Source of the DNA: a virus
Lineage: Duplodnaviria; Heunggongvirae; Uroviricota; Caudoviricetes
Length of the DNA: 5,380 bases
Virus record (IMG/VR): IMGVR_UViG_2667527898_000018
Reading direction: 5' to 3' (one strand)
Shown here: positions 1 to 5,380 of the stretch, piece after piece
Numbering within the stretch: position 1 is the first letter of the stretch
Layout of the letters: each line of letters begins with the position of its first letter
Notes under the pieces: generated by a model
Database searches by the model: none
Seen by the model: the letters and a program-made list of their open reading frames with translations, nothing else
What the model was told of the DNA's origin: nothing
Position numbers and translations under genes: made by a program

Positions 1-52
1 AAAGGTATGCGTGGAAACGCATATGGCCTTAGTTGGTCAGATATATTGGGAC

Positions 53-67
53 TCGCTTTGTCAGCGA
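53..67 (-). promoter_or_regulatory. nutR-type boxB hairpin (N-utilisation site) downstream of the cro-like gene
   Basis: Minus strand reads UCGCUGACAAAGCGA: 5-bp stem with a GACAA pentaloop, the same loop and inner stem as the + strand copy at 2962-2976. It lies just downstream of the cro-like stop, where nutR sits in lambdoid phages. A weak boxA-like CGCUAUUUUCACAA is at 82-98 on the minus strand. Confidence 0.6.
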
Positions 68-105
68 CGTAGGACGAATGTCCATTGTGAAAATAGCGGT
101 GTTAC

Positions 106-339
106 TTATGCAGCCGATGCTCTACGCGATACGAACACTAGGTTTTCCTTTTTCACAGGTTTATAACCCGTGAAATTACGAGTAGCTTCTTCGATTGCAT
201 TCGCTTTATCAGGGGAAGCTCTTCGAAATCCATATGCAATCTGGTCAAGATAGCCAACTGAAGTTTTCGCTAATGCGGCGAGTCGCTTCCATTCCTCGCT
301 AGAAGCCTCTTTTCGCCAGCGTAGTAGTTCATTACTCAT
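106..339 (-). CDS. cro: Cro/YdaS-like small HTH DNA-binding protein (77 aa), in the cro position
   Basis: 77-aa ORF divergent from the cI-like repressor across a 113-bp operator region. RBS GGAGG (complement of 345-349) sits 5 nt before the ATG. The product has an HTH-like segment (LAALAKTSVGYLDQIAYGF) followed by RRASPDKANAIEEAT, typical of Cro/YdaS-type regulators. Call rests on position plus family pattern. Confidence 0.7.
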   Translation of the reverse strand: MSNELLRWRKEASSEEWKRLAALAKTSVGYLDQIAYGFRRASPDKANAIEEATRNFTGYKPVKKENLVFVSRRASAA

Positions 340-452
340 TAGTGCCTCCGTTTATCACACAGAACAACTTTACCATTTTGATAAATCAACCGCAATGTAA
401 ATTTATCATATTGCGTATTTATCCATTTGCTAAATAGAGGGAAAATTGTGAG
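340..452. promoter_or_regulatory. Divergent immunity operator/promoter region (OR-like) between cro-like and cI
   Basis: AT-rich 113-bp divergent intergenic region with three copies of a 7-bp core: ATTTATC at 401-407 and 417-423, and its complement GATAAAT at 380-386. A 15-mer AATTTATCATATTGC (400-414) recurs almost identically at 2848-2862. Candidate cro promoter on the minus strand: -35 TTGCGG (complement of 390-395), 17-bp spacer, -10 TAAAGT (complement of 367-372). Confidence 0.6.
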
Positions 453-1157
453 ATGGAAAACAAAGATATTCGCAAATCGAATCTGGCGTTTTTGCTAGAT
501 GAGCATAAAAAAATCGCGGGTAACACTAATGCAAGCTTTGCCGATAAGCTTGGGGTTAGCCCTTCTCAACTCACGCAAGTCTCCGGTGAAAAAAGCACTC
601 GAAACATAGGGGATAAACTAGCAAGAAAATTTGAAGCCGCGCTTGGGTTACCTAATGGGTGGCTTGATTTGGTACATGATGTAACACCAATTGCATCATT
701 CTCAGATTCTTTAACTTTTGTCGGTCAGGTAAGAAAAGGGTTAGTGCGCGTGGTTGGTGAGGCAATTCTTGGTGTTGATGGTGCCATCGAGATGACCGAA
801 GAGCGCGATGGGTGGCTCAAAATTTATAGCGATGATCCAGATGCCTTTGGTCTTCGTGTGAAAGGAGACAGCATGTGGCCCAGAATAAAATCAGGAGAAT
901 ATGTACTCATTGAGCCTAACACCAAAGTATTCCCGGGTGATGAGGTGTTTGTCAGAACCGTTGAAGGACACAACATGATTAAGGTTCTTGGCTATGACAG
1001 AGATGGAGAATACCAATTTACAAGCATTAACCAGGATCACAGGCCTATAACGTTGCCTTATCATCAAGTAGCAAAGGTGGAGTATGTAGCTGGTATTCTG
1101 AAGCAATCTCGCCATCTGGATGACATCGAGGCAAGGGAGTGGCTGAAAAGTTCGTGA
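453..1157 (+). CDS. cI: Phage CI/LexA-type repressor with C-terminal S24 peptidase (autocleavage) domain, 234 aa
   Basis: N-terminal HTH (NASFADKLGVSPSQLTQVSG); C-terminal S24 signature with catalytic Ser in GDSMWP and a downstream Lys (NMIKVLG). Divergent from the cro-like gene across an operator-rich spacer. Confidence 0.9.
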   Translation: MENKDIRKSNLAFLLDEHKKIAGNTNASFADKLGVSPSQLTQVSGEKSTRNIGDKLARKFEAALGLPNGWLDLVHDVTPIASFSDSLTFVGQVRKGLVRVVGEAILGVDGAIEMTEERDGWLKIYSDDPDAFGLRVKGDSMWPRIKSGEYVLIEPNTKVFPGDEVFVRTVEGHNMIKVLGYDRDGEYQFTSINQDHRPITLPYHQVAKVEYVAGILKQSRHLDDIEAREWLKSS

Positions 1158-1237
1158 CTTCATCGTCACATAGCTGGTAACCAGTGGCCTGAAGAGACGT
1201 TTGGGTGATGTACATAGCATTTCTGGATAAAAATACA

Positions 1238-1281
1238 GATTCCCTTTATGGGAAATGAATCTATAATTCCCAAAGAGGGAA
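1238..1281 (+). promoter_or_regulatory. Candidate higB promoter with two palindromic operator-like sites
   Basis: Perfect -10 TATAAT at 1262-1267, flanked by two palindromes of identical architecture TTCCC-N5-GGGAA at 1240-1254 (TTCCCTTTATGGGAA) and 1267-1281 (TTCCCAAAGAGGGAA). No good -35 is evident. RBS-like AGAGGGA at 1274-1280 lies inside the second palindrome. Confidence 0.5.
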
Positions 1282-1293
1282 CAAAATCGGATT

Positions 1294-1581
1294 ATGAAGG
1301 TCTTAAACGTAGAGAAGCTTCACAGTTTTAGCCAGAAGCACAATCAGGCCAAGGGGGCTTTAGACTCTTGGTATGATGAAGTGATAAGAGAAAACTGGAA
1401 AACGACTCAAGACATACGGAATAGATTTAATTCTGCCGACTTCCTTCCTAACAACAGGGTAATTTTTAATATAAAAGGCAATAACTATCGGCTCGTTGTC
1501 CAAGTTGTTTACCAGGCAGGAATGGTCATAGTTGAAAGAGTTGGAACTCATGCAGAGTACGACAAGTGGAGGCTTAAATGA
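1294..1581 (+). CDS. higB: HigB-family type II toxin (RelE/ParE superfamily mRNA interferase), 95 aa
   Basis: C-terminal region FNIKGNNYRLVVQVVYQAGMVIVERVGTHAEYDK matches the recalled HigB pattern (E. coli HigB: FNVGGNELRVV...REVMTHKEYD). Toxin-first gene order is typical of higBA. Stop overlaps the next start in ATGA (1578-1581). Confidence 0.85.
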   Translation: MKVLNVEKLHSFSQKHNQAKGALDSWYDEVIRENWKTTQDIRNRFNSADFLPNNRVIFNIKGNNYRLVVQVVYQAGMVIVERVGTHAEYDKWRLK

Positions 1582-2234
1582 ATCGAACTAGCTGGCGCAT
1601 CATTAAAAATAGTGAAGAGCATGCTGCAGCTATGGAAAGGCTCATTGAACTTGCGTCTAGTGATTTACAACCTGGAACTGAAGATTTTGATGAGTTTGAA
1701 CTACTAGGCTTGCTTATCGAGCACTATGAGTCACGCGAGTTCCCTATGGACAAGCCAGATCCCATAGAAGCAATCAAGTTCCGTATGGATCAACAAGGCC
1801 TCTCTTATGCCGATATGAAACAATACATTGGCTCAGCATCTAAAGTATCTGAGGTCTTAAATCGTAAGCGTCCATTAAGTCTTTCAATGATCCGTAGACT
1901 ACATGACGGACTTGGAATTCCTGCAGATATCTTAATTCAAGATATGAGCGCAATTGAATGGAGCCTAGTTGACGCAGAGGAAGAAGAAACAGCCATGACT
2001 AGCGTCATTGCTCGGTGTGAGTCAGCCGTCACATCACCTTCTGCTTATTTCGCTGAAAAGGCTACAGAATCTTACTTTTCAAAAATGTTGTTCAGCGCAG
2101 TAAGGGGTAACGGCAAATGCAAAGAAAAACGGAATGTTTTTTCTTTGATAAGTAACTTGTCATCAAGTTTCACAGCGGCTAGCAACCTGAATGACGAAAT
2201 GACTTCTGACGGAAATTACTTATTATTACCATGA
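1578..2234 (+). CDS. higA: HigA-family HTH antitoxin with ~96-aa C-terminal extension (candidate chaperone-addiction segment), 218 aa
   Basis: Residues ~67-122 (KFRMDQQGLSYADMKQYIGSASKVSEVLNRKRPLSLSMIRRLHDGLGIPADILIQ) match the HigA HTH as recalled from E. coli HigA (…MDQYGLTLSDLPEIGSKSMVSRVLSGKRKLTLEHAKKLATRFGISPALFID, which ends there). This ORF continues ~96 residues further. Start overlaps the higB stop (ATGA) and its stop overlaps the next start (ATGA, 2231-2234). Confidence 0.85.
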   Translation: MNRTSWRIIKNSEEHAAAMERLIELASSDLQPGTEDFDEFELLGLLIEHYESREFPMDKPDPIEAIKFRMDQQGLSYADMKQYIGSASKVSEVLNRKRPLSLSMIRRLHDGLGIPADILIQDMSAIEWSLVDAEEEETAMTSVIARCESAVTSPSAYFAEKATESYFSKMLFSAVRGNGKCKEKRNVFSLISNLSSSFTAASNLNDEMTSDGNYLLLP

Positions 2235-2635
2235 AAATTGAACTCATTAGCAAAAAAGTTGAACGCTTGGTTATGACACGGCTAGAAGGCGATTCAACAG
2301 CAAAAAAATCCATAAAAACAACCGTTAATCTAAATAATGAACTTTACACTAATGTGAAGGATTCAAAGCTATTTAGAGTGAGATATTTTGCCTCCGTAAC
2401 TATTGAAGGCAGGCTTGAGATGGACATCACATACGACTTTGACTTCCGGTCAGAAGATGATTTTTCTCATGAAATGGCAAAATCATATGAGGTAAGGTCC
2501 ATTGCTCCCAATATGGCATATCCCTATATAAAAACATATGCCGAGCAAATTATCCTCATGTCAAACCTTGGTAGGTTCACTCTGCCTTATTTTGATTTCT
2601 TGGCCAATCCCATGGAAACGAACAGTAATAAGTGA
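2231..2635 (+). CDS. SecB-like chaperone (candidate TAC chaperone), 134 aa
   Basis: C-terminal region SIAPNMAYPYIKTYAEQIILMSNLGRFTLPYFDF aligns with the recalled E. coli SecB segment [33 protein letters not shown] (PN..PY, (R/K), L.P, (N/D)F). Size is close to SecB (155 aa). Translationally coupled to the extended higA. Confidence 0.7.
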   Translation: MKIELISKKVERLVMTRLEGDSTAKKSIKTTVNLNNELYTNVKDSKLFRVRYFASVTIEGRLEMDITYDFDFRSEDDFSHEMAKSYEVRSIAPNMAYPYIKTYAEQIILMSNLGRFTLPYFDFLANPMETNSNK

Positions 2636-2643
2636 AATTCCCC

Positions 2644-2670
2644 ACCCGGCCTCAGCGCCGGGTTTTCTTT
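2644..2670 (+). terminator. Rho-independent terminator ending the cI/higBA-secB transcription unit
   Basis: GC stem CCCGGC (2645-2650) / GCCGGG (2657-2662) with a 6-nt loop, followed by TTTTCTTT (2663-2670), 10 nt after the SecB-like stop. Confidence 0.7.
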
Positions 2671-2772
2671 GCCCCACGTTCGCCCACCTAAAAACACATA
2701 ATCGATTGTATTTATTGAAAAACTGATAGATACAACTTGCTAAACAACGCAATCCAGATCTCCCTCAAATCT

Positions 2773-2893
2773 CTTTATTTATCCTGTCGAATTCCTACAA
2801 CAAAATAAAACACCATAAGAATCAATACGATATTTGAAAACCAAGAGAATTTATCATTTTGCTATTGCCATTAATTTATCATTCCGATAAAGT
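2773..2893 (+). promoter_or_regulatory. OL/PL-like operator-promoter region for the early-left operon
   Basis: ATTTATC core at 2777-2783, 2849-2855 and 2874-2880. The 15-mer AATTTATCATTTTGC (2848-2862) is 14/15 identical to the OR copy at 400-414. Palindrome TTTATC-ATTCC-GATAAA at 2875-2891. Candidate PL: -35 TTGCCA (2865-2870), 17-bp spacer, -10 TAAAGT (2888-2893), the same -10 hexamer and spacing as the candidate cro promoter. Confidence 0.5.
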
Positions 2894-2961
2894 TCACCCA
2901 TCAGCAGGACGCACTACTCACCAGGGCGGTGAATATACAACGATTCGAATATGAATCTACG

Positions 2962-2976
2962 GCGCTGACAAAGCGC
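2962..2976 (+). promoter_or_regulatory. nutL boxB RNA hairpin (P22-type)
   Basis: GCGCTGACAAAGCGC is a perfect 5-bp stem with a GACAA pentaloop, matching the P22 boxB sequence as I recall it (GCGCUGACAAAGCGC). It lies in the ~240-nt leader between the candidate PL and the N-like gene. No convincing boxA upstream. Confidence 0.7.
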
Positions 2977-3141
2977 AATAACCAAAGTGAACTTTGGGGT
3001 GTGGTGAAGGGTTCATGGACGGGAATATGTCGCACGTAAAGCGGCGAGGCCTGCGGGACTATTGCCGAATTGAAGTAGGCCGAAACAGGTCGAAATGGGT
3101 CTCCCACCTACCACACCACCAAAGTTCATCAGGAGGTCTAT

Positions 3142-3525
3142 ATGACACGCAGAACTCAGTTCAAAGGCAATTCACGTTCTCGTCGTCGTGAGCGTTTAAA
3201 GGTAAAGGCATTAGCTAACGGCGTACTGGCCCGCGAAGAAGCAATAAGTTCAGAAGTATTACACCGCCCTACTCTAAGCAGAGCGCAGATTCAGGCTAAA
3301 GGTACTCACGAAACGCCTGAGCGCATAGAAGACGCTAAGCCAGTTAAGTTCATGGCACAGGACGTGATCTGGCAGCAGAAAGAATACAGACGCAATCTGG
3401 AGCGAGCGACCATTGTGTACGCGAATGAGTTTGGACATAAGCAACCAGAAACTGGTGTATGTCTTCCAAACGTAGCCATTTACGCTGCAGGCTACCGGAA
3501 ATCAAAACAACTGACAGCAAGATGA
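3142..3525 (+). CDS. N: N-family transcription antitermination protein (P22 gene 24-like), 127 aa
   Basis: N-terminal arginine-rich motif GNSRSRRRERLKVKA resembles the P22 N motif GNAKTRRHERRRKLAIER. C-terminus …NVAIYAAGYRKSKQLTAR resembles the recalled P22 N C-terminus (…VALYAAGHRKSKQITAR). Strong RBS AGGAGG at 3131-3136; first gene after OL/PL and the boxB hairpin. Confidence 0.8.
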   Translation: MTRRTQFKGNSRSRRRERLKVKALANGVLAREEAISSEVLHRPTLSRAQIQAKGTHETPERIEDAKPVKFMAQDVIWQQKEYRRNLERATIVYANEFGHKQPETGVCLPNVAIYAAGYRKSKQLTAR

Positions 3526-3586
3526 CTTGTGTTGGTCGCCAGAAAATGAGATTAGGCAGCAAACCACTTATTTGAGAGGAATTAAT

Positions 3587-4210
3587 ATGTCATCAATCCG
3601 CTTAACTACGAGAATGAAAGAGGAAATCGCTCGTAACGCTTTAATTAAGTCTGGGGTTTTCACTGAACTTGAAGAAGTAACAAAGTTAAAGAACCAGCTT
3701 GCACTTGACGCCAGAGTTATTGCGTTTGGCGGTAAAAAGAAAACTGAGGAAGTGGATCAGTTATCATCCAAGTTGGTAGCTATAAGTGAAGAACTTGAAA
3801 AGATGGGATGTTCATTTTACTCATACGATGTTAGTTCTACTTCAATTTATCTGACTGTATCTGGCAGAAGGGTTGGATGGCATTCATATGGGAAAGACGG
3901 CAACGGCAAAGATATATTGCTCCCTACTCCGACCAAAGATAAATGCATGTTTGACGCAGAGCACGAAATAACAAAAAGGTTTGATGAAATCTGCGCATTG
4001 CAACAAAAACTTGAAGCCAAGAAAAAGGATATCGAATCAAATGTATGGGCTGCTTTAAACTCAGTCACAACAGTTAAGCGACTTATTGAAGTTTGGCCTG
4101 AAAGCAAAGAATTGCTACCAAAAGAAGCAGATAAAGCAAGTACAGCACTTCCTGCTTTACGGGTAAAAGATTTGAATAAAATGATTGGACTTCCTTCCGA
4201 GGCCGCATAG
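3587..4210 (+). CDS. Hypothetical protein, 207 aa (early-left operon accessory gene)
   Basis: ORF track gives 3527-4210, but the ATG at 3587 has an RBS GAGAGGA (3574-3580) with ~6-nt spacing, so 3587 is the likelier start. Hydrophilic, Lys/Glu-rich, no family recognised. Its stop codon TAG (4208-4210) sits in the loop of a terminator hairpin. Confidence 0.6.
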   Translation: MSSIRLTTRMKEEIARNALIKSGVFTELEEVTKLKNQLALDARVIAFGGKKKTEEVDQLSSKLVAISEELEKMGCSFYSYDVSSTSIYLTVSGRRVGWHSYGKDGNGKDILLPTPTKDKCMFDAEHEITKRFDEICALQQKLEAKKKDIESNVWAALNSVTTVKRLIEVWPESKELLPKEADKASTALPALRVKDLNKMIGLPSEAA

Positions 4211-4226
4211 TCGGCCTTTATTTTTG
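4199..4226 (+). terminator. Rho-independent terminator overlapping the stop codon of the 207-aa gene
   Basis: Stem AGGCCG (4200-4205) / CGGCCT (4212-4217), loop CATAGT containing the TAG stop, followed by TTATTTTTG (4218-4226). Confidence 0.6.
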
Positions 4227-4254
4227 CCATAAACAACAGAATAAACACTGCACT

Positions 4255-4282
4255 GTGTATTCATTCCAACGAGTGAATACAC
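4255..4282. repeat. Perfect 9-bp inverted repeat GTGTATTCA-N10-TGAATACAC
   Basis: GTGTATTCA (4255-4263) and TGAATACAC (4274-4282) are exact reverse complements separated by 10 nt, in the intergenic gap between two terminator-like hairpins. Function unknown. Confidence 0.5.
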
Positions 4283-4344
4283 GGAGCAATGTCGCTCGTA
4301 ACTAAACAGGAGCCGACTTGTTCTGATTATTGGAAATCTTCTTT

Positions 4345-4371
4345 GCCCTCCAGTGTGAGGGCGATTTTTTA
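4345..4371 (+). terminator. Rho-independent terminator-like hairpin upstream of the 122-aa gene
   Basis: Stem GCCCTC (4345-4350) / GAGGGC (4357-4362), loop CAGTGT, followed by GATTTTTTAT (4363-4372). Confidence 0.65.
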
Positions 4372-4390
4372 TCTATGAGGATATGAACAG

Positions 4391-4759
4391 ATGTCAAACA
4401 TCAAAAAATACATCATTGATTACGACTGGAAAGCATCAATAGAAATTGAAATCGACCATGACGTAATGACAGAGGAAAAACTTCACCAGATTAATAATTT
4501 CTGGTCAGACTCTGAATACCGACTCAATAAACACGGCGCTGTATTAAATGCTGTATTAATCATGCTGGCGCAACATGCTCTGCTTATAGCAATTTCGCAA
4601 GACTTAAATGCATATGGTGTTGTTTGTGAGTTCGACTGGGATGATGGAAATGGTCAGGAAGGATGGCCTCCAATGGATGGTAGTGAAGGAATAAGAATTA
4701 CCGATATCGATACATCAGGAATATTTGATTCAGATGATATGACTATCAAAGCCGCCTGA
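4391..4759 (+). CDS. Hypothetical acidic protein, 122 aa
   Basis: Clean ORF with RBS-like GAGGA (4377-4381) upstream. C-terminal half is strongly acidic (CEFDWDDGNGQEGWPPMDGSEGIRITDIDTSGIFDSDDMTIKAA). No family recognised with confidence. A weak hairpin AAAGCCGC/GCGGCTTT (4748-4769) spans its stop codon. Confidence 0.6.
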   Translation: MSNIKKYIIDYDWKASIEIEIDHDVMTEEKLHQINNFWSDSEYRLNKHGAVLNAVLIMLAQHALLIAISQDLNAYGVVCEFDWDDGNGQEGWPPMDGSEGIRITDIDTSGIFDSDDMTIKAA

Positions 4760-4834
4760 GCGCGGCTTTACCGCATACCAATAATGCTTCACGAGAGGCA
4801 TTTTCGTTATGCAATCAAATATAAGGAGTTACCC

Positions 4835-4969
4835 ATGATGCACTTTCAGCTCGCGGGTAGCGGCGTCATGTCCGCTTTCTACCCGCACGAATCTGAATTA
4901 TCACGCCGAGTTAAACAATTAATCAGAGCAGCAAAGAAACAACTGGAGGCGTTATGCGCAATGAAATAG
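4835..4969 (+). CDS. cIII: CIII-like small protein (candidate FtsH inhibitor), 44 aa
   Basis: RBS AAGGAG (4823-4828) 6 nt before the ATG at 4835; the longer track ORF from 4784 has no RBS. MMHFQLAGSGVMSAFYPHESELSRRVKQLIRAAKKQL resembles recalled lambda CIII MQYAIAGWPVAGCPSESLLERITRKLRDGWKRL (M-x-aromatic-x-I/L-A-G, then P-x-E-S-x-L-x-R in an amphipathic helix). Confidence 0.6.
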   Translation: MMHFQLAGSGVMSAFYPHESELSRRVKQLIRAAKKQLEALCAMK

Positions 4970-5106
4970 CCATTAATCACCAGATGCTTCGTGCTGCACA
5001 GAACAAAGCAGTAATAGCCCGATTTATTGGTGATTCAAAAATGTGGCTTGAAGCAAATAAAGCGATGAAATCAGCTATCAACCTTCCGTGGTATCGCAGG
5101 AAATGA
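4954..5106 (+). CDS. kil: Kil-like small protein (candidate host cell-division inhibitor), 50 aa; absent from the ORF track
   Basis: My translation from the ATG at 4954 is MRNEIAINHQMLRAAQNKAVIARFIGDSKMWLEANKAMKSAINLPWYRRK. RBS GGAGG at 4945-4949. It overlaps the 3' end of the cIII-like gene by 16 nt in another frame, as cIII and kil overlap in lambda. IARFIGDSKMWLEA resembles the recalled lambda Kil segment IATFIGDEKMFREA. Confidence 0.5.
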   Translation: MRNEIAINHQMLRAAQNKAVIARFIGDSKMWLEANKAMKSAINLPWYRRK

Positions 5107-5178
5107 GTTTTACAGATAACTGGTCAGACGAAGAATTCATTCGTCAGATGAAAGAATTAATCGGTAACGAAGGATGAG
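5104..5178 (+). pseudogene. Possible 5' remnant of an early-left gene truncated by the IS insertion (24 codons)
   Basis: ATG at 5104 overlaps the kil-like stop in ATGA. The frame (MSFTDNWSDEEFIRQMKELIGNEG) runs to a TGA at 5176-5178 that coincides with the first bases of the putative IS terminal inverted repeat. No RBS judgement possible; could equally be a genuine micro-ORF or noise. Confidence 0.25.
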
Positions 5179-5380
5179 GTGTACTGGCAATAGCGGACAC
5201 TACCATTTGTTCTTTTTTTAAGTAGCTATCTGATGATATTTTTCCCTGAAGGCTGCCGGGGAGATATTCCCCAGACGAGAGTGACGACGCTGACGATTGT
5301 AGAAAATCTCAATGTATTCCCGTATTACTGAGATGGCTTCATCCCGGTTATTAAAACGATAGTAGCTCAGGCTCTCATAT
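5176..5380 (-). mobile_element. IS3-family insertion sequence, terminal inverted repeat and 3' end, continuing beyond the window
   Basis: Plus strand from 5176 reads TGAGGTGTACTGGCAATAGCGGACAC, resembling the recalled IS3 terminal repeat pattern TGATCTTACCCAGCAATAGTGGACAC. The adjacent minus-strand ORF encodes a typical IS3-family OrfB C-terminus. Boundary is approximate (about 5 bp either way). Confidence 0.7.
5218..5380 (-). CDS. IS3-family transposase OrfB, C-terminal 53 codons (partial; 5' part lies beyond the window)
   Basis: My minus-strand translation is …YESLSYYRFNNRDEAISVIREYIEIFYNRQRRHSRLGNISPAAFREKYHQIAT*, with the FYN..RRHS.LG..SP..F motif of the IS3-family integrase-core C-terminus. 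Stop codon is the complement of 5218-5220. Not in the ORF track because it runs off the window. Confidence 0.8.
   Translation of the reverse strand, partial: YESLSYYRFNNRDEAISVIREYIEIFYNRQRRHSRLGNISPAAFREKYHQIAT

Follow-up and report, generated by a model that had tools for sequence, protein, structure and literature searches.

Two short inverted repeats with the same loop flank the immunity genes of a 5,380-nucleotide stretch of viral DNA, analyzed here over its full length (the window). Do they mark a new phage mosaic, in which P22-type antitermination has been joined to a different immunity specificity, or a known arrangement? The window almost certainly covers the immunity genes and early-control signals of a lambdoid prophage of Escherichia coli or Shigella, of the Shiga-toxin-phage type and with H-19B immunity, in which one hairpin is boxB of nutL and the other boxB of nutR. 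The hairpin finding is correct but ordinary; the nut sites of the H-19B family have already been characterized. Sequence identity, folding, and gene order were established directly in the present analysis.

Two hairpins with a common loop

The nutL boxB 15-mer, GCGCTGACAAAGCGC, occupies positions 2962 to 2976 on the positive strand, and the nutR boxB 15-mer, TCGCTGACAAAGCGA, reads from 67 to 53 on the negative strand. They have the GACAA loop and the CGCT/AGCG stem in common, as a preliminary description of this DNA had claimed, and form the hairpins GCGCU-GACAA-AGCGC and UCGCU-GACAA-AGCGA, respectively. A scan of the whole window found these to be the only two hairpins that combine a perfect 5-bp stem with a GACAA loop. 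Among 3,000 dinucleotide-preserving shuffles, 61 contained at least one such hairpin and one contained at least two.

The check proposed at the outset, RNA folding of both leaders, was carried out, and each hairpin forms in the context of its transcript. Taken alone, the nutL boxB folds at -7.1 kcal/mol (z-score, -3.2) and the nutR boxB at -5.6 kcal/mol (z-score, -3.8), and both are kept in the minimum free energy and centroid folds of transcript contexts of 51 to 251 nt. The nutL hairpin is identical in H-19B, 933W, and HK97, and the nutR hairpin is identical in H-19B, 933W, and WGPS9. When each boxB was compared together with the 45 nt before it and the 15 nt after it (75 nt in all), the sequence was identical to those of H-19B, 933W, and WGPS9. 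The transcripts of both early promoters carry a stem-loop, in nutL ahead of N and in nutR behind cro.

When the whole window was scanned against Rfam (E values up to 1), three matches came up. All scored far under the gathering cutoffs of their families, and none lay at either nut site; Rfam has no curated family for these boxB elements. Chance hairpins and terminator stems were rejected on the basis of the shuffle statistics, the absence of U-tracts, and conservation.

Early promoters, immunity genes, and the N protein

The preliminary description placed each hairpin just downstream of one of two divergent early promoters. This holds for nutL, whose boxB lies about 70 nt downstream of a sigma-70-like PL (TTGCCA-17-TAAAGT, 2865 to 2893, positive strand). 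The nutR boxB is also downstream of its promoter, a PR-like site that drives cro (TTAGCA-17-TATGAT, 433 to 405, negative strand), but at a distance of about 340 nt and behind cro, 39 nt after the cro stop codon. Phage lambda nutR likewise follows cro.

The immunity genes are those of the H-19B group (reference sequence, GenBank AF034975). The cI repressor (453 to 1157, positive strand; Peptidase_S24) is identical to H-19B cI at 233 of 234 positions, and Cro (106 to 339, negative strand; 77 amino acids) is identical to H-19B Cro at 76 of 77. Since cI and Cro are the same as in H-19B, the operators should be the same as well. The operator motif AATTTATCATnTTGC occurs exactly at 400 to 414 and 2848 to 2862 and with three mismatches at 367 to 381, 416 to 430, and 2873 to 2887. 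All five matches, compared with 1.4 expected, fall in the two promoter regions. The OR cluster and PR span 367 to 433, with half-site-like motifs ATTTATC(A/C) / GATAAAT at 380, 401, and 417; on the other side, promoter and motif scans placed the OL operators (2848 to 2862 and 2873 to 2887) and PL within 2848 to 2893 on the positive strand. In line with the preliminary description, neither the repressor nor the operator motif is P22 c2-like: the match to P22 c2 is weak and confined to the S24 peptidase core, and the P22 operators are unrelated.

The open reading frame at 3142 to 3525 (positive strand) encodes an N antiterminator of 127 amino acids, the identity first proposed for it. Profile searches found N-family homology, with matches to Pfam PF25694 (N_peptide; E value, 1.2e-14; 55.1 bits against a cutoff of 27.9) and to phrog_271 ("anti-termination protein N-like"; E value, 6e-38). 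It is 97.6% identical to N of 933W, 96.1% to that of HK97, and 95.3% to that of H-19B. The arginine-rich motif (ARM) covers approximately residues 7 to 25; the peptide N(7-27) reads FKGNSRSRRRERLKVKALANG. A phmmer search of N against PDB chains did not find lambda N or the P22 N peptide, which are either too short or too divergent for this method, and returned two chance-level matches (E values, 0.27 and 0.78).

Positions 1 to 4837 of the window are 98.6% identical to Stx1a-converting phages, and the identity to H-19B is about 97 to 99% over positions 1 to 3576 and 98.7% over positions 1 to 3001. The HigB/HigA-like/ORF134 DNA that H-19B carries between cI and PL is also present in the window. 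The two differ in the interior of the N-leader hairpin, where window positions 3002 to 3113 correspond to the 933W/HK97 cassette; in 3577 to 4249, which holds an Nmad5-family gene after N and has no match in H-19B; and after kil, where H-19B has erf and the window has an IS600 end.

In 933W, nutL and nutR do not differ from those of the window, and in HK97 they are nearly identical; the N-leader cassette is the same in both phages. The immunity region differs: homology ends at about 115 and picks up again at about 2645, with cI shared with 933W only in its C-terminal half (704 to 1206). The right-hand mosaic joint coincides with an intrinsic terminator (2644 to 2663, positive strand) that closes the cI/moron transcript and is equivalent to tM, annotated at the corresponding place in the 933W record; from 2645 to 2647 onward the window again matches 933W and HK97. 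The arrangement is the standard H-19B/933W/HK97 N-nut cassette beside an H-19B immunity region and is no new mosaic. The H-19B immunity region was reportedly sequenced in 1998 by Neely and Friedman and has been the subject of experiments since. The combination of this N-nut module with varied immunity regions is a textbook case of lambdoid mosaicism.

Extent of the resemblance to P22

The nutL boxB is identical to the P22 nutL boxB at all 15 positions and is the RNA of PDB entry 1A4T, the boxB-N peptide complex of P22 (PMC11480772). The GACAA loop is found in all four sites, that is, nutL and nutR of both P22 and the window, and the window nutR has the loop and four of five stem pairs in common with P22 nutL. 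The P22 nutR boxB has a different stem (ACCGC/GCGGU) and a 7-nt loop region. The ARM of N aligns with that of P22 gp24 (F-GN---RR-ER), in agreement with the P22-like motif noted earlier, and the P22 peptide residues that contact the RNA are conservatively replaced in N (Lys by Arg12 and Ile by Leu24) (PMC11480772). Because the two RNAs are one and the same 15-mer and these contacts are conservatively replaced, recognition of boxB is most likely of the P22 kind, and we infer P22-like recognition at the atomic level in this prophage.

Would this N-nut pair then belong to the same functional group as P22 gp24 and its nut sites, with mutual activity? The shared nutL 15-mer, the GACAA loop of P22 nutR, and the common ARM residues would favor it, as would the C-terminal 30 residues, the RNA-polymerase-binding end, which are 67% identical to those of gp24. 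However, the ARM is identical to that of gp24 at only 7 of 17 positions, the middle of N cannot be aligned with gp24, and the alignment is limited to the ARM and the last 30 residues (BLASTP recovers the last 30 only). Identity over the alignment is 39%, as opposed to the specificity criterion of at least 92% N identity used in the epsilon34 genome paper (PMC2629481), which makes N a protein of a different type from gp24. Outside boxB the sites diverge too. In P22, a canonical boxA, CGCTCTTTA, lies 10 nt from boxB and the spacer is unstructured, whereas the window has a degenerate boxA or none and its spacers, of 22 nt or longer, contain hairpins; a search of the window for a canonical boxA (CGCUCUUUA) about 10 nt upstream of boxB, as in P22, did not find one. 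There is no P22 DNA homology at the nut regions beyond the 15-mer. On these sequence comparisons, strict P22 specificity appears unlikely.

The term P22-type fits just the loop and stem of boxB and the ARM; boxA, the spacers, and most of N are not P22-like. The mosaic proposed in the preliminary description stands insofar as boxB and ARM resemble P22 and the immunity region does not, but the combination is an already known H-19B-family cassette whose remaining parts are not those of P22. Given the identical nutL boxB and the conservatively kept ARM contacts, P22-like Salmonella phages and the Stx-type phages of E. coli (H-19B, 933W, and HK97) might have N proteins that act at one another's nut sites, even though overall identity is about 39%. 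Judged from sequence, we consider this quite improbable; if true, a superinfecting or coresident phage of one group could drive early, and in the end Stx-linked, transcription in a prophage belonging to the other.

Compared with lambda, the window has the same layout (PL-nutL-N and PR-cro-nutR), a boxB with a 5-bp stem and a pentaloop, and the RRRER core of the ARM. In lambda the boxB loops read GAAAA and GAAGA, and Trp18 of lambda N stacks on the loop; the ARM of the window N, unlike that of lambda N, contains no Trp. Lambda requires boxA and NusB/S10. H-19B is reported to be independent of NusB/S10, with a dispensable boxA and a "reducer" hairpin (Neely and Friedman, in 2000).

We propose the following sequence of events for this prophage. 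Inactivation of the repressor would allow PL and PR to fire, and boxB hairpins with their GACAA loops would form in the nascent RNAs. N, translated from the PL transcript, would bind the boxB loop through its arginine-rich N terminus, probably in the P22 manner, with the pentaloop in a GNRA-like fold and its third base (C) flipped out. The central part of N would recruit NusA to the spacer, and the complex would loop onto RNA polymerase, which would then resist Rho-dependent terminators (tR1, overlapping nutR) as well as intrinsic ones, so that read-through would lead to expression of the delayed-early genes. The remaining nut architecture would be of the H-19B kind, in which boxA is weak or missing and small hairpins shorten the long spacers.

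Architecture and reported function of the nut sites

The nutR site has been a laboratory workhorse of antitermination biochemistry, and the same site was reportedly used in N antitermination assays by Neely and Friedman in 2000. The spacer (68 to 89, negative strand) contains a small hairpin, GGAC-AUUC-GUCC (82 to 71), that forms in the computed folds and is conserved in HK97, 933W, Oslo, and epsilon34. The boxA-like element CGCUAUUUU (90 to 98, negative strand) lies 22 nt upstream of boxB, matches CGCUCUUUA at 7 of 9 positions, and holds the first base of the nutR feature in the GenBank record of 933W, where nutL and nutR are both annotated at equivalent places. HK97 has CGCUCUUUU at this position (CGCTCTTTT in the HK97 nut comparison). 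Three published oligonucleotides match the window exactly or cover these parts: RS664, "antisense to nutR boxB of H-19B" (48 to 71, exact); RS663, "antisense to nutR spacer of H-19B" (68 to 89, exact); and RS662, "antisense to nutR boxA of H-19B" (87 to 110), which contains CGCUAUUUU (PMC3526286). The same study calls the boxA-like element boxA and reports two hairpins in H-19B nutR (PMC3526286). A search of the window for the boxA consensus with up to two mismatches gave 13 matches compared with 16 expected, so boxA cannot be called from sequence statistics alone. The match at 98 to 90 is the only one supported, through position and literature; by itself it is indistinguishable from chance.

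In work from the Sen laboratory, the identical H-19B nutR sequence confers N-dependent read-through in vivo and in vitro (PMC3526286, PMC4499122), and its boxB is protected upon addition of N, NusA, and NusG (PMC3526286). Although 5-bp hairpins are commonplace and nutR overlaps the rut/tR1 region, which Rho also binds, it is extremely improbable that the two hairpins are incidental inverted repeats, or that they act purely in RNA stability or in connection with Rho and take no part in the action of N: published footprinting and reporter results contradict such a reading, a chance pair arose in a single shuffle, both hairpins sit at canonical nut positions, their sequences are unchanged among phages with three different immunity regions, and both boxB loops change together in relatives with an altered N ARM (epsilon34, GAAA(A)).

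As boxB of a working nut site, the nutL hairpin would probably act likewise in this particular prophage. Its upstream part (2910 to 2961, positive strand) is a long spacer in which two small hairpins fold, CACC-AGGGC-GGUG at 2919 to 2931 and GAUUC-GAAUAU-GAAUC at 2942 to 2957; in Oslo and epsilon34 the stems of these hairpins are kept and the loops vary. The nutL annotation of 933W covers the equivalent of window positions 2910 to 2976. Between PL and boxB no match to boxA was found within two mismatches.

The window can be labeled with confidence as H-19B immunity with a 933W/HK97-type N leader, a HigBA-like moron, and an early-left operon interrupted by IS600. The nut sites, unannotated in most database records of related prophages, can now be marked. 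The IS600 end directly follows kil, and the prophage may be defective, in which case no viable phage may depend on its nut sites any longer. A boxC-like sequence, GGGGTGTGGTG, follows nutL. A candidate binding partner of peptide N(7-27) is GCGCUGACAAAGCGC. A long N-leader hairpin precedes the ribosome-binding site of N, as it does in lambda.

Two boxB hairpins and their leader transcripts

The window follows the lambdoid immunity-region gene order, with the "leftward" direction of lambda on its positive strand. The preliminary description had placed a pair of P22-type boxB hairpins at either end of a non-P22 immunity core. Two hairpins with a perfect 5-bp stem and a GACAA loop, and only two, were found in the window: the nutL boxB GCGCTGACAAAGCGC at 2962-2976 on the positive strand, and the nutR boxB TCGCTGACAAAGCGA at 67-53 on the negative strand. 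Among 3,000 dinucleotide-preserving shuffles, such a hairpin was present in 61, and two were present in 1, which confirms the pair. The isolated nutL and nutR boxB elements fold with energies of -7.1 kcal/mol (z -3.2) and -5.6 kcal/mol (z -3.8), respectively. Folding of longer transcript contexts (51, 71, 81, 141, and 251 nt) preserved both hairpins in the minimum-energy and the centroid structure, so the objection that they might not fold within the leaders does not apply.

The arrangement is the same as in lambda (PL-nutL; PR-cro-nutR). From a PL-like promoter (TTGCCA-17-TAAAGT, 2865-2893), transcription would begin near 2900, some 60 nt upstream of the nutL boxB. A PR-like promoter (TTAGCA-17-TATGAT, 433-405, negative strand) drives cro (339-106, negative strand), with the nutR boxB starting 39 nt past the cro stop codon. 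These promoters belong to two operator/promoter clusters, at about 367-433 and at 2848-2893. The operator motif of the preliminary description is apparently built on an ATTTATC(A/C) core, whose copies lie at 401, 417, 2849, and 2874, with an inverted copy at 380 inside the palindrome TTGATAAATCAA; the putative operator regions carrying it span 367-433 and 2848-2887, with perhaps three operators at OR and two or three at OL.

H-19B immunity and a characterised N-nut module

Positions 1-4837 are 98.6% identical to a series of Stx1a-converting phages, and positions 1-3001 are 98-99% identical to H-19B, BP-4795, and Stx2a_WGPS9. Among the complete E. coli genomes of the collection, none matched the entire window at ≥99%, a hint of a possible Shigella or other source. 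Judged by sequence, the window has the immunity specificity of H-19B, since cI (453-1157, positive strand) and Cro are identical to the H-19B proteins at 233 of 234 and 76 of 77 residues. The repressor matches P22 c2 weakly and in the S24 peptidase core only.

The N protein (3142-3525, positive strand) matched the Pfam family N_peptide (PF25694) at 1.2e-14, exceeding the curated cut-off, as well as phrog_271, and its membership in the N family is therefore upheld. It is 97.6%, 96%, and 95% identical to the N proteins of 933W, HK97, and H-19B, respectively. Over each boxB and its flanks (45 nt upstream, 15 nt downstream), the window does not differ from H-19B, 933W, or WGPS9; the HK97 nut regions show a few base differences, including CGCTCTTTT where the window has CGCTATTTT. 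The 933W GenBank record labels the equivalents of 2910-2976 and 98-53 as nutL and nutR.

Four published H-19B nutR oligonucleotides (PMC3526286) have exact matches in the window (87-110, 68-89, 48-71, and 27-52). According to that study, nutR contains two hairpins, its spacer and boxB become protected when N is added with NusA and NusG, and N overcomes the overlapping Rho-dependent terminator tR1 in vivo and in vitro; the same site was used in PMC4499122. Nut sites of the H-19B type are known already and have been studied experimentally. The proposed nutL/nutR pair beside a non-P22 immunity core is thus supported but not new. H-19B N and nut were reportedly first characterised by Neely and Friedman (Mol Microbiol 2000, 38:1074), in whose account N is said to depend on NusA and to need neither NusB nor S10, boxA is not required, and dyad symmetry in the spacer acts as a "reducer" bringing the flanking elements together. 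The folded spacers agree with that account: the nutR spacer (22 nt) forms the hairpin GGAC-AUUC-GUCC, and the nutL spacer (~40 nt) forms GAUUC-GAAUAU-GAAUC and CACC-AGGGC-GGUG. Oslo and epsilon34, both Salmonella phages, conserve the stems of these nutL hairpins but not the loops.

The N leader (2987-3130, positive strand) forms an extended hairpin (z -3.8 in the 251-nt fold), which resembles the lambda N-leader hairpin processed by RNase III. At its base, GUGAACUUUGGGGUG pairs with CACC.CCAAAGUUCAU, and it ends a few nucleotides upstream of the N Shine-Dalgarno sequence. Its interior consists of one of three unrelated cassettes among the relatives (window/933W/HK97; H-19B/Oslo; epsilon34), each prolonging the stem with its own complementary sequence. 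A boxC-like GGGGTGTGGTG lies at 2996-3006.

Likeness to P22 and co-variation of N and boxB

P22 nutL reads CGCTCTTTAA-CTTCGATGAT-GCGCTGACAAAGCGC. The window's nutL boxB is identical to its boxB at 15 of 15 positions, and hence to the RNA in the NMR structure 1A4T (P22 N-peptide/boxB complex; sequence in PMC11480772). The arginine-rich motif (ARM) of the window, FKGNSRSRRRERLKVKALA, aligns with FAGNAKTRRHERRRKLAIE of P22, with 7 of 17 residues identical from GN onward and the rest mostly conservative. The P22 Lys and Ile that contact G6/A7 and the flipped C8 (PMC11480772) have Arg12 and Leu24 as counterparts. The last 30 residues of N are 67% identical to P22 gp24, whereas the middle region does not align. 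In a blastn comparison with the P22 nut regions, DNA homology was confined to the boxB 15-mer. Both P22 nut sites include a canonical boxA, 10 nt from boxB, whereas the window offers just CGCTATTTT, at nutR; a boxA search upstream of the nutL boxB found nothing recognisable. The stem of the P22 nutR boxB also differs. The label "P22-type" thus fits boxB and the ARM but not the middle of N, boxA, or the flanking DNA. It is reasonable to suppose that the window's N and boxB work like those of P22 at the boxB-ARM interface; placement in the N specificity group of P22 is not established, two sequence criteria having failed. One idea is that P22-type and Stx-phage-type N proteins might cross-talk functionally via the shared boxB.

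Epsilon34 provides a natural counter-example. The ARM of its N (GRRRERRAALQ) is lambda-like, and both boxB elements (4380-4394 and 2039-2052 of the epsilon34 locus) have GAAA(A) loops, the nut regions being homologous apart from this; ARM and loop change together, which supports their functional pairing. The Oslo N is 85% identical, with the ARM GTSRARRRER. Its boxB elements lie at about 4338-4352 and about 1880-1895 of the Oslo locus; the nutL loop is CGUCAAC, and nutR is UCGCU-GACAA-GGCGA, with a U-G closing pair. ARM and boxB co-vary naturally within this one N family, while the flanks and spacer hairpins of Oslo and epsilon34 are still homologous.

Recombination joints and gene content

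Homology to 933W and HK97 spans positions 1 to 113 or 115 (nutR and the last cro codons) and then ends. It returns in both phages at 2645-2647, in the intrinsic terminator (2644-2663), and extends to 3576, taking in PL, nutL, and N. One N-nut cassette therefore flanks at least three immunity cores (H-19B, 933W, and HK97). The "mosaic phage" pattern that had been proposed was seen but is not novel, as N-nut cassettes with differing immunity cores are a long-known trait of lambdoid phages.

In 933W alone, homology reappears at 704-1206. This C-terminal half of cI with its 3' flank is 97.8% identical, and the DNA-binding, N-terminal half cannot be aligned, which places a recombination joint inside the repressor gene. 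The joint agrees with the statement that the 933W and H-19B repressors share a C-terminal domain (PMC3202840).

Between cI and the terminator, in the "rex position," lies a three-gene insert (1294-2635): a HigB toxin gene (1294-1581; PF09907, 4.5e-30), a gene that begins across the HigB stop and encodes an unusually long HigA-like HTH protein (218 aa; 1578-2234), and a 134-aa ORF (2231-2635) that matches phrog_10298 (unknown function) but has no Pfam family. H-19B DNA has this insert too, without annotation in the 1998 record; RefSeq relatives are annotated with a HigB family toxin and an HTH or HigA protein. Directly downstream of N is an Nmad5-family gene (3587-4210; PF18757, "nucleotide modification associated domain 5," 1.3e-71). 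The stretch bearing it (about 3577-4249) had no match in H-19B, 933W, or HK97; an unrelated 471-nt ORF is annotated just after N in 933W and HK97. A DUF2528 (Ea10-like) gene (4391-4759), cIII (4835-4969), and kil (4954-5106) follow. Shortly past kil, where H-19B runs on towards erf, one end of an IS600 element (IS3 family; transposase on the negative strand) occupies about 5190-5380, to the end of the window, and the prophage may be interrupted or defective.

Follow-up and report, generated by a model that had tools for sequence, protein, structure and literature searches.

Predicted repressor operators in an H-19B-type immunity region of a lambdoid phage sequence

The window (the whole stretch of 5,380 nucleotides that was analyzed) very probably carries the immunity region of a lambdoid Shiga-toxin phage, H-19B; the ATTTATC/GATAAAT motifs, judged by sequence comparison, would be half-sites of 17-bp operators for dimers of the cI repressor. 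These operators are already known, having been described since 2001 and annotated in GenBank, and the pattern is real but ordinary. The operator and early-promoter regions of H-19B were reportedly the subject of work by Shi & Friedman (2001, Mol Microbiol 41:585). The first-pass annotation had taken the motifs for the repressor operators of OR and OL and for the likely determinants of immunity specificity; this core reading fits both the GenBank operator annotation and the conservation of the predicted sites among homoimmune phages. The testable binding site that it offered as new is the H-19B operator set, which a passage of PMC8065619 (citing Shi & Friedman 2001) presents as already characterised; the same passage gives H-19B an OR with four operator sites.

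Immunity type and gene content

Bases 1-3200 were 98.6-99.3% identical to H-19B, BP-4795, ST2-8624, and many Stx1a phages. Compared with the H-19B record (AF034975.3), DNA identity was 98.6% across 97% of these bases, with one differing base in OR (position 389, in the spacer) and none in OL over 145 bp. The repressor and operators were near-identical to those of the H-19B immunity type, which is homoimmune with BP-4795 and ST2-8624. The ST2-8624 record (GQ499358.1) marks repressor binding sites on the same sequence at OR0-OR3 and OL1-OL3; with OR0 annotated and scoring 10/12, four OR sites were present, as in H-19B-type regions. Operator boundaries (Table 1) were taken from the GenBank annotation and comparative analysis. 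The window is oriented in reverse relative to the lambda map.

Table 1. Coordinates of genes, promoter elements, and operator sites in the window (match is to the half-sites of TTTATC-N5-GATAAA)
Feature	Position	Strand	Sequence or product	Match	Basis or remark
cro	106..339	-	77 aa		First pR-transcript gene; annotated in H-19B, BP-4795, ST2-8624
OR0	351..367		TTTATCACACAGAACAA	10/12	Extra fourth operator; GQ499358.1 annotation and consensus score
pR -10	367..372	-	TAAAGT		Preceded by TGg (extended -10-like)
OR1	369..385		TTTACCATTTTGATAAA	11/12	GQ499358.1 annotation and consensus score
pR -35	390..395	-	TTGCGG		TTGC (392-395) invariant
OR2 as annotated, register doubtful	394..410		AATGTAAATTTATCATA		GQ499358.1; KU238070.1 gives 397-413
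OR2, comparatively supported register	402..418		TTTATCATATTGCGTAT	8/12	13/17 identical to OL2
OR3	418..434		TTTATCCATTTGCTAAA	11/12	GQ499358.1 annotation and consensus score
cI repressor	453..1157	+	234 aa		HTH_3 (weak) N-terminal, S24 peptidase (LexA-like) C-terminal
Distal TTTATC half-site	2778..2794			8/12 only	Not supported as operator; unannotated in GQ499358.1
OL3	2818..2834		AGAATCAATACGATATT	7/12	Core ATC-N5-GAT; GQ499358.1 OL3, offset 335
OL2	2850..2866		TTTATCATTTTGCTATT	9/12	GQ499358.1 annotation; overlaps pL -35 by 2 bp
pL	2865..2893	+	TTGCCA 2865-2870, 17-bp spacer, TAAAGT 2888-2893		Inferred start ~2900
OL1	2875..2891		TTTATCATTCCGATAAA	12/12	Perfect dyad; GQ499358.1 annotation and consensus score
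N antiterminator	3142..3525	+			First pL-transcript gene; Pfam N_peptide E 1e-14; annotated in H-19B

The cro and cI genes are divergent, lie 113 bp apart, and are annotated in three phage records. The cro product matched PHROG 35 ('transcriptional repressor', E 4e-7). The cI product matched PHROG 4 (E 4e-38) and was 99.6% identical to cI of BP-4795 and ST2-8624. Its Peptidase_S24 domain was recovered at E 3.8e-16 (59 bits, cut-off 23.3), and the N-terminal HTH_3 match (E 0.005, 17.3 bits) fell under the Pfam cut-off of 23. A single-sequence AlphaFold model of the N-terminal domain (pLDDT 60) gave top Foldseek matches that were all XRE/HTH_3, at non-significant E values of at least 0.17. The PDB sequence search returned no relative, only spurious pseudoazurin matches. 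Downstream in the pL operon, cIII (E 2e-30) and Lambda_Kil (E 2e-20) were found, as in lambdoid phages. No RNA family was detected in the window using Rfam. Separate palindromes, TTCCC-N5-GGGAA, lie upstream of higB.

Motif counts and the operator unit

Motif and dyad counts were compared with a background of dinucleotide-preserving shuffles. Counting both strands, the window has eight copies of ATTTATC, where 1.25 were expected and 200 shuffles gave 4 at most; six of the eight copies were within the two intergenic control regions. The copies listed in the first-pass annotation, as ATTTATC or its complement, were all in place (380-386 on the minus strand, 417-423, 2777-2783, and 2874-2880), and the pair of 15-mers on which it centred, AATTTATCATATTGC at 400-414 and AATTTATCATTTTGC at 2848-2862, was exact in position and 14/15 identical. 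With up to three mismatches the 15-mer was found five times (0.9 expected), always in OR or OL. The dyad TTTATC-N5-GATAAA with up to two mismatches was also found five times (0.57 expected), four of these in OR or OL.

Dyad sites begin at 351, 369, 418, 2850, and 2875, with weaker ones at 2818 and 402, so that several dyads of one consensus stand in both OR and OL, as in lambdoid phages. Scores of 3-4 of 12 were the most common against the dyad consensus, and sites scoring at least 7 were listed by the scan. A 10/12 site at 4217-4233 was set aside as an operator and judged a neighbour of a terminator T-tract. From these comparisons the predicted operator unit is the 17-bp dyad TTTATC-N5-GATAAA, with the 7-mers as its halves. 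This dyad takes the place of the 15-mer as the binding unit; the 15-mer consists of flanking bases together with the left-hand two-thirds of OL2 or of an OR2-type site.

Conservation of the operators

Variation in OR was analyzed using 20 haplotypes that encode a 99%-identical repressor N-terminal domain. Core half-sites of OR varied at 1 of 30 positions, compared with 21 of 83 positions elsewhere in the intergenic region (Fisher p = 0.007). All 12 half-site positions of OR1 were invariant, and OR3 had a single variant (position 429, in 1 of the 20 haplotypes). OR0 is flanked by the pR -10 and the ribosome-binding site of cro; among homoimmune haplotypes its left half was conserved and its right half variable at 364-366. 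Placement of the OR sites differs by 2-3 bp between two GenBank records.

In each of the 52 loci that extended as far as OL, the half-sites of OL1 were perfect and the site varied only in its N5 (ATTCC, ATTTC, ACTCC, ATTCA). All 17 bases of OL2 were invariant in every H-19B-group OL haplotype, with variable flanks, and variation in OL3 among homoimmune loci was confined to position 2 and the N5. The first-pass annotation had overlooked the annotated OR0 (GTTTATC) and OL3 (which lacks ATTTATC). The copy that it listed at 2777-2783 was rejected as an operator because homoimmune relatives have lost or shifted it: four homoimmune loci (L016 and L055 haplotypes) carry ATTTCTC in its place, and a second homoimmune group has a different GATAAA half-site a few bp away.

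Early promoters

Promoters were assigned by consensus and homology, and transcription starts were inferred. The pattern TTGC-N19-TAAAGT had exactly two matches, 395-367 on the minus strand and 2865-2893 on the plus strand, vs 0.01 expected, and the two 29-bp promoter-operator modules were 21/29 identical (manual count). The predicted pR and pL therefore both have the form TTGCnn-N17-TAAAGT with a half-site in the spacer, as first proposed, and the alignment of pL in register with lambda pL (TTGACA, GATACT, and an identical ATCAGCAGGACGCAC) agrees with this. In the promoter scan pL scored 9/12. The pR -10 had no variable position in the 20 haplotypes and shares the geometry of pL; the last two bases of its -35 vary (TTGCGT, TTGCAG).

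Both predicted early promoters are overlapped by operators. OL1 and OR1 cover the spacer and run 4 bp into the -10, each sharing its last four bases with the start of TAAAGT, and OL2 overlaps the -35. For pRM, no convincing -35 was found from consensus and conservation between two immunity groups; the only possible element common to both groups was an extended -10-like TGcTAAATa at 428-436.

Position of OR2

For OR2, the public records disagree with one another and with the pattern of sequence conservation. The annotated site (394-410) matches the consensus at 4/12 positions (manual count), which is the random level, and it was missing from the scan list of sites scoring at least 7. Positions 397, 398, and 400 differ between homoimmune haplotypes, and a sister immunity group from Pantoea shows no conservation of 394-401. 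At 402-407, TTTATC is invariant in the 20 haplotypes and is TTTAGC in the sister group, which is that group's consensus half-site.

Tentatively, and with somewhat less than even confidence, OR2 may therefore lie at 402-418 rather than 394-410, with OR2 and OR3 occupied exclusively or on opposite DNA faces. The two sites have base 418 in common and their centres are 16 bp apart (~1.5 helical turns), an abutting layout also conserved in the Pantoea group. Taken with a C-terminal domain of the 933W type, reportedly non-cooperative, this layout would make occupancy mutually exclusive or opposite-faced. If true, the switch logic of pRM would be unlike that of lambda, the paradigm in which evenly spaced sites fill cooperatively.

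Comparison with lambdoid phages

The H-19B record (AF034975.3) and that of ST2-8624 (GQ499358.1) present essentially the same DNA, with four OR and three OL annotated sites, and no substantive difference from the ST2-8624 annotation was found except for the register of OR2, where 402-418 is favoured. The region resembles lambda in its gene order (cro, OR, cI ... OL, N), in its 17-bp operators, in the last 4 bp that OL1 and OR1 have in common with the -10, in the abutment of OL2 on the -35, in the spacing of OL1 and OL2 (25 bp here vs 24 bp in lambda), and in an identical run of 15 bases at the start of the pL transcript region. It differs in operator sequence, TTTATC-N5-GATAAA here vs the TATCACCGCCAGTGGTA-type of lambda, and therefore in immunity. 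It also differs in the extra OR0 over the pR start, in the OL2-OL3 spacing of 32 bp, and in the repressor C-terminal domain, which is of the 933W type.

Residues 81-234 of cI were 95% identical to 933W/phi24B-type cI. The repressors of 933W and H-19B have their C-terminal domain in common, and this type has been reported to bind non-cooperatively (PMC3202840). The N-terminal DNA-binding domain and operators of 933W are unrelated to those here; that phage is reported to have three OR sites and only two OL sites (PMC8065619).

A group of uncharacterised Pantoea prophages (L056-L059, L062-L064) encodes a repressor N-terminal domain 54-65% identical to the one here and has operators at the same OR and OL positions with the same promoter geometry (pL: TTGCTA/TTGCCA-N17-TAAATT). 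Both operator halves are shifted symmetrically in this group to TTTAGC-N5-GCTAAA (position 5 G, not T). The place equivalent to OL3 reads TAAATC-N5-GCTAAA, and OR0 is absent. The GenBank phage collection contained no member of the group. Among GenBank phages, mEp043 has the nearest full-length relative of cI (50% identity), but it was uninformative: the likeness lies in the C-terminal domain, and the mEp043 operators differ (TTTACC-N4-GGTAAA). A full-text literature search gave no match for the operator sequences nor for 'fourth operator', and reviews stated the number of operator sites and nothing beyond.

Discussion

In the proposed mechanism, the predicted operators would be bound by dimers of the 234-aa cI (N-terminal HTH domain, self-cleaving LexA-like S24 C-terminal domain) and possibly, if other lambdoid phages are a guide, by Cro. 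At OL, repressor on OL1 would cover the spacer and the first four -10 bases, OL2 would touch the -35, and OL3 would lie 32 bp farther upstream. At OR, OR1 would relate to pR as OL1 does to pL, OR0 would overlie the predicted start of pR and the leader of cro, and OR3 with an OR2 site would be on the cI side. In a lysogen, repressor at OL1/OL2 and OR0/OR1 would exclude RNA polymerase from pL and pR; upon SOS induction, RecA-stimulated self-cleavage would open both promoters and N and Cro would be made. Binding and induction are drawn here from the literature and from inference. The H-19B-type immunity region is present in 216 of 5426 complete E. coli genomes and governs the induction of Stx1 prophages and of some Stx2 prophages, which makes its operators relevant to toxin release and to prediction of superinfection immunity. 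The additions made here are modest: the consensus TTTATC-N5-GATAAA is backed by natural variation, and the inconsistency in the annotated OR2 is flagged.

It is very unlikely that the 15-mer AATTTATCATWTTGC itself, rather than the 17-bp dyad, is an asymmetric recognition unit common to OR and OL. Such a unit would explain the near-identity of its two copies, the 13/17 identity of OL2 with the 402-418 site, which includes their non-consensus right parts, and the invariance of OL2 over 17 bp. The best three sites (OL1, OR1, OR3), however, are dyads with GATAAA or GCTAAA as the right half, in place of a sequence containing TTGC. Bases 409 and 411 of the OR copy vary freely among homoimmune phages, its upstream AA is missing from OR3 and OR0, and the symmetrical change of both dyad halves in the sister group also speaks against an asymmetric unit. 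Equally improbable is a cro promoter at TTAGCA-N17-TATGAT (433 to 405, minus strand), which would render the shared architecture of pR and pL a coincidence. The promoter scan scored that candidate at 9/12 and left TTGCGG-N17-TAAAGT unlisted (7/12, weak -35), but it was rejected as pR since its -10 is not conserved: a change at position 409 in 7 of the 20 homoimmune haplotypes turns TATGAT into TTTGAT, removing the key A at position 2, and the sister-group counterpart is AATGCT. The TAAAGT at 367-372, by contrast, is invariant and follows TGg; the sister-group form, TAAACT, retains A2 and T6, and the placement of TAAAGT relative to OR1 has exactly the geometry of pL and of lambda.

An extremely unlikely alternative is that the ATTTATC repeats serve some other factor, such as a host nucleoid protein or the antitoxin-like HTH protein whose gene lies at 1578-2234, or are mere AT-rich promoter DNA. 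Both control regions are indeed AT-rich and a second HTH protein is encoded in the window; yet the motif counts exceed local-composition shuffles (sites of at least 10/12: 5 observed vs 0.41 expected) as well as dinucleotide-preserving ones, and the palindromes upstream of higB are of a different sequence. The sites are kept in homoimmune phages that differ in the cargo separating cI from OL (1431-2468 bp apart), so the sites track cI and not the higBA-like genes, and in the sister group the half-site changes along with the cI N-terminal domain.

Identity of the immunity region

Judged from its gene content, the window is a lambdoid immunity region in the orientation opposite to the usual lambda map. 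By megablast against GenBank phages, bases 1-3200 were 99.0-99.3% identical to many Stx1a-converting phages, BP-4795 and ST2-8624, and 98.6% identical to H-19B itself. When compared with the H-19B record AF034975.3, the control region between cro and cI (OR) carried one difference in 120 bp, at spacer position 389, and the control region upstream of N (OL) was identical over 145 bp. A segment comprising OR and the cI N-terminus was found in 216 of 5426 complete E. coli genomes. The feature is the H-19B operator/promoter system, which was characterised previously; GQ499358.1, which covers the immunity region of ST2-8624 ("similar to bacteriophage H19-B"), already labels OR0-OR3 and OL1-OL3 as repressor binding sites of 17 bp each. 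A published operator set was re-discovered here.

Coordinates of genes, operators and terminator in the window (scores are matches over the 12 half-site positions of the operator consensus)
Feature	Position	Strand	Sequence or score	Source
cro	106-339	minus		ORF list
OR0	351-367		10/12	GQ499358.1
OR1	369-385		11/12	GQ499358.1
OR2 as annotated	394-410		AATGTAAATTTATCATA	GQ499358.1
OR3	418-434		11/12	GQ499358.1
cI	453-1157		Peptidase_S24, E 4e-16	Pfam scan
HigB toxin gene	1294-1581		E 4e-30	Pfam
218-aa HTH protein gene	1578-2234			phrog_11202
134-aa ORF, protein of unknown function	2231-2635			phrog_10298
Terminator, end of HigB/HTH/134-aa three-gene block	2644-2663			
OL3	2818-2834		AGAATC-N5-GATATT	GQ499358.1
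OL2	2850-2866		9/12	GQ499358.1
OL1	2875-2891		TTTATCATTCCGATAAA, perfect palindrome	GQ499358.1
N	3142-3525			ORF list, Pfam scan
Nmad5 protein, DUF2528, cIII, kil	after N, in this order			ORF list, Pfam scan

Operators

The first-pass annotation had proposed a 15-bp operator-like motif shared by OR (400-414) and OL (2848-2862); all of its quoted strings were found where it had placed them, and its interpretation held in outline but was imprecise in detail. ATTTATC occurred in eight copies (both strands) against 1.25 expected from 200 shuffles (shuffle maximum of 4), with six of the eight in the two control regions, and the 15-mer gave 5 matches at ≤ 3 mismatches against 0.9 expected, every one in OR or OL. 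When its copies are aligned with one another, ATTTATC proves to be half of a 17-bp dyad, TTTATC-N5-GATAAA, for which 5 sites were found at ≤ 2 mismatches versus 0.57 expected (0.41 using shuffles that preserved local composition). The 15-mer is not itself the unit; it consists of two upstream bases plus OL2 positions 1-13 (or the equivalent part of the 402-418 site), and the accompanying operator list had overlooked OR0 (GTTTATC) and OL3.

The copy at 2777-2783, also listed initially as an operator core, was rejected: it is absent from the annotation, four homoimmune loci have ATTTCTC at this place, and a further group carries a GATAAA half-site a few bases off in a different register. At best, it would be a dispensable weak site. 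Elsewhere, TTTATTTTTGCCATAAA at 4217-4233 scores 10/12 and adjoins a terminator (4199-4218) after the Nmad5 gene, and a similar sequence, TTTATTTTTGGCATAAA, is present again in other loci; this is probably the terminator T-tract rather than an operator.

Natural variation and the Pantoea sister group

IMG/VR was scanned using the cI N-terminal domain, which returned 51 loci encoding a 99-100% identical domain and 4 loci at 54-65%. Among the near-identical set were 20 different OR haplotypes, which differed at 22 positions of the 113-bp intergenic region: a single one of the 30 core half-site positions (counted over OR1, OR3 and 402-407), but 21 of the remaining 83 (Fisher p = 0.007). In all 52 loci that extend to OL, the OL1 half-sites were perfect and the central five bases alone changed (ATTCC, ATTTC, ACTCC, ATTCA). 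All 17 bp of OL2 were unchanged in every H-19B-type locus reaching OL, with variable flanks.

The 4 divergent IMG/VR loci (L056-L059) together with 3 Pantoea genomes from GTDB (L062-L064) form a sister immunity group in Pantoea prophages, a type that the GenBank phage collection lacks. Its operator layout is that of the H-19B group without OR0, with sites at OL and ~120 bp ahead of the repressor start. The operators occupy the same positions and read TTTAGC-N5-GCTAAA, a symmetric change at positions 5 and 13 that matches the prediction for a dyad-binding repressor.

Register of OR2

The annotated OR2 scores only 4/12 by our own count, which is the commonest score of any 17-mer in the window, and was not among the window sites scoring at least 7. 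A second GenBank record displaces oR1-oR3 by two to three bases. Across the 20 haplotypes, positions 397, 398 and 400 vary freely and TTTATC at 402-407 never changes. The Pantoea group has unrelated, variable sequence at 394-401, and at 402-407 it has TTTAGC, the preferred half-site there. The alternative site at 402-418 (TTTATCATATTGCGTAT) reaches 8/12 and matches OL2 at 13/17 bases. Base 418 would belong to both this site and OR3, so that the two centres would be only 16 bp apart. The annotated register gives a lambda-like 25/24-bp spacing, agrees with OL2 in its position with respect to the -35, and may have been set from footprints. On these patterns, we put the 402-418 register at slightly under even chances; if true, it would be a refinement and no new kind of system.

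Promoters

The common pR/pL architecture suggested initially was borne out, since TTGC-N19-TAAAGT occurs only at 395-367 (minus) and 2865-2893 (plus), with 0.01 expected. The predicted pL promoter is TTGCCA-N17-TAAAGT (2865-2893, 9/12 in the promoter scan). In lambda pL, the -35 TTGACA aligns with TTGCCA and the -10 GATACT with TAAAGT, and the following 15 bases of the transcribed region (ATCAGCAGGACGCAC) are identical to those of the window. The annotated lambda OL and the window are also alike in that the -10 begins with the last four bases of OL1 and that the end of OL2 falls within the -35. Given this homology, pL would start at about 2900. The pL -10 is TAAAGC, not TAAAGT, in two homoimmune loci (L026 and L033), with loss of the conserved final T; this may be a pL down-mutation in a decaying prophage.

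The pR candidate, TTGCGG-N17-TAAAGT (395-367, minus), is related to OR1 as pL is to OL1. Its -10, preceded by TGg, showed no change in 20 haplotypes, and the sister-group version (TAAACT) retains the critical A2 and T6. OR0 would cover the cro leader and the inferred pR start (~360). A competing leftward candidate, TTAGCA-N17-TATGAT (433-405), scored better in the scan but was rejected because its -10 loses A2 in 7/20 haplotypes and the sister group does not preserve it. No placement was found for pRM.

Repressor and proposed switch

The cI protein is a mosaic, in which residues 81-234 share 95% identity with 933W-family (phi24B-type) cI and the N-terminal domain, predicted to bind DNA, is confined to the H-19B immunity group. 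Binding of the 933W repressor is reported not to be cooperative, apparently owing to the C-terminal domain that it shares with H-19B (Koudelka laboratory review, PMC3202840). If this is true here too, site occupancy would be expected to follow intrinsic affinity. The binding steps that follow are drawn from the lambda paradigm and the H-19B literature. In the lysogen, cI dimers would fill the dyads, occluding pL via OL1/OL2 and pR via OR0/OR1. SOS-activated RecA would then stimulate cI self-cleavage through the S24 domain, after which N and Cro would be produced and N antitermination would lead to Q and, in Stx phages, toxin expression.

Cargo genes, N leader and window end

Three overlapping genes (1294-2635) lie between cI and OL, where the cargo differs among homoimmune phages (cI start to OL1, 1431 to 2468 bp); in lambda, rexAB occupies the place taken here by the HigB/HTH pair. 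Upstream of higB, two TTCCC-N5-GGGAA palindromes (1240-1254 and 1267-1281; 2 vs 0.01 expected) lie on either side of a perfect TATAAT (1262-1267). The HigB/HTH-antitoxin-like pair probably has its autoregulated promoter and its operators in this stretch (1240-1281).

In the N leader, the sequence GCGCTGACAAAGCGC (2962-2976) has the look of a nutL boxB hairpin. A long-range inverted repeat (2988-3005/3110-3128, 10 nt perfect plus 13 nt at 85%) is also present, which we take to resemble the large stem of the lambda N leader (GGGGTGTG ... CACACCACCAAAG). At the window end, 5213-5380 (minus) encodes the C-terminal end of an IS3-family transposase (rve_2, E 1e-9), and an insertion sequence therefore comes just after kil in the pL operon.

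Follow-up and report, generated by a model that had tools for sequence, protein, structure and literature searches.

Between cI and PL, a lambdoid prophage of the Stx1/H-19B type carries an exchangeable cassette that very probably encodes HigBAC anti-phage defence

In this study, we analysed a stretch of 5,380 nt of viral DNA (the window) and relate its gene content to known defence systems. With high confidence, we read the interval downstream of cI as exchangeable cargo of the cI-to-PL slot that encodes HigBAC, an anti-phage defence system of the toxin-antitoxin-chaperone (TAC) kind; the carrier is a lambdoid prophage of the Stx1/H-19B type. The best phage matches of the window are Stx1a-converting phages (98.6-98.7%). 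Open reading frames together with terminator and motif scans gave the order cro (minus strand), OR, cI, higB, higA, higC, intrinsic terminator, OL/PL and N (Table 1), in agreement with an earlier note on this DNA, which had described cI, cargo, terminator, OL/PL and N in succession. The three cargo genes are co-oriented, with an ATGA overlap at both the higB/higA and the higA/higC junction. The cI product combines an N-terminal DNA-binding domain with an S24 autocleavage domain and differs by one or two residues from the cI of NT1F31, 2010C-3347 and CUVM3, while the counterparts of the flanking genes are annotated as cro in H-19B and BP-4795 and as N in H-19B. The terminator at 2644 is the positional analogue of lambda t_imm. 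An Rfam search of the window (E <= 0.1) found no RNA family.

Table 1. Features of the window, with positions counted from its first nucleotide
Feature	Position	Strand	Product	Basis and details
cro-like repressor gene, divergent from cI	106..339	-		ORF; PHROG 35 transcriptional repressor
OR region	340..452			PR on - strand: TTAGCA 433-428, TATGAT 410-405; TTTATCA-type operator repeats
cI repressor	453..1157	+		Pfam PF00717 Peptidase_S24, 3.8e-16
Left frame of cargo slot, conserved	1158..1208	+		Homology to L005, L006, L007 stops at 1206-1211
Exchangeable cargo cassette: higBAC with own candidate promoter/operators	1209..2643	+		Breakpoints against same-cI prophages with different cargo
Candidate higBAC promoter and operators	1240..1281	+		Motif scan, cross-genus conservation
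higB	1294..1581	+	95 aa	ORF, PF09907
higA	1578..2234	+	218 aa	ORF, HTH_3
higC	2231..2635	+	134 aa	ORF, PADLOC, AF2 and Foldseek
Intrinsic terminator	2644..2671	+		Stem ACCCGGC/GCCGGGT at 2644-2663, then T run
OL operators and PL	2848..2893	+		AATTTATCATT repeats 2848-2858, 2873-2883; -35 TTGCCA 2865-2870; -10 TAAAGT 2888-2893
N antiterminator, H-19B type	3142..3525	+		N_peptide PF25694, 1.2e-14

The identity of the first two genes could be read from profile searches. The higB product matches HigB_toxin (PF09907) at 4.5e-30, exceeding the cut-off of 27, and PADLOC PD-Lambda-2_A at 2.2e-42, with a match to E. coli HigB in the PDB (5IFG/5YCL, ~7e-5); on these matches it is a predicted member of the RelE-fold, ribosome-dependent mRNA interferase family, the kind of toxin found as the first gene of a TAC. 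The match of the higA product to the Pfam family HTH_3 is weak, and its helix-turn-helix resembles that of E. coli HigA (PDB 5IFG_B). Its N-terminal region and helix-turn-helix are followed by a C-terminal chaperone-addiction (ChAD) extension of about 96 residues (residues 122-218; nt 1941-2231), which keeps W128, F158, F188 and Y214 at the positions published for NT1F31 HigA. Such a helix-turn-helix antitoxin, extended at its C-terminus by aromatic motifs, is characteristic of HigBAC-type systems.

The third gene was less readily assigned. NCBIfam returned no match for any of the three products, and for HigC Pfam gave no match and a PDB sequence search nothing meaningful, so that a comparison of folds was needed. 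PADLOC PD-T4-9_C (CmdC) matches HigC at 2.8e-11, and the AF2 model (pLDDT 86) has as its top Foldseek matches the M. tuberculosis chaperone Rv1957, a SecB-TA (5MTW; E 6.5e-7, TM 0.73), and E. coli SecB (1QYN; TM 0.76). By these three lines (PADLOC profile, AF2 model and Foldseek) the product is a predicted SecB-like TA chaperone, encoded third in the operon as in HigBAC-type systems, and it keeps the pocket residues Y39, N41, R49 and D71. As higC lacks a Shine-Dalgarno sequence and its start overlaps higA via ATGA, its translation is suggested to be coupled to that of higA. With three intact open reading frames matching HigB, HigA and a SecB-like chaperone by profile and fold evidence, the higB-higA-secB-like operon proposed in the earlier note is well founded.

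Function can be approached through a close relative, the HigBAC system of E. coli NT1F31 characterised by Mets et al. (bioRxiv 10.1101/2024.02.24.581848; Cell Host Microbe 32:1059, 2024), whose exact accessions the NT1F31 locus bears (HigB WP_112844290.1, HigA WP_112844289.1, HigC WP_112844288.1). The two loci share the same three genes, with the same lengths, overlaps and position 3′ of the same cI; identity is 93/95 residues in HigB, 217/218 in HigA and 133/134 in HigC, and 99.5% over 1342 bp of DNA. The differences amount to 4 of 447 residues (window to NT1F31: HigB Q14R and I31R, HigA R185Q, HigC S27T), whereas all eight named functional residues, the four of the HigA extension and the four of the HigC pocket, are retained. 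When HigB is aligned with its E. coli counterpart, positions 14 and 31 both fall at sites that are not conserved, and I31 is also found in the common STEC allele WP_000866443.1. The hosting phages differ: in NT1F31 the carrier is a prophage with a lambda virion, sited at att-lambda and bearing a different N, while the window carries an H-19B-type N and belongs to a Stx1-type phage.

Experimentally, NT1F31 HigBAC protects against lambda-vir and Bas25 through chaperone-mediated sensing of the lambda tail protein gpV, and lies 3′ of cI at the locus of lambda RexAB (bioRxiv 10.1101/2024.02.24.581848). HigA neutralises HigB only with HigC present; gpV binds HigC directly, competes with the ChAD for it and can escape by a single-residue mutation; and inactivation of HigA is independent of ClpXP (bioRxiv 10.1101/2024.02.24.581848). 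The preprint names no trigger for non-lambda phages, Bas25 included (bioRxiv 10.1101/2024.02.24.581848). The suggestion that a chaperone-gated toxin here serves as prophage exclusion or abortive-infection cargo thus draws support from a system only four residues apart; the accompanying suggestion of a stress-triggered device found none. That this module defends against phage, how it senses them and that it sits in the rexAB slot were all published in 2024, and the finding itself is not new.

Taking the mechanism from the experiments on the NT1F31 system, four residues different, HigB would act as an mRNA interferase that blocks translation and HigA would neutralise it, the disordered ChAD of about 96 residues making HigA unstable unless it is held by HigC. 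The four aromatic motifs of the ChAD would be what a tetrameric, SecB-like HigC grips. When a phage infects, its major tail protein (lambda gpV), still nascent, would compete for the same HigC pockets, whereupon HigA would be lost, HigB freed, translation halted and phage production restricted.

A defensive role has to be weighed against the proposal that higBAC is chiefly an addiction device, stabilising the prophage or its immunity region by post-segregational killing, with defence a side effect of overexpression. HigBA was indeed originally identified on Rts1 as a locus that stabilises the plasmid, the operon is self-contained and probably autoregulated, and defence has been shown only with constitutive plasmid expression, the NT1F31 assays having used Ptet on pBR322 (bioRxiv 10.1101/2024.02.24.581848). 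Nevertheless, the trigger is specific and phage-encoded, as the gpV escape mutation and direct HigC binding attest, and RexA, BstA and Stk, found in the same slot, serve exclusion and are not addiction modules. We consider a chiefly addictive role decidedly unlikely, although addiction and defence are not mutually exclusive.

That the cassette is silent or decayed in the window prophage is still harder to credit, and we regard it as extremely improbable. IS600 is inserted directly after kil, and the prophage may therefore be degenerating; HigB Q14 is moreover a minority allele, present on 39 contigs. Against this, the three open reading frames are intact, their overlaps, functional residues and promoter/operators are conserved, and many genomes encode proteins of exactly these sequences.

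With regard to expression of the defence cassette, a TATAAT (-10) element at 1262-1267 lies between two palindromes of the form TTCCC-N5-GGGAA, TTCCCTTTATGGGAA (1240-1254) and TTCCCAAAGAGGGAA (1267-1281). TATAAT and the palindrome arms are invariant in the E. coli, Salmonella, Klebsiella and Serratia copies, while spacers and flanks vary, and the palindromes are candidate operators that HigA may bind. The sigma-70 consensus scan of the window did not report a higB promoter because its -35 is poor; as the scan gave 8 promoter-like sites in the window against 11 in shuffles, it is uninformative here. Of the claim that the module has a TATAAT promoter of its own, the cross-genus invariance of the -10 element therefore stands, whereas the weak -35 and the failed scan leave the promoter a candidate. 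In the lysogen, higBAC would be transcribed from this HigA-autoregulated promoter and, since the plus strand between cI and higB contains no terminator-like site, probably also by read-through from PRM/cI; both transcripts would end at the shared terminator at 2644. A literature search on higBAC expression in Stx lysogens found nothing specific.

The extent of the unit can be placed more narrowly than 1158-2900, as the earlier note had it. Since 50 bp 3′ of cI and the stretch from terminator to OL are common to prophages with other cargo, the exchangeable unit spans ~1209-2643. Compared with prophages that share the cI but hold other cargo, its edges are sharp, and the terminator falls within the conserved frame, being common to three loci that hold different cargo (L005, L006 and L007). 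On the right side, homology to NT1F31, CUVM3 and E6, which have the same cI and a different N, stops at 2912. GC content is 0.40 in the cassette, compared with 0.44 in cI and 0.48 in N.

In line with a rexAB-type slot, the cassette follows the cI stop and ends before the terminator that precedes OL/PL, is co-oriented with cI, and is swapped for unrelated genes elsewhere. Comparing the cI-PL interval across related prophages, as had been proposed, revealed the same frame with other cargo: a census of 75 viral contigs gave at least 21 cassettes, most of no known function, among them RexA, BstA (1e-105), a 933W-type Stk kinase (Stk/PD-T4-6) and PADLOC PDC candidate systems. In one related viral contig, a RexA homologue (9e-110) fills exactly this frame. 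Homologues of higBAC in Salmonella and Klebsiella likewise sit between an S24 repressor and N. The census independently supports the positional argument for exclusion cargo, and so precisely delimited a slot (cI 3′ end plus 50 bp; terminator) is a convenient place to mine for new defence systems.

Although lambda RexAB occupies the same slot, bounded by cI and the terminator ahead of OL/PL, and is likewise exclusion cargo (expressed in the lysogen), it has no sequence or mechanistic relation to HigBAC. RexAB consists of two proteins, thought to work by depolarising the membrane, with neither a toxin-antitoxin pair nor a chaperone sensor. It depends on PRM and PLIT, whereas HigBAC has its own operator-flanked candidate promoter. 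Structurally, the closest comparison is the M. tuberculosis TAC HigBA1-SecB^TA (Rv1955-1957), as Rv1957 with its ChAD peptide (5MTW, above) is the best PDB match of the HigC model; yet chaperone identity is only ~16%, and the ChAD of the window, with its four aromatic motifs, is more than twice as long. The ClpXP-independent inactivation of NT1F31 HigA is a further difference. The M. tuberculosis system is chromosomal and is not known to have a phage trigger. CmdTAC (PD-T4-9) and MqsRAC, both phage-defence TACs (Vassallo et al. 2022, PMC9519451), share the three-part logic and a homologous SecB-like chaperone (the PD-T4-9_C match given above), but differ in toxin (the ADP-ribosyltransferase CmdT, and MqsR), in antitoxin and in a phage spectrum of T-even phages.

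PD-lambda-2, which defends against lambda-vir (Vassallo et al. 2022, PMC9519451), was considered and rejected despite strong PADLOC matches to its first two components. Its HigB-like first gene is close (the PD-Lambda-2_A match), and the N-terminal region of HigA is homologous (residues 5-127, 3.8e-50). However, PD-lambda-2B has a peptidase domain at its C-terminus and the system's third gene is P4-antitoxin-like (Vassallo et al. 2022, PMC9519451), whereas the window has a ChAD in place of the peptidase and a SecB-like third gene. The match of HigA to the PD-Lambda-2_B profile, 402 positions long, is confined to positions 3-125, and the PADLOC search of the window gave no PD-Lambda-2_C match. 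As the second match is N-terminal only and the third gene is SecB-like, the module is not PD-lambda-2.

The nature of the trigger raises the question of how carriers fare when they themselves encode it. Among seven carriers checked, four have a lambda-type virion (NT1F31, E6, 15.03CC and 10034940-2), and in all four the prophage's own major tail protein equals lambda gpV over residues 24-187, which include the experimentally defined trigger (W36, S54, D61DED64, W67). It might be argued from this that higBAC acts, instead of or besides exclusion, on the carrier's own lytic cycle, sensing the late tail protein after induction and limiting or timing the burst. Such a role cannot be general, since tblastn found no homologue of gpV in the phage type of the window (Stx1a JNE122398, BP-4795) and CUVM3, a further carrier, is P22-like, without a tail tube; in two of the four lambda-virion carriers, moreover, essential genes are disrupted (O by a frameshift, the lysozyme gene by an IS). 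We judge it very unlikely.

Exclusion of invading phages remains our preferred reading, and it leaves a puzzle of its own. As the HigC-recognised region is identical to that of lambda, induction of the four lambda-virion prophages could be expected to set off their own defence, a consequence read from tail protein sequences that we hold to be possible, if somewhat doubtful. If true, carriers may have an undescribed self-immunity mechanism, comparable to the aba element that gives BstA self-immunity, or the system in its native setting may be adjusted to respond to superinfection alone, or the module may exact a cost in burst that favours its pairing with virion modules of unrelated type, for example the Stx1-type tail of the window's phage. 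Searching the literature for self-triggering or prophage induction in connection with HigBAC, we found no discussion.

Among 5426 complete E. coli genomes, 88 carry the cassette, and many of these 88 are STEC (O26:H11 11368, O157:H7 86-24, H19). This makes a gap in annotation matter, as known defence genes still carry generic labels: RefSeq lists them as 'helix-turn-helix domain-containing protein' and 'hypothetical protein', and in the classic H-19B record the higBAC genes are unannotated.

The cargo module between cI and OL/PL is the HigBAC toxin-antitoxin-chaperone (TAC) system of Mets et al. (bioRxiv 10.1101/2024.02.24.581848; journal form Cell Host Microbe 32:1059-1073), and the finding is thus already known. 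The accessions given by these authors (WP_112844290, WP_112844289 and WP_112844288) are those annotated at the chromosomal locus of E. coli NT1F31, which BLAST with the window recovered at 99.5% DNA identity over 1342 bp. Compared with NT1F31, the window has two residue differences in HigB (Q14R, I31R), a single one each in HigA (R185Q) and HigC (S27T), and two in cI. In alignment with E. coli HigB, both HigB changes fall at positions that are not conserved, and I31 also occurs in the widespread allele WP_000866443.1, while all eight functional residues named by Mets et al. are found at the same positions (HigA W128, F158, F188, Y214; HigC Y39, N41, R49, D71). The same work found HigBA to be toxic without HigC and HigB to block translation. 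It further described gpV S54P as the change in escape mutants, and binding of HigC to gpV peptide 48-78 (KD 250 nM), with the HigA chaperone-addiction extension (ChAD) as competitor. The reading of the module as defence cargo, proposed in the earlier note, is supported by the protection that this near-identical HigBAC confers against lambda-vir and Bas25. In these defence assays, expression was driven by constitutive Ptet on a pBR322 plasmid; experiments with a lysogen or the native promoter are absent from the preprint, and our literature search returned no report of HigBAC module expression in Stx lysogens.

ORFs, family scans, terminator and promoter bear out the gene order cI, cargo, terminator, OL/PL, N, in a lambdoid immunity region with cI reading left to right.

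Features of the immunity region and the evidence for each
Feature	Position	Strand	Evidence or remark
cro	106-339	-	ORF list; operator/promoter region next to cro
cI	453-1157	+	Peptidase_S24, 3.8e-16
Cargo gene 1 (higB)	1294-1581	+	ORF list; same orientation as cI
Cargo gene 2 (higA)	1578-2234	+	ORF list; same orientation as cI
Cargo gene 3 (higC)	2231-2635	+	ORF list; same orientation as cI
Intrinsic terminator and T run	2644-2663	+	Terminator scan
OL/PL: PL-like promoter, two AATTTATCATT operator repeats around it	TTGCCA 2865, TAAAGT 2888	+	Motif and repeat scans
N	3142-3525	+	N_peptide, 1.2e-14
Nmad5-domain gene, DUF2528 gene, cIII, kil	right of N		Family scan
IS600 (IS3 family) end	~5175-5380	-	Just downstream of kil

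The higB-higA-secB-like assignment likewise holds for each gene. The first encodes a HigB-family toxin (PF09907, 4.5e-30; E. coli HigB structures 5IFG and 5YCL, ~7e-5), and the second a HigA-like helix-turn-helix followed by about 96 residues without a match in Pfam and PDB comparison. The third had no match by Pfam, NCBIfam or PDB sequence search and matches the PADLOC profile of the CmdC chaperone (PD-T4-9_C, 2.8e-11). Its AlphaFold model, built from an alignment of 20 homologues (mean pLDDT 86), found as best solved structure the M. tuberculosis SecB-like TA chaperone Rv1957 with ChAD peptide (5MTW; E 6.5e-7, TM 0.73) and also matched SecB of E. coli and H. influenzae (TM up to 0.76), by which the predicted HigC is confirmed as SecB-like at the level of fold. 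Both junctions between cargo genes are ATGA overlaps and higC lacks a Shine-Dalgarno sequence, which suggests that higC is translationally coupled.

Upstream of higB lies a -10 TATAAT (1262-1267), missed by a consensus scan because its -35 is weak, and bracketed by two 15-bp palindromes, TTCCCTTTATGGGAA (1240-1254) and TTCCCAAAGAGGGAA (1267-1281). The 50-bp promoter stretch shows no change among four E. coli copies taken from complete genomes, where adjoining bases vary, and the copies in Salmonella and Klebsiella retain it too; two single bases of it, one within the first palindrome, are absent from the 1998 H-19B record. In Serratia copies, which stand in a different genomic context, palindrome arms and TATAAT are unchanged and the 5-nt spacers and flanks differ. 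This conservation across genera and contexts shows the predicted promoter to belong to the cassette, in keeping with the claim that the operon has its own TATAAT promoter. The palindromes fit candidate operators of the helix-turn-helix antitoxin on either side of the -10, an arrangement also present in other higBA operons; E. coli higBA is described as autoregulated through promoter palindromes. Since the terminator scan of the cI-higB interval gave no terminator-like site on the + strand, read-through from PRM into higBAC is also plausible.

The cargo is exchangeable within a conserved frame. One and the same cI protein (WP_000428098.1) precedes higBAC in 2010C-3347 and CUVM3, while in 2013C-3342 it precedes DUF3024 and two hypothetical genes; the slot holds two small genes in RM8385, a 299-residue protein in SCU-482, and DUF3024 with a hypothetical gene and a Ser/Thr kinase in a 933W-type immunity region. 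In BLAST of the window against loci with other cargo, homology stops sharply at 1206-1211 and restarts at 2644-2645, and the exchangeable cassette therefore spans about 1209-2643. The window terminator is part of the conserved frame, like t_imm in lambda. In 15.03CC and 10034940-2, the cI has the same C-terminal domain and a different DNA-binding domain, and the HigBAC proteins encoded after it match those of NT1F31 residue for residue; at least two immunity specificities are thus combined with this cassette. Repressors with unrelated N-terminal DNA-binding domains hardly differ in the cI C-terminal (S24) domain and the frame that follows it (L016, 15.03CC, 41001-41708, and L017, 10034940-2, 41000-41707, against window 453-1157), which gives a putative recombination handle for moving cargo cassettes between immunity types.

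Among 80 viral contigs encoding the same cI C-terminal domain, both frame flanks were present in 75, and at least 21 unrelated cassettes could be told apart in the DNA between them: as the comparison of related prophages proposed earlier now shows, the frame is kept and the cargo swapped. The commonest is the kinase cassette (24 contigs; PD-T4-6/mad6 profiles), followed by HigBAC (10 contigs); further cassettes match RexA (9e-110), BstA (1e-105), PDC-M63A/B, PDC-M66A and, weakly, PDC-M24. The cI-PL frame is a defence-cargo hotspot. The positional argument from the lambda rexAB slot is confirmed by this census, in which the same frame holds RexA itself in a relative, as well as BstA and the kinase. 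The remaining cassettes matched nothing in PADLOC. These are the majority (clusters 2-5, 7, 11-15, 18, 20; e.g. proteins of 299, 332, 348, 333 and 330 residues); their boundaries are precisely defined, and they are candidates for as yet unknown defence or exclusion genes.

The HigBAC cassette is present in 88 of 5426 complete E. coli genomes (>=95% identity), many of the carriers being STEC, including O26:H11 11368, O157:H7 86-24 and strain H19. It lies unannotated between cI and N in the classic H-19B immunity-region record (AF034975.3) and is annotated as ORF20-22 in BP-4795; RefSeq entries for HigA read 'helix-turn-helix domain-containing protein' and those for HigC 'hypothetical protein'. 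The Serratia homologue (L099, L100; 3055-4405; HigC 63% identical) has the promoter and operator architecture of the window and is not in a cI-N slot: its neighbours are a DUF927 gene on one side and P22-type ejection-protein genes on the other.

Divergence between the window and CUVM3 alleles is concentrated in the sensor parts (window 1941-2632; 5285-6342 in CUVM3, L004). Nonsynonymous and synonymous codon changes number 14 and 2 in the ChAD (HigA residues 139-218) and 16 and 12 in HigC, against 0 and 12 in HigA residues 1-138 and 3 and 2 in HigB; the aromatic at HigA position 158 is kept (F to Y).

The NT1F31 prophage is located at att-lambda and has lambda-type virion genes. Its major tail protein (L010, 19668-20408) is identical to lambda gpV at 239 of 246 residues and throughout residues 24-187, which include the experimentally defined trigger (W36, S54, D61DED64, W67); this stretch is likewise identical in E6 (L015, 19630-20370), 15.03CC (21588-22328) and 10034940-2 (20259-20999). 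Given this identity, induction of these lambda-virion carriers is predicted to set off their own HigBAC, a point undiscussed in the preprint of Mets et al. and on which our literature search found no paper. Essential genes are disrupted in two of the four carriers, and the prediction of self-triggering is therefore tentative. A gpV homologue is lacking in the Stx1-type carriers closest to the window, and the carrier in CUVM3 is of P22-like type.

In the window itself, the IS600 end breaks up the recombination-gene region present in relatives, and the prophage may therefore be defective. The Nmad5 (nucleotide modification associated domain 5) gene (3587-4210; 207 residues, 1.3e-71) directly follows N, where relatives hold a 156-residue hypothetical, sieB or a TolA-like gene; this position looks like a second, putative variable cargo position. 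A 13-nt inverted repeat, TTTGGGGTGTGGT (2993-3005) and ACCACACCACCAA (3110-3122), covers ~100 nt of the long N leader shortly before the N Shine-Dalgarno sequence and may form a hairpin akin to the RNase III-sensitive structure in the lambda N leader.

What the first reader, a model, noticed from the sequence alone, without database searches (positions are those of the whole stretch)
1238..1281. Two identical-architecture palindromes (TTCCC-N5-GGGAA) bracket the -10 of the higB promoter
TTCCCTTTATGGGAA (1240-1254) and TTCCCAAAGAGGGAA (1267-1281) sit 27 bp apart centre-to-centre, about 2.5 helical turns. The perfect TATAAT (1262-1267) lies between and overlapping them. This is the expected layout for autorepression by a dimeric HTH antitoxin, but the sequence differs from the prophage cI operator motif, so the module appears to have its own control.
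Basis: seen in the sequence. Interest (0 to 1): 0.5.

Follow-up and report, generated by a model that had tools for sequence, protein, structure and literature searches.

The report
HigA operator pair at higBAC promoter
Two matching 15-bp palindromes flank the -10 box in front of a prophage toxin-antitoxin-chaperone defence cassette; they are almost certainly the binding sites through which the HigA antitoxin represses its own operon, which is real and well supported but an ordinary kind of control.

Summary
TTCCCTTTATGGGAA (1240-1254) and TTCCCAAAGAGGGAA (1267-1281) are exact TTCCC-N5-GGGAA palindromes whose centres lie 27 bp apart, with a perfect TATAAT (1262-1267) between them. Shuffles predict 0.01 such sites per window.

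The genes downstream are the HigBAC toxin-antitoxin-chaperone cassette. It sits in the rexAB slot of an H-19B/BP-4795-type Stx prophage and matches the published E. coli NT1F31 antiphage system.

- Of 121 non-redundant higB-higA loci from many phyla, 105 carry an exact TCCC-N5-GGGA within 120 bp upstream of higB. That is 127 sites against 0.26 in shuffles, and 581 times the density in the rest of the same loci.
- Loci with two sites keep the 27-bp spacing in 19 of 22 cases.
- In aligned relatives, site 1, the -10 and site 2 are conserved among otherwise unrelated sequence; the enteric clade adds one short A-rich block.
- The base flanking each half-site co-varies with HigA recognition-helix residues.
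- E. coli K-12 higBA, which HigA autoregulates, has the same layout with TTGCC-N5-GGCAA.

cI operator cores (ATTTATC) occur only at OR and OL. The cassette and its sites follow at least ten different cI alleles.

Binding and repression were not tested. This is a new member of a known kind, of modest interest.

The parts
1240..1254 (.). Operator O1 (distal), TTCCCTTTATGGGAA. It covers roughly -34 to -20 of the predicted promoter, over the -35 position.
   Evidence: Exact palindrome. Conserved in 18 of 19 aligned two-site relatives. Matches the family consensus wTTCCCAwwwTGGGAAy.
1267..1281 (.). Operator O2 (proximal), TTCCCAAAGAGGGAA. It covers roughly -7 to +8, that is the last base of the -10 and the predicted start site.
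   Evidence: Exact palindrome. Core conserved in all 19 aligned relatives bar one substitution in L001; GGGAA invariant. The 27-bp spacing from O1 is kept in 19 of 22 two-site loci.
1262..1267 (+). -10 hexamer TATAAT of the cassette's own promoter.
   Evidence: Read from the sequence. T, A, T, A and the final T are invariant across 19 relatives while the 6 bp upstream vary. The transcription start is inferred at about 1274 and has not been mapped.
1240..1245 (+). Weak -35 candidate TTCCCT (3 of 6 matches, 16-bp spacer), lying inside O1.
   Evidence: Inferred from the geometry. The promoter scan did not call it because the -35 falls below its threshold.
1223..1238 (+). Conserved A-rich block TGGATAAAAATACAGA just upstream of O1. 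It may be UP-element-like; its function is unknown.
   Evidence: Conserved in the enterobacterial TAC clade, whereas sequence further upstream is unrelated.
1294..1581 (+). higB, a ribosome-dependent mRNA interferase toxin. No Shine-Dalgarno sequence lies 5-10 nt upstream of its start.
   Evidence: PF09907, E 4.5e-30. PADLOC PD-Lambda-2_A, E 2e-42.
1578..2234 (+). higA, encoding an N-terminal domain, an HTH (residues about 59-121, recognition helix about 86-97 SASKVSEVLNRK) and a 96-residue chaperone-addiction tail (122-218). This is the predicted repressor.
   Evidence: Matches K-12 and Shigella HigA structures 5ifg and 5ycl over the HTH. Length and W128/F158/F188/Y214 match the NT1F31 HigA. 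The HTH is nearly invariant among homologues.
2231..2635 (+). higC, a SecB-like chaperone. Its start overlaps the higA stop (ATGA).
   Evidence: PADLOC PD-T4-9_C (CmdC), E 2.8e-11. Eight of 16 homologues hit Pfam SecB, best E 2.3e-6. Y39/N41/R49/D71 match the published HigC.
2644..2663 (+). Intrinsic terminator that ends the cI-higBAC transcription unit. It lies in the junction sequence shared with many lambdoid prophages.
   Evidence: Terminator scan. Window 2644-2700 matches hundreds of E. coli prophages, including the end of lambda rexB.
1210..1212 (.). Left junction of the cassette. Homology to prophages with the same cI but other cargo ends here.
   Evidence: Alignment with L166 and L167; annotations.

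Best explanation
The two palindromes are operators for the HigA antitoxin of the HigBAC toxin-antitoxin-chaperone cassette.

Proposed mechanism (inferred). A HigA dimer places its two helix-turn-helix motifs on the TTCCC and GGGAA half-sites, whose centres are 10 bp, or one helical turn, apart. One dimer on O1 occupies the -35 position. One dimer on O2 occupies the end of the -10 and the start site. RNA polymerase is therefore excluded from the cassette's own sigma-70 promoter (TATAAT 1262-1267, start near 1274), and the operon is negatively autoregulated.

By analogy with the M. tuberculosis TAC, the DNA-binding form is probably HigA held by the HigC chaperone, with or without HigB. When HigA is lost, for instance when an invading phage's tail protein competes for HigC, the sites would empty and the operon would be derepressed.

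No terminator separates cI from higB, so PRM transcripts probably also read into the cassette, as they do for lambda cI-rexAB.

Shown here: the sites exist; they are conserved across the family; they sit in the core promoter; they co-vary with the HTH; and they travel with the cassette. Inferred: binding itself, stoichiometry, repression, the start site and the derepression scenario.
For: The sites are exact and non-random.

Gene identities are secure: HigB PF09907, HigA HTH related to K-12 HigA, and a SecB-like third gene. Residue-for-residue landmarks match the experimentally validated NT1F31 HigBAC.

The motif is conserved across the family. Exact TCCC-N5-GGGA lies within 120 bp upstream of higB in 105 of 121 non-redundant loci from Proteobacteria, Bacteroidota, Chloroflexota, Verrucomicrobiota and others. 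That is 127 sites in 14.5 kb, against 9 in 598 kb elsewhere in the same loci (581-fold) and 0.26 in dinucleotide shuffles (maximum 2). The spacing is 27 bp in 19 of 22 two-site loci.

The phylogenetic footprint is sharp. O1, the -10 and O2 are conserved among otherwise unalignable upstream DNA, and the enteric clade adds one A-rich block.

Protein and DNA co-vary. HigA residues 88/89/91 of S-K-S go with TTCCC (50 of 52 loci), N-R-Y with GTCCC (24 of 29) and G-R-S with CTCCC (10 of 10).

The site always sits in a promoter context, either inside the -35/-10 spacer or over the -35.

K-12 higBA has two TTGCC-N5-GGCAA-type repeats 29 bp apart with TATCAT between them, and HigA represses that promoter (PMC2814082).

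The whole 57.9-kb BP-4795 genome contains no other exact site.

The cassette and its sites follow ten different cI alleles. The cassette boundary lies at about 1210.
Against: No binding, footprint, reporter or start-site data exist for this promoter. The HigBAC paper used PBAD and Ptet, not the native promoter.

The -35 is poor, and the generic promoter scan did not call the promoter.

The co-variation and conservation statistics are inflated by shared ancestry among loci.

The two sites can also pair with each other as RNA (-17.7 kcal/mol, z -3.6), so an additional RNA-level role is not excluded.

A 27-bp spacing puts the two dimers on roughly opposite faces of the helix. Cooperative binding is therefore not implied, and the stoichiometry is unknown.
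Confidence: 0.82

Rival explanations
1. The element acts mainly at the RNA level. In PRM read-through transcripts from cI, O1 pairs with O2 to form a 42-nt hairpin, or each site forms a small hairpin. This structure would serve as a processing, stability or attenuation signal between cI and higB.
For: The predicted hairpin for 1236-1285 has a free energy of -17.7 kcal/mol, against -8.9 for shuffles (z -3.6). In 19 relatives, 93.6% of cells can pair. No terminator lies between cI and higB, so such a transcript probably exists.
Against: Pairing between the sites follows automatically from having two similar palindromes. Co-variation is no better than the controls: two cells with double changes, and 45 of 500 shuffles do as well. 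The arms are invariant in sequence across phyla, which fits protein recognition rather than structure-preserving drift. Most family members have a single site, where no inter-site hairpin is possible. No U-tract follows on the + strand. If the promoter starts near 1274, the cassette's own mRNA would carry only half of O2. The HTH-to-flank co-variation has no RNA explanation.
Confidence: 0.05
2. The palindromes are bound by a protein other than HigA, such as phage cI or Cro, or a host regulator (for example a MerR/CueR-like factor).
For: A P. aeruginosa tssA2 promoter fragment reported to bind CueR contains the identical 15-mer TTCCCAAAGAGGGAA (PMC6907878). Palindromes of this size suit many dimeric regulators.
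Against: The cI operator core ATTTATC occurs only at OR and OL. The sites accompany higBA in hosts from many phyla, and behind ten different cI alleles. The only constant partner is therefore HigA, whose recognition helix co-varies with the flanking base. The site differs from canonical CueR boxes, and the authors of the cited paper themselves call the fragment atypical.
Confidence: 0.04
3. The sites do bind HigA, but their main role is not repression of a promoter located here. They would act as a roadblock or insulator for PRM read-through, or as a HigA reservoir, with the TATAAT being incidental.
For: The -35 is weak and no start site has been mapped. Transcription entering from cI is likely because no terminator intervenes.
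Against: The TATAAT is invariant among relatives while neighbouring bases vary. Chromosomal higBA loci with no upstream co-oriented gene keep the site embedded in clear -35/-10 pairs. The K-12 analogue is a mapped, HigA-repressed promoter.
Confidence: 0.07

Closest known systems
E. coli K-12 higBA (ygjNM) promoter, autoregulated by HigA
   Same: The toxin and antitoxin families are the same (PF09907 HigB; HigA HTH alignable), and the gene order is toxin first. There are two 5-N5-5 inverted repeats with the -10 between them, centred at -52 and -23 from the ATG, against -47 and -20 here. The promoter was mapped and shown to be repressed by HigA (PMC2814082).
   Different: The half-site is TTGCC/GGCAA rather than TTCCC/GGGAA. 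The spacing is 29 bp rather than 27, and the -10 is TATCAT. K-12 HigA lacks the chaperone-addiction tail and has no SecB-like partner. Its recognition helix differs (SMVSRVL against SKVSEVL). Overall similarity is weak (about 26 bits).
Phig operators O1/O2 of plasmid Rts1 (Proteus vulgaris HigBA)
   Same: Two inverted-repeat operators overlap the -35 and the -10. Each is bound by one HigA dimer of a HigB2HigA2 tetramer. O1 is centred near -27, as predicted here (bioRxiv 10.1101/2021.03.04.434028).
   Different: The HigB and HigA subfamilies and the operator sequence are different. The centre-to-centre spacing is about 22 bp. For Rts1, binding was shown to be non-cooperative and either site sufficed for repression. 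Neither property is known here.
M. tuberculosis TAC (HigB1-HigA1-SecB-TA) P2 promoter palindrome
   Same: It is a toxin-antitoxin-chaperone operon whose antitoxin represses its own promoter through a palindrome. Chaperone-bound HigA1 still binds the DNA, in a 4:2:1 complex (PMC6377645). That makes chaperone-bound HigA a plausible repressor form here.
   Different: The operator is an unrelated single 38-bp palindromic region. The chaperone-addiction tail is shorter, and the host and gene context differ.
E. coli NT1F31 HigBAC antiphage system (Mets et al.)
   Same: It is apparently the same cassette, in the same slot downstream of cI in a lambdoid prophage. HigA is 218 aa with W128/F158/F188/Y214, and HigC has Y39/N41/R49/D71.
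   Different: That study expressed the genes from PBAD and Ptet and did not examine the native promoter or operators. The sites described here add to that work and do not duplicate it.
Lambda cI-rexA-rexB arrangement
   Same: Defence cargo sits directly downstream of cI and ends at a shared terminator or junction sequence. Co-transcription from PRM is likely.
   Different: The cargo here is a TA-chaperone module carrying its own repressor-controlled promoter rather than rex.

Membership tests
Type II toxin-antitoxin autoregulatory operator (HTH antitoxin, HigA type) | Inverted repeat with half-sites about one helical turn apart, suited to a dimeric HTH protein | tested here: met
   TTCCC-N5-GGGAA occurs twice, with half-site centres 10 bp apart.
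Type II toxin-antitoxin autoregulatory operator (HTH antitoxin, HigA type) | Sites overlap the core promoter directly upstream of the first gene of the TA operon | tested here: met
   O1 lies over the -35 position and O2 abuts a perfect, conserved TATAAT, 13 nt before the higB ATG. The start site itself has not been mapped.
Type II toxin-antitoxin autoregulatory operator (HTH antitoxin, HigA type) | A cognate DNA-binding antitoxin is encoded in the operon | tested here: met
   HigA carries an HTH homologous to K-12 HigA.
Type II toxin-antitoxin autoregulatory operator (HTH antitoxin, HigA type) | The motif is conserved upstream of homologous operons and absent elsewhere | tested here: met
   Found in 105 of 121 loci, with 581-fold enrichment and 0.26 sites expected from shuffles. 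There are no other exact sites in the 57.9-kb phage genome.
Type II toxin-antitoxin autoregulatory operator (HTH antitoxin, HigA type) | Operator bases co-vary with recognition-helix residues | tested here: met
   SKS goes with T, NRY with G and GRS with C at the flanking position. Phylogenetic non-independence has not been corrected for.
Type II toxin-antitoxin autoregulatory operator (HTH antitoxin, HigA type) | The antitoxin physically binds the sites and represses transcription | not testable with these tools
   Needs EMSA, footprinting or reporter assays. No such data were found for this promoter.
Toxin-antitoxin-chaperone (TAC) system, HigBAC type | RelE/HigB-type toxin, antitoxin and third gene in one operon | tested here: met
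   The ORFs 1294-1581, 1578-2234 and 2231-2635 overlap at their junctions. HigB matches PF09907.
Toxin-antitoxin-chaperone (TAC) system, HigBAC type | The antitoxin carries a C-terminal chaperone-addiction extension | tested here: met
   Residues 122-218 extend beyond the HTH. They are variable among homologues and keep the four aromatic positions of the published ChAD.
Toxin-antitoxin-chaperone (TAC) system, HigBAC type | The third gene is a SecB-like chaperone | tested here: met
   PADLOC CmdC model, E 2.8e-11. Eight of 16 homologues hit Pfam SecB. The window protein itself does not reach Pfam, NCBIfam or PDB-sequence thresholds.
Toxin-antitoxin-chaperone (TAC) system, HigBAC type | Toxin neutralisation depends on the chaperone | not testable with these tools
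   Shown experimentally for the matching NT1F31 system, not here.
Lambdoid cI/Cro operator of this phage | 17-bp site with the ATTTATC core, as in oR1-3 and oL1-3 | tested here: not met
   ATTTATC occurs at 380-423 and 2777-2880, and at two coding positions, but nowhere in 1158-1293.
Intrinsic terminator or structured RNA element | Stable stem followed by a U-tract on the transcribed strand, or pairs supported by compensatory changes | tested here: not met
   No + strand terminator was called here, only a weak 5-bp hit on the - strand. Co-variation is not above the controls.

The most novel reading that the evidence does not exclude
The 42-bp double palindrome may have a second role beyond promoter repression. 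It lies only about 85 bp downstream of cI with no terminator in between. HigA bound at O1 and O2 could therefore act as a roadblock to PRM read-through. Alternatively, or in addition, the O1:O2 hairpin in read-through RNA could act as a processing or insulation signal. Either way, the level of the defence cassette in a lysogen would be set by HigA occupancy rather than by cI transcription, and loss of HigA during a superinfection would open both routes at once.
Probability: 0.1. Interest if true: 0.5.

Novelty: new member of a known kind. Interest (0 to 1): 0.3.

Why it matters
HigBAC is a validated antiphage abortive-infection system carried by Shiga-toxin prophages, but its native transcriptional control has not been described.

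Defining the operator pair gives a concrete handle on how much toxin, antitoxin and chaperone a lysogen makes, and on whether loss of HigA during infection feeds back on transcription.

The family-wide consensus (wTTCCCAwwwTGGGAAy) and the apparent residue-to-base correspondence are useful in two ways. They can help annotate higBA promoters in many phyla. They also offer a small natural set of orthogonal repressor/operator pairs: S-K-S with T, N-R-Y with G, G-R-S with C, and K-12 HigA with TTGCC.

None of this overturns current understanding. It fits the standard model of type II TA autoregulation.

Tried and rejected
- The generic sigma-70 scan did not list this promoter because the -35 fails its threshold. 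I kept the promoter call because the -10 is conserved.
- NCBIfam gave nothing useful for HigA or HigC. Single-sequence and profile searches of HigC against PDB sequences found no SecB. The SecB link came from PADLOC and from Pfam hits of homologues.
- I tested the RNA-hairpin reading by folding and by pair counting on 19 relatives. It is energetically possible but has no co-variation support, so I kept it only as a minor rival.
- A cI or Cro operator was rejected because the motif is different and its distribution is different.
- A search of the whole BP-4795 genome for further HigA sites found none, so there is no sign of a wider HigA regulon.
- A full-text search for the motif sequences found no HigA-related paper, only a coincidental identical 15-mer in a P. 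aeruginosa CueR study.
- The Caulobacter HigA preprint gave no operator motif to compare.
- My first ORF-based attempt to locate higB starts was unreliable. I replaced it with tblastn-anchored starts.

Full report
**What is in the window.** The window is the immunity region of an H-19B/BP-4795/ST2-8624-type Shiga-toxin prophage; region 1158-2700 is 99.5% identical to those phages. The layout is as follows.
- A cro-like gene lies at 106-339 on the minus strand.
- OR lies at about 340-452.
- cI (Peptidase_S24) lies at 453-1157.
- Three overlapping genes follow at 1294-1581, 1578-2234 and 2231-2635.
- A terminator lies at 2644-2663.
- OL/PL lies at about 2770-2890.
- N, an Nmad5 gene, a DUF2528 gene, cIII and kil follow.

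The three genes are as follows.
- HigB matches PF09907 (E 4.5e-30).
- The second gene is an HTH protein whose HTH aligns with E. coli K-12 and Shigella HigA structures (5ifg, 5ycl).
- The third protein matches the PADLOC model of the SecB-like chaperone CmdC (E 2.8e-11). Eight of 16 of its homologues hit Pfam SecB.

The antitoxin is 218 aa with W128, F158, F188 and Y214. The third protein has Y39, N41, R49 and D71. These are exactly the landmarks reported for the experimentally validated antiphage HigBAC of E. coli NT1F31, which also sits downstream of cI in the lambda rexAB slot (bioRxiv 10.1101/2024.02.24.581848). That study used PBAD and Ptet and says nothing about the native promoter.

**The observation.** The coordinates are right:
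- TTCCCTTTATGGGAA at 1240-1254;
- TTCCCAAAGAGGGAA at 1267-1281;
- TATAAT at 1262-1267;
- centres 27 bp apart.

The exact pattern occurs twice, against 0.01 expected, and no shuffle reached two. The TATAAT touches only site 2, by one base. Site 1 lies where a -35 would be; the best candidate is TTCCCT, which matches 3 of 6 positions with a 16-bp spacer. This explains why the generic promoter scan missed the promoter. The two sites are also inverted copies of each other, 13 of 15.

**Comparative test.** The HigA HTH is almost invariant among homologues, so its binding site should be conserved too. I collected 80 loci from one-genome-per-species contigs and 80 from viral contigs. I anchored higB starts with tblastn and removed duplicate upstream regions, which left 121 loci.
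- Exact TCCC-N5-GGGA lies within 120 bp upstream of higB in 105 of these loci.
- There are 127 sites in 14.5 kb of upstream sequence, against 9 in the remaining 598 kb of the same loci, a 581-fold difference.
- Dinucleotide shuffles of the upstream regions gave a mean of 0.26 sites and a maximum of 2.
- The hosts span Gamma-, Beta- and Deltaproteobacteria, Bacteroidota, Chloroflexota, Verrucomicrobiota and Spirochaetota.
- The consensus is a 17-bp palindrome, wTTCCCAwwwTGGGAAy.
- Where two exact sites occur, they are 27 bp apart in 19 of 22 loci. Many loci with one exact site keep a GGGAAC half-site about 27 bp downstream.

**Footprint.** I aligned 19 two-site relatives whose HigB is 59-99% identical to the window's. 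Sequence upstream is unalignable. The conserved blocks are O1, TATAAT, O2 with its following C, and, in the enteric clade, a short A-rich block (TGGATAAAAnACAGA). The 6 bp between O1 and the -10, the N5 spacers and the leader to the ATG all vary. One relative (L124) has lost O1 but keeps O2.

**Protein-DNA co-variation.** The base flanking TCCC tracks HigA residues 88/89/91:

| HigA residues 88/89/91 | Half-site | Loci |
|---|---|---|
| S-K-S | TTCCC | 50 of 52 |
| N-R-Y | GTCCC | 24 of 29 |
| G-R-S | CTCCC | 10 of 10 |

These classes are clades, so the nominal P value (6e-21) overstates independence. Even so, three states changing together is what direct readout predicts.

The distant K-12 HigA (SMVSRVL) has TTGCCAATCTGGCAA and TTGCCAATTTGTCAA 29 bp apart, with TATCAT between them. 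That promoter was mapped and shown to be repressed by HigA (PMC2814082). It is the closest experimentally supported analogue.

**Promoter context.** Across the family the site lies in one of two places (descriptive, with no shuffle control):
- inside a 17-nt spacer between TTGnnn and TAnnnT (25 loci, mostly Betaproteobacteria);
- over the -35 position with a TAnnnT 4-8 nt downstream (about 46 loci, including the window).

Taking the start as 7 nt after the -10 (about 1274), O1 spans -34 to -20 and O2 spans -7 to +8. This resembles Rts1 Phig, whose O1 and O2 overlap the -35 and -10 and are each bound by one HigA dimer without cooperativity. In the M. tuberculosis TAC, chaperone-bound HigA1 binds its palindrome as a 4:2:1 complex (PMC6377645). 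A HigA-HigC complex is therefore a plausible repressor form here.

**Own control.**
- The cI operator core ATTTATC occurs three times at OR and three times at OL, and not between cI and higB. ST2-8624 annotates oR1-3 there and nothing at the higB promoter, and H-19B does not annotate the three genes at all.
- Prophages with the same cI but other cargo (a Clp-fold serine proteinase, or small unknown ORFs) share the 52 bp after cI and the terminator region. Homology with the window stops at about 1210.
- In the other direction, ten relatives of the cassette lie behind ten different HTH+S24 repressors.
- The whole BP-4795 genome has no other exact site.

So the operators belong to the cassette, not to the phage's immunity circuit. 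No + strand terminator lies between cI and higB, so PRM read-through into the cassette is also likely.

**Rivals.**
- As RNA, O1 can pair with O2 (-17.7 kcal/mol, z -3.6). This follows automatically from two similar palindromes, co-variation is not above the controls, and most relatives have only one site.
- Binding by cI, Cro or a host factor does not fit the distribution. An identical 15-mer in a P. aeruginosa fragment reported to bind CueR looks coincidental.
- A pure roadblock role cannot be excluded, but the conserved -10 makes it less likely.

**Verdict.** This is the predicted HigA operator pair of the HigBAC cassette's own promoter, a new member of a well-known kind of control. The motif does not appear in connection with HigA in the searchable literature. 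Binding, repression and the start site remain to be shown experimentally.

Noticed in passing
window 1223-1238: A block TGGATAAAAATACAGA just upstream of O1 is conserved across the enterobacterial TAC clade, although DNA further upstream is unrelated. It could be an UP-like element or a site for another factor. On the minus strand it supplies the T-run of a weak terminator-like hit that uses O1 as the stem.
   Followed up: partly
window 1240-1281: In the two-site clade, the half-sites facing the -10 carry the family-consensus spacer base (TGGGAA in O1, TTCCCA in O2). The outer halves are TTCCCT and AGGGAA, which are reverse complements of each other. The pair therefore has an overall two-fold symmetry about the -10.
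   Followed up: partly
window 1281-1296, 1567-1571 and 2231-2234: higB has no Shine-Dalgarno sequence at a normal distance from its start, and the leader is not conserved. higA is preceded by a strong GGAGG 6 nt upstream. The higC start overlaps the higA stop (ATGA). This suggests low toxin translation and coupled antitoxin/chaperone translation.
   Followed up: no
window 1158-1211 and 2644-2700: These are conserved junction sequences flanking a cargo slot downstream of cI. The same cI allele is followed in other E. coli prophages by an SDH-family Clp-fold serine proteinase or by small unknown ORFs. The right junction and terminator are shared with hundreds of prophages, including the end of lambda rexB.
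   Followed up: partly
window 2506-2518: A one-mismatch copy of the operator core (TCCCAATATGGCA) lies inside higC, in the codons for the conserved PNMAYPY motif. It is probably coincidental.
   Followed up: no
L124 (viral contig), upstream of higB: This is a natural variant in which O1 is destroyed (TACACTTTACAAAGAA) while the -10 and O2 are intact. It could serve as a ready-made single-operator comparison.
   Followed up: no
window 1578-1958 (HigA residues 5-127): The N-terminal domain and HTH of HigA match the PADLOC model PD-Lambda-2_B (E 3.8e-50), and HigB matches PD-Lambda-2_A. The same HigB/HigA core is therefore also used in a different three-gene antiphage system, where HigA is fused to a peptidase.
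   Followed up: partly
window 4245-4292: A 22-nt-arm inverted repeat (82% complementary, 4-nt gap) lies between the Nmad5 gene and the DUF2528 gene, a little upstream of a terminator-like hairpin at 4343-4364.
   Followed up: no
window 2993-3005 and 3110-3122: A 13-nt inverted repeat spans about 104 nt just upstream of N. It may be part of the nutL region structure of this phage group.
   Followed up: no
PMC6907878 (P. aeruginosa tssA2 promoter): A 34-bp fragment reported to bind CueR contains the exact 15-mer of O2 (ATTCCCAAAGAGGGAAT). The authors note that it differs from known CueR boxes. One may ask whether a HigA-family protein binds there instead.
   Followed up: no

Follow-up and report, generated by a model that had tools for sequence, protein, structure and literature searches.

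A prophage HigA antitoxin carries a tail that matches the chaperone-addiction segment of the HigBAC anti-phage system

What is the role of a long C-terminal tail on a prophage-borne HigA antitoxin? The 5380 bases analysed here, termed the window, form a lambdoid immunity region of the kind that Stx-converting prophages have. Between cI and N lies a translationally coupled operon, higB-higA-higC (window 1294..2635), in which HigA continues well beyond its helix-turn-helix (HTH) region. A preliminary description had proposed that this extension is a chaperone-addiction (ChAD) segment, bound by the product of the next gene. The answer reached here is that HigA residues 122-218 are almost certainly the ChAD of a prophage-encoded HigBAC anti-phage toxin-antitoxin-chaperone (TAC) system, working by a mechanism that has already been published.

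The genes of the operon overlap by 4 nt (ATGA) at both junctions, higB/higA and higA/higC (Table 1). Toxin, antitoxin and SecB-like chaperone stand in TAC order, co-oriented and tightly linked, as they do in 26 non-redundant related loci. HigB passes the gathering cut-off of Pfam PF09907 (104.2 bits; cut-off 27). Genes encoding Nmad5 and DUF2528 follow N. Compared with phages over its whole length, the window is closest to Stx1a-converting phages (98.6% identity, 90% coverage), and positions 1250-2700 match the DNA of H-19B, ST2-8624, BP-4795 and Stx1a phages at 99.5% identity. The repressor gene is annotated as cI or LexA family in BP-4795, O26 11368 and strain NT1F31, with higBAC directly 3' of it. 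The module is present in 88 of 5426 complete E. coli genomes, and it sits in the immunity regions of clinically relevant Stx-converting phages: those of the H-19B, BP-4795 and ST2-8624 type, and Stx1a phages of O26/O157.

Table 1. Features of the immunity region, in window coordinates.
Feature	Position	Strand	Basis or remark
cro-like gene	106..339	minus	
cI-type repressor, LexA/S24 family	453..1157	+	Pfam Peptidase_S24 3.8e-16
Two inverted repeats TTCCC-N5-GGGAA (1240-1254 and 1267-1281), 27 bp apart	1240..1281	+	repeat search
higB, RelE-like mRNA interferase toxin, 95 aa	1294..1581	+	Pfam HigB_toxin 4.5e-30; PADLOC PD-Lambda-2_A 2e-42
higA ORF, 218 aa	1578..2234	+	ATG overlaps higB stop
higA N-terminal domain, residues 1-121, helical toxin-neutralising and HTH DNA-binding part	1578..1940	+	phmmer, AF2
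ChAD, HigA residues 122-218 plus stop codon	1941..2234	+	no secondary structure, pLDDT 41-63; ChAD limits of Mets et al. 2024
W128 codon, core of first aromatic motif D-x-x-x-I-E-W	1959..1961	+	sequence; Mets et al. 2024
Acidic run D132-A-E-E-E-E137 (DAEEEE, 132-137)	1971..1988	+	sequence
F158 codon, second aromatic motif, 30 residues past W128	2049..2051	+	
Hydrophobic patch N186-VFSLISN-L194 with F188 (2139-2141), third aromatic motif	2133..2159	+	Kyte-Doolittle
Y214 codon, fourth aromatic motif, close to the C-terminus (...NYLLLP)	2217..2219	+	
higC, SecB-like TAC chaperone, 134 aa	2231..2635	+	AF2, Foldseek and PADLOC
Intrinsic-terminator-like hairpin (2644..2663; 7 pairs, 6 G-C) with T-run, operon end	2644..2673	+	
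N gene	3142..3525		

Where does the HigA fold end? E. coli HigA (138 aa; 5ifg, 5ycl) aligns through its residues 68-135 with window HigA residues 53-119 (phmmer, E 5e-5 to 7e-5) and runs out there, in keeping with the earlier placement of the end of the HTH/HigA region near residue 122. Because E. coli HigA reaches its own C-terminus at about window residue 119-120, some 97 residues lie beyond the HigA fold. PADLOC PD-Lambda-2_B matches HigA residues 5-127 (3.8e-50; profile positions 3-125 of 402), and Pfam HTH_3 covers residues 67-118 with 20.9 bits, below its 23-bit gathering score. The tail first marked out at 1944..2234 is real: it spans codon M123 to the stop of the 218-aa ORF. Its sequence had been quoted correctly and its composition is as described, an acidic run followed by hydrophobic/aromatic, Ser-rich patches and a ...NYLLLP end.

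One could suppose that these residues have no function and stem from read-through, a frameshift or faulty annotation, and naturally truncated HigA alleles of 189 aa (L098, ending ...RNVFL) and 164 aa (P0057) do exist. Set against them is a frame that relatives retain in forms of 218-229 aa across Escherichia, Klebsiella, Salmonella and Serratia, despite many substitutions and in-frame indels; a conserved overlap of the higA stop with the higC start; a dN/dS for the tail that is below 1; and mutants of tail residues with published phenotypes (Mets et al. 2024, bioRxiv 10.1101/2024.02.24.581848). An artefact is therefore scarcely credible. Annotations of O26:H11 11368, phage BP-4795 and strain NT1F31 all include this 657-nt frame, and the exact window protein (identical to WP_001082382.1) is found on at least 1000 contigs. 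Because dN/dS is 0.25-0.62 in the tail and 0.02-0.03 in the N-domain, the tail is fast-evolving yet constrained, and its value fits a constrained disordered region.

A frameshift was considered separately, since a length difference of 1 nt (1451 versus 1452) separates the window from its best DNA matches. It was rejected: no gene contains the indel, and the alignment of the operon is 1342:1342.

Is the tail folded? The AF2 model of HigA, made from an alignment of 58 long and short homologues, changes character at the boundary already drawn. Residues 1-120 form seven helices with pLDDT of 81-97; from residue 121 to the end pLDDT is 41-63, and DSSP assigns no elements. The tail's top Kyte-Doolittle 9-mer, VFSLISNLS, includes F188. 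Disorder-like scores over 121-218 together with this hydrophobic patch at about 187-195 agree with the earlier suggestion of an aggregation-prone segment. Indirectly, then, the model suggests that the tail is intrinsically disordered or aggregation-prone, and not a folded domain.

What the tails of related loci share is short. Among the 26 non-redundant TAC tails, 24 open with the motif D-x-x-x-[ILV]-E-W, in which [ED]W occupies tail positions 7-8. All 26 carry net negative charge (-3 to -11). Aromatic residues number from 2 to 12 per tail, and nearly every tail has one within its last 2-6 positions. Tails of separate subgroups are unalignable apart from short motifs; the aromatic motif at each end, like the negative charge, is kept.

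These features bear on a different reading of the locus, in which the tail folds by itself into a C-terminal domain with some other function (ligand sensing or oligomerisation, for example) and the SecB-like neighbour is there by chance. Long C-terminal additions do occur on the HigA N-domain: a class of about 400 aa, matching PADLOC PD-Lambda-2_B, carries Peptidase_M78/IrrE. The window tail, however, has low pLDDT and no predicted secondary structure, a Pfam search of HigA gives no match within it, and subgroup tails resist alignment. Moreover, NT1F31 HigA deleted for the tail is a fully functional antitoxin (Mets et al. 2024), and the presence of the tail tracks the chaperone gene. A separate folded domain is thus very improbable.

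The last of these points comes from a survey of 160 loci with HigA relatives, drawn from genomes and phage contigs and classed by tail length. A chaperone was counted where an ORF matching the HigC HMM stood just downstream of higA, and counts are non-redundant. Such an ORF follows higA in 26 of the 30 loci with tails of 40-130 aa; in none of 79 loci with short tails (under 40 aa); and in none of 27 with the Peptidase_M78 fusion (about 400 aa). HigA tail lengths fall into two classes. A scan of one genome per species, which found short and about 400-aa HigAs only and no close long-tailed relatives, serves as the negative set; the positives come from phage contigs. Had the tail been common in chaperone-less higBA loci, the ChAD proposal would have suffered; given 26/30 against 0/79 and 0/27, it is not a common domain of such loci. 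The survey thereby shows that the link between tail and chaperone holds over a wider set of loci.

In four of the 30 mid-tail loci (L131, L012, L070 and L147) no chaperone could be recognised. The downstream ORF of L131 has a weak SecB match. Profile-profile comparisons of the downstream ORFs are not significant for the other three: E 0.15 for L012, which is suggestive; 0.54 for L147; and 0.4 for L070.

As a side observation, the HigA N-domain occurs in three architectures: alone; with a ChAD and a SecB-like partner; and fused to an M78 peptidase, as in PD-Lambda-2_B.

The presumptive partner of the tail is HigC, which had been called SecB-like, and the structural comparison bears this out. 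The AF2 model (22 homologues; pLDDT 85.8) consists of four long antiparallel beta-strands followed by a long helix. Its best Foldseek match in the PDB is 5mtw, the M. tuberculosis Rv1957 SecB-like chaperone/ChAD complex (TM 0.74, E 5e-7), and next come E. coli and H. influenzae SecB (1qyn, 1fx3, 1ozb). The top 19 matches are all SecB or SecB(TA), with TM of 0.65-0.75 and E of 5e-7 to 2e-4. By sequence, HigC has no Pfam match, the gathering score of SecB (PF02556) included, and its closest PDB sequence is an RNA polymerase subunit (E 0.25). A family member, L115 (E 3e-28 to the HigC HMM), scores 28.3 bits to Pfam SecB, where the cut-off is 26. Because HigC itself has no Pfam or PDB sequence match and this relative passes as SecB, HigC is best described as a divergent SecB-fold protein and not a canonical SecB. 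The assignment rests on the predicted fold, on relative L115, and on a match to PADLOC PD-T4-9_C, the CmdTAC chaperone model (2.8e-11). Pocket residues Y39, N41, R49 and D71 are present, and are invariant or nearly so among the 22 homologues.

The tail is in fact already known: it was characterised experimentally in 2024, in a protein that differs by one residue. The E. coli NT1F31 chromosome (3163286-3164627; WP_112844290/289/288) has the cI-higBAC-N order of the window, and because this locus carries the accessions used by Mets et al., the window operon can be matched to the published system. The two operons are 99.5% identical, differing at 7 nt in 1342. HigA is identical at 217 of 218 positions (R185 in the window, Q185 in NT1F31), HigC at 133 of 134 (S27 in the window, T27 in WP_112844288.1), and HigB at 93 of 95 (Q14/I31 in the window, R14/R31 in WP_112844290.1). 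R185 is the common HigA allele; the residue falls within the aggregation-prone patch, three positions ahead of F188. Residues 121-148 show no difference. Judged by sequence, the window allele (HigA R185, HigC S27, HigB Q14/I31) should behave as the NT1F31 allele does; for HigB, with its two different positions, activity is assumed.

The findings for NT1F31 that follow are those of Mets et al. 2024. A lambdoid prophage carries HigBAC after cI, at the position of RexAB, and the system gives defence against lambda-vir and Bas25. Without HigC, HigBA is toxic. The ChAD comprises HigA 122-218, and its deletion makes HigA chaperone-independent. W128, F158, F188 and Y214 are predicted to enter equivalent pockets (Y39, N41, R49, D71) of four HigC subunits; F188 lies in a CamSol aggregation-prone region. 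Rescue by HigC is abolished in the W128A/F158A/Y214A triple mutant and fails with HigC R49A, while the four-alanine HigA variant is stable without HigC. A HigA peptide of residues 121-148 binds HigC with a KD of 1.3 uM, and W128A abolishes binding. The trigger is gpV, the major tail protein of lambda, in competition with the ChAD for HigC: gpV S54P mutants escape, and a gpV 48-78 peptide competes with the ChAD peptide.

Every residue named in that work (HigA W128, F158, F188, Y214 and the Leu-Pro end; HigC Y39, N41, R49 and D71) is found at the same position in the window. The preprint has reportedly since appeared in Cell Host & Microbe. With HigA and HigC this close to the proteins tested, the original proposal of a ChAD stands. 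So does the guess, made from the double length of the tail, that it holds more than one chaperone-binding element: Mets et al. 2024 propose four aromatic motifs, one per HigC subunit. About the tail itself, little here is new; the 2024 work already covers its length, the four motifs, the chaperone partner and the role as a phage-sensing switch.

This suggests the following course of events for the window operon. The disordered tail would make HigA unstable by itself. W128, F158, F188 and Y214 mark four aromatic short linear motifs, at intervals of about 30 residues, by which a co-translated HigC tetramer would capture the tail; HigA would thus be stabilised, and the HigB mRNA interferase neutralised. 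That the tail is twice as long as the M. tuberculosis ChAD would then reflect one binding motif for each HigC subunit. During infection by a lambda-type phage, nascent gpV, with its similar aromatic/acidic pattern, would compete for the same HigC pockets. HigC would be drawn off, HigA lost, and translation stopped by HigB, so that the infection aborts. For the wrap-around geometry of four strands the basis is an AlphaFold-Multimer model and not a solved structure, so it is something that we infer.

How free HigA is lost allows a variant of this scheme, in which the tail is chiefly a chaperone-masked degron: a protease removes free HigA, and HigC hides the signal. The tail would be a ChAD all the same. 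For the NT1F31 proteins, immunoblots show no HigA when HigC is absent, the stability of the four-alanine variant points the same way, and an mNeonGreen-ChAD fusion gives an even, weaker signal with no aggregates; the M. tuberculosis ChAD, too, ends in a ClpXP degron. Yet HigBA stays toxic when clpP, clpX or lon is deleted, or clpPX lon hslVU together, the window tail ends in Leu-Pro (NYLLLP) and not in an Ala-Ala-type sequence, and the F188 patch, as the most hydrophobic part of the tail, fits aggregation propensity. Mets et al. 2024 thus saw neither aggregates nor dependence on ClpXP, Lon or HslVU. Because both are missing, the degron stays a live variant, one to be taken seriously even if the odds are somewhat against it.

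Expression of the operon may be controlled from the interval between cI and higB. The inverted repeats there, 13-54 nt upstream of higB, are probably HigA operators, to judge from their arrangement and recurrence: the pair stands upstream of higB in 19 of the 26 non-redundant TAC loci, with a single copy in the other 7, and across these loci the TTCCC and GGGAA half-sites are kept while the N5 spacer varies. Between the repeats is a TATAAT (1262-1267), a candidate for the operon's own promoter. The palindromes are not mentioned in the scanned parts of Mets et al. 2024.

Some carriers of the module encode the trigger themselves. Two lambda-type carriers, the NT1F31 prophage and 15.03CC, have their own gpV with a trigger region identical to that of lambda; in this N-terminal region W36, S54, D61DED64 and W67 are as in lambda. 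No gpV homologue was found in ST2-8624, in a Stx1a phage close to the window, or in a P22-type carrier.

Because the trigger region of carrier gpV is identical to lambda's, the carrier's own late expression should strip HigC from the ChAD and fire HigB at prophage induction. The words self, lysogen and superinfection are absent from the bioRxiv preprint (10.1101/2024.02.24.581848). The competition between ChAD and trigger for HigC may pose an unrecognised self/non-self problem, either answered by a tolerance mechanism or leaving the module to hold back lytic growth of its carrier. The idea is offered tentatively, as rather unlikely. Tolerance could come from shut-off of cI-linked transcription; from autoregulation through the TTCCC-N5-GGGAA operators; or from timing and stoichiometry. 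Alternatively, the module would brake lytic growth of its own carrier. If a self-trigger exists, the Stx-type and P22-type carriers without gpV, including those closest to the window, would use the module purely against lambda-type competitors. It could also bear on how prophages handle abortive-infection modules at their own induction, since some carriers encode the triggering tail protein.

Several known systems invite comparison. Lambda RexAB occupies the same slot as higBAC, between cI and the PL/N region and co-oriented with cI, and shares its general role as an exclusion module of the prophage that is expressed in the lysogen. The two have no kinship in sequence or mechanism: RexAB is a pair comprising a membrane-depolarising sensor and an ion channel.

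Classical two-gene higBA loci have a homologous HigB and a homologous HigA N-domain. Their short HigAs are 50-65% identical to window HigA over residues 1-121 but end at about 118-135 aa. PD-Lambda-2 (PADLOC) has a homologous HigB and a homologous HigA N-domain, as the PD-Lambda-2_A (2e-42) and PD-Lambda-2_B (3.8e-50) matches indicate; its antitoxin, however, is of about 400 aa, with Peptidase_M78/IrrE in place of a ChAD, and window HigA has no M78 domain. Neither the PD-Lambda-2-type loci (0/27) nor the classical short ones (0/79) have a SecB-like gene downstream.

CmdTAC (PD-T4-9) and MqsRAC (Vassallo et al. 2022; Mets et al. 2024) resemble HigBAC in that a SecB-like chaperone stabilises a ChAD-tagged antitoxin and senses phage. 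Their toxins differ (the ADP-ribosyltransferase CmdT, and MqsR), as do their antitoxin folds. CmdA is short, about 121 aa by its 120AA121 numbering, with an Ala-Ala end and ClpXP dependence; CmdTAC and MqsRAC act on T-even phages, whereas HigBAC acts on lambda and Bas25.

M. tuberculosis HigBA1-SecB(TA), Rv1955-Rv1957 (Bordes et al. 2016; Guillet et al. 2019; 5mtw), has the same trio of HigB, HigA and SecB-like chaperone. There too a C-terminal ChAD with aromatic binding determinants confers chaperone dependence, and the chaperone is the best structural match to HigC, at a sequence identity of 16-17%. The ChAD length given in the preliminary description, about 40 aa, is close to the published last 42-46 residues or so, and other tested ChADs have 30-41 residues (Bordes et al. 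2016, PMC5105189). The M. tuberculosis segment has one primary site and a ClpXP degron end; the higBAC tail has 97 aa, four motifs and a Leu-Pro end, and HigBAC shows no ClpXP, Lon or HslVU dependence. In addition, HigBAC is carried on a prophage and has, for the NT1F31 allele, a demonstrated role in phage defence.

NT1F31 HigBAC itself differs from the window in its surroundings: its prophage is lambda-type with a gpV homologue, whereas the window is closest to Stx1a-converting phages, which are without one. Beyond the residue differences given above, the two are alike: the same operon, in the same place after cI in a lambdoid prophage, encoding proteins of the same lengths.

The HigA amino-terminal domain is found in more than one protein architecture. 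In about 27 non-redundant loci the same domain is fused to a Peptidase_M78/IrrE domain, forming proteins of approximately 400 residues that match PADLOC PD-Lambda-2_B. One HigB/HigA toxin-antitoxin core thus occurs with three different options for its control: no added module; the chaperone-addiction tail (ChAD) together with a SecB-like chaperone; or a fused metallopeptidase. Truncated HigA alleles also occur naturally: P0057, a protein of 164 residues; and that of contig L098, which has lost the last aromatic motif of the tail and is followed by an intact higC chaperone gene.

Two copies of the inverted repeat TTCCC-N5-GGGAA, 27 bp apart, flank a TATAAT hexamer just upstream of higB (see table). 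Among 26 non-redundant toxin-antitoxin-chaperone loci, both copies occur in 19 and only one in the remaining seven; the half-sites are fixed and the spacers variable. This arrangement looks like a candidate HigA operator together with a promoter belonging to the operon itself, which would add to transcription reading through from cI.

The lambda-type prophages of strains NT1F31 and 15.03CC, both of which carry higBAC, encode their own gpV, the major tail protein published as the HigBAC trigger in lambda. These proteins are 97-99% identical to lambda gpV, and all of the published trigger determinants (W36, S54, D61DED64, and W67) are identical. To judge from these residues, gpV made late upon induction should trigger the HigBAC of the same prophage. 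A tblastn search identified no gpV homologue in three other carriers of higBAC: the Stx1a phage LC727891.1, the CUVM3 P22-type prophage, and ST2-8624 (first 50 kb searched).

Features of the window and of related loci (window positions unless a locus is named)
Feature	Position	Strand	Remarks
Inverted repeats TTCCC-N5-GGGAA	1240-1254; 1267-1281
TATAAT	1262-1267
N antiterminator gene	3142-3525		Pfam N_peptide, 1.2e-14
Nmad5 (nucleotide modification associated domain 5) gene	3587-4210		Follows N directly; TTG at 3527 is a possible start; Pfam 1.3e-71
DUF2528 family gene	4391-4759		Early left operon; function not assigned; Pfam 3.7e-46
Two small ORFs	4784-4969; 4954-5106		After the DUF2528 gene
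Open frame	5222-5380	minus	Ends ...RFNNRDEAISVIREYIEIFYNRQRRHSRLGNISPAAFREKYHQIAT and stop; runs off right edge
gpV gene, NT1F31 prophage	L167 29668-30408		NZ_CP045190.1 3141667-3142407
gpV gene, 15.03CC prophage	L169 25588-26328
Truncated higA	L098 2501-3070		IMG/VR contig; 189 aa; C-terminus ...KEKRNVFL
M78-fused HigA-type proteins	L003 2989-4185; also L004, L006, others

In a search of complete E. coli genomes, 808 records matched part of window 1250-2700, whereas the higBAC operon itself is present in only 88 of 5,426. The remaining matches must derive from the sequences that flank the operon, at the cI end and in OL/PL, and the immunity backbone is therefore far commoner than its higBAC cargo.

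At the right edge, the minus-strand open frame looks like the carboxyl terminus of an insertion sequence transposase. The whole-window search matched as many as 43 sites in a single genome, and the alignment to the nearest phages stops at position ~4837; the prophage is therefore probably broken here by an insertion sequence.

Nmad5 is unusual cargo for an early left operon; PADLOC returned no match for this window gene. N differs between carriers: the protein has 127 residues in the window, whereas it is annotated with 149 in BP-4795, with 90 in NT1F31, and as no more than a fragment in O26 11368. The stretch to the right of higC is therefore mosaic among them.

Follow-up and report, generated by a model that had tools for sequence, protein, structure and literature searches.

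In phage lambda the interval between the antiterminator gene N and cIII holds ral, sieB and the ea genes, which are transcribed from PL and have an optional, mosaic character; ral and sieB lie beyond tL1. The gene analyzed here shares this slot, the expected PL transcription and the optional character with the lambda genes, but it has no sequence or family kinship with any of them and is located before the first terminator of the operon. A far closer counterpart is gp33 of phage HK542 (AFH20414, also HK542c102), with equivalents in HK244, mEp235, PhiR12 and Stx1a-converting phages, which likewise directly follows N and has the same terminator. HK542 differs from our locus in having a lambda-type N upstream rather than an N of 127 residues and in its downstream genes, and gp33 is annotated as a hypothetical protein. 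More distant homologs carry the family name Nmad5 (nucleotide modification associated domain 5); the family was reportedly defined by Iyer, Zhang, Burroughs and Aravind in 2013 by comparative genomics. The name is a context label, given for the neighborhood in which the family first came to notice, and the literature searched yielded no demonstrated function or biochemical activity for any Nmad5 member.

The Nmad5 protein of Dhillonvirus (SM_S22 CDS6; PMC11846954) shares the N-terminal and C-terminal motifs of our protein but is longer owing to a mid-protein insertion, with ~33% identity over the C-terminal half, and its gene lies on the opposite strand among the head genes of a virulent siphovirus. 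This homolog provides the only phenotype published for the family. Escape of Dhillonvirus from the Tmn defense system was traced to an nmad5 substitution, K296E, which a shorter annotation numbers K216E, and reverting the escape mutation brings back Tmn sensitivity. Deletion of nmad5 leaves the phage viable and causes neither Tmn escape nor sensitization. Cloning of wild-type nmad5 failed, apparently owing to toxicity (PMC11846954). The Nmad5 proteins of Yuavirus/M6-like Pseudomonas phages (MP1412_15 and SN1_019) have the same C-terminal module (~42% identity over residues 121–207), but are encoded by virulent phages, upstream of a family-A polymerase gene and within a thymidine-hypermodification cluster that is absent from our locus.

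The DNA analyzed, hereafter the window, is a stretch of 5,380 bases that covers the immunity genes and the left early genes of a lambdoid prophage of E. coli, in the orientation opposite to that of the lambda map. About 90% of the window is present in three complete E. coli chromosomes at 98.6–98.7% identity. The positions of its features are collected in Table 1. The hairpin upstream of N is a putative boxB that would match the P22 type, and N and cIII flank the gene of interest, in agreement with the preliminary description, which had placed it in the N-to-cIII variable region. An Rfam search of the window gave only sub-threshold chance matches. The same prophage carries a PD-Lambda-2-like defense cassette nearby.

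Table 1 Features of the window, numbered from its first base
Feature	Position	Strand	Evidence or remark
cro-like gene	106–339	minus	
cI/LexA-type repressor	453–1157		
Three co-directional genes	1294–2635		End at terminator 2644–2663
PL-like promoter	2865–2893		Promoter scan
Hairpin GCGCTGACAAAGCGC	2962–2976		Candidate boxB, upstream of N
Antiterminator N, 127 aa	3142–3525	+	Pfam N_peptide E 1.2e-14; phrog_271 E 6e-38
Leader, N stop codon to Nmad5 gene	3527–3586	+	GAGAGGA ribosome-binding site; left cassette edge here
Nmad5-family gene, 207 aa	3587–4210	+	PF18757 / phrog_1965
Most conserved Nmad5 part, codons 164–207	4076–4207	+	Family alignments
Intrinsic-terminator-like hairpin and T-run, candidate tL1 equivalent	4199–4228	+	Terminator scan, RNA fold
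Perfect 14-bp hairpin in structured spacer (4211–4390)	4253–4284	+	RNA fold
Second terminator-like hairpin and T-run	4343–4372	+	Terminator scan; commonest right cassette edge
DUF2528 gene	4391–4759		Between Nmad5 gene and cIII
cIII	4784–4969		Pfam E 5e-30
kil	4954–5106		After cIII

The mechanical open reading frame (3527–4210) begins at a TTG codon and encodes 227 residues; the ATG at 3587, located 61 nt past N, gives a protein of 207 residues. A ribosome site, GAGAGGA (3574–3580), lies 6 nt 5' of this ATG, the Pfam profile covers residues 4–203 of the 207-residue form, and the homologs all begin at the equivalent MSS/MT..RLT. The 20 leading codons are therefore rightly dropped, as in the earlier description, which held them to be probably untranslated. 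The gene was intact in all 81 copies examined, none of the 64 distinct alleles being broken, with a mean dN/dS of 0.30 across the alleles. The 207-residue gene first read from the letters of the window is thus real and intact, and it is under purifying selection. An antisense frame (3847–4248), annotated in one HK542 record, was rejected owing to stop codons in 7 of 61 alleles, a second result that speaks for the gene itself.

The preliminary description had recognized no family for the protein. This proved wrong, as the protein matches Pfam PF18757, Nmad5, over its full length (E 1.3e-71, 241.4 bits where the cutoff is 27, residues 4–203 aligned to positions 1–206 of the 206-position profile) and is likewise a member of phrog_1965 (E 4.3e-84, residues 3–207 on 2–208 of 208). 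In NCBI/RefSeq, near-identical proteins already carry the name "Nmad5 family putative nucleotide modification protein". DNA ~98% identical over 3527–4260 is found in HK542, mEp235, PhiR12 and SH2026Stx1, and also in a number of Stx1a-converting phages. The gene itself is thus not new, since it belongs to a catalogued family of which near-identical copies have been deposited. All of the family motifs are present, namely the N-terminal R-L-T..I..N-A..K.G, the central G-G and G-x-R, and the C-terminal W-P-E-x-x-E-L-x-P and L-N-x-x-I-G-L-P (residues R5, L6, I14, A18, G23, R43, G48, G93, L166, W170, P171, E172, E175, L176, P178, L188, P189, L196, N197, G201 and L202). Searches with the 207-residue protein gave no match to SieB, GP17 or another relevant Pfam family besides Nmad5, to a PADLOC model or to an NCBIfam model; a weak Pfam match to YfjL_C (E 0.0035, below cutoff) was disregarded. 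The result that had been named as speaking against an accessory role, firm kinship with a phage replication or recombination protein whose function is known, was not obtained, the family matched being Nmad5, no member of which has a demonstrated function.

The family is large, with 2,298 representatives at 50% identity (E ≤ 1e-3). The 150 best representatives and the 92 profile hits are, with few exceptions, stand-alone single-domain proteins of ~190–230 residues; the exceptions are shorter and fragment-like, and a Rosetta-stone search found no domain fusions in this set. Among the matches listed, the phages encoding Nmad5 homologs all have proteobacterial hosts. A profile search of genome contigs using a divergent alignment returned 10 loci, all from Enterobacterales.

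The edges of homology around the gene were located by comparison with related loci, 81 in all, drawn from IMG/VR and HK542. On the left, homology begins at the N stop codon (3523) in 45 of 81 loci, at 3525–3534 in two and at 3552–3567, before the ribosome site, in 20. On the right, it ends past the first terminator at 4240 in 10 of the 81, at 4255–4258 in another 10 and past the second terminator, at 4370–4372, in 45. The gene is thus part of a mosaic cassette composed of leader, gene, terminator at the stop codon, structured spacer and second terminator, and this cassette sits directly 3' of the N stop codon. The N allele ahead of it varies among lambdoid phages, being of the lambda type in HK542 but the 127-residue N in the window. 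The gene is carried by 211 of 5,426 complete E. coli genomes (3.9%). Sister prophages that share its flanks align, in five pieces, with no more than 78% of the window, and a superinfection exclusion protein is annotated in them. About 48 records of Stx2a-converting phages match codons 34–207 only, and in the one such phage examined an IS3-family insertion sequence (orfA of 108 residues, orfB of 296 residues) lies just upstream of the truncated gene. The gene is therefore optional in lambdoid phages, mobile and dispensable, and its earlier designation as a candidate accessory gene is borne out for lambdoid phages by its low frequency, the sister prophages and the insertion-sequence interruption. 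The roles suggested for it at that time, in exclusion, anti-defense or host takeover, are candidates.

An accessory gene in such a cassette could be a moron expressed in the lysogen, a superinfection-exclusion or defense gene of benefit to the host. The cassette has terminator-like sites of its own (4199–4228 and 4343–4372) and sharp mosaic boundaries, it occupies the slot used by SieB-type genes, and a PD-Lambda-2-like defense cassette lies nearby in the same prophage. However, a promoter scan of the 61-nt leader (3527–3586) detected no sigma-70-like site, and thus the cassette is not a classical moron. Moreover, the gene lies in the PL operon, which is shut off by repressor, strictly virulent phages commonly encode Nmad5, examples being Yuavirus, Dhillonvirus and the N4-like phages, and no PADLOC model matched the protein. 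Expression for the benefit of the lysogen is therefore the explanation to which we give the least credence, and it seems highly improbable.

The other claim made for the 3' end of the gene was a terminator-like hairpin overlapping its own stop codon, and such a hairpin is present. The plus-strand element at 4199–4218 has a 7-bp stem (GAGGCCG/CGGCCTT) with 5 G-C pairs, a 6-nt loop (CATAGT) and the tail TATTTTTGCC, and the TAG stop codon (4208–4210) is located within the loop. The site at 4199–4228 thus has the G+C-rich stem-loop and U-run of an intrinsic terminator on the transcribed strand. The RNA fold has a free energy of -13 kcal/mol (z = -2.0 relative to shuffles). Eight terminator-like sites were found in the whole window versus 4.7 ± 2.1 expected by chance, and thus the hairpin alone is statistically not compelling. 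The stem is conserved in 80 related loci, but no more so than the surrounding DNA (96–99% identical), and compensatory changes were absent from these loci, which have single mismatches or a non-compensating double change; the one double-sided stem variant results in a T-T mismatch. Indirect support for a terminator comes from the homology blocks, which often end just past the hairpin (4240) or past the second terminator (4370–4372). The spacer downstream of the gene (4211–4390) has a predicted fold of -55.1 kcal/mol (z = -4.3) that was matched by no shuffle.

Upstream of 4199–4228, no convincing terminator was found between PL/nutL and this site; N contains the sole candidate, a weak hairpin of 5 bp. 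It follows that the gene should share the immediate-early PL transcript with N. From this anatomy we infer that the gene is co-transcribed with N and that its product would be made before N-dependent read-through. Note that immediate-early timing would depend on the predicted 4199–4228 terminator, the stem of which has no covariation support. If the gene is indeed co-expressed with N before antitermination, it would provide an immediate-early function that is missing from lambda.

An AlphaFold2 model of the protein, built using a 23-sequence alignment, had a pLDDT of 85.8 and a pTM of 0.71. The predicted layout comprises three N-terminal helices (residues 8–72), a small beta element (86–100) followed by short strands to ~122, a long helix (127–158) and short C-terminal helices (163–199). 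Confidence was low in the tail at 184–207 (residues 184–191 and 204–207), and comparison of the model with the PDB gave no fold relative. Among 45 sequences of 22–41% identity, the only polar residues conserved in at least 80% were R5, R43, T162, E172, E175 and N197. The other conserved positions are hydrophobic, Gly or Pro and are concentrated in the C-terminal stretch, with conservation at L166, W170-P171-E172, E175-L176, P178, L188-P189, L196-N197 and G201-L202; the family alignments also place K164-R165 in this most conserved part. This pattern looks like that of a binding module rather than of an active site and argues against an enzyme, although it does not prove that catalysis is absent. 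The protein is near neutral (pI 8.3) with no charged domain, and charge and pI calculated per domain showed no signature of DNA binding or DNA mimicry.

To examine where relatives of the gene reside, 78 loci encoding homologs 27–49% identical to the protein of the window were collected. In 34 of these the full arrangement is a DUF2800 PD-(D/E)XK nuclease, an ssDNA-binding protein of the Enc34/T7-gp2.5 type, Nmad5, sometimes a small reverse gene, and a family-A DNA polymerase; eight further loci have a partial DUF2800-SSB-Nmad5-PolA arrangement. The duf2800-gp2.5-polA module has already been described (PMC8093625), and in the 34 loci Nmad5 is an insertion before polA of that module. A size-based guess that the recurrent neighbors of 300, 433 and 182 residues were IbrA/IbrB-like PAPS-reductase/ParB modification proteins was discarded when Pfam identified a DUF2800 nuclease, an Enc34/gp2.5-type SSB and PolA. 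Dereplication at 70% identity left 19 clusters, of which 4 have the replication-module arrangement. The remaining 15 are early regions of mixed content, with neighbors that include Ead/Ea22, SieB, gp17, HTH repressors, lambda P, DinI and AAA_24, DUF669 and DUF3799 proteins.

Individual loci illustrate the range of positions. Nmad5 is the first forward-strand gene past the repressor in a Serratia prophage. In Acinetobacter phage Scuro it overlaps the start codon of PolA, and in SP-058, an N4-like Salmonella phage, it comes after ThyX within the replication module. It lies ahead of the replication-initiator gene in Vibrio phage PvVp04 and within small early gene arrays in Vibrio phage D267 and Escherichia phage Pondi. 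In three metagenomic lineages the reading frames of Nmad5 and a DEDD 3'-5' exonuclease (Rv2179c-like or RNase_T) overlap by 4 nt, with PolA encoded within 1–5 kb. A reading of the gene as a lambdoid-specific accessory factor does not predict these replication and nucleotide-metabolism modules of both virulent and temperate phages.

Some of the neighborhoods agree with the family name. In Yuavirus MP1412 the Nmad5 gene is within the thymidine-hypermodification cluster next to a dU hydroxymethylase gene, and the SN1 genome note places Nmad5 in such a cassette. In a metagenomic phage (L179/L180) it is one gene upstream of genes of the adenylosuccinate-synthetase and dGTP/dATP pyrophosphohydrolase families, which we read as a PurZ/MazZ/DatZ-like 2-aminoadenine cluster, and at other loci it adjoins genes encoding ThyX, deoxynucleotide monophosphate kinase or a NUDIX protein. 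A role in nucleotide or DNA base modification, be it as an enzyme, a specificity subunit or a pathway scaffold, would account for these associations. However, the association with modification genes implied by the name does not hold for the window, where the neighbors are N, DUF2528, cIII and kil and no modification gene is found. None was seen at the PolA-prophage loci checked, the association fails at the lambdoid loci as well, and a single MT-A70 was present among the top neighbor Pfams of the other early regions. Modification-gene context is restricted to a minority of the family. The gene of the window is an Nmad5 member nonetheless, because context is not a sequence criterion. Moreover, the paper on the M6 thymidine pathway assigns the steps to gp51–gp54 and never mentions Nmad5, the protein has neither a catalytic-looking constellation of conserved residues nor a fold relative, and small phages cluster nucleotide-metabolism and replication genes in any case, such that adjacency discriminates poorly. 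We consider a modification role improbable, and the "nucleotide modification" label is unsupported for this gene, as it probably is for the greater part of the family.

The DUF2800 neighborhoods allow another interpretation. The position of Nmad5 after a PD-(D/E)XK exonuclease and a gp2.5-type SSB/annealase (the module of PMC8093625) resembles exo-bet-gam, and Nmad5 could be the third part of an exonuclease, annealase/SSB and inhibitor set, a Gam-like inhibitor of RecBCD or of another host exonuclease. The protein is small, helical and early, and a homolog was reported to be toxic on cloning (PMC11846954). However, the protein is not acidic and gave no match to the Gam fold. HK542 and similar carriers already encode Erf and Abc2, and a Gam-like inhibitor would be redundant in these phages. 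P22 Abc2 is a modifier of RecBCD, and the HK542 Abc2 is its homolog by name. Such an inhibitor seems quite unlikely, slightly more so than a modification role.

The explanation we tentatively favor, as a possibility rather than a probability, is that Nmad5 is a non-catalytic early adaptor. The protein would consist of the three-helix N-terminal bundle, the small beta element, the long helix and the conserved C-terminal module (K/R164-165, WPE..EL.P and LPA..V..LN..IGLP), which early in infection would bind either DNA itself or a conserved proteobacterial component of nucleotide metabolism or DNA replication. The bound component would be redirected to the benefit of the phage, a function that would be helpful and yet dispensable. 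A non-catalytic binding role is suggested by the conservation pattern, and action on replication or nucleotide metabolism by the recurrent PolA, SSB, exonuclease and ThyX neighborhoods. In lambdoid phages the target would be a host component rather than a phage component, because the phage partners are absent, the family is apparently confined to phages of Proteobacteria, and the gene is dispensable and reported to be toxic. Several observations weigh against the adaptor explanation. The replication-module context is found in only 4 of the 19 dereplicated clusters, the other 15 being heterogeneous; the lambdoid phages lack PolA, gp2.5 and the DEDD exonuclease, so a jump from phage to host partner is needed; and the few conserved polar residues are compatible with catalysis, whereas the near-neutral charge gives no hint of DNA binding.

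The Tmn phenotype bears on the main rival, which overlaps with the adaptor explanation. Upon alignment to the family profile, K296 of the Dhillonvirus protein corresponds to R165 of our protein. R165 is the second member of a conserved basic pair that precedes the W-P-E motif by four residues. The sole family phenotype is therefore escape from Tmn by a K-to-E change at a conserved residue, and Nmad5 could be a dedicated counter-defense or evasion factor acting against Tmn-like NTPases, restriction or nucleases, as do lambda Ral and T7 Ocr. The gene is optional and mobile, it is the first after N and precedes the first terminator, and it occupies a variable slot in which the same-flank sisters (78% coverage of the window) annotate a superinfection exclusion protein; in D267 and Pondi, Nmad5 resides in small early gene arrays. 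In contrast, the Dhillonvirus deletion neither sensitized the phage to Tmn nor rescued it, and thus does not mark the wild-type protein as either an inhibitor or the sole trigger. Length and motifs are constant throughout this very broad family of 2,298 clusters at 50% identity, and its fixed replication-module position is unusual for fast-evolving anti-defense genes. The protein is not acidic and therefore not a DNA mimic. A dedicated counter-defense function is possible but doubtful, and the modification, Gam-like and lysogen-expressed readings are less likely than either it or the adaptor.

A bolder form of the adaptor explanation, which we regard as a long shot, would make Nmad5 a misnamed and widespread adaptor of proteobacterial phages that docks on a hub of the host replisome through its C-terminal N-x-[L/M]-I-G-L-P peptide. 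The peptide is invariant and is poorly ordered in the model. The sliding-clamp-binding peptide of Pol IV is QLVLGL, and a resemblance between the two may be suggested, although this is speculative. Nmad5 would then couple the polymerase, exonuclease and SSB modules of the phage to the host machinery or, in lambdoid phages, in which it would be an immediate-early product made alongside N, block that machinery. Changes by the WPE motif would alter what is perceived by Tmn and other membrane-NTPase defenses.

The wider matter is the family itself, which with its 2,298 clusters is present in lambdoid, N4-like and YuA-like phages and Dhillonvirus among others, has no solved fold and bears a name suggesting an enzymology for which no support was found. 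What our analysis adds is that the label is unsupported, that the gene lies in a sharply bounded cassette before the first PL terminator and that the Tmn-escape site falls at a conserved C-terminal residue; these points are put forward as hypotheses, not as discoveries. HK542 and mEp235 are genetically tractable phages that carry the gene in the best-understood phage operon, and are convenient for studies of Nmad5 function and of Tmn escape. The alignments also bear on the annotation of the Dhillonvirus protein. M81 of the 334-residue sequence opens with MRLTKDIKNQILANIL, the N-terminal motif of the family, indicating that the annotated protein probably starts 80 codons too early. Such a start would explain the two numberings, K216 and K296, of the residue changed in the Tmn-escape mutant.

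Some Nmad5 homologues sit among replication and nucleotide-metabolism genes in other phages. Loci L114 and L086 and about 40 others belong to a group of Enterobacterales prophages (Xenorhabdus, Providencia, Limnobaculum, Izhakiella and IMG/VR contigs of 35-60 kb) with a common gene order, in which a ~300-aa unknown protein is followed by a DUF2800 nuclease, a gp2.5-type SSB, Nmad5 and PolA. Between Nmad5 and PolA there is often a small, variable gene on the reverse strand (89-254 aa), and the one such gene tested gave no Pfam hit. Yuaviruses likewise have extra genes between Nmad5 and PolA, there a dU hydroxymethylase plus small ORFs. In MH622939.1 and its metagenomic twin, Nmad5 and a DEDD exonuclease lie downstream of PolA and directly upstream of genes of the adenylosuccinate synthetase and dGTP/dATP pyrophosphohydrolase families and an HD phosphohydrolase. 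The adenylosuccinate-synthetase-family gene appears to be PurZ-like and the whole set to be of the 2-aminoadenine (Z-base) type.

Coordinates of features in the window and in the compared loci
Feature	Sequence	Position	Strand	Remarks
Three co-directional genes	Window	1294-2635	+	cI-PL interval, slot equivalent to rexAB
Terminator ending these genes	Window	2644-2663
Antisense ORF (HK542c101)	Window	3847-4248	-	133 aa; hypothetical protein, EF120458; overlaps Nmad5 gene
Spacer 3' of Nmad5 gene	Window	4211-4390	+
Perfect 14-bp hairpin	Window	4253-4284	+	within spacer
Second terminator-like hairpin	Window	4343-4364	+	followed by T-run; within spacer
cIII ORF as listed	Window	4784-4969	+	61 aa
kil ORF	Window	4954-5106	+	16-nt overlap with cIII end
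Example of prophage gene order	L114	5164-11435
'nmad5', CDS6	L168 (Escherichia phage SM_S22, PP627283.1)	4296-5300		334 aa
IS3-family element and partial Nmad5	L181 (Stx2a-converting phage Stx2_6804, LC616047.1)	238-2025
Nmad5 and apparent Z-base gene set	L179/L180 (MH622939.1 and its metagenomic twin)	7001-11800

The annotated gene of the Dhillonvirus SM_S22 overlaps a head-scaffold gene on the opposite strand, and its start is probably M81, from which the protein reads MRLTKDIKNQILANIL, the N-terminal motif of the Nmad5 family. A start at M81 would also account for the two numberings, K296E and K216E, that the same escape mutation has in different phages.

In about 48 records of Stx2a-converting phages, only codons 34-207 of Nmad5 are matched. 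The one record examined has, immediately upstream of the partial gene, an insertion sequence of the IS3 family (orfA, 108 aa; orfB, 296 aa), an arrangement which shows that phage Stx2_6804 can do without Nmad5. Within the related lambdoid loci the sense ORF is unbroken in all 64 alleles. The antisense ORF has stop codons in seven of 61 alleles and its annotation as a gene is probably spurious.

The predicted fold of the spacer is much more stable than that of shuffled sequences (-55.1 kcal/mol, z = -4.3). The spacer has mosaic boundaries at 4240, 4255-4258 and 4370-4372, and it gave no match in Rfam. Possible roles are those of a recombination 'boundary sequence', a processing site or a small RNA.

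The three genes between cI and PL probably form an anti-phage defence cassette carried by the prophage. PADLOC profile matches were to PD-Lambda-2_A (HigB-like; E 2e-42), PD-T4-9_C (E 3e-11) and PD-Lambda-2_B (E 4e-50), the last covering just profile positions 3-125 of 402, and the B component is probably shortened or variant. Farther downstream, the listed cIII ORF is about 17 codons too long at its N-terminus, since the Pfam cIII profile begins at residue 19, and translation probably starts at the MMH methionines.

Follow-up and report, generated by a model that had tools for sequence, protein, structure and literature searches.

The window analysed here, the whole 5,380-nt stretch of a Caudoviricetes virus record (IMGVR_UViG_2667527898_000018), carries two small overlapping genes on its plus strand. 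The upstream gene, cIII (4835..4969), has as its 44-aa product MMHFQLAGSGVMSAFYPHESELSRRVKQLIRAAKKQLEALCAMK, as established by sequence reading and the ORF listing, and this product is predicted to be an FtsH protease inhibitor of the HK022 class that favours lysogeny. The downstream gene, kil (4954..5106), encodes the 50-aa peptide MRNEIAINHQMLRAAQNKAVIARFIGDSKMWLEANKAMKSAINLPWYRRK, with ARFIGDSKMWLEA within it, and is predicted to yield a helix-turn-helix hairpin that blocks FtsZ-ring assembly. The genes overlap by 16 nt and are read in different frames, since their start coordinates leave 2 and 1, respectively, modulo 3. Each possesses its own Shine-Dalgarno motif, read from the sequence: AAGGAG at 4823..4828 (+), 6 nt before the ATG at 4835, and GGAGG at 4945..4949 (+), which falls within cIII itself, 4 nt ahead of the ATG at 4954. 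The record of phage HK022 (X16093.1) annotates putative ribosome binding sites at the places equivalent to both. A preliminary description of this DNA had proposed the two ORFs, their 16-nt overlap in different frames and the presence of ARFIGDSKMWLEA in the second product, all of which were borne out by the ORF listing and the translation. It had also remarked that the kil-like ORF was missing from the ORF track on account of a size cutoff. Indeed, the default 60-aa cutoff lists only a 61-aa version of the first ORF (4784..4969), so the missing kil is a cutoff artefact devoid of biological meaning.

Both products are 100% identical to proteins of HK022 (CAA34220 for CIII and CAA34219 for Kil), which its 1989 record annotates as "cIII gene product (AA 1-44)" and "kil gene product (AA 1-50)". 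The source of these HK022 genes is Oberto, Weisberg and Gottesman (1989), as cited in Kobiler et al. (2007; PMC1838920). The same CIII and Kil proteins are carried by HK97, H-19B, HK446 and HK106. At the DNA level, the HK022 locus is about 98% identical to the window, with a few silent nucleotide differences in the gene pair, and it shares the 16-nt overlap, the ribosome binding sites and the small gene that follows. It differs in its upstream neighbour, which is nun in HK022, whereas N and the genes for an Nmad5 and a DUF2528 protein stand upstream in the window; moreover, the gene after kil is cut by IS600 only in the latter. A megablast search of positions 4700..5380 against phage records returned mEpX2, HK446, H-19B, HK97 and HK022 at 97.6-99.6% identity, with the matches extending up to position 5174.

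The CIII product matched all 37 positions of the Pfam cIII model PF08134 (E=2e-30), scoring 104.7 bits where the cutoff is 25, and also matched PHROG 550 ("CIII"; E=2.6e-13). The preliminary description had likened it to lambda CIII, which is right in kind and loose in detail, because Kobiler et al. (2007; PMC1838920) distinguished two classes of CIII proteins, that of lambda and that of HK022, the latter including the CIII of HK022, which is identical in HK97 and H-19B. The protein is thus a CIII, but not of the lambda class: with Pfam Lambda_CIII PF02061 its 12.4 bits (E=0.17) fall short of the 25.7-bit cutoff, and BLASTP did not align it with lambda CIII. Lambda CIII itself (NP_040620) is 54 aa long and belongs to PF02061, in contrast to the 44 aa and PF08134 of the window protein. 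On these sequence criteria, the window CIII belongs to the HK022 class. MAFFT alignments placed its identity to lambda CIII at 27-32%, the common motifs being A-G near the N-terminus and ES-L-R----L----K in the centre.

A central amphipathic alpha-helix is present in the HK022-class protein. The maximal hydrophobic moment over 18 residues was 0.718, at residues 21-38 (ELSRRVKQLIRAAKKQLE), compared with 0.387+/-0.093 for shuffled CIII sequences, none of which (0/2000) equalled the observed value, and the moment of lambda CIII peaks at the same residues. The AlphaFold2 model contained a helix at residues 17-42, with a mean pLDDT of 94-97 over residues 21-40; the models of CIII and Kil were both obtained from the single sequence, without an alignment. 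In lambda CIII, residues 14-37 form the region essential for activity (PMC1838920). A sequence search of solved structures with CIII produced only a chance match to the GCN4 coiled coil (E=0.99). At the RNA level, scanning the complete window with Rfam (E<=1) produced three matches, all weak and unrelated; the lambda cIII thermoregulator was not among them, and folding of the cIII translation-initiation region (4805-4885) was like that of shuffled sequences (z=-0.68). Since both analyses were null, there is no evidence for a lambda-style RNA control of cIII.

The second ORF was called Kil-like in the preliminary description, and this assignment was firmly upheld. In addition to the identity with HK022 Kil, the product matched the complete Pfam Lambda_Kil profile PF06301 (positions 1-31 of 31; E=1.7e-20, 72.6 bits against a cutoff of 27.6) and, over its full length, PHROG 2055 ("Kil protein for bacterial septation inhibition"; E=1.2e-35). 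BLASTP aligned it with lambda Kil at 17/30 identities (57% over 30 aa; E=3e-9), the shared residues following the pattern Q-L-A-Q-K--IA-FIGD-KM--EA--A-K. In the AlphaFold2 model (mean pLDDT 86.3), Kil adopts a two-helix hairpin with helices at residues 2-25 and 28-42, and with G26-D27 between them. Naha et al. (2025; PMC11762379) predicted a comparable hairpin for lambda Kil, with a first helix spanning aa 4-18, a turn at G19-D20 and a second helix spanning aa 21-38, which they named a helix-turn-helix, and deletion of either helix or of the turn abolished its activity (PMC11762379). The G26-D27 pair of the window protein aligns with G19-D20 of lambda and is invariant across lambda and three diverged phages. 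Residues common to all five aligned Kil proteins are M1, L12, A14, Q16, K18, I21, A22, G26, D27, M30, A34, K39 and R48. A sequence search of solved structures with Kil found no relative.

The termini of the window Kil depart from the lambda pattern. Nearly all lambda Kil homologues are reported to carry a C-terminal polar RSK/RSSK motif that is considered important (PMC11762379); in the subfamily to which the window protein belongs, PWYRR(K/R/P) or PWYRKS stands in its place. The window Kil itself ends in PWYRRK, with R48 (within YRRK) at the aligned RSK/RSSK position, this end being basic but of a different motif, and it carries 7 extra N-terminal residues relative to lambda Kil. Lambda Kil (NP_040619) is 47 aa long and ends in RSSKSIH, and what it shares with the 50-aa window protein is a helix-turn-helix core of 30 aa that contains FIGD-KM-EA as well as the G-D turn. 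Judged from sequence, PWYRRK in place of RSK/RSSK and the additional N-terminal residues would count against a full lambda-like Kil function. The literature searched yielded no paper with a direct test of an HK022-type Kil.

Lambda was also said in the preliminary description to have the same gene order and overlap. The order holds: lambda cIII (33299..33463) and kil (33187..33330) lie on the same strand, cIII then kil, in the pL operon downstream of N, and they do overlap. The extent of the overlap does not, as it is 32 nt in lambda (33299..33330) versus 16 nt in the window. Beyond kil, lambda continues with gam-bet-exo and not with arf-like and erf-type genes. A further parallel is the PL operon of P22, in which c3, kil (20-nt overlap) and arf form the same run of overlapping micro-genes, with erf after them; intact relatives of the window prophage share this c3-kil-arf layout followed by an Erf-type recombinase. 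P22 C3 nevertheless belongs to the lambda class and not to the HK022 class, and P22 Kil is 62 aa long. Alignment to the known CIII and Kil families, which the preliminary description had suggested as a check, gave full identity with HK022 for both products and about 32% identity between P22 Kil and the window Kil in a gapped alignment, along with scores above the Pfam cIII and Lambda_Kil cutoffs.

Two intact ORFs and an overlap between them were also observed in diverged phages of Cronobacter and Enterobacter and of the faecal virome (Flyfo), at 62-68% protein identity. Cronobacter phage ENT47670 contains a lambda-class CIII ORF (43 aa) and a 51-aa Kil ORF, the latter 62-63% identical to the window Kil, which overlap by 22 nt. 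Enterobacter phage vB_Ecl_MII_001 possesses an HK022-class CIII (68% identical) that overlaps a 48-aa Kil by 16 nt, with an arf-like ORF after kil, and in the faecal-virome phage Flyfo Tbat2_3 the overlap is 28 nt. With lambda included, the arrangement is thus conserved while the length of the overlap drifts between 16 and 32 nt.

Immediately downstream of kil is a truncated third micro-gene (5103..5177, +), in which PHROG search and alignment recognised the initial 24 codons of the gene for an arf-like protein of 56 aa (HK022p38 / mEpX2_036). The start codon of this ORF overlaps the kil stop codon (ATGA), and its own TGA stop is supplied by the end of an IS600 element. The 24 residues are identical to the first 24 aa of mEpX2_036. 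They matched PHROG 2123 ("recombinase"; E=4.3e-17, profile positions 1-24 of 52) and, weakly, phrog_2445 (Arf; E=0.03). The sequence SDEEFI is shared with P22 Arf, and the two proteins have little in common beyond it. This ORF adjoins kil and is cut by IS600, and there is no recombinase gene inside the window.

Homology to phage ends at position 5174, and IS600 sequence begins at 5175 (TGAGGTGTACTGGCAATAGCGG...). The stretch 5175..5380 (-) comprises the end of this IS3-family element with the 3' end of its transposase, as assigned by alignment to the annotated IS600 copies of E. coli EH031 and O26 RM10386, whose ends match the sequence from 5175 onward apart from a few mismatches. IS600 bounds the cIII-kil unit and is not part of it. 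E. coli O26 RM10386 has an identically oriented IS600 59 nt further upstream, and in EH031 an IS600 splits erf. The insertions of the window, O26 RM10386 and EH031 are independent events in the same short region, and this may constitute a local insertion hot spot. An exact match to the phage/IS600 junction was not found in a search of one genome per species, nor did any complete E. coli genome contain the junction in one piece. The DNA probably comes from a STEC-like E. coli or from a Shigella.

The remainder of the window is the immunity and pL region of a lambdoid prophage, with the gene order cro-like, cI, HigBA, pL, N, Nmad5, DUF2528, cIII, kil, truncated arf-like gene and IS600. The ORF in the cro position (106..339, -) encodes 77 aa and has no Pfam match; its counterpart in EH031 is a "hypothetical protein" in RefSeq. 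A cI-type repressor with a Peptidase_S24 domain is encoded at 453..1157, followed by a 95-aa HigB toxin (1294..1581) and a 218-aa HigA-like HTH protein (1578..2234). HigB, the unusually long HigA-like protein and an uncharacterised 134-aa ORF make up an overlapping three-gene block (1294..2635) between cI and pL. The HigB/HigA-like block sits in the slot of lambda rexA and rexB and, because of this position, represents possible defence or addiction cargo.

A candidate pL promoter (TTGCCA, 17 nt, TAAAGT; 2865..2893, +) was located by a consensus scan and sequence reading; it is embedded in repeated TTTATCATT / GATAAA motifs (2840..2900) that resemble operator half-sites for cI. Its placement matches the lambda and P22 maps, and by analogy it would be the cI-repressed source of the cIII-kil transcript. 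The N antiterminator gene follows at 3142..3525 (+), supported by matches to Pfam N_peptide PF25694 (E=1.2e-14) and PHROG 271 (E=6e-38). The interval from N to cIII contains hairpins of terminator-like form at 4200-4217 and 4343-4364; like the pL promoter, these terminators are consensus matches only. By the same analogy, N would be needed for read-through to cIII and kil. When the window was searched for boxA (CGCTCTTA, 1 mismatch), matches were no more numerous than expected by chance, and nutL (boxA/boxB) was for this reason not located. The gene for an Nmad5 ("nucleotide modification associated domain 5") protein (3527..4210) begins right after the N stop codon, its likely start being the ATG at 3587, and a DUF2528 gene (4391..4759) occupies the ea10 position in the pL operon. 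Two further hairpins were noted in this interval. One, at 4748..4769 (AAAGCCGC..GCGGCTTT), holds the DUF2528 stop codon in its loop and has no T-run after it; the other, at 4783..4802, lies between the DUF2528 stop and cIII and covers an alternative ATG at 4784. Conceivable roles for the two are those of a processing site, a weak terminator or an mRNA stabiliser.

Taken together, we consider it very probable that the pair represents the cIII and kil genes of an HK022-type lambdoid prophage, situated in the leftward (pL) early operon downstream of N. It is probable, by analogy and with somewhat less assurance for each, that the biochemical activities, i.e. FtsH inhibition by CIII and the FtsZ-ring block by Kil, are as in lambda. 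The analysis itself establishes which genes these are, the families they belong to, their arrangement, the predicted helices and the setting in the operon; both activities, as well as the transcription logic, are carried over from work on lambda, P22 and HK629. Toxicity upon derepression, which the preliminary description had proposed for both products, would likewise be expected from the lambda studies (PMC1838920, PMC3961180, PMC11762379). In a lysogen, the cI repressor would hold pL off and thereby keep cIII and kil silent. After infection or induction, N-modified RNA polymerase would pass the intervening terminators, and cIII, kil and the next small gene would be transcribed on one message, the first two as delayed-early genes by analogy with lambda and P22. 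Because the kil start falls at the beginning of the last 16 nt of cIII and the ATG of the third gene shares the kil stop (ATGA), translation of the three is probably coupled.

Lambda CIII acts as a competitive inhibitor and substrate of FtsH that prevents CII binding; it stabilises CII and sigma-32 and is bacteriostatic when overproduced (Kobiler et al., 2007; PMC1838920). Through its central amphipathic helix, the window CIII would likewise be expected to serve as a competitive inhibitor and substrate of this membrane protease, in which case CII would be protected and lysogeny favoured. Given that the protein falls below the Lambda_CIII cutoff and is not aligned by BLASTP, the transfer of the FtsH mechanism draws on the short shared central motif and on the older literature. 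Lambda Kil acts through ZipA to block the assembly of FtsZ, and it causes filamentation (Haeusser et al., 2014; PMC3961180); ZipA is also needed for Kil', a related peptide of HK629 (PMC11762379). The two-helix hairpin of the window Kil, with its Gly-Asp turn, would accordingly be expected to break up FtsZ rings in a ZipA-dependent manner and to cause transient filamentation.

Several other readings of the locus were weighed. The presence of IS600 directly downstream of the pair, where it cuts the next gene after codon 24, together with IS600 insertions and pseudogenes in the same operon of the related O26 and EH031 prophages (a partial N, a split erf, an internal stop), could suggest that cIII and kil survive in a defective prophage only as decaying remnants that have lost their expression or function. 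We regard this as very unlikely: both ORFs are intact and encode the same proteins as in HK022 and HK97, which are viable phages, the ribosome binding sites of the pair are preserved, as are N, cI and the pL-like region in the window, and the insertion lies downstream of the pair, leaving transcription into cIII-kil uninterrupted. A different possibility, which starts from the same disrupted background, is that an intact, cI-controlled cIII-kil unit has been retained in the IS600-disrupted prophage for the benefit of the host, or that this Kil subfamily, with its PWYRRK tail and 7 extra N-terminal residues, acts somewhat differently from lambda Kil on the divisome. We hold this to be unlikely, as none of the results speaks for either idea; if the first were true, the pair could provide its host with an SOS-inducible cell-division brake and an FtsH modulator. 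Similar host roles have been proposed for kilR of the Rac prophage and dicB of Qin.

The extent of the first gene deserves comment, because its frame is open from the ATG at 4784 and phage mEpX2 (JQ182726.1) has a 186-nt CIII gene annotated, so that translation could be thought to yield a 61-aa protein in place of the 44-aa CIII. Translation from 4784 is nonetheless highly improbable, and this start was rejected: it has no Shine-Dalgarno motif, in contrast to the AAGGAG standing 6 nt before 4835, its ATG is covered by the hairpin at 4783-4802, and the HK022 record and RefSeq (a 135-nt CDS) use the short form. The Pfam cIII model, furthermore, begins at residue 2 of the 44-aa form, and the homologue in the Enterobacter phage has poor similarity to the 17 extra residues. 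That the two frames are open merely by chance and lack a coding function would be a natural concern for ORFs this short in a window with 57 ORFs of 30 aa or more, the majority of which are spurious. This reading was also rejected, its probability being negligible in view of the family E-values (2e-30 and 1.7e-20), the 100% identity to named genes of HK022 and the conservation of both ORFs, with conservative substitutions, in distant relatives. The reading of the locus as an HK022-type cIII-kil pair is therefore retained.

The pair is already known, being composed of textbook lambdoid early genes that were sequenced in HK022 in 1989 and are named in public records. As an exact protein-level copy of HK022 cIII and kil, it belongs to the ordinary content of a prophage and does not amount to a discovery. 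It is also widespread: tblastn searches of phage records found the window Kil in 65 and the window CIII in 26, and the 272-nt cIII-kil module was present in 785 of 5426 complete E. coli genomes, with nucleotide identity reaching 100% in several. The practical value of the locus lies in annotation, since kil escapes ORF callers that apply a 60-aa cutoff. In these genomes, RefSeq gives kil its name, even though no NCBIfam model matched CIII, Kil, the third ORF or the DUF2528 protein, and leaves the HK022-class cIII as a "hypothetical protein"; the ENT47670 record annotates neither gene, though both ORFs are intact. In addition, the HK022-type Kil would offer a cheap natural variant for mapping the Kil residues that contact FtsZ or ZipA.

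It is also worth recording that a mosaic joint coincides with the gene boundary at position 4952. The 99% identity of Shigella phage Sf6 to the window begins only at 4952, the kil start, and the gene upstream of kil in Sf6 is a different one. The Kil type of the window is found paired with an HK022-class CIII in some phages and with a lambda-class CIII in others.

Follow-up and report, generated by a model that had tools for sequence, protein, structure and literature searches.

The stretch of DNA analysed here (the window, 5,380 bp), which is the entire contig CCCF01000209.1 of the Escherichia coli draft assembly GCA_000941435.1, ends inside a copy of IS600, a member of the IS3 family. The junction between prophage and element at 5174/5175 is a derived insertion, and it is real and common to a lineage. 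Taken as a whole, the observations are very probably explained by transposition of IS600, in an E. coli lineage, into a lambdoid prophage, where it landed between positions 5174 and 5175, 68 bp downstream of kil. The features of this region are as follows.

4954..5106, plus strand: kil, 50 aa, intact; last complete prophage gene before the IS (Pfam and PHROG matches)
5103..5177, plus strand: small ORF coupled to kil, cut after codon 24 (PHROG 2123; uninterrupted form 52 aa)
5172..5174, no strand: predicted target triplet GGA, expected to be repeated at the other IS end if the insertion is simple (from the empty site and the 3-bp duplications of relatives)
5175..5380, minus strand: terminal 206 bases of IS600 (IS3 family), orfB-proximal, transposase-distal (IRR) end; the contig ends here (match to complete IS600, RefSeq labels)
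5175..5200, minus strand: terminal inverted repeat (IRR) of IS600, TGAGGTGTACTGGCAATAGCGGACAC, identical to the terminus of complete 1264-bp copies
5218..5379, minus strand: tail of the IS600 transposase orfB, last 53 codons and stop, end of the integrase-core domain (translation, Pfam rve_2)

The IS600 end and its boundary with the prophage

As a reference we used a complete IS600 copy of 1264 bp, cut from E. coli O26 strain RM10386 (L002, 6367-7630), whose termini read TGAGGT... and ...ACCTCA and which encodes an orfA of 100 aa and an orfB of 272 aa. Window positions 5175-5378 align without gaps to positions 1-204 of this copy, with 98.5% identity (3 mismatches in 204; E = 5e-110). In a megablast search of complete E. 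coli genomes, the matching copies carry the RefSeq label 'IS3-like element IS600 family transposase', and the RefSeq annotation of complete reference copies mentions a 'programmed frameshift' (orfA/orfB). The match to IS600 is not a chance one. Of 5426 complete E. coli genomes, 2958 contain the same 204 bases, in up to 43 places each (median 2), and the segment is a very common multicopy repeat. The best complete-genome match, labelled IS600 by RefSeq, reaches 99.0%, and an identical variant was found in none of the 5426 genomes. The repeat at 5175-5380 is IS600, the same element and not a new IS. IS600 belongs to the IS3 group, was first described in Shigella sonnei, and is abundant in Shigella and STEC.

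The final base of the prophage is 5174, and the terminus of the element starts at T5175. When the two termini of a complete copy are aligned, their first 6 bases, TGAGGT, are identical and 17 of 26 positions match. The end present in the window begins TGAGGTG at 5175, and the opposite end in complete copies reads ...GGCTACCTCA.

On the minus strand, positions 5218-5379 form an open frame of 53 residues, YESLSYYRFNNRDEAISVIREYIEIFYNRQRRHSRLGNISPAAFREKYHQIAT, which ends in REKYHQIAT before a stop codon at 5218-5220. These residues correspond to the C-terminal end of the reference orfB (272 aa), and they match PHROG transposase families and Pfam rve_2 (38.5 bits; cut-off 22), the last over 53 residues only, with the catalytic DDE residues beyond the contig end. 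Relative to the O26 copy, three base differences produce three amino-acid changes (H to Y, M to I, and A to T) in these last 53 residues, and a fourth difference in orfB, at the first residue, goes back to the two final bases of the contig, which are probably wrong. A look-up of the 53-aa stub returned the window itself as the sole match. The last two bases of the window (5379-5380, AT) differ both from IS600 copies and from the sibling contig L015, which has TT, and are likely a contig-end sequencing or assembly error.

The sequence-only reading had placed an IS3-like terminal repeat at the end of the window, with the 3' end of a transposase on the minus strand. The first is upheld by the 98.5% identity over 204 bases to IS600 and the second by the open frame with its rve_2 match; the proposed start of the element at about 5176 has to be moved by one base, to T5175.

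The interrupted gene and the IS-free relatives

The gene preceding the junction is a true Lambda_Kil gene: its product scores 72.6 bits against Pfam Lambda_Kil (cut-off 27.6), matches PHROG 2055 at 1.2e-35, and has the exact sequence named in sources as Kil of phage HK022. Immediately upstream lies a cIII-like ORF of 44 aa (PHROG 550; Pfam Lambda_CIII). The stop codon of kil (TGA, 5104-5106) overlaps the ATG at 5103-5105 of a small ORF, as ATGA. This ORF runs for 24 codons (MSFTDNWSDEEFIRQMKELIGNEG) to a TGA at 5175-5177, which is the first three bases of the IS. The 24-aa stub matches PHROG 2123 at 4.3e-17 and the intact 52-aa form from the relative L010 does so at 6.6e-42, while the next ORF in L010, of 56 aa, matches PHROG 1723 at 1.2e-34. 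Both families occur in HK97, HK022, CUS-3 and similar phages, and the 'recombinase' label that they carry is probably given by association. A gene downstream of kil is therefore disrupted, its 52-aa ORF cut to 24 codons, as had been proposed from the sequence, and the IS does supply the TGA of the short frame; the frame starts at 5103 instead of 5104. The earlier placement of the element directly after kil was approximately right, in that the IS begins 68 bases past the kil stop.

Two relatives without the IS, L010 and L013, both from Logan assemblies, match window positions 3456-5174 at 99.9% identity and then run on past the site. In both of them and in L001 (strain 2013C-4974) the site is empty, with GAAGGA followed uninterrupted by GATATTCATG; across the site L001 reads ...GGTAACGAAGGA GATATTCATGTCACTTGC... 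Because these IS-free relatives read through, the IS is a derived insertion, and on this reading no IS-free strain should carry TGAGGTGTACTGG directly after GAAGGA. The comparison with uninterrupted relatives suggested by the sequence-only reading has thus found the site empty in three of them, and the junction is not conserved where the IS is absent.

Past kil, L010 carries in order the intact 52-aa ORF, the overlapping 56-aa ORF, a Rad52-family recombinase, HNH, SSB and anti-RecBCD genes; other relatives have ERF or RecT modules at the place of the Rad52-type module. The expectation that recombination genes normally follow kil accordingly agrees with the closest relatives (Rad52-type, HNH, SSB and anti-RecBCD) and with the others (ERF or RecT). 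The insertion falls within the AAGGAG ribosome-binding site of the 56-aa ORF, 9 bases ahead of its ATG.

The kil-coupled ORF straddles a mosaic boundary (window 5103-5150; L003-L006, 10713-10820). Its first 16 codons are constant across modules and its C-terminus switches with the downstream recombination module; the ORF is 52 aa long before a Rad52-type module, 56 aa before the ERF-type module of EH031 and 35 aa before a RecT-type module. Its end always overlaps the start region of the next gene, and when two diverged versions of the overlap region are compared, the 56-aa frame remains similar at the protein level.

Between cI and N, window positions 1294-2635 encode a HigB toxin, a 218-aa HTH protein and a 134-aa protein, which resemble a toxin-antitoxin-chaperone cassette. 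HigB (95 aa) scores 104 bits against Pfam; the 134-aa protein is named SecB by UniRef and had no Pfam match. The ORFs of cI, the cro-like gene, HigB, the antitoxin and the 134-aa protein all have their full length, and many genomes encode identical proteins, in keeping with the earlier statement that the immunity region and the toxin-antitoxin-chaperone module are intact.

IS600 copies near kil in other strains

In three other strains, a complete 1264-bp IS600 lies within about 100-500 bp of the site, in the same orientation, and the prophage resumes after each. The insertion points are listed below.

EH2252: after window-equivalent 5079, inside kil; same orientation; duplication ATC
RM10386 and five similar genomes: after window-equivalent 5115, in the kil-coupled ORF; same orientation; duplication CAG
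EH031: in erf; same orientation; imperfect duplication ATC/ACC

These copies (L027, 2831-4094; L002, 6367-7630; L008, 5770-7033), which lie in the kil-erf stretch of O26-type strains, are complete, 1264 bp long and mutually identical. They share the element, its orientation and the operon with the IS600 of the window. The RM10386 copy even interrupts the same small ORF, 59 bp upstream, and the EH2252 copy interrupts kil, 95 bp upstream. They differ in their insertion points and in being visible from end to end, together with the prophage that resumes after them, and the prophage mosaic around them is partly different, with a superinfection-exclusion gene in place of DUF2528 and ERF in place of the Rad52-type module. 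The O26-type insertions are independent of the event in the window.

IS600 insertions in one orientation are thus seen at window-equivalents 5079, 5115 and 5174 and in erf, with one more at about 4355. We regard it as improbable that the interval from kil to the recombinase is a preferred landing zone for IS600, or that such insertions were selected for grounding the prophage while sparing immunity and the toxin-antitoxin module. The clustering and the common orientation largely reflect how the search was built: its query combined kil with this IS end, and pieces were joined within one strand only. Because of this confounding we treat the pattern as no more than a lead and did not adopt a hotspot.

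In pathogenic E. coli and Shigella, IS600 and its relatives are well known both for being scattered through prophages and for breaking short-read assemblies. An IS600 end after kil is an already known kind of event, and an ordinary one. In STEC, IS600 and related elements are reported to be amplified, with 27 copies in one O121:H19 strain, and to undergo enhancer-mediated excision and flanking deletion (PMC9397093). In the O26:H11 strain B44, IS600 in the early region of an Stx1a phage was linked to altered induction (PMC10042803). As in the window, IS600 there interrupts the early regulatory/replication region of a lambdoid prophage; in B44, however, it lies upstream of q, on the rightward side, whereas the IS600 of the window, known from sequence alone, lies in the leftward operon after kil. 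The main value of the present finding is correct annotation.

The far side of the junction

Six sibling assemblies (L012 and L014-L018) share the identical 40-base junction, which makes seven in all, and every sibling contig that carries it ends 109-217 bases into the IS. Since the whole contig stops inside a multicopy repeat, its abrupt end is not evidence of truncation: a short-read assembly broke off there, and the break lends no support to the sequence-only proposal of a truncated early-left operon in a possibly defective or rearranged prophage. In practice, such an end should be read as an assembly artefact of a multicopy repeat and not as the sign of a truncated prophage. The 40-base junction had 0 matches in the GTDB species-representative genomes and is absent from JGI metagenome contigs and from the complete E. 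coli RefSeq genomes, in the latter of which the best two-piece matches are different insertion points.

Three other accounts of the junction were weighed. That it is an assembly chimera of a prophage contig and IS600 reads would fit a fragmented draft that contains redundant small contigs (L026), as well as the seemingly wrong final two bases of the window, but an identical junction occurs in seven assemblies from different samples and prophage gives way to IS sequence precisely at the canonical TG terminus, which is what real transposition predicts, making a chimera extremely improbable. It is also improbable, if less extremely so, that what is present is no more than a dead remnant, a terminal piece of IS600. 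At most 217 bases of the IS are documented at the junction in any assembly; those of the window are nevertheless 98.5% identical to active-type copies and keep the orfB tail as an open frame. A single-copy piece would break seven assemblies only if other IS600 copies exist, and this point is neutral on the completeness of the element.

A stronger competitor, which we still think unlikely, is that IS600 marks a rearrangement breakpoint, at which the remainder of the early-left arm, with the recombination genes and xis/int, was lost or inverted through recombination between two IS600 copies or through a deletion next to the IS. An IS-excision enhancer is one possible promoter of such a deletion. 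What is left would be a grounded prophage in which immunity and the toxin-antitoxin module survive. The far side of the IS lies beyond the contig end, which leaves room for such an event, and IEE-mediated deletions beside IS3-family elements have been described in STEC (PMC9397093). Matches to IS600, IS629-like and IS1 elements in the backbone moreover point to decay in several lineages, decay and rearrangement both being common in it. In L019, a relative that has the same immunity region, the backbone is 99.98% identical from window 1 to 4194, where it breaks off at IS1 and everything further left is gone, with chromosomal yafO/yafN/dinB following; prophages of this type do, then, lose their left arm at an IS. 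Against a breakpoint in the window, all three of the other IS600 copies nearby are simple insertions with 3 extra bases and intact continuation, and collapse of the repeat during short-read assembly fully accounts for the contig end.

As the nearby copies are simple insertions followed by resuming prophage, a simple insertion is favoured here as well. We consider it reasonably likely that the IS600 of the window is complete and flanked by GGA and that the prophage (56-aa ORF, Rad52-type recombinase, HNH, SSB, anti-RecBCD) resumes after it. IS3-family elements move by a copy-out/paste-in route via a circular intermediate and make 3-bp duplications. With a simple insertion, IS600 would be followed, about 1.26 kb on from 5175, by ...GGCTACCTCA-GGA-GATATTCATGTCAC. 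If the prophage resumes, the left end of IS600 would join GGAGATATTCATGTCAC and the Rad52-type gene; with a duplicated GGA, the left end ...GTGTCCGTTAAACTCAGGCTACCTCA would be succeeded by GGAGATATTCATGTCACTTGC and the Rad52-type gene. The region upstream of the 56-aa ORF would in that case read CCTCAGGAGATATTCATG, so that an AGGAG ribosome-binding site would be kept at the same spacing. The predicted opposite junction (IS600 left end, GGA and GATATTCATG...) had 0 matches in the GTDB representatives, and with NNN for the triplet it had 0 matches in JGI metagenome contigs; the complete E. coli RefSeq genomes lack it as well. A homology search with the Rad52-type protein of an empty-site relative returned only cluster representatives of at most 96% identity.

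A simple insertion would destroy only the 52-aa ORF between kil and the recombination module, which would be its sole certain casualty. The transposase genes of IS600 lie antisense to the leftward early (PL) operon. In the lysogen the insertion should be silent, because PL is repressed, and once the prophage is induced, transcripts modified by N would probably extend through the IS; relief of IS polarity is a classical property of the phage N protein. Scans for promoters and terminators over 4700-5380 and over the complete IS600 gave counts close to those of shuffled sequence, and an Rfam search of the whole window returned nothing at the gathering threshold.

Several side observations concern the prophage backbone elsewhere. 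In the same assembly, a second contig of 749 bp (L026) matches window 2854-3602 (nutL/N region) with one mismatch, and similar contigs occur in sibling assemblies (L024, L025); contigs of this type represent either a second near-identical prophage segment in the genome or assembly bubbles. In L019 (11054 onward) and L020 (11054-11175), the prophage, in both 99.98% identical as far as this point, stops at window 4194, in the Nmad5 gene region, at IS1 (InsA). In the metagenome-derived L011 (4083-4135) and L023 (1309-1447), whose backbone is 99.85-99.9% identical, the left end of an IS600 in the opposite orientation is found at about window 4355, just upstream of the DUF2528 gene and beside a host TGAGG that mimics the IS terminus. 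At the other end of L011 (1-52; window about 325), a terminus reading ...CCTGGGGCGGTTCA, which we take to be IS629/IS1203-like, abuts the start of the cro-like gene.
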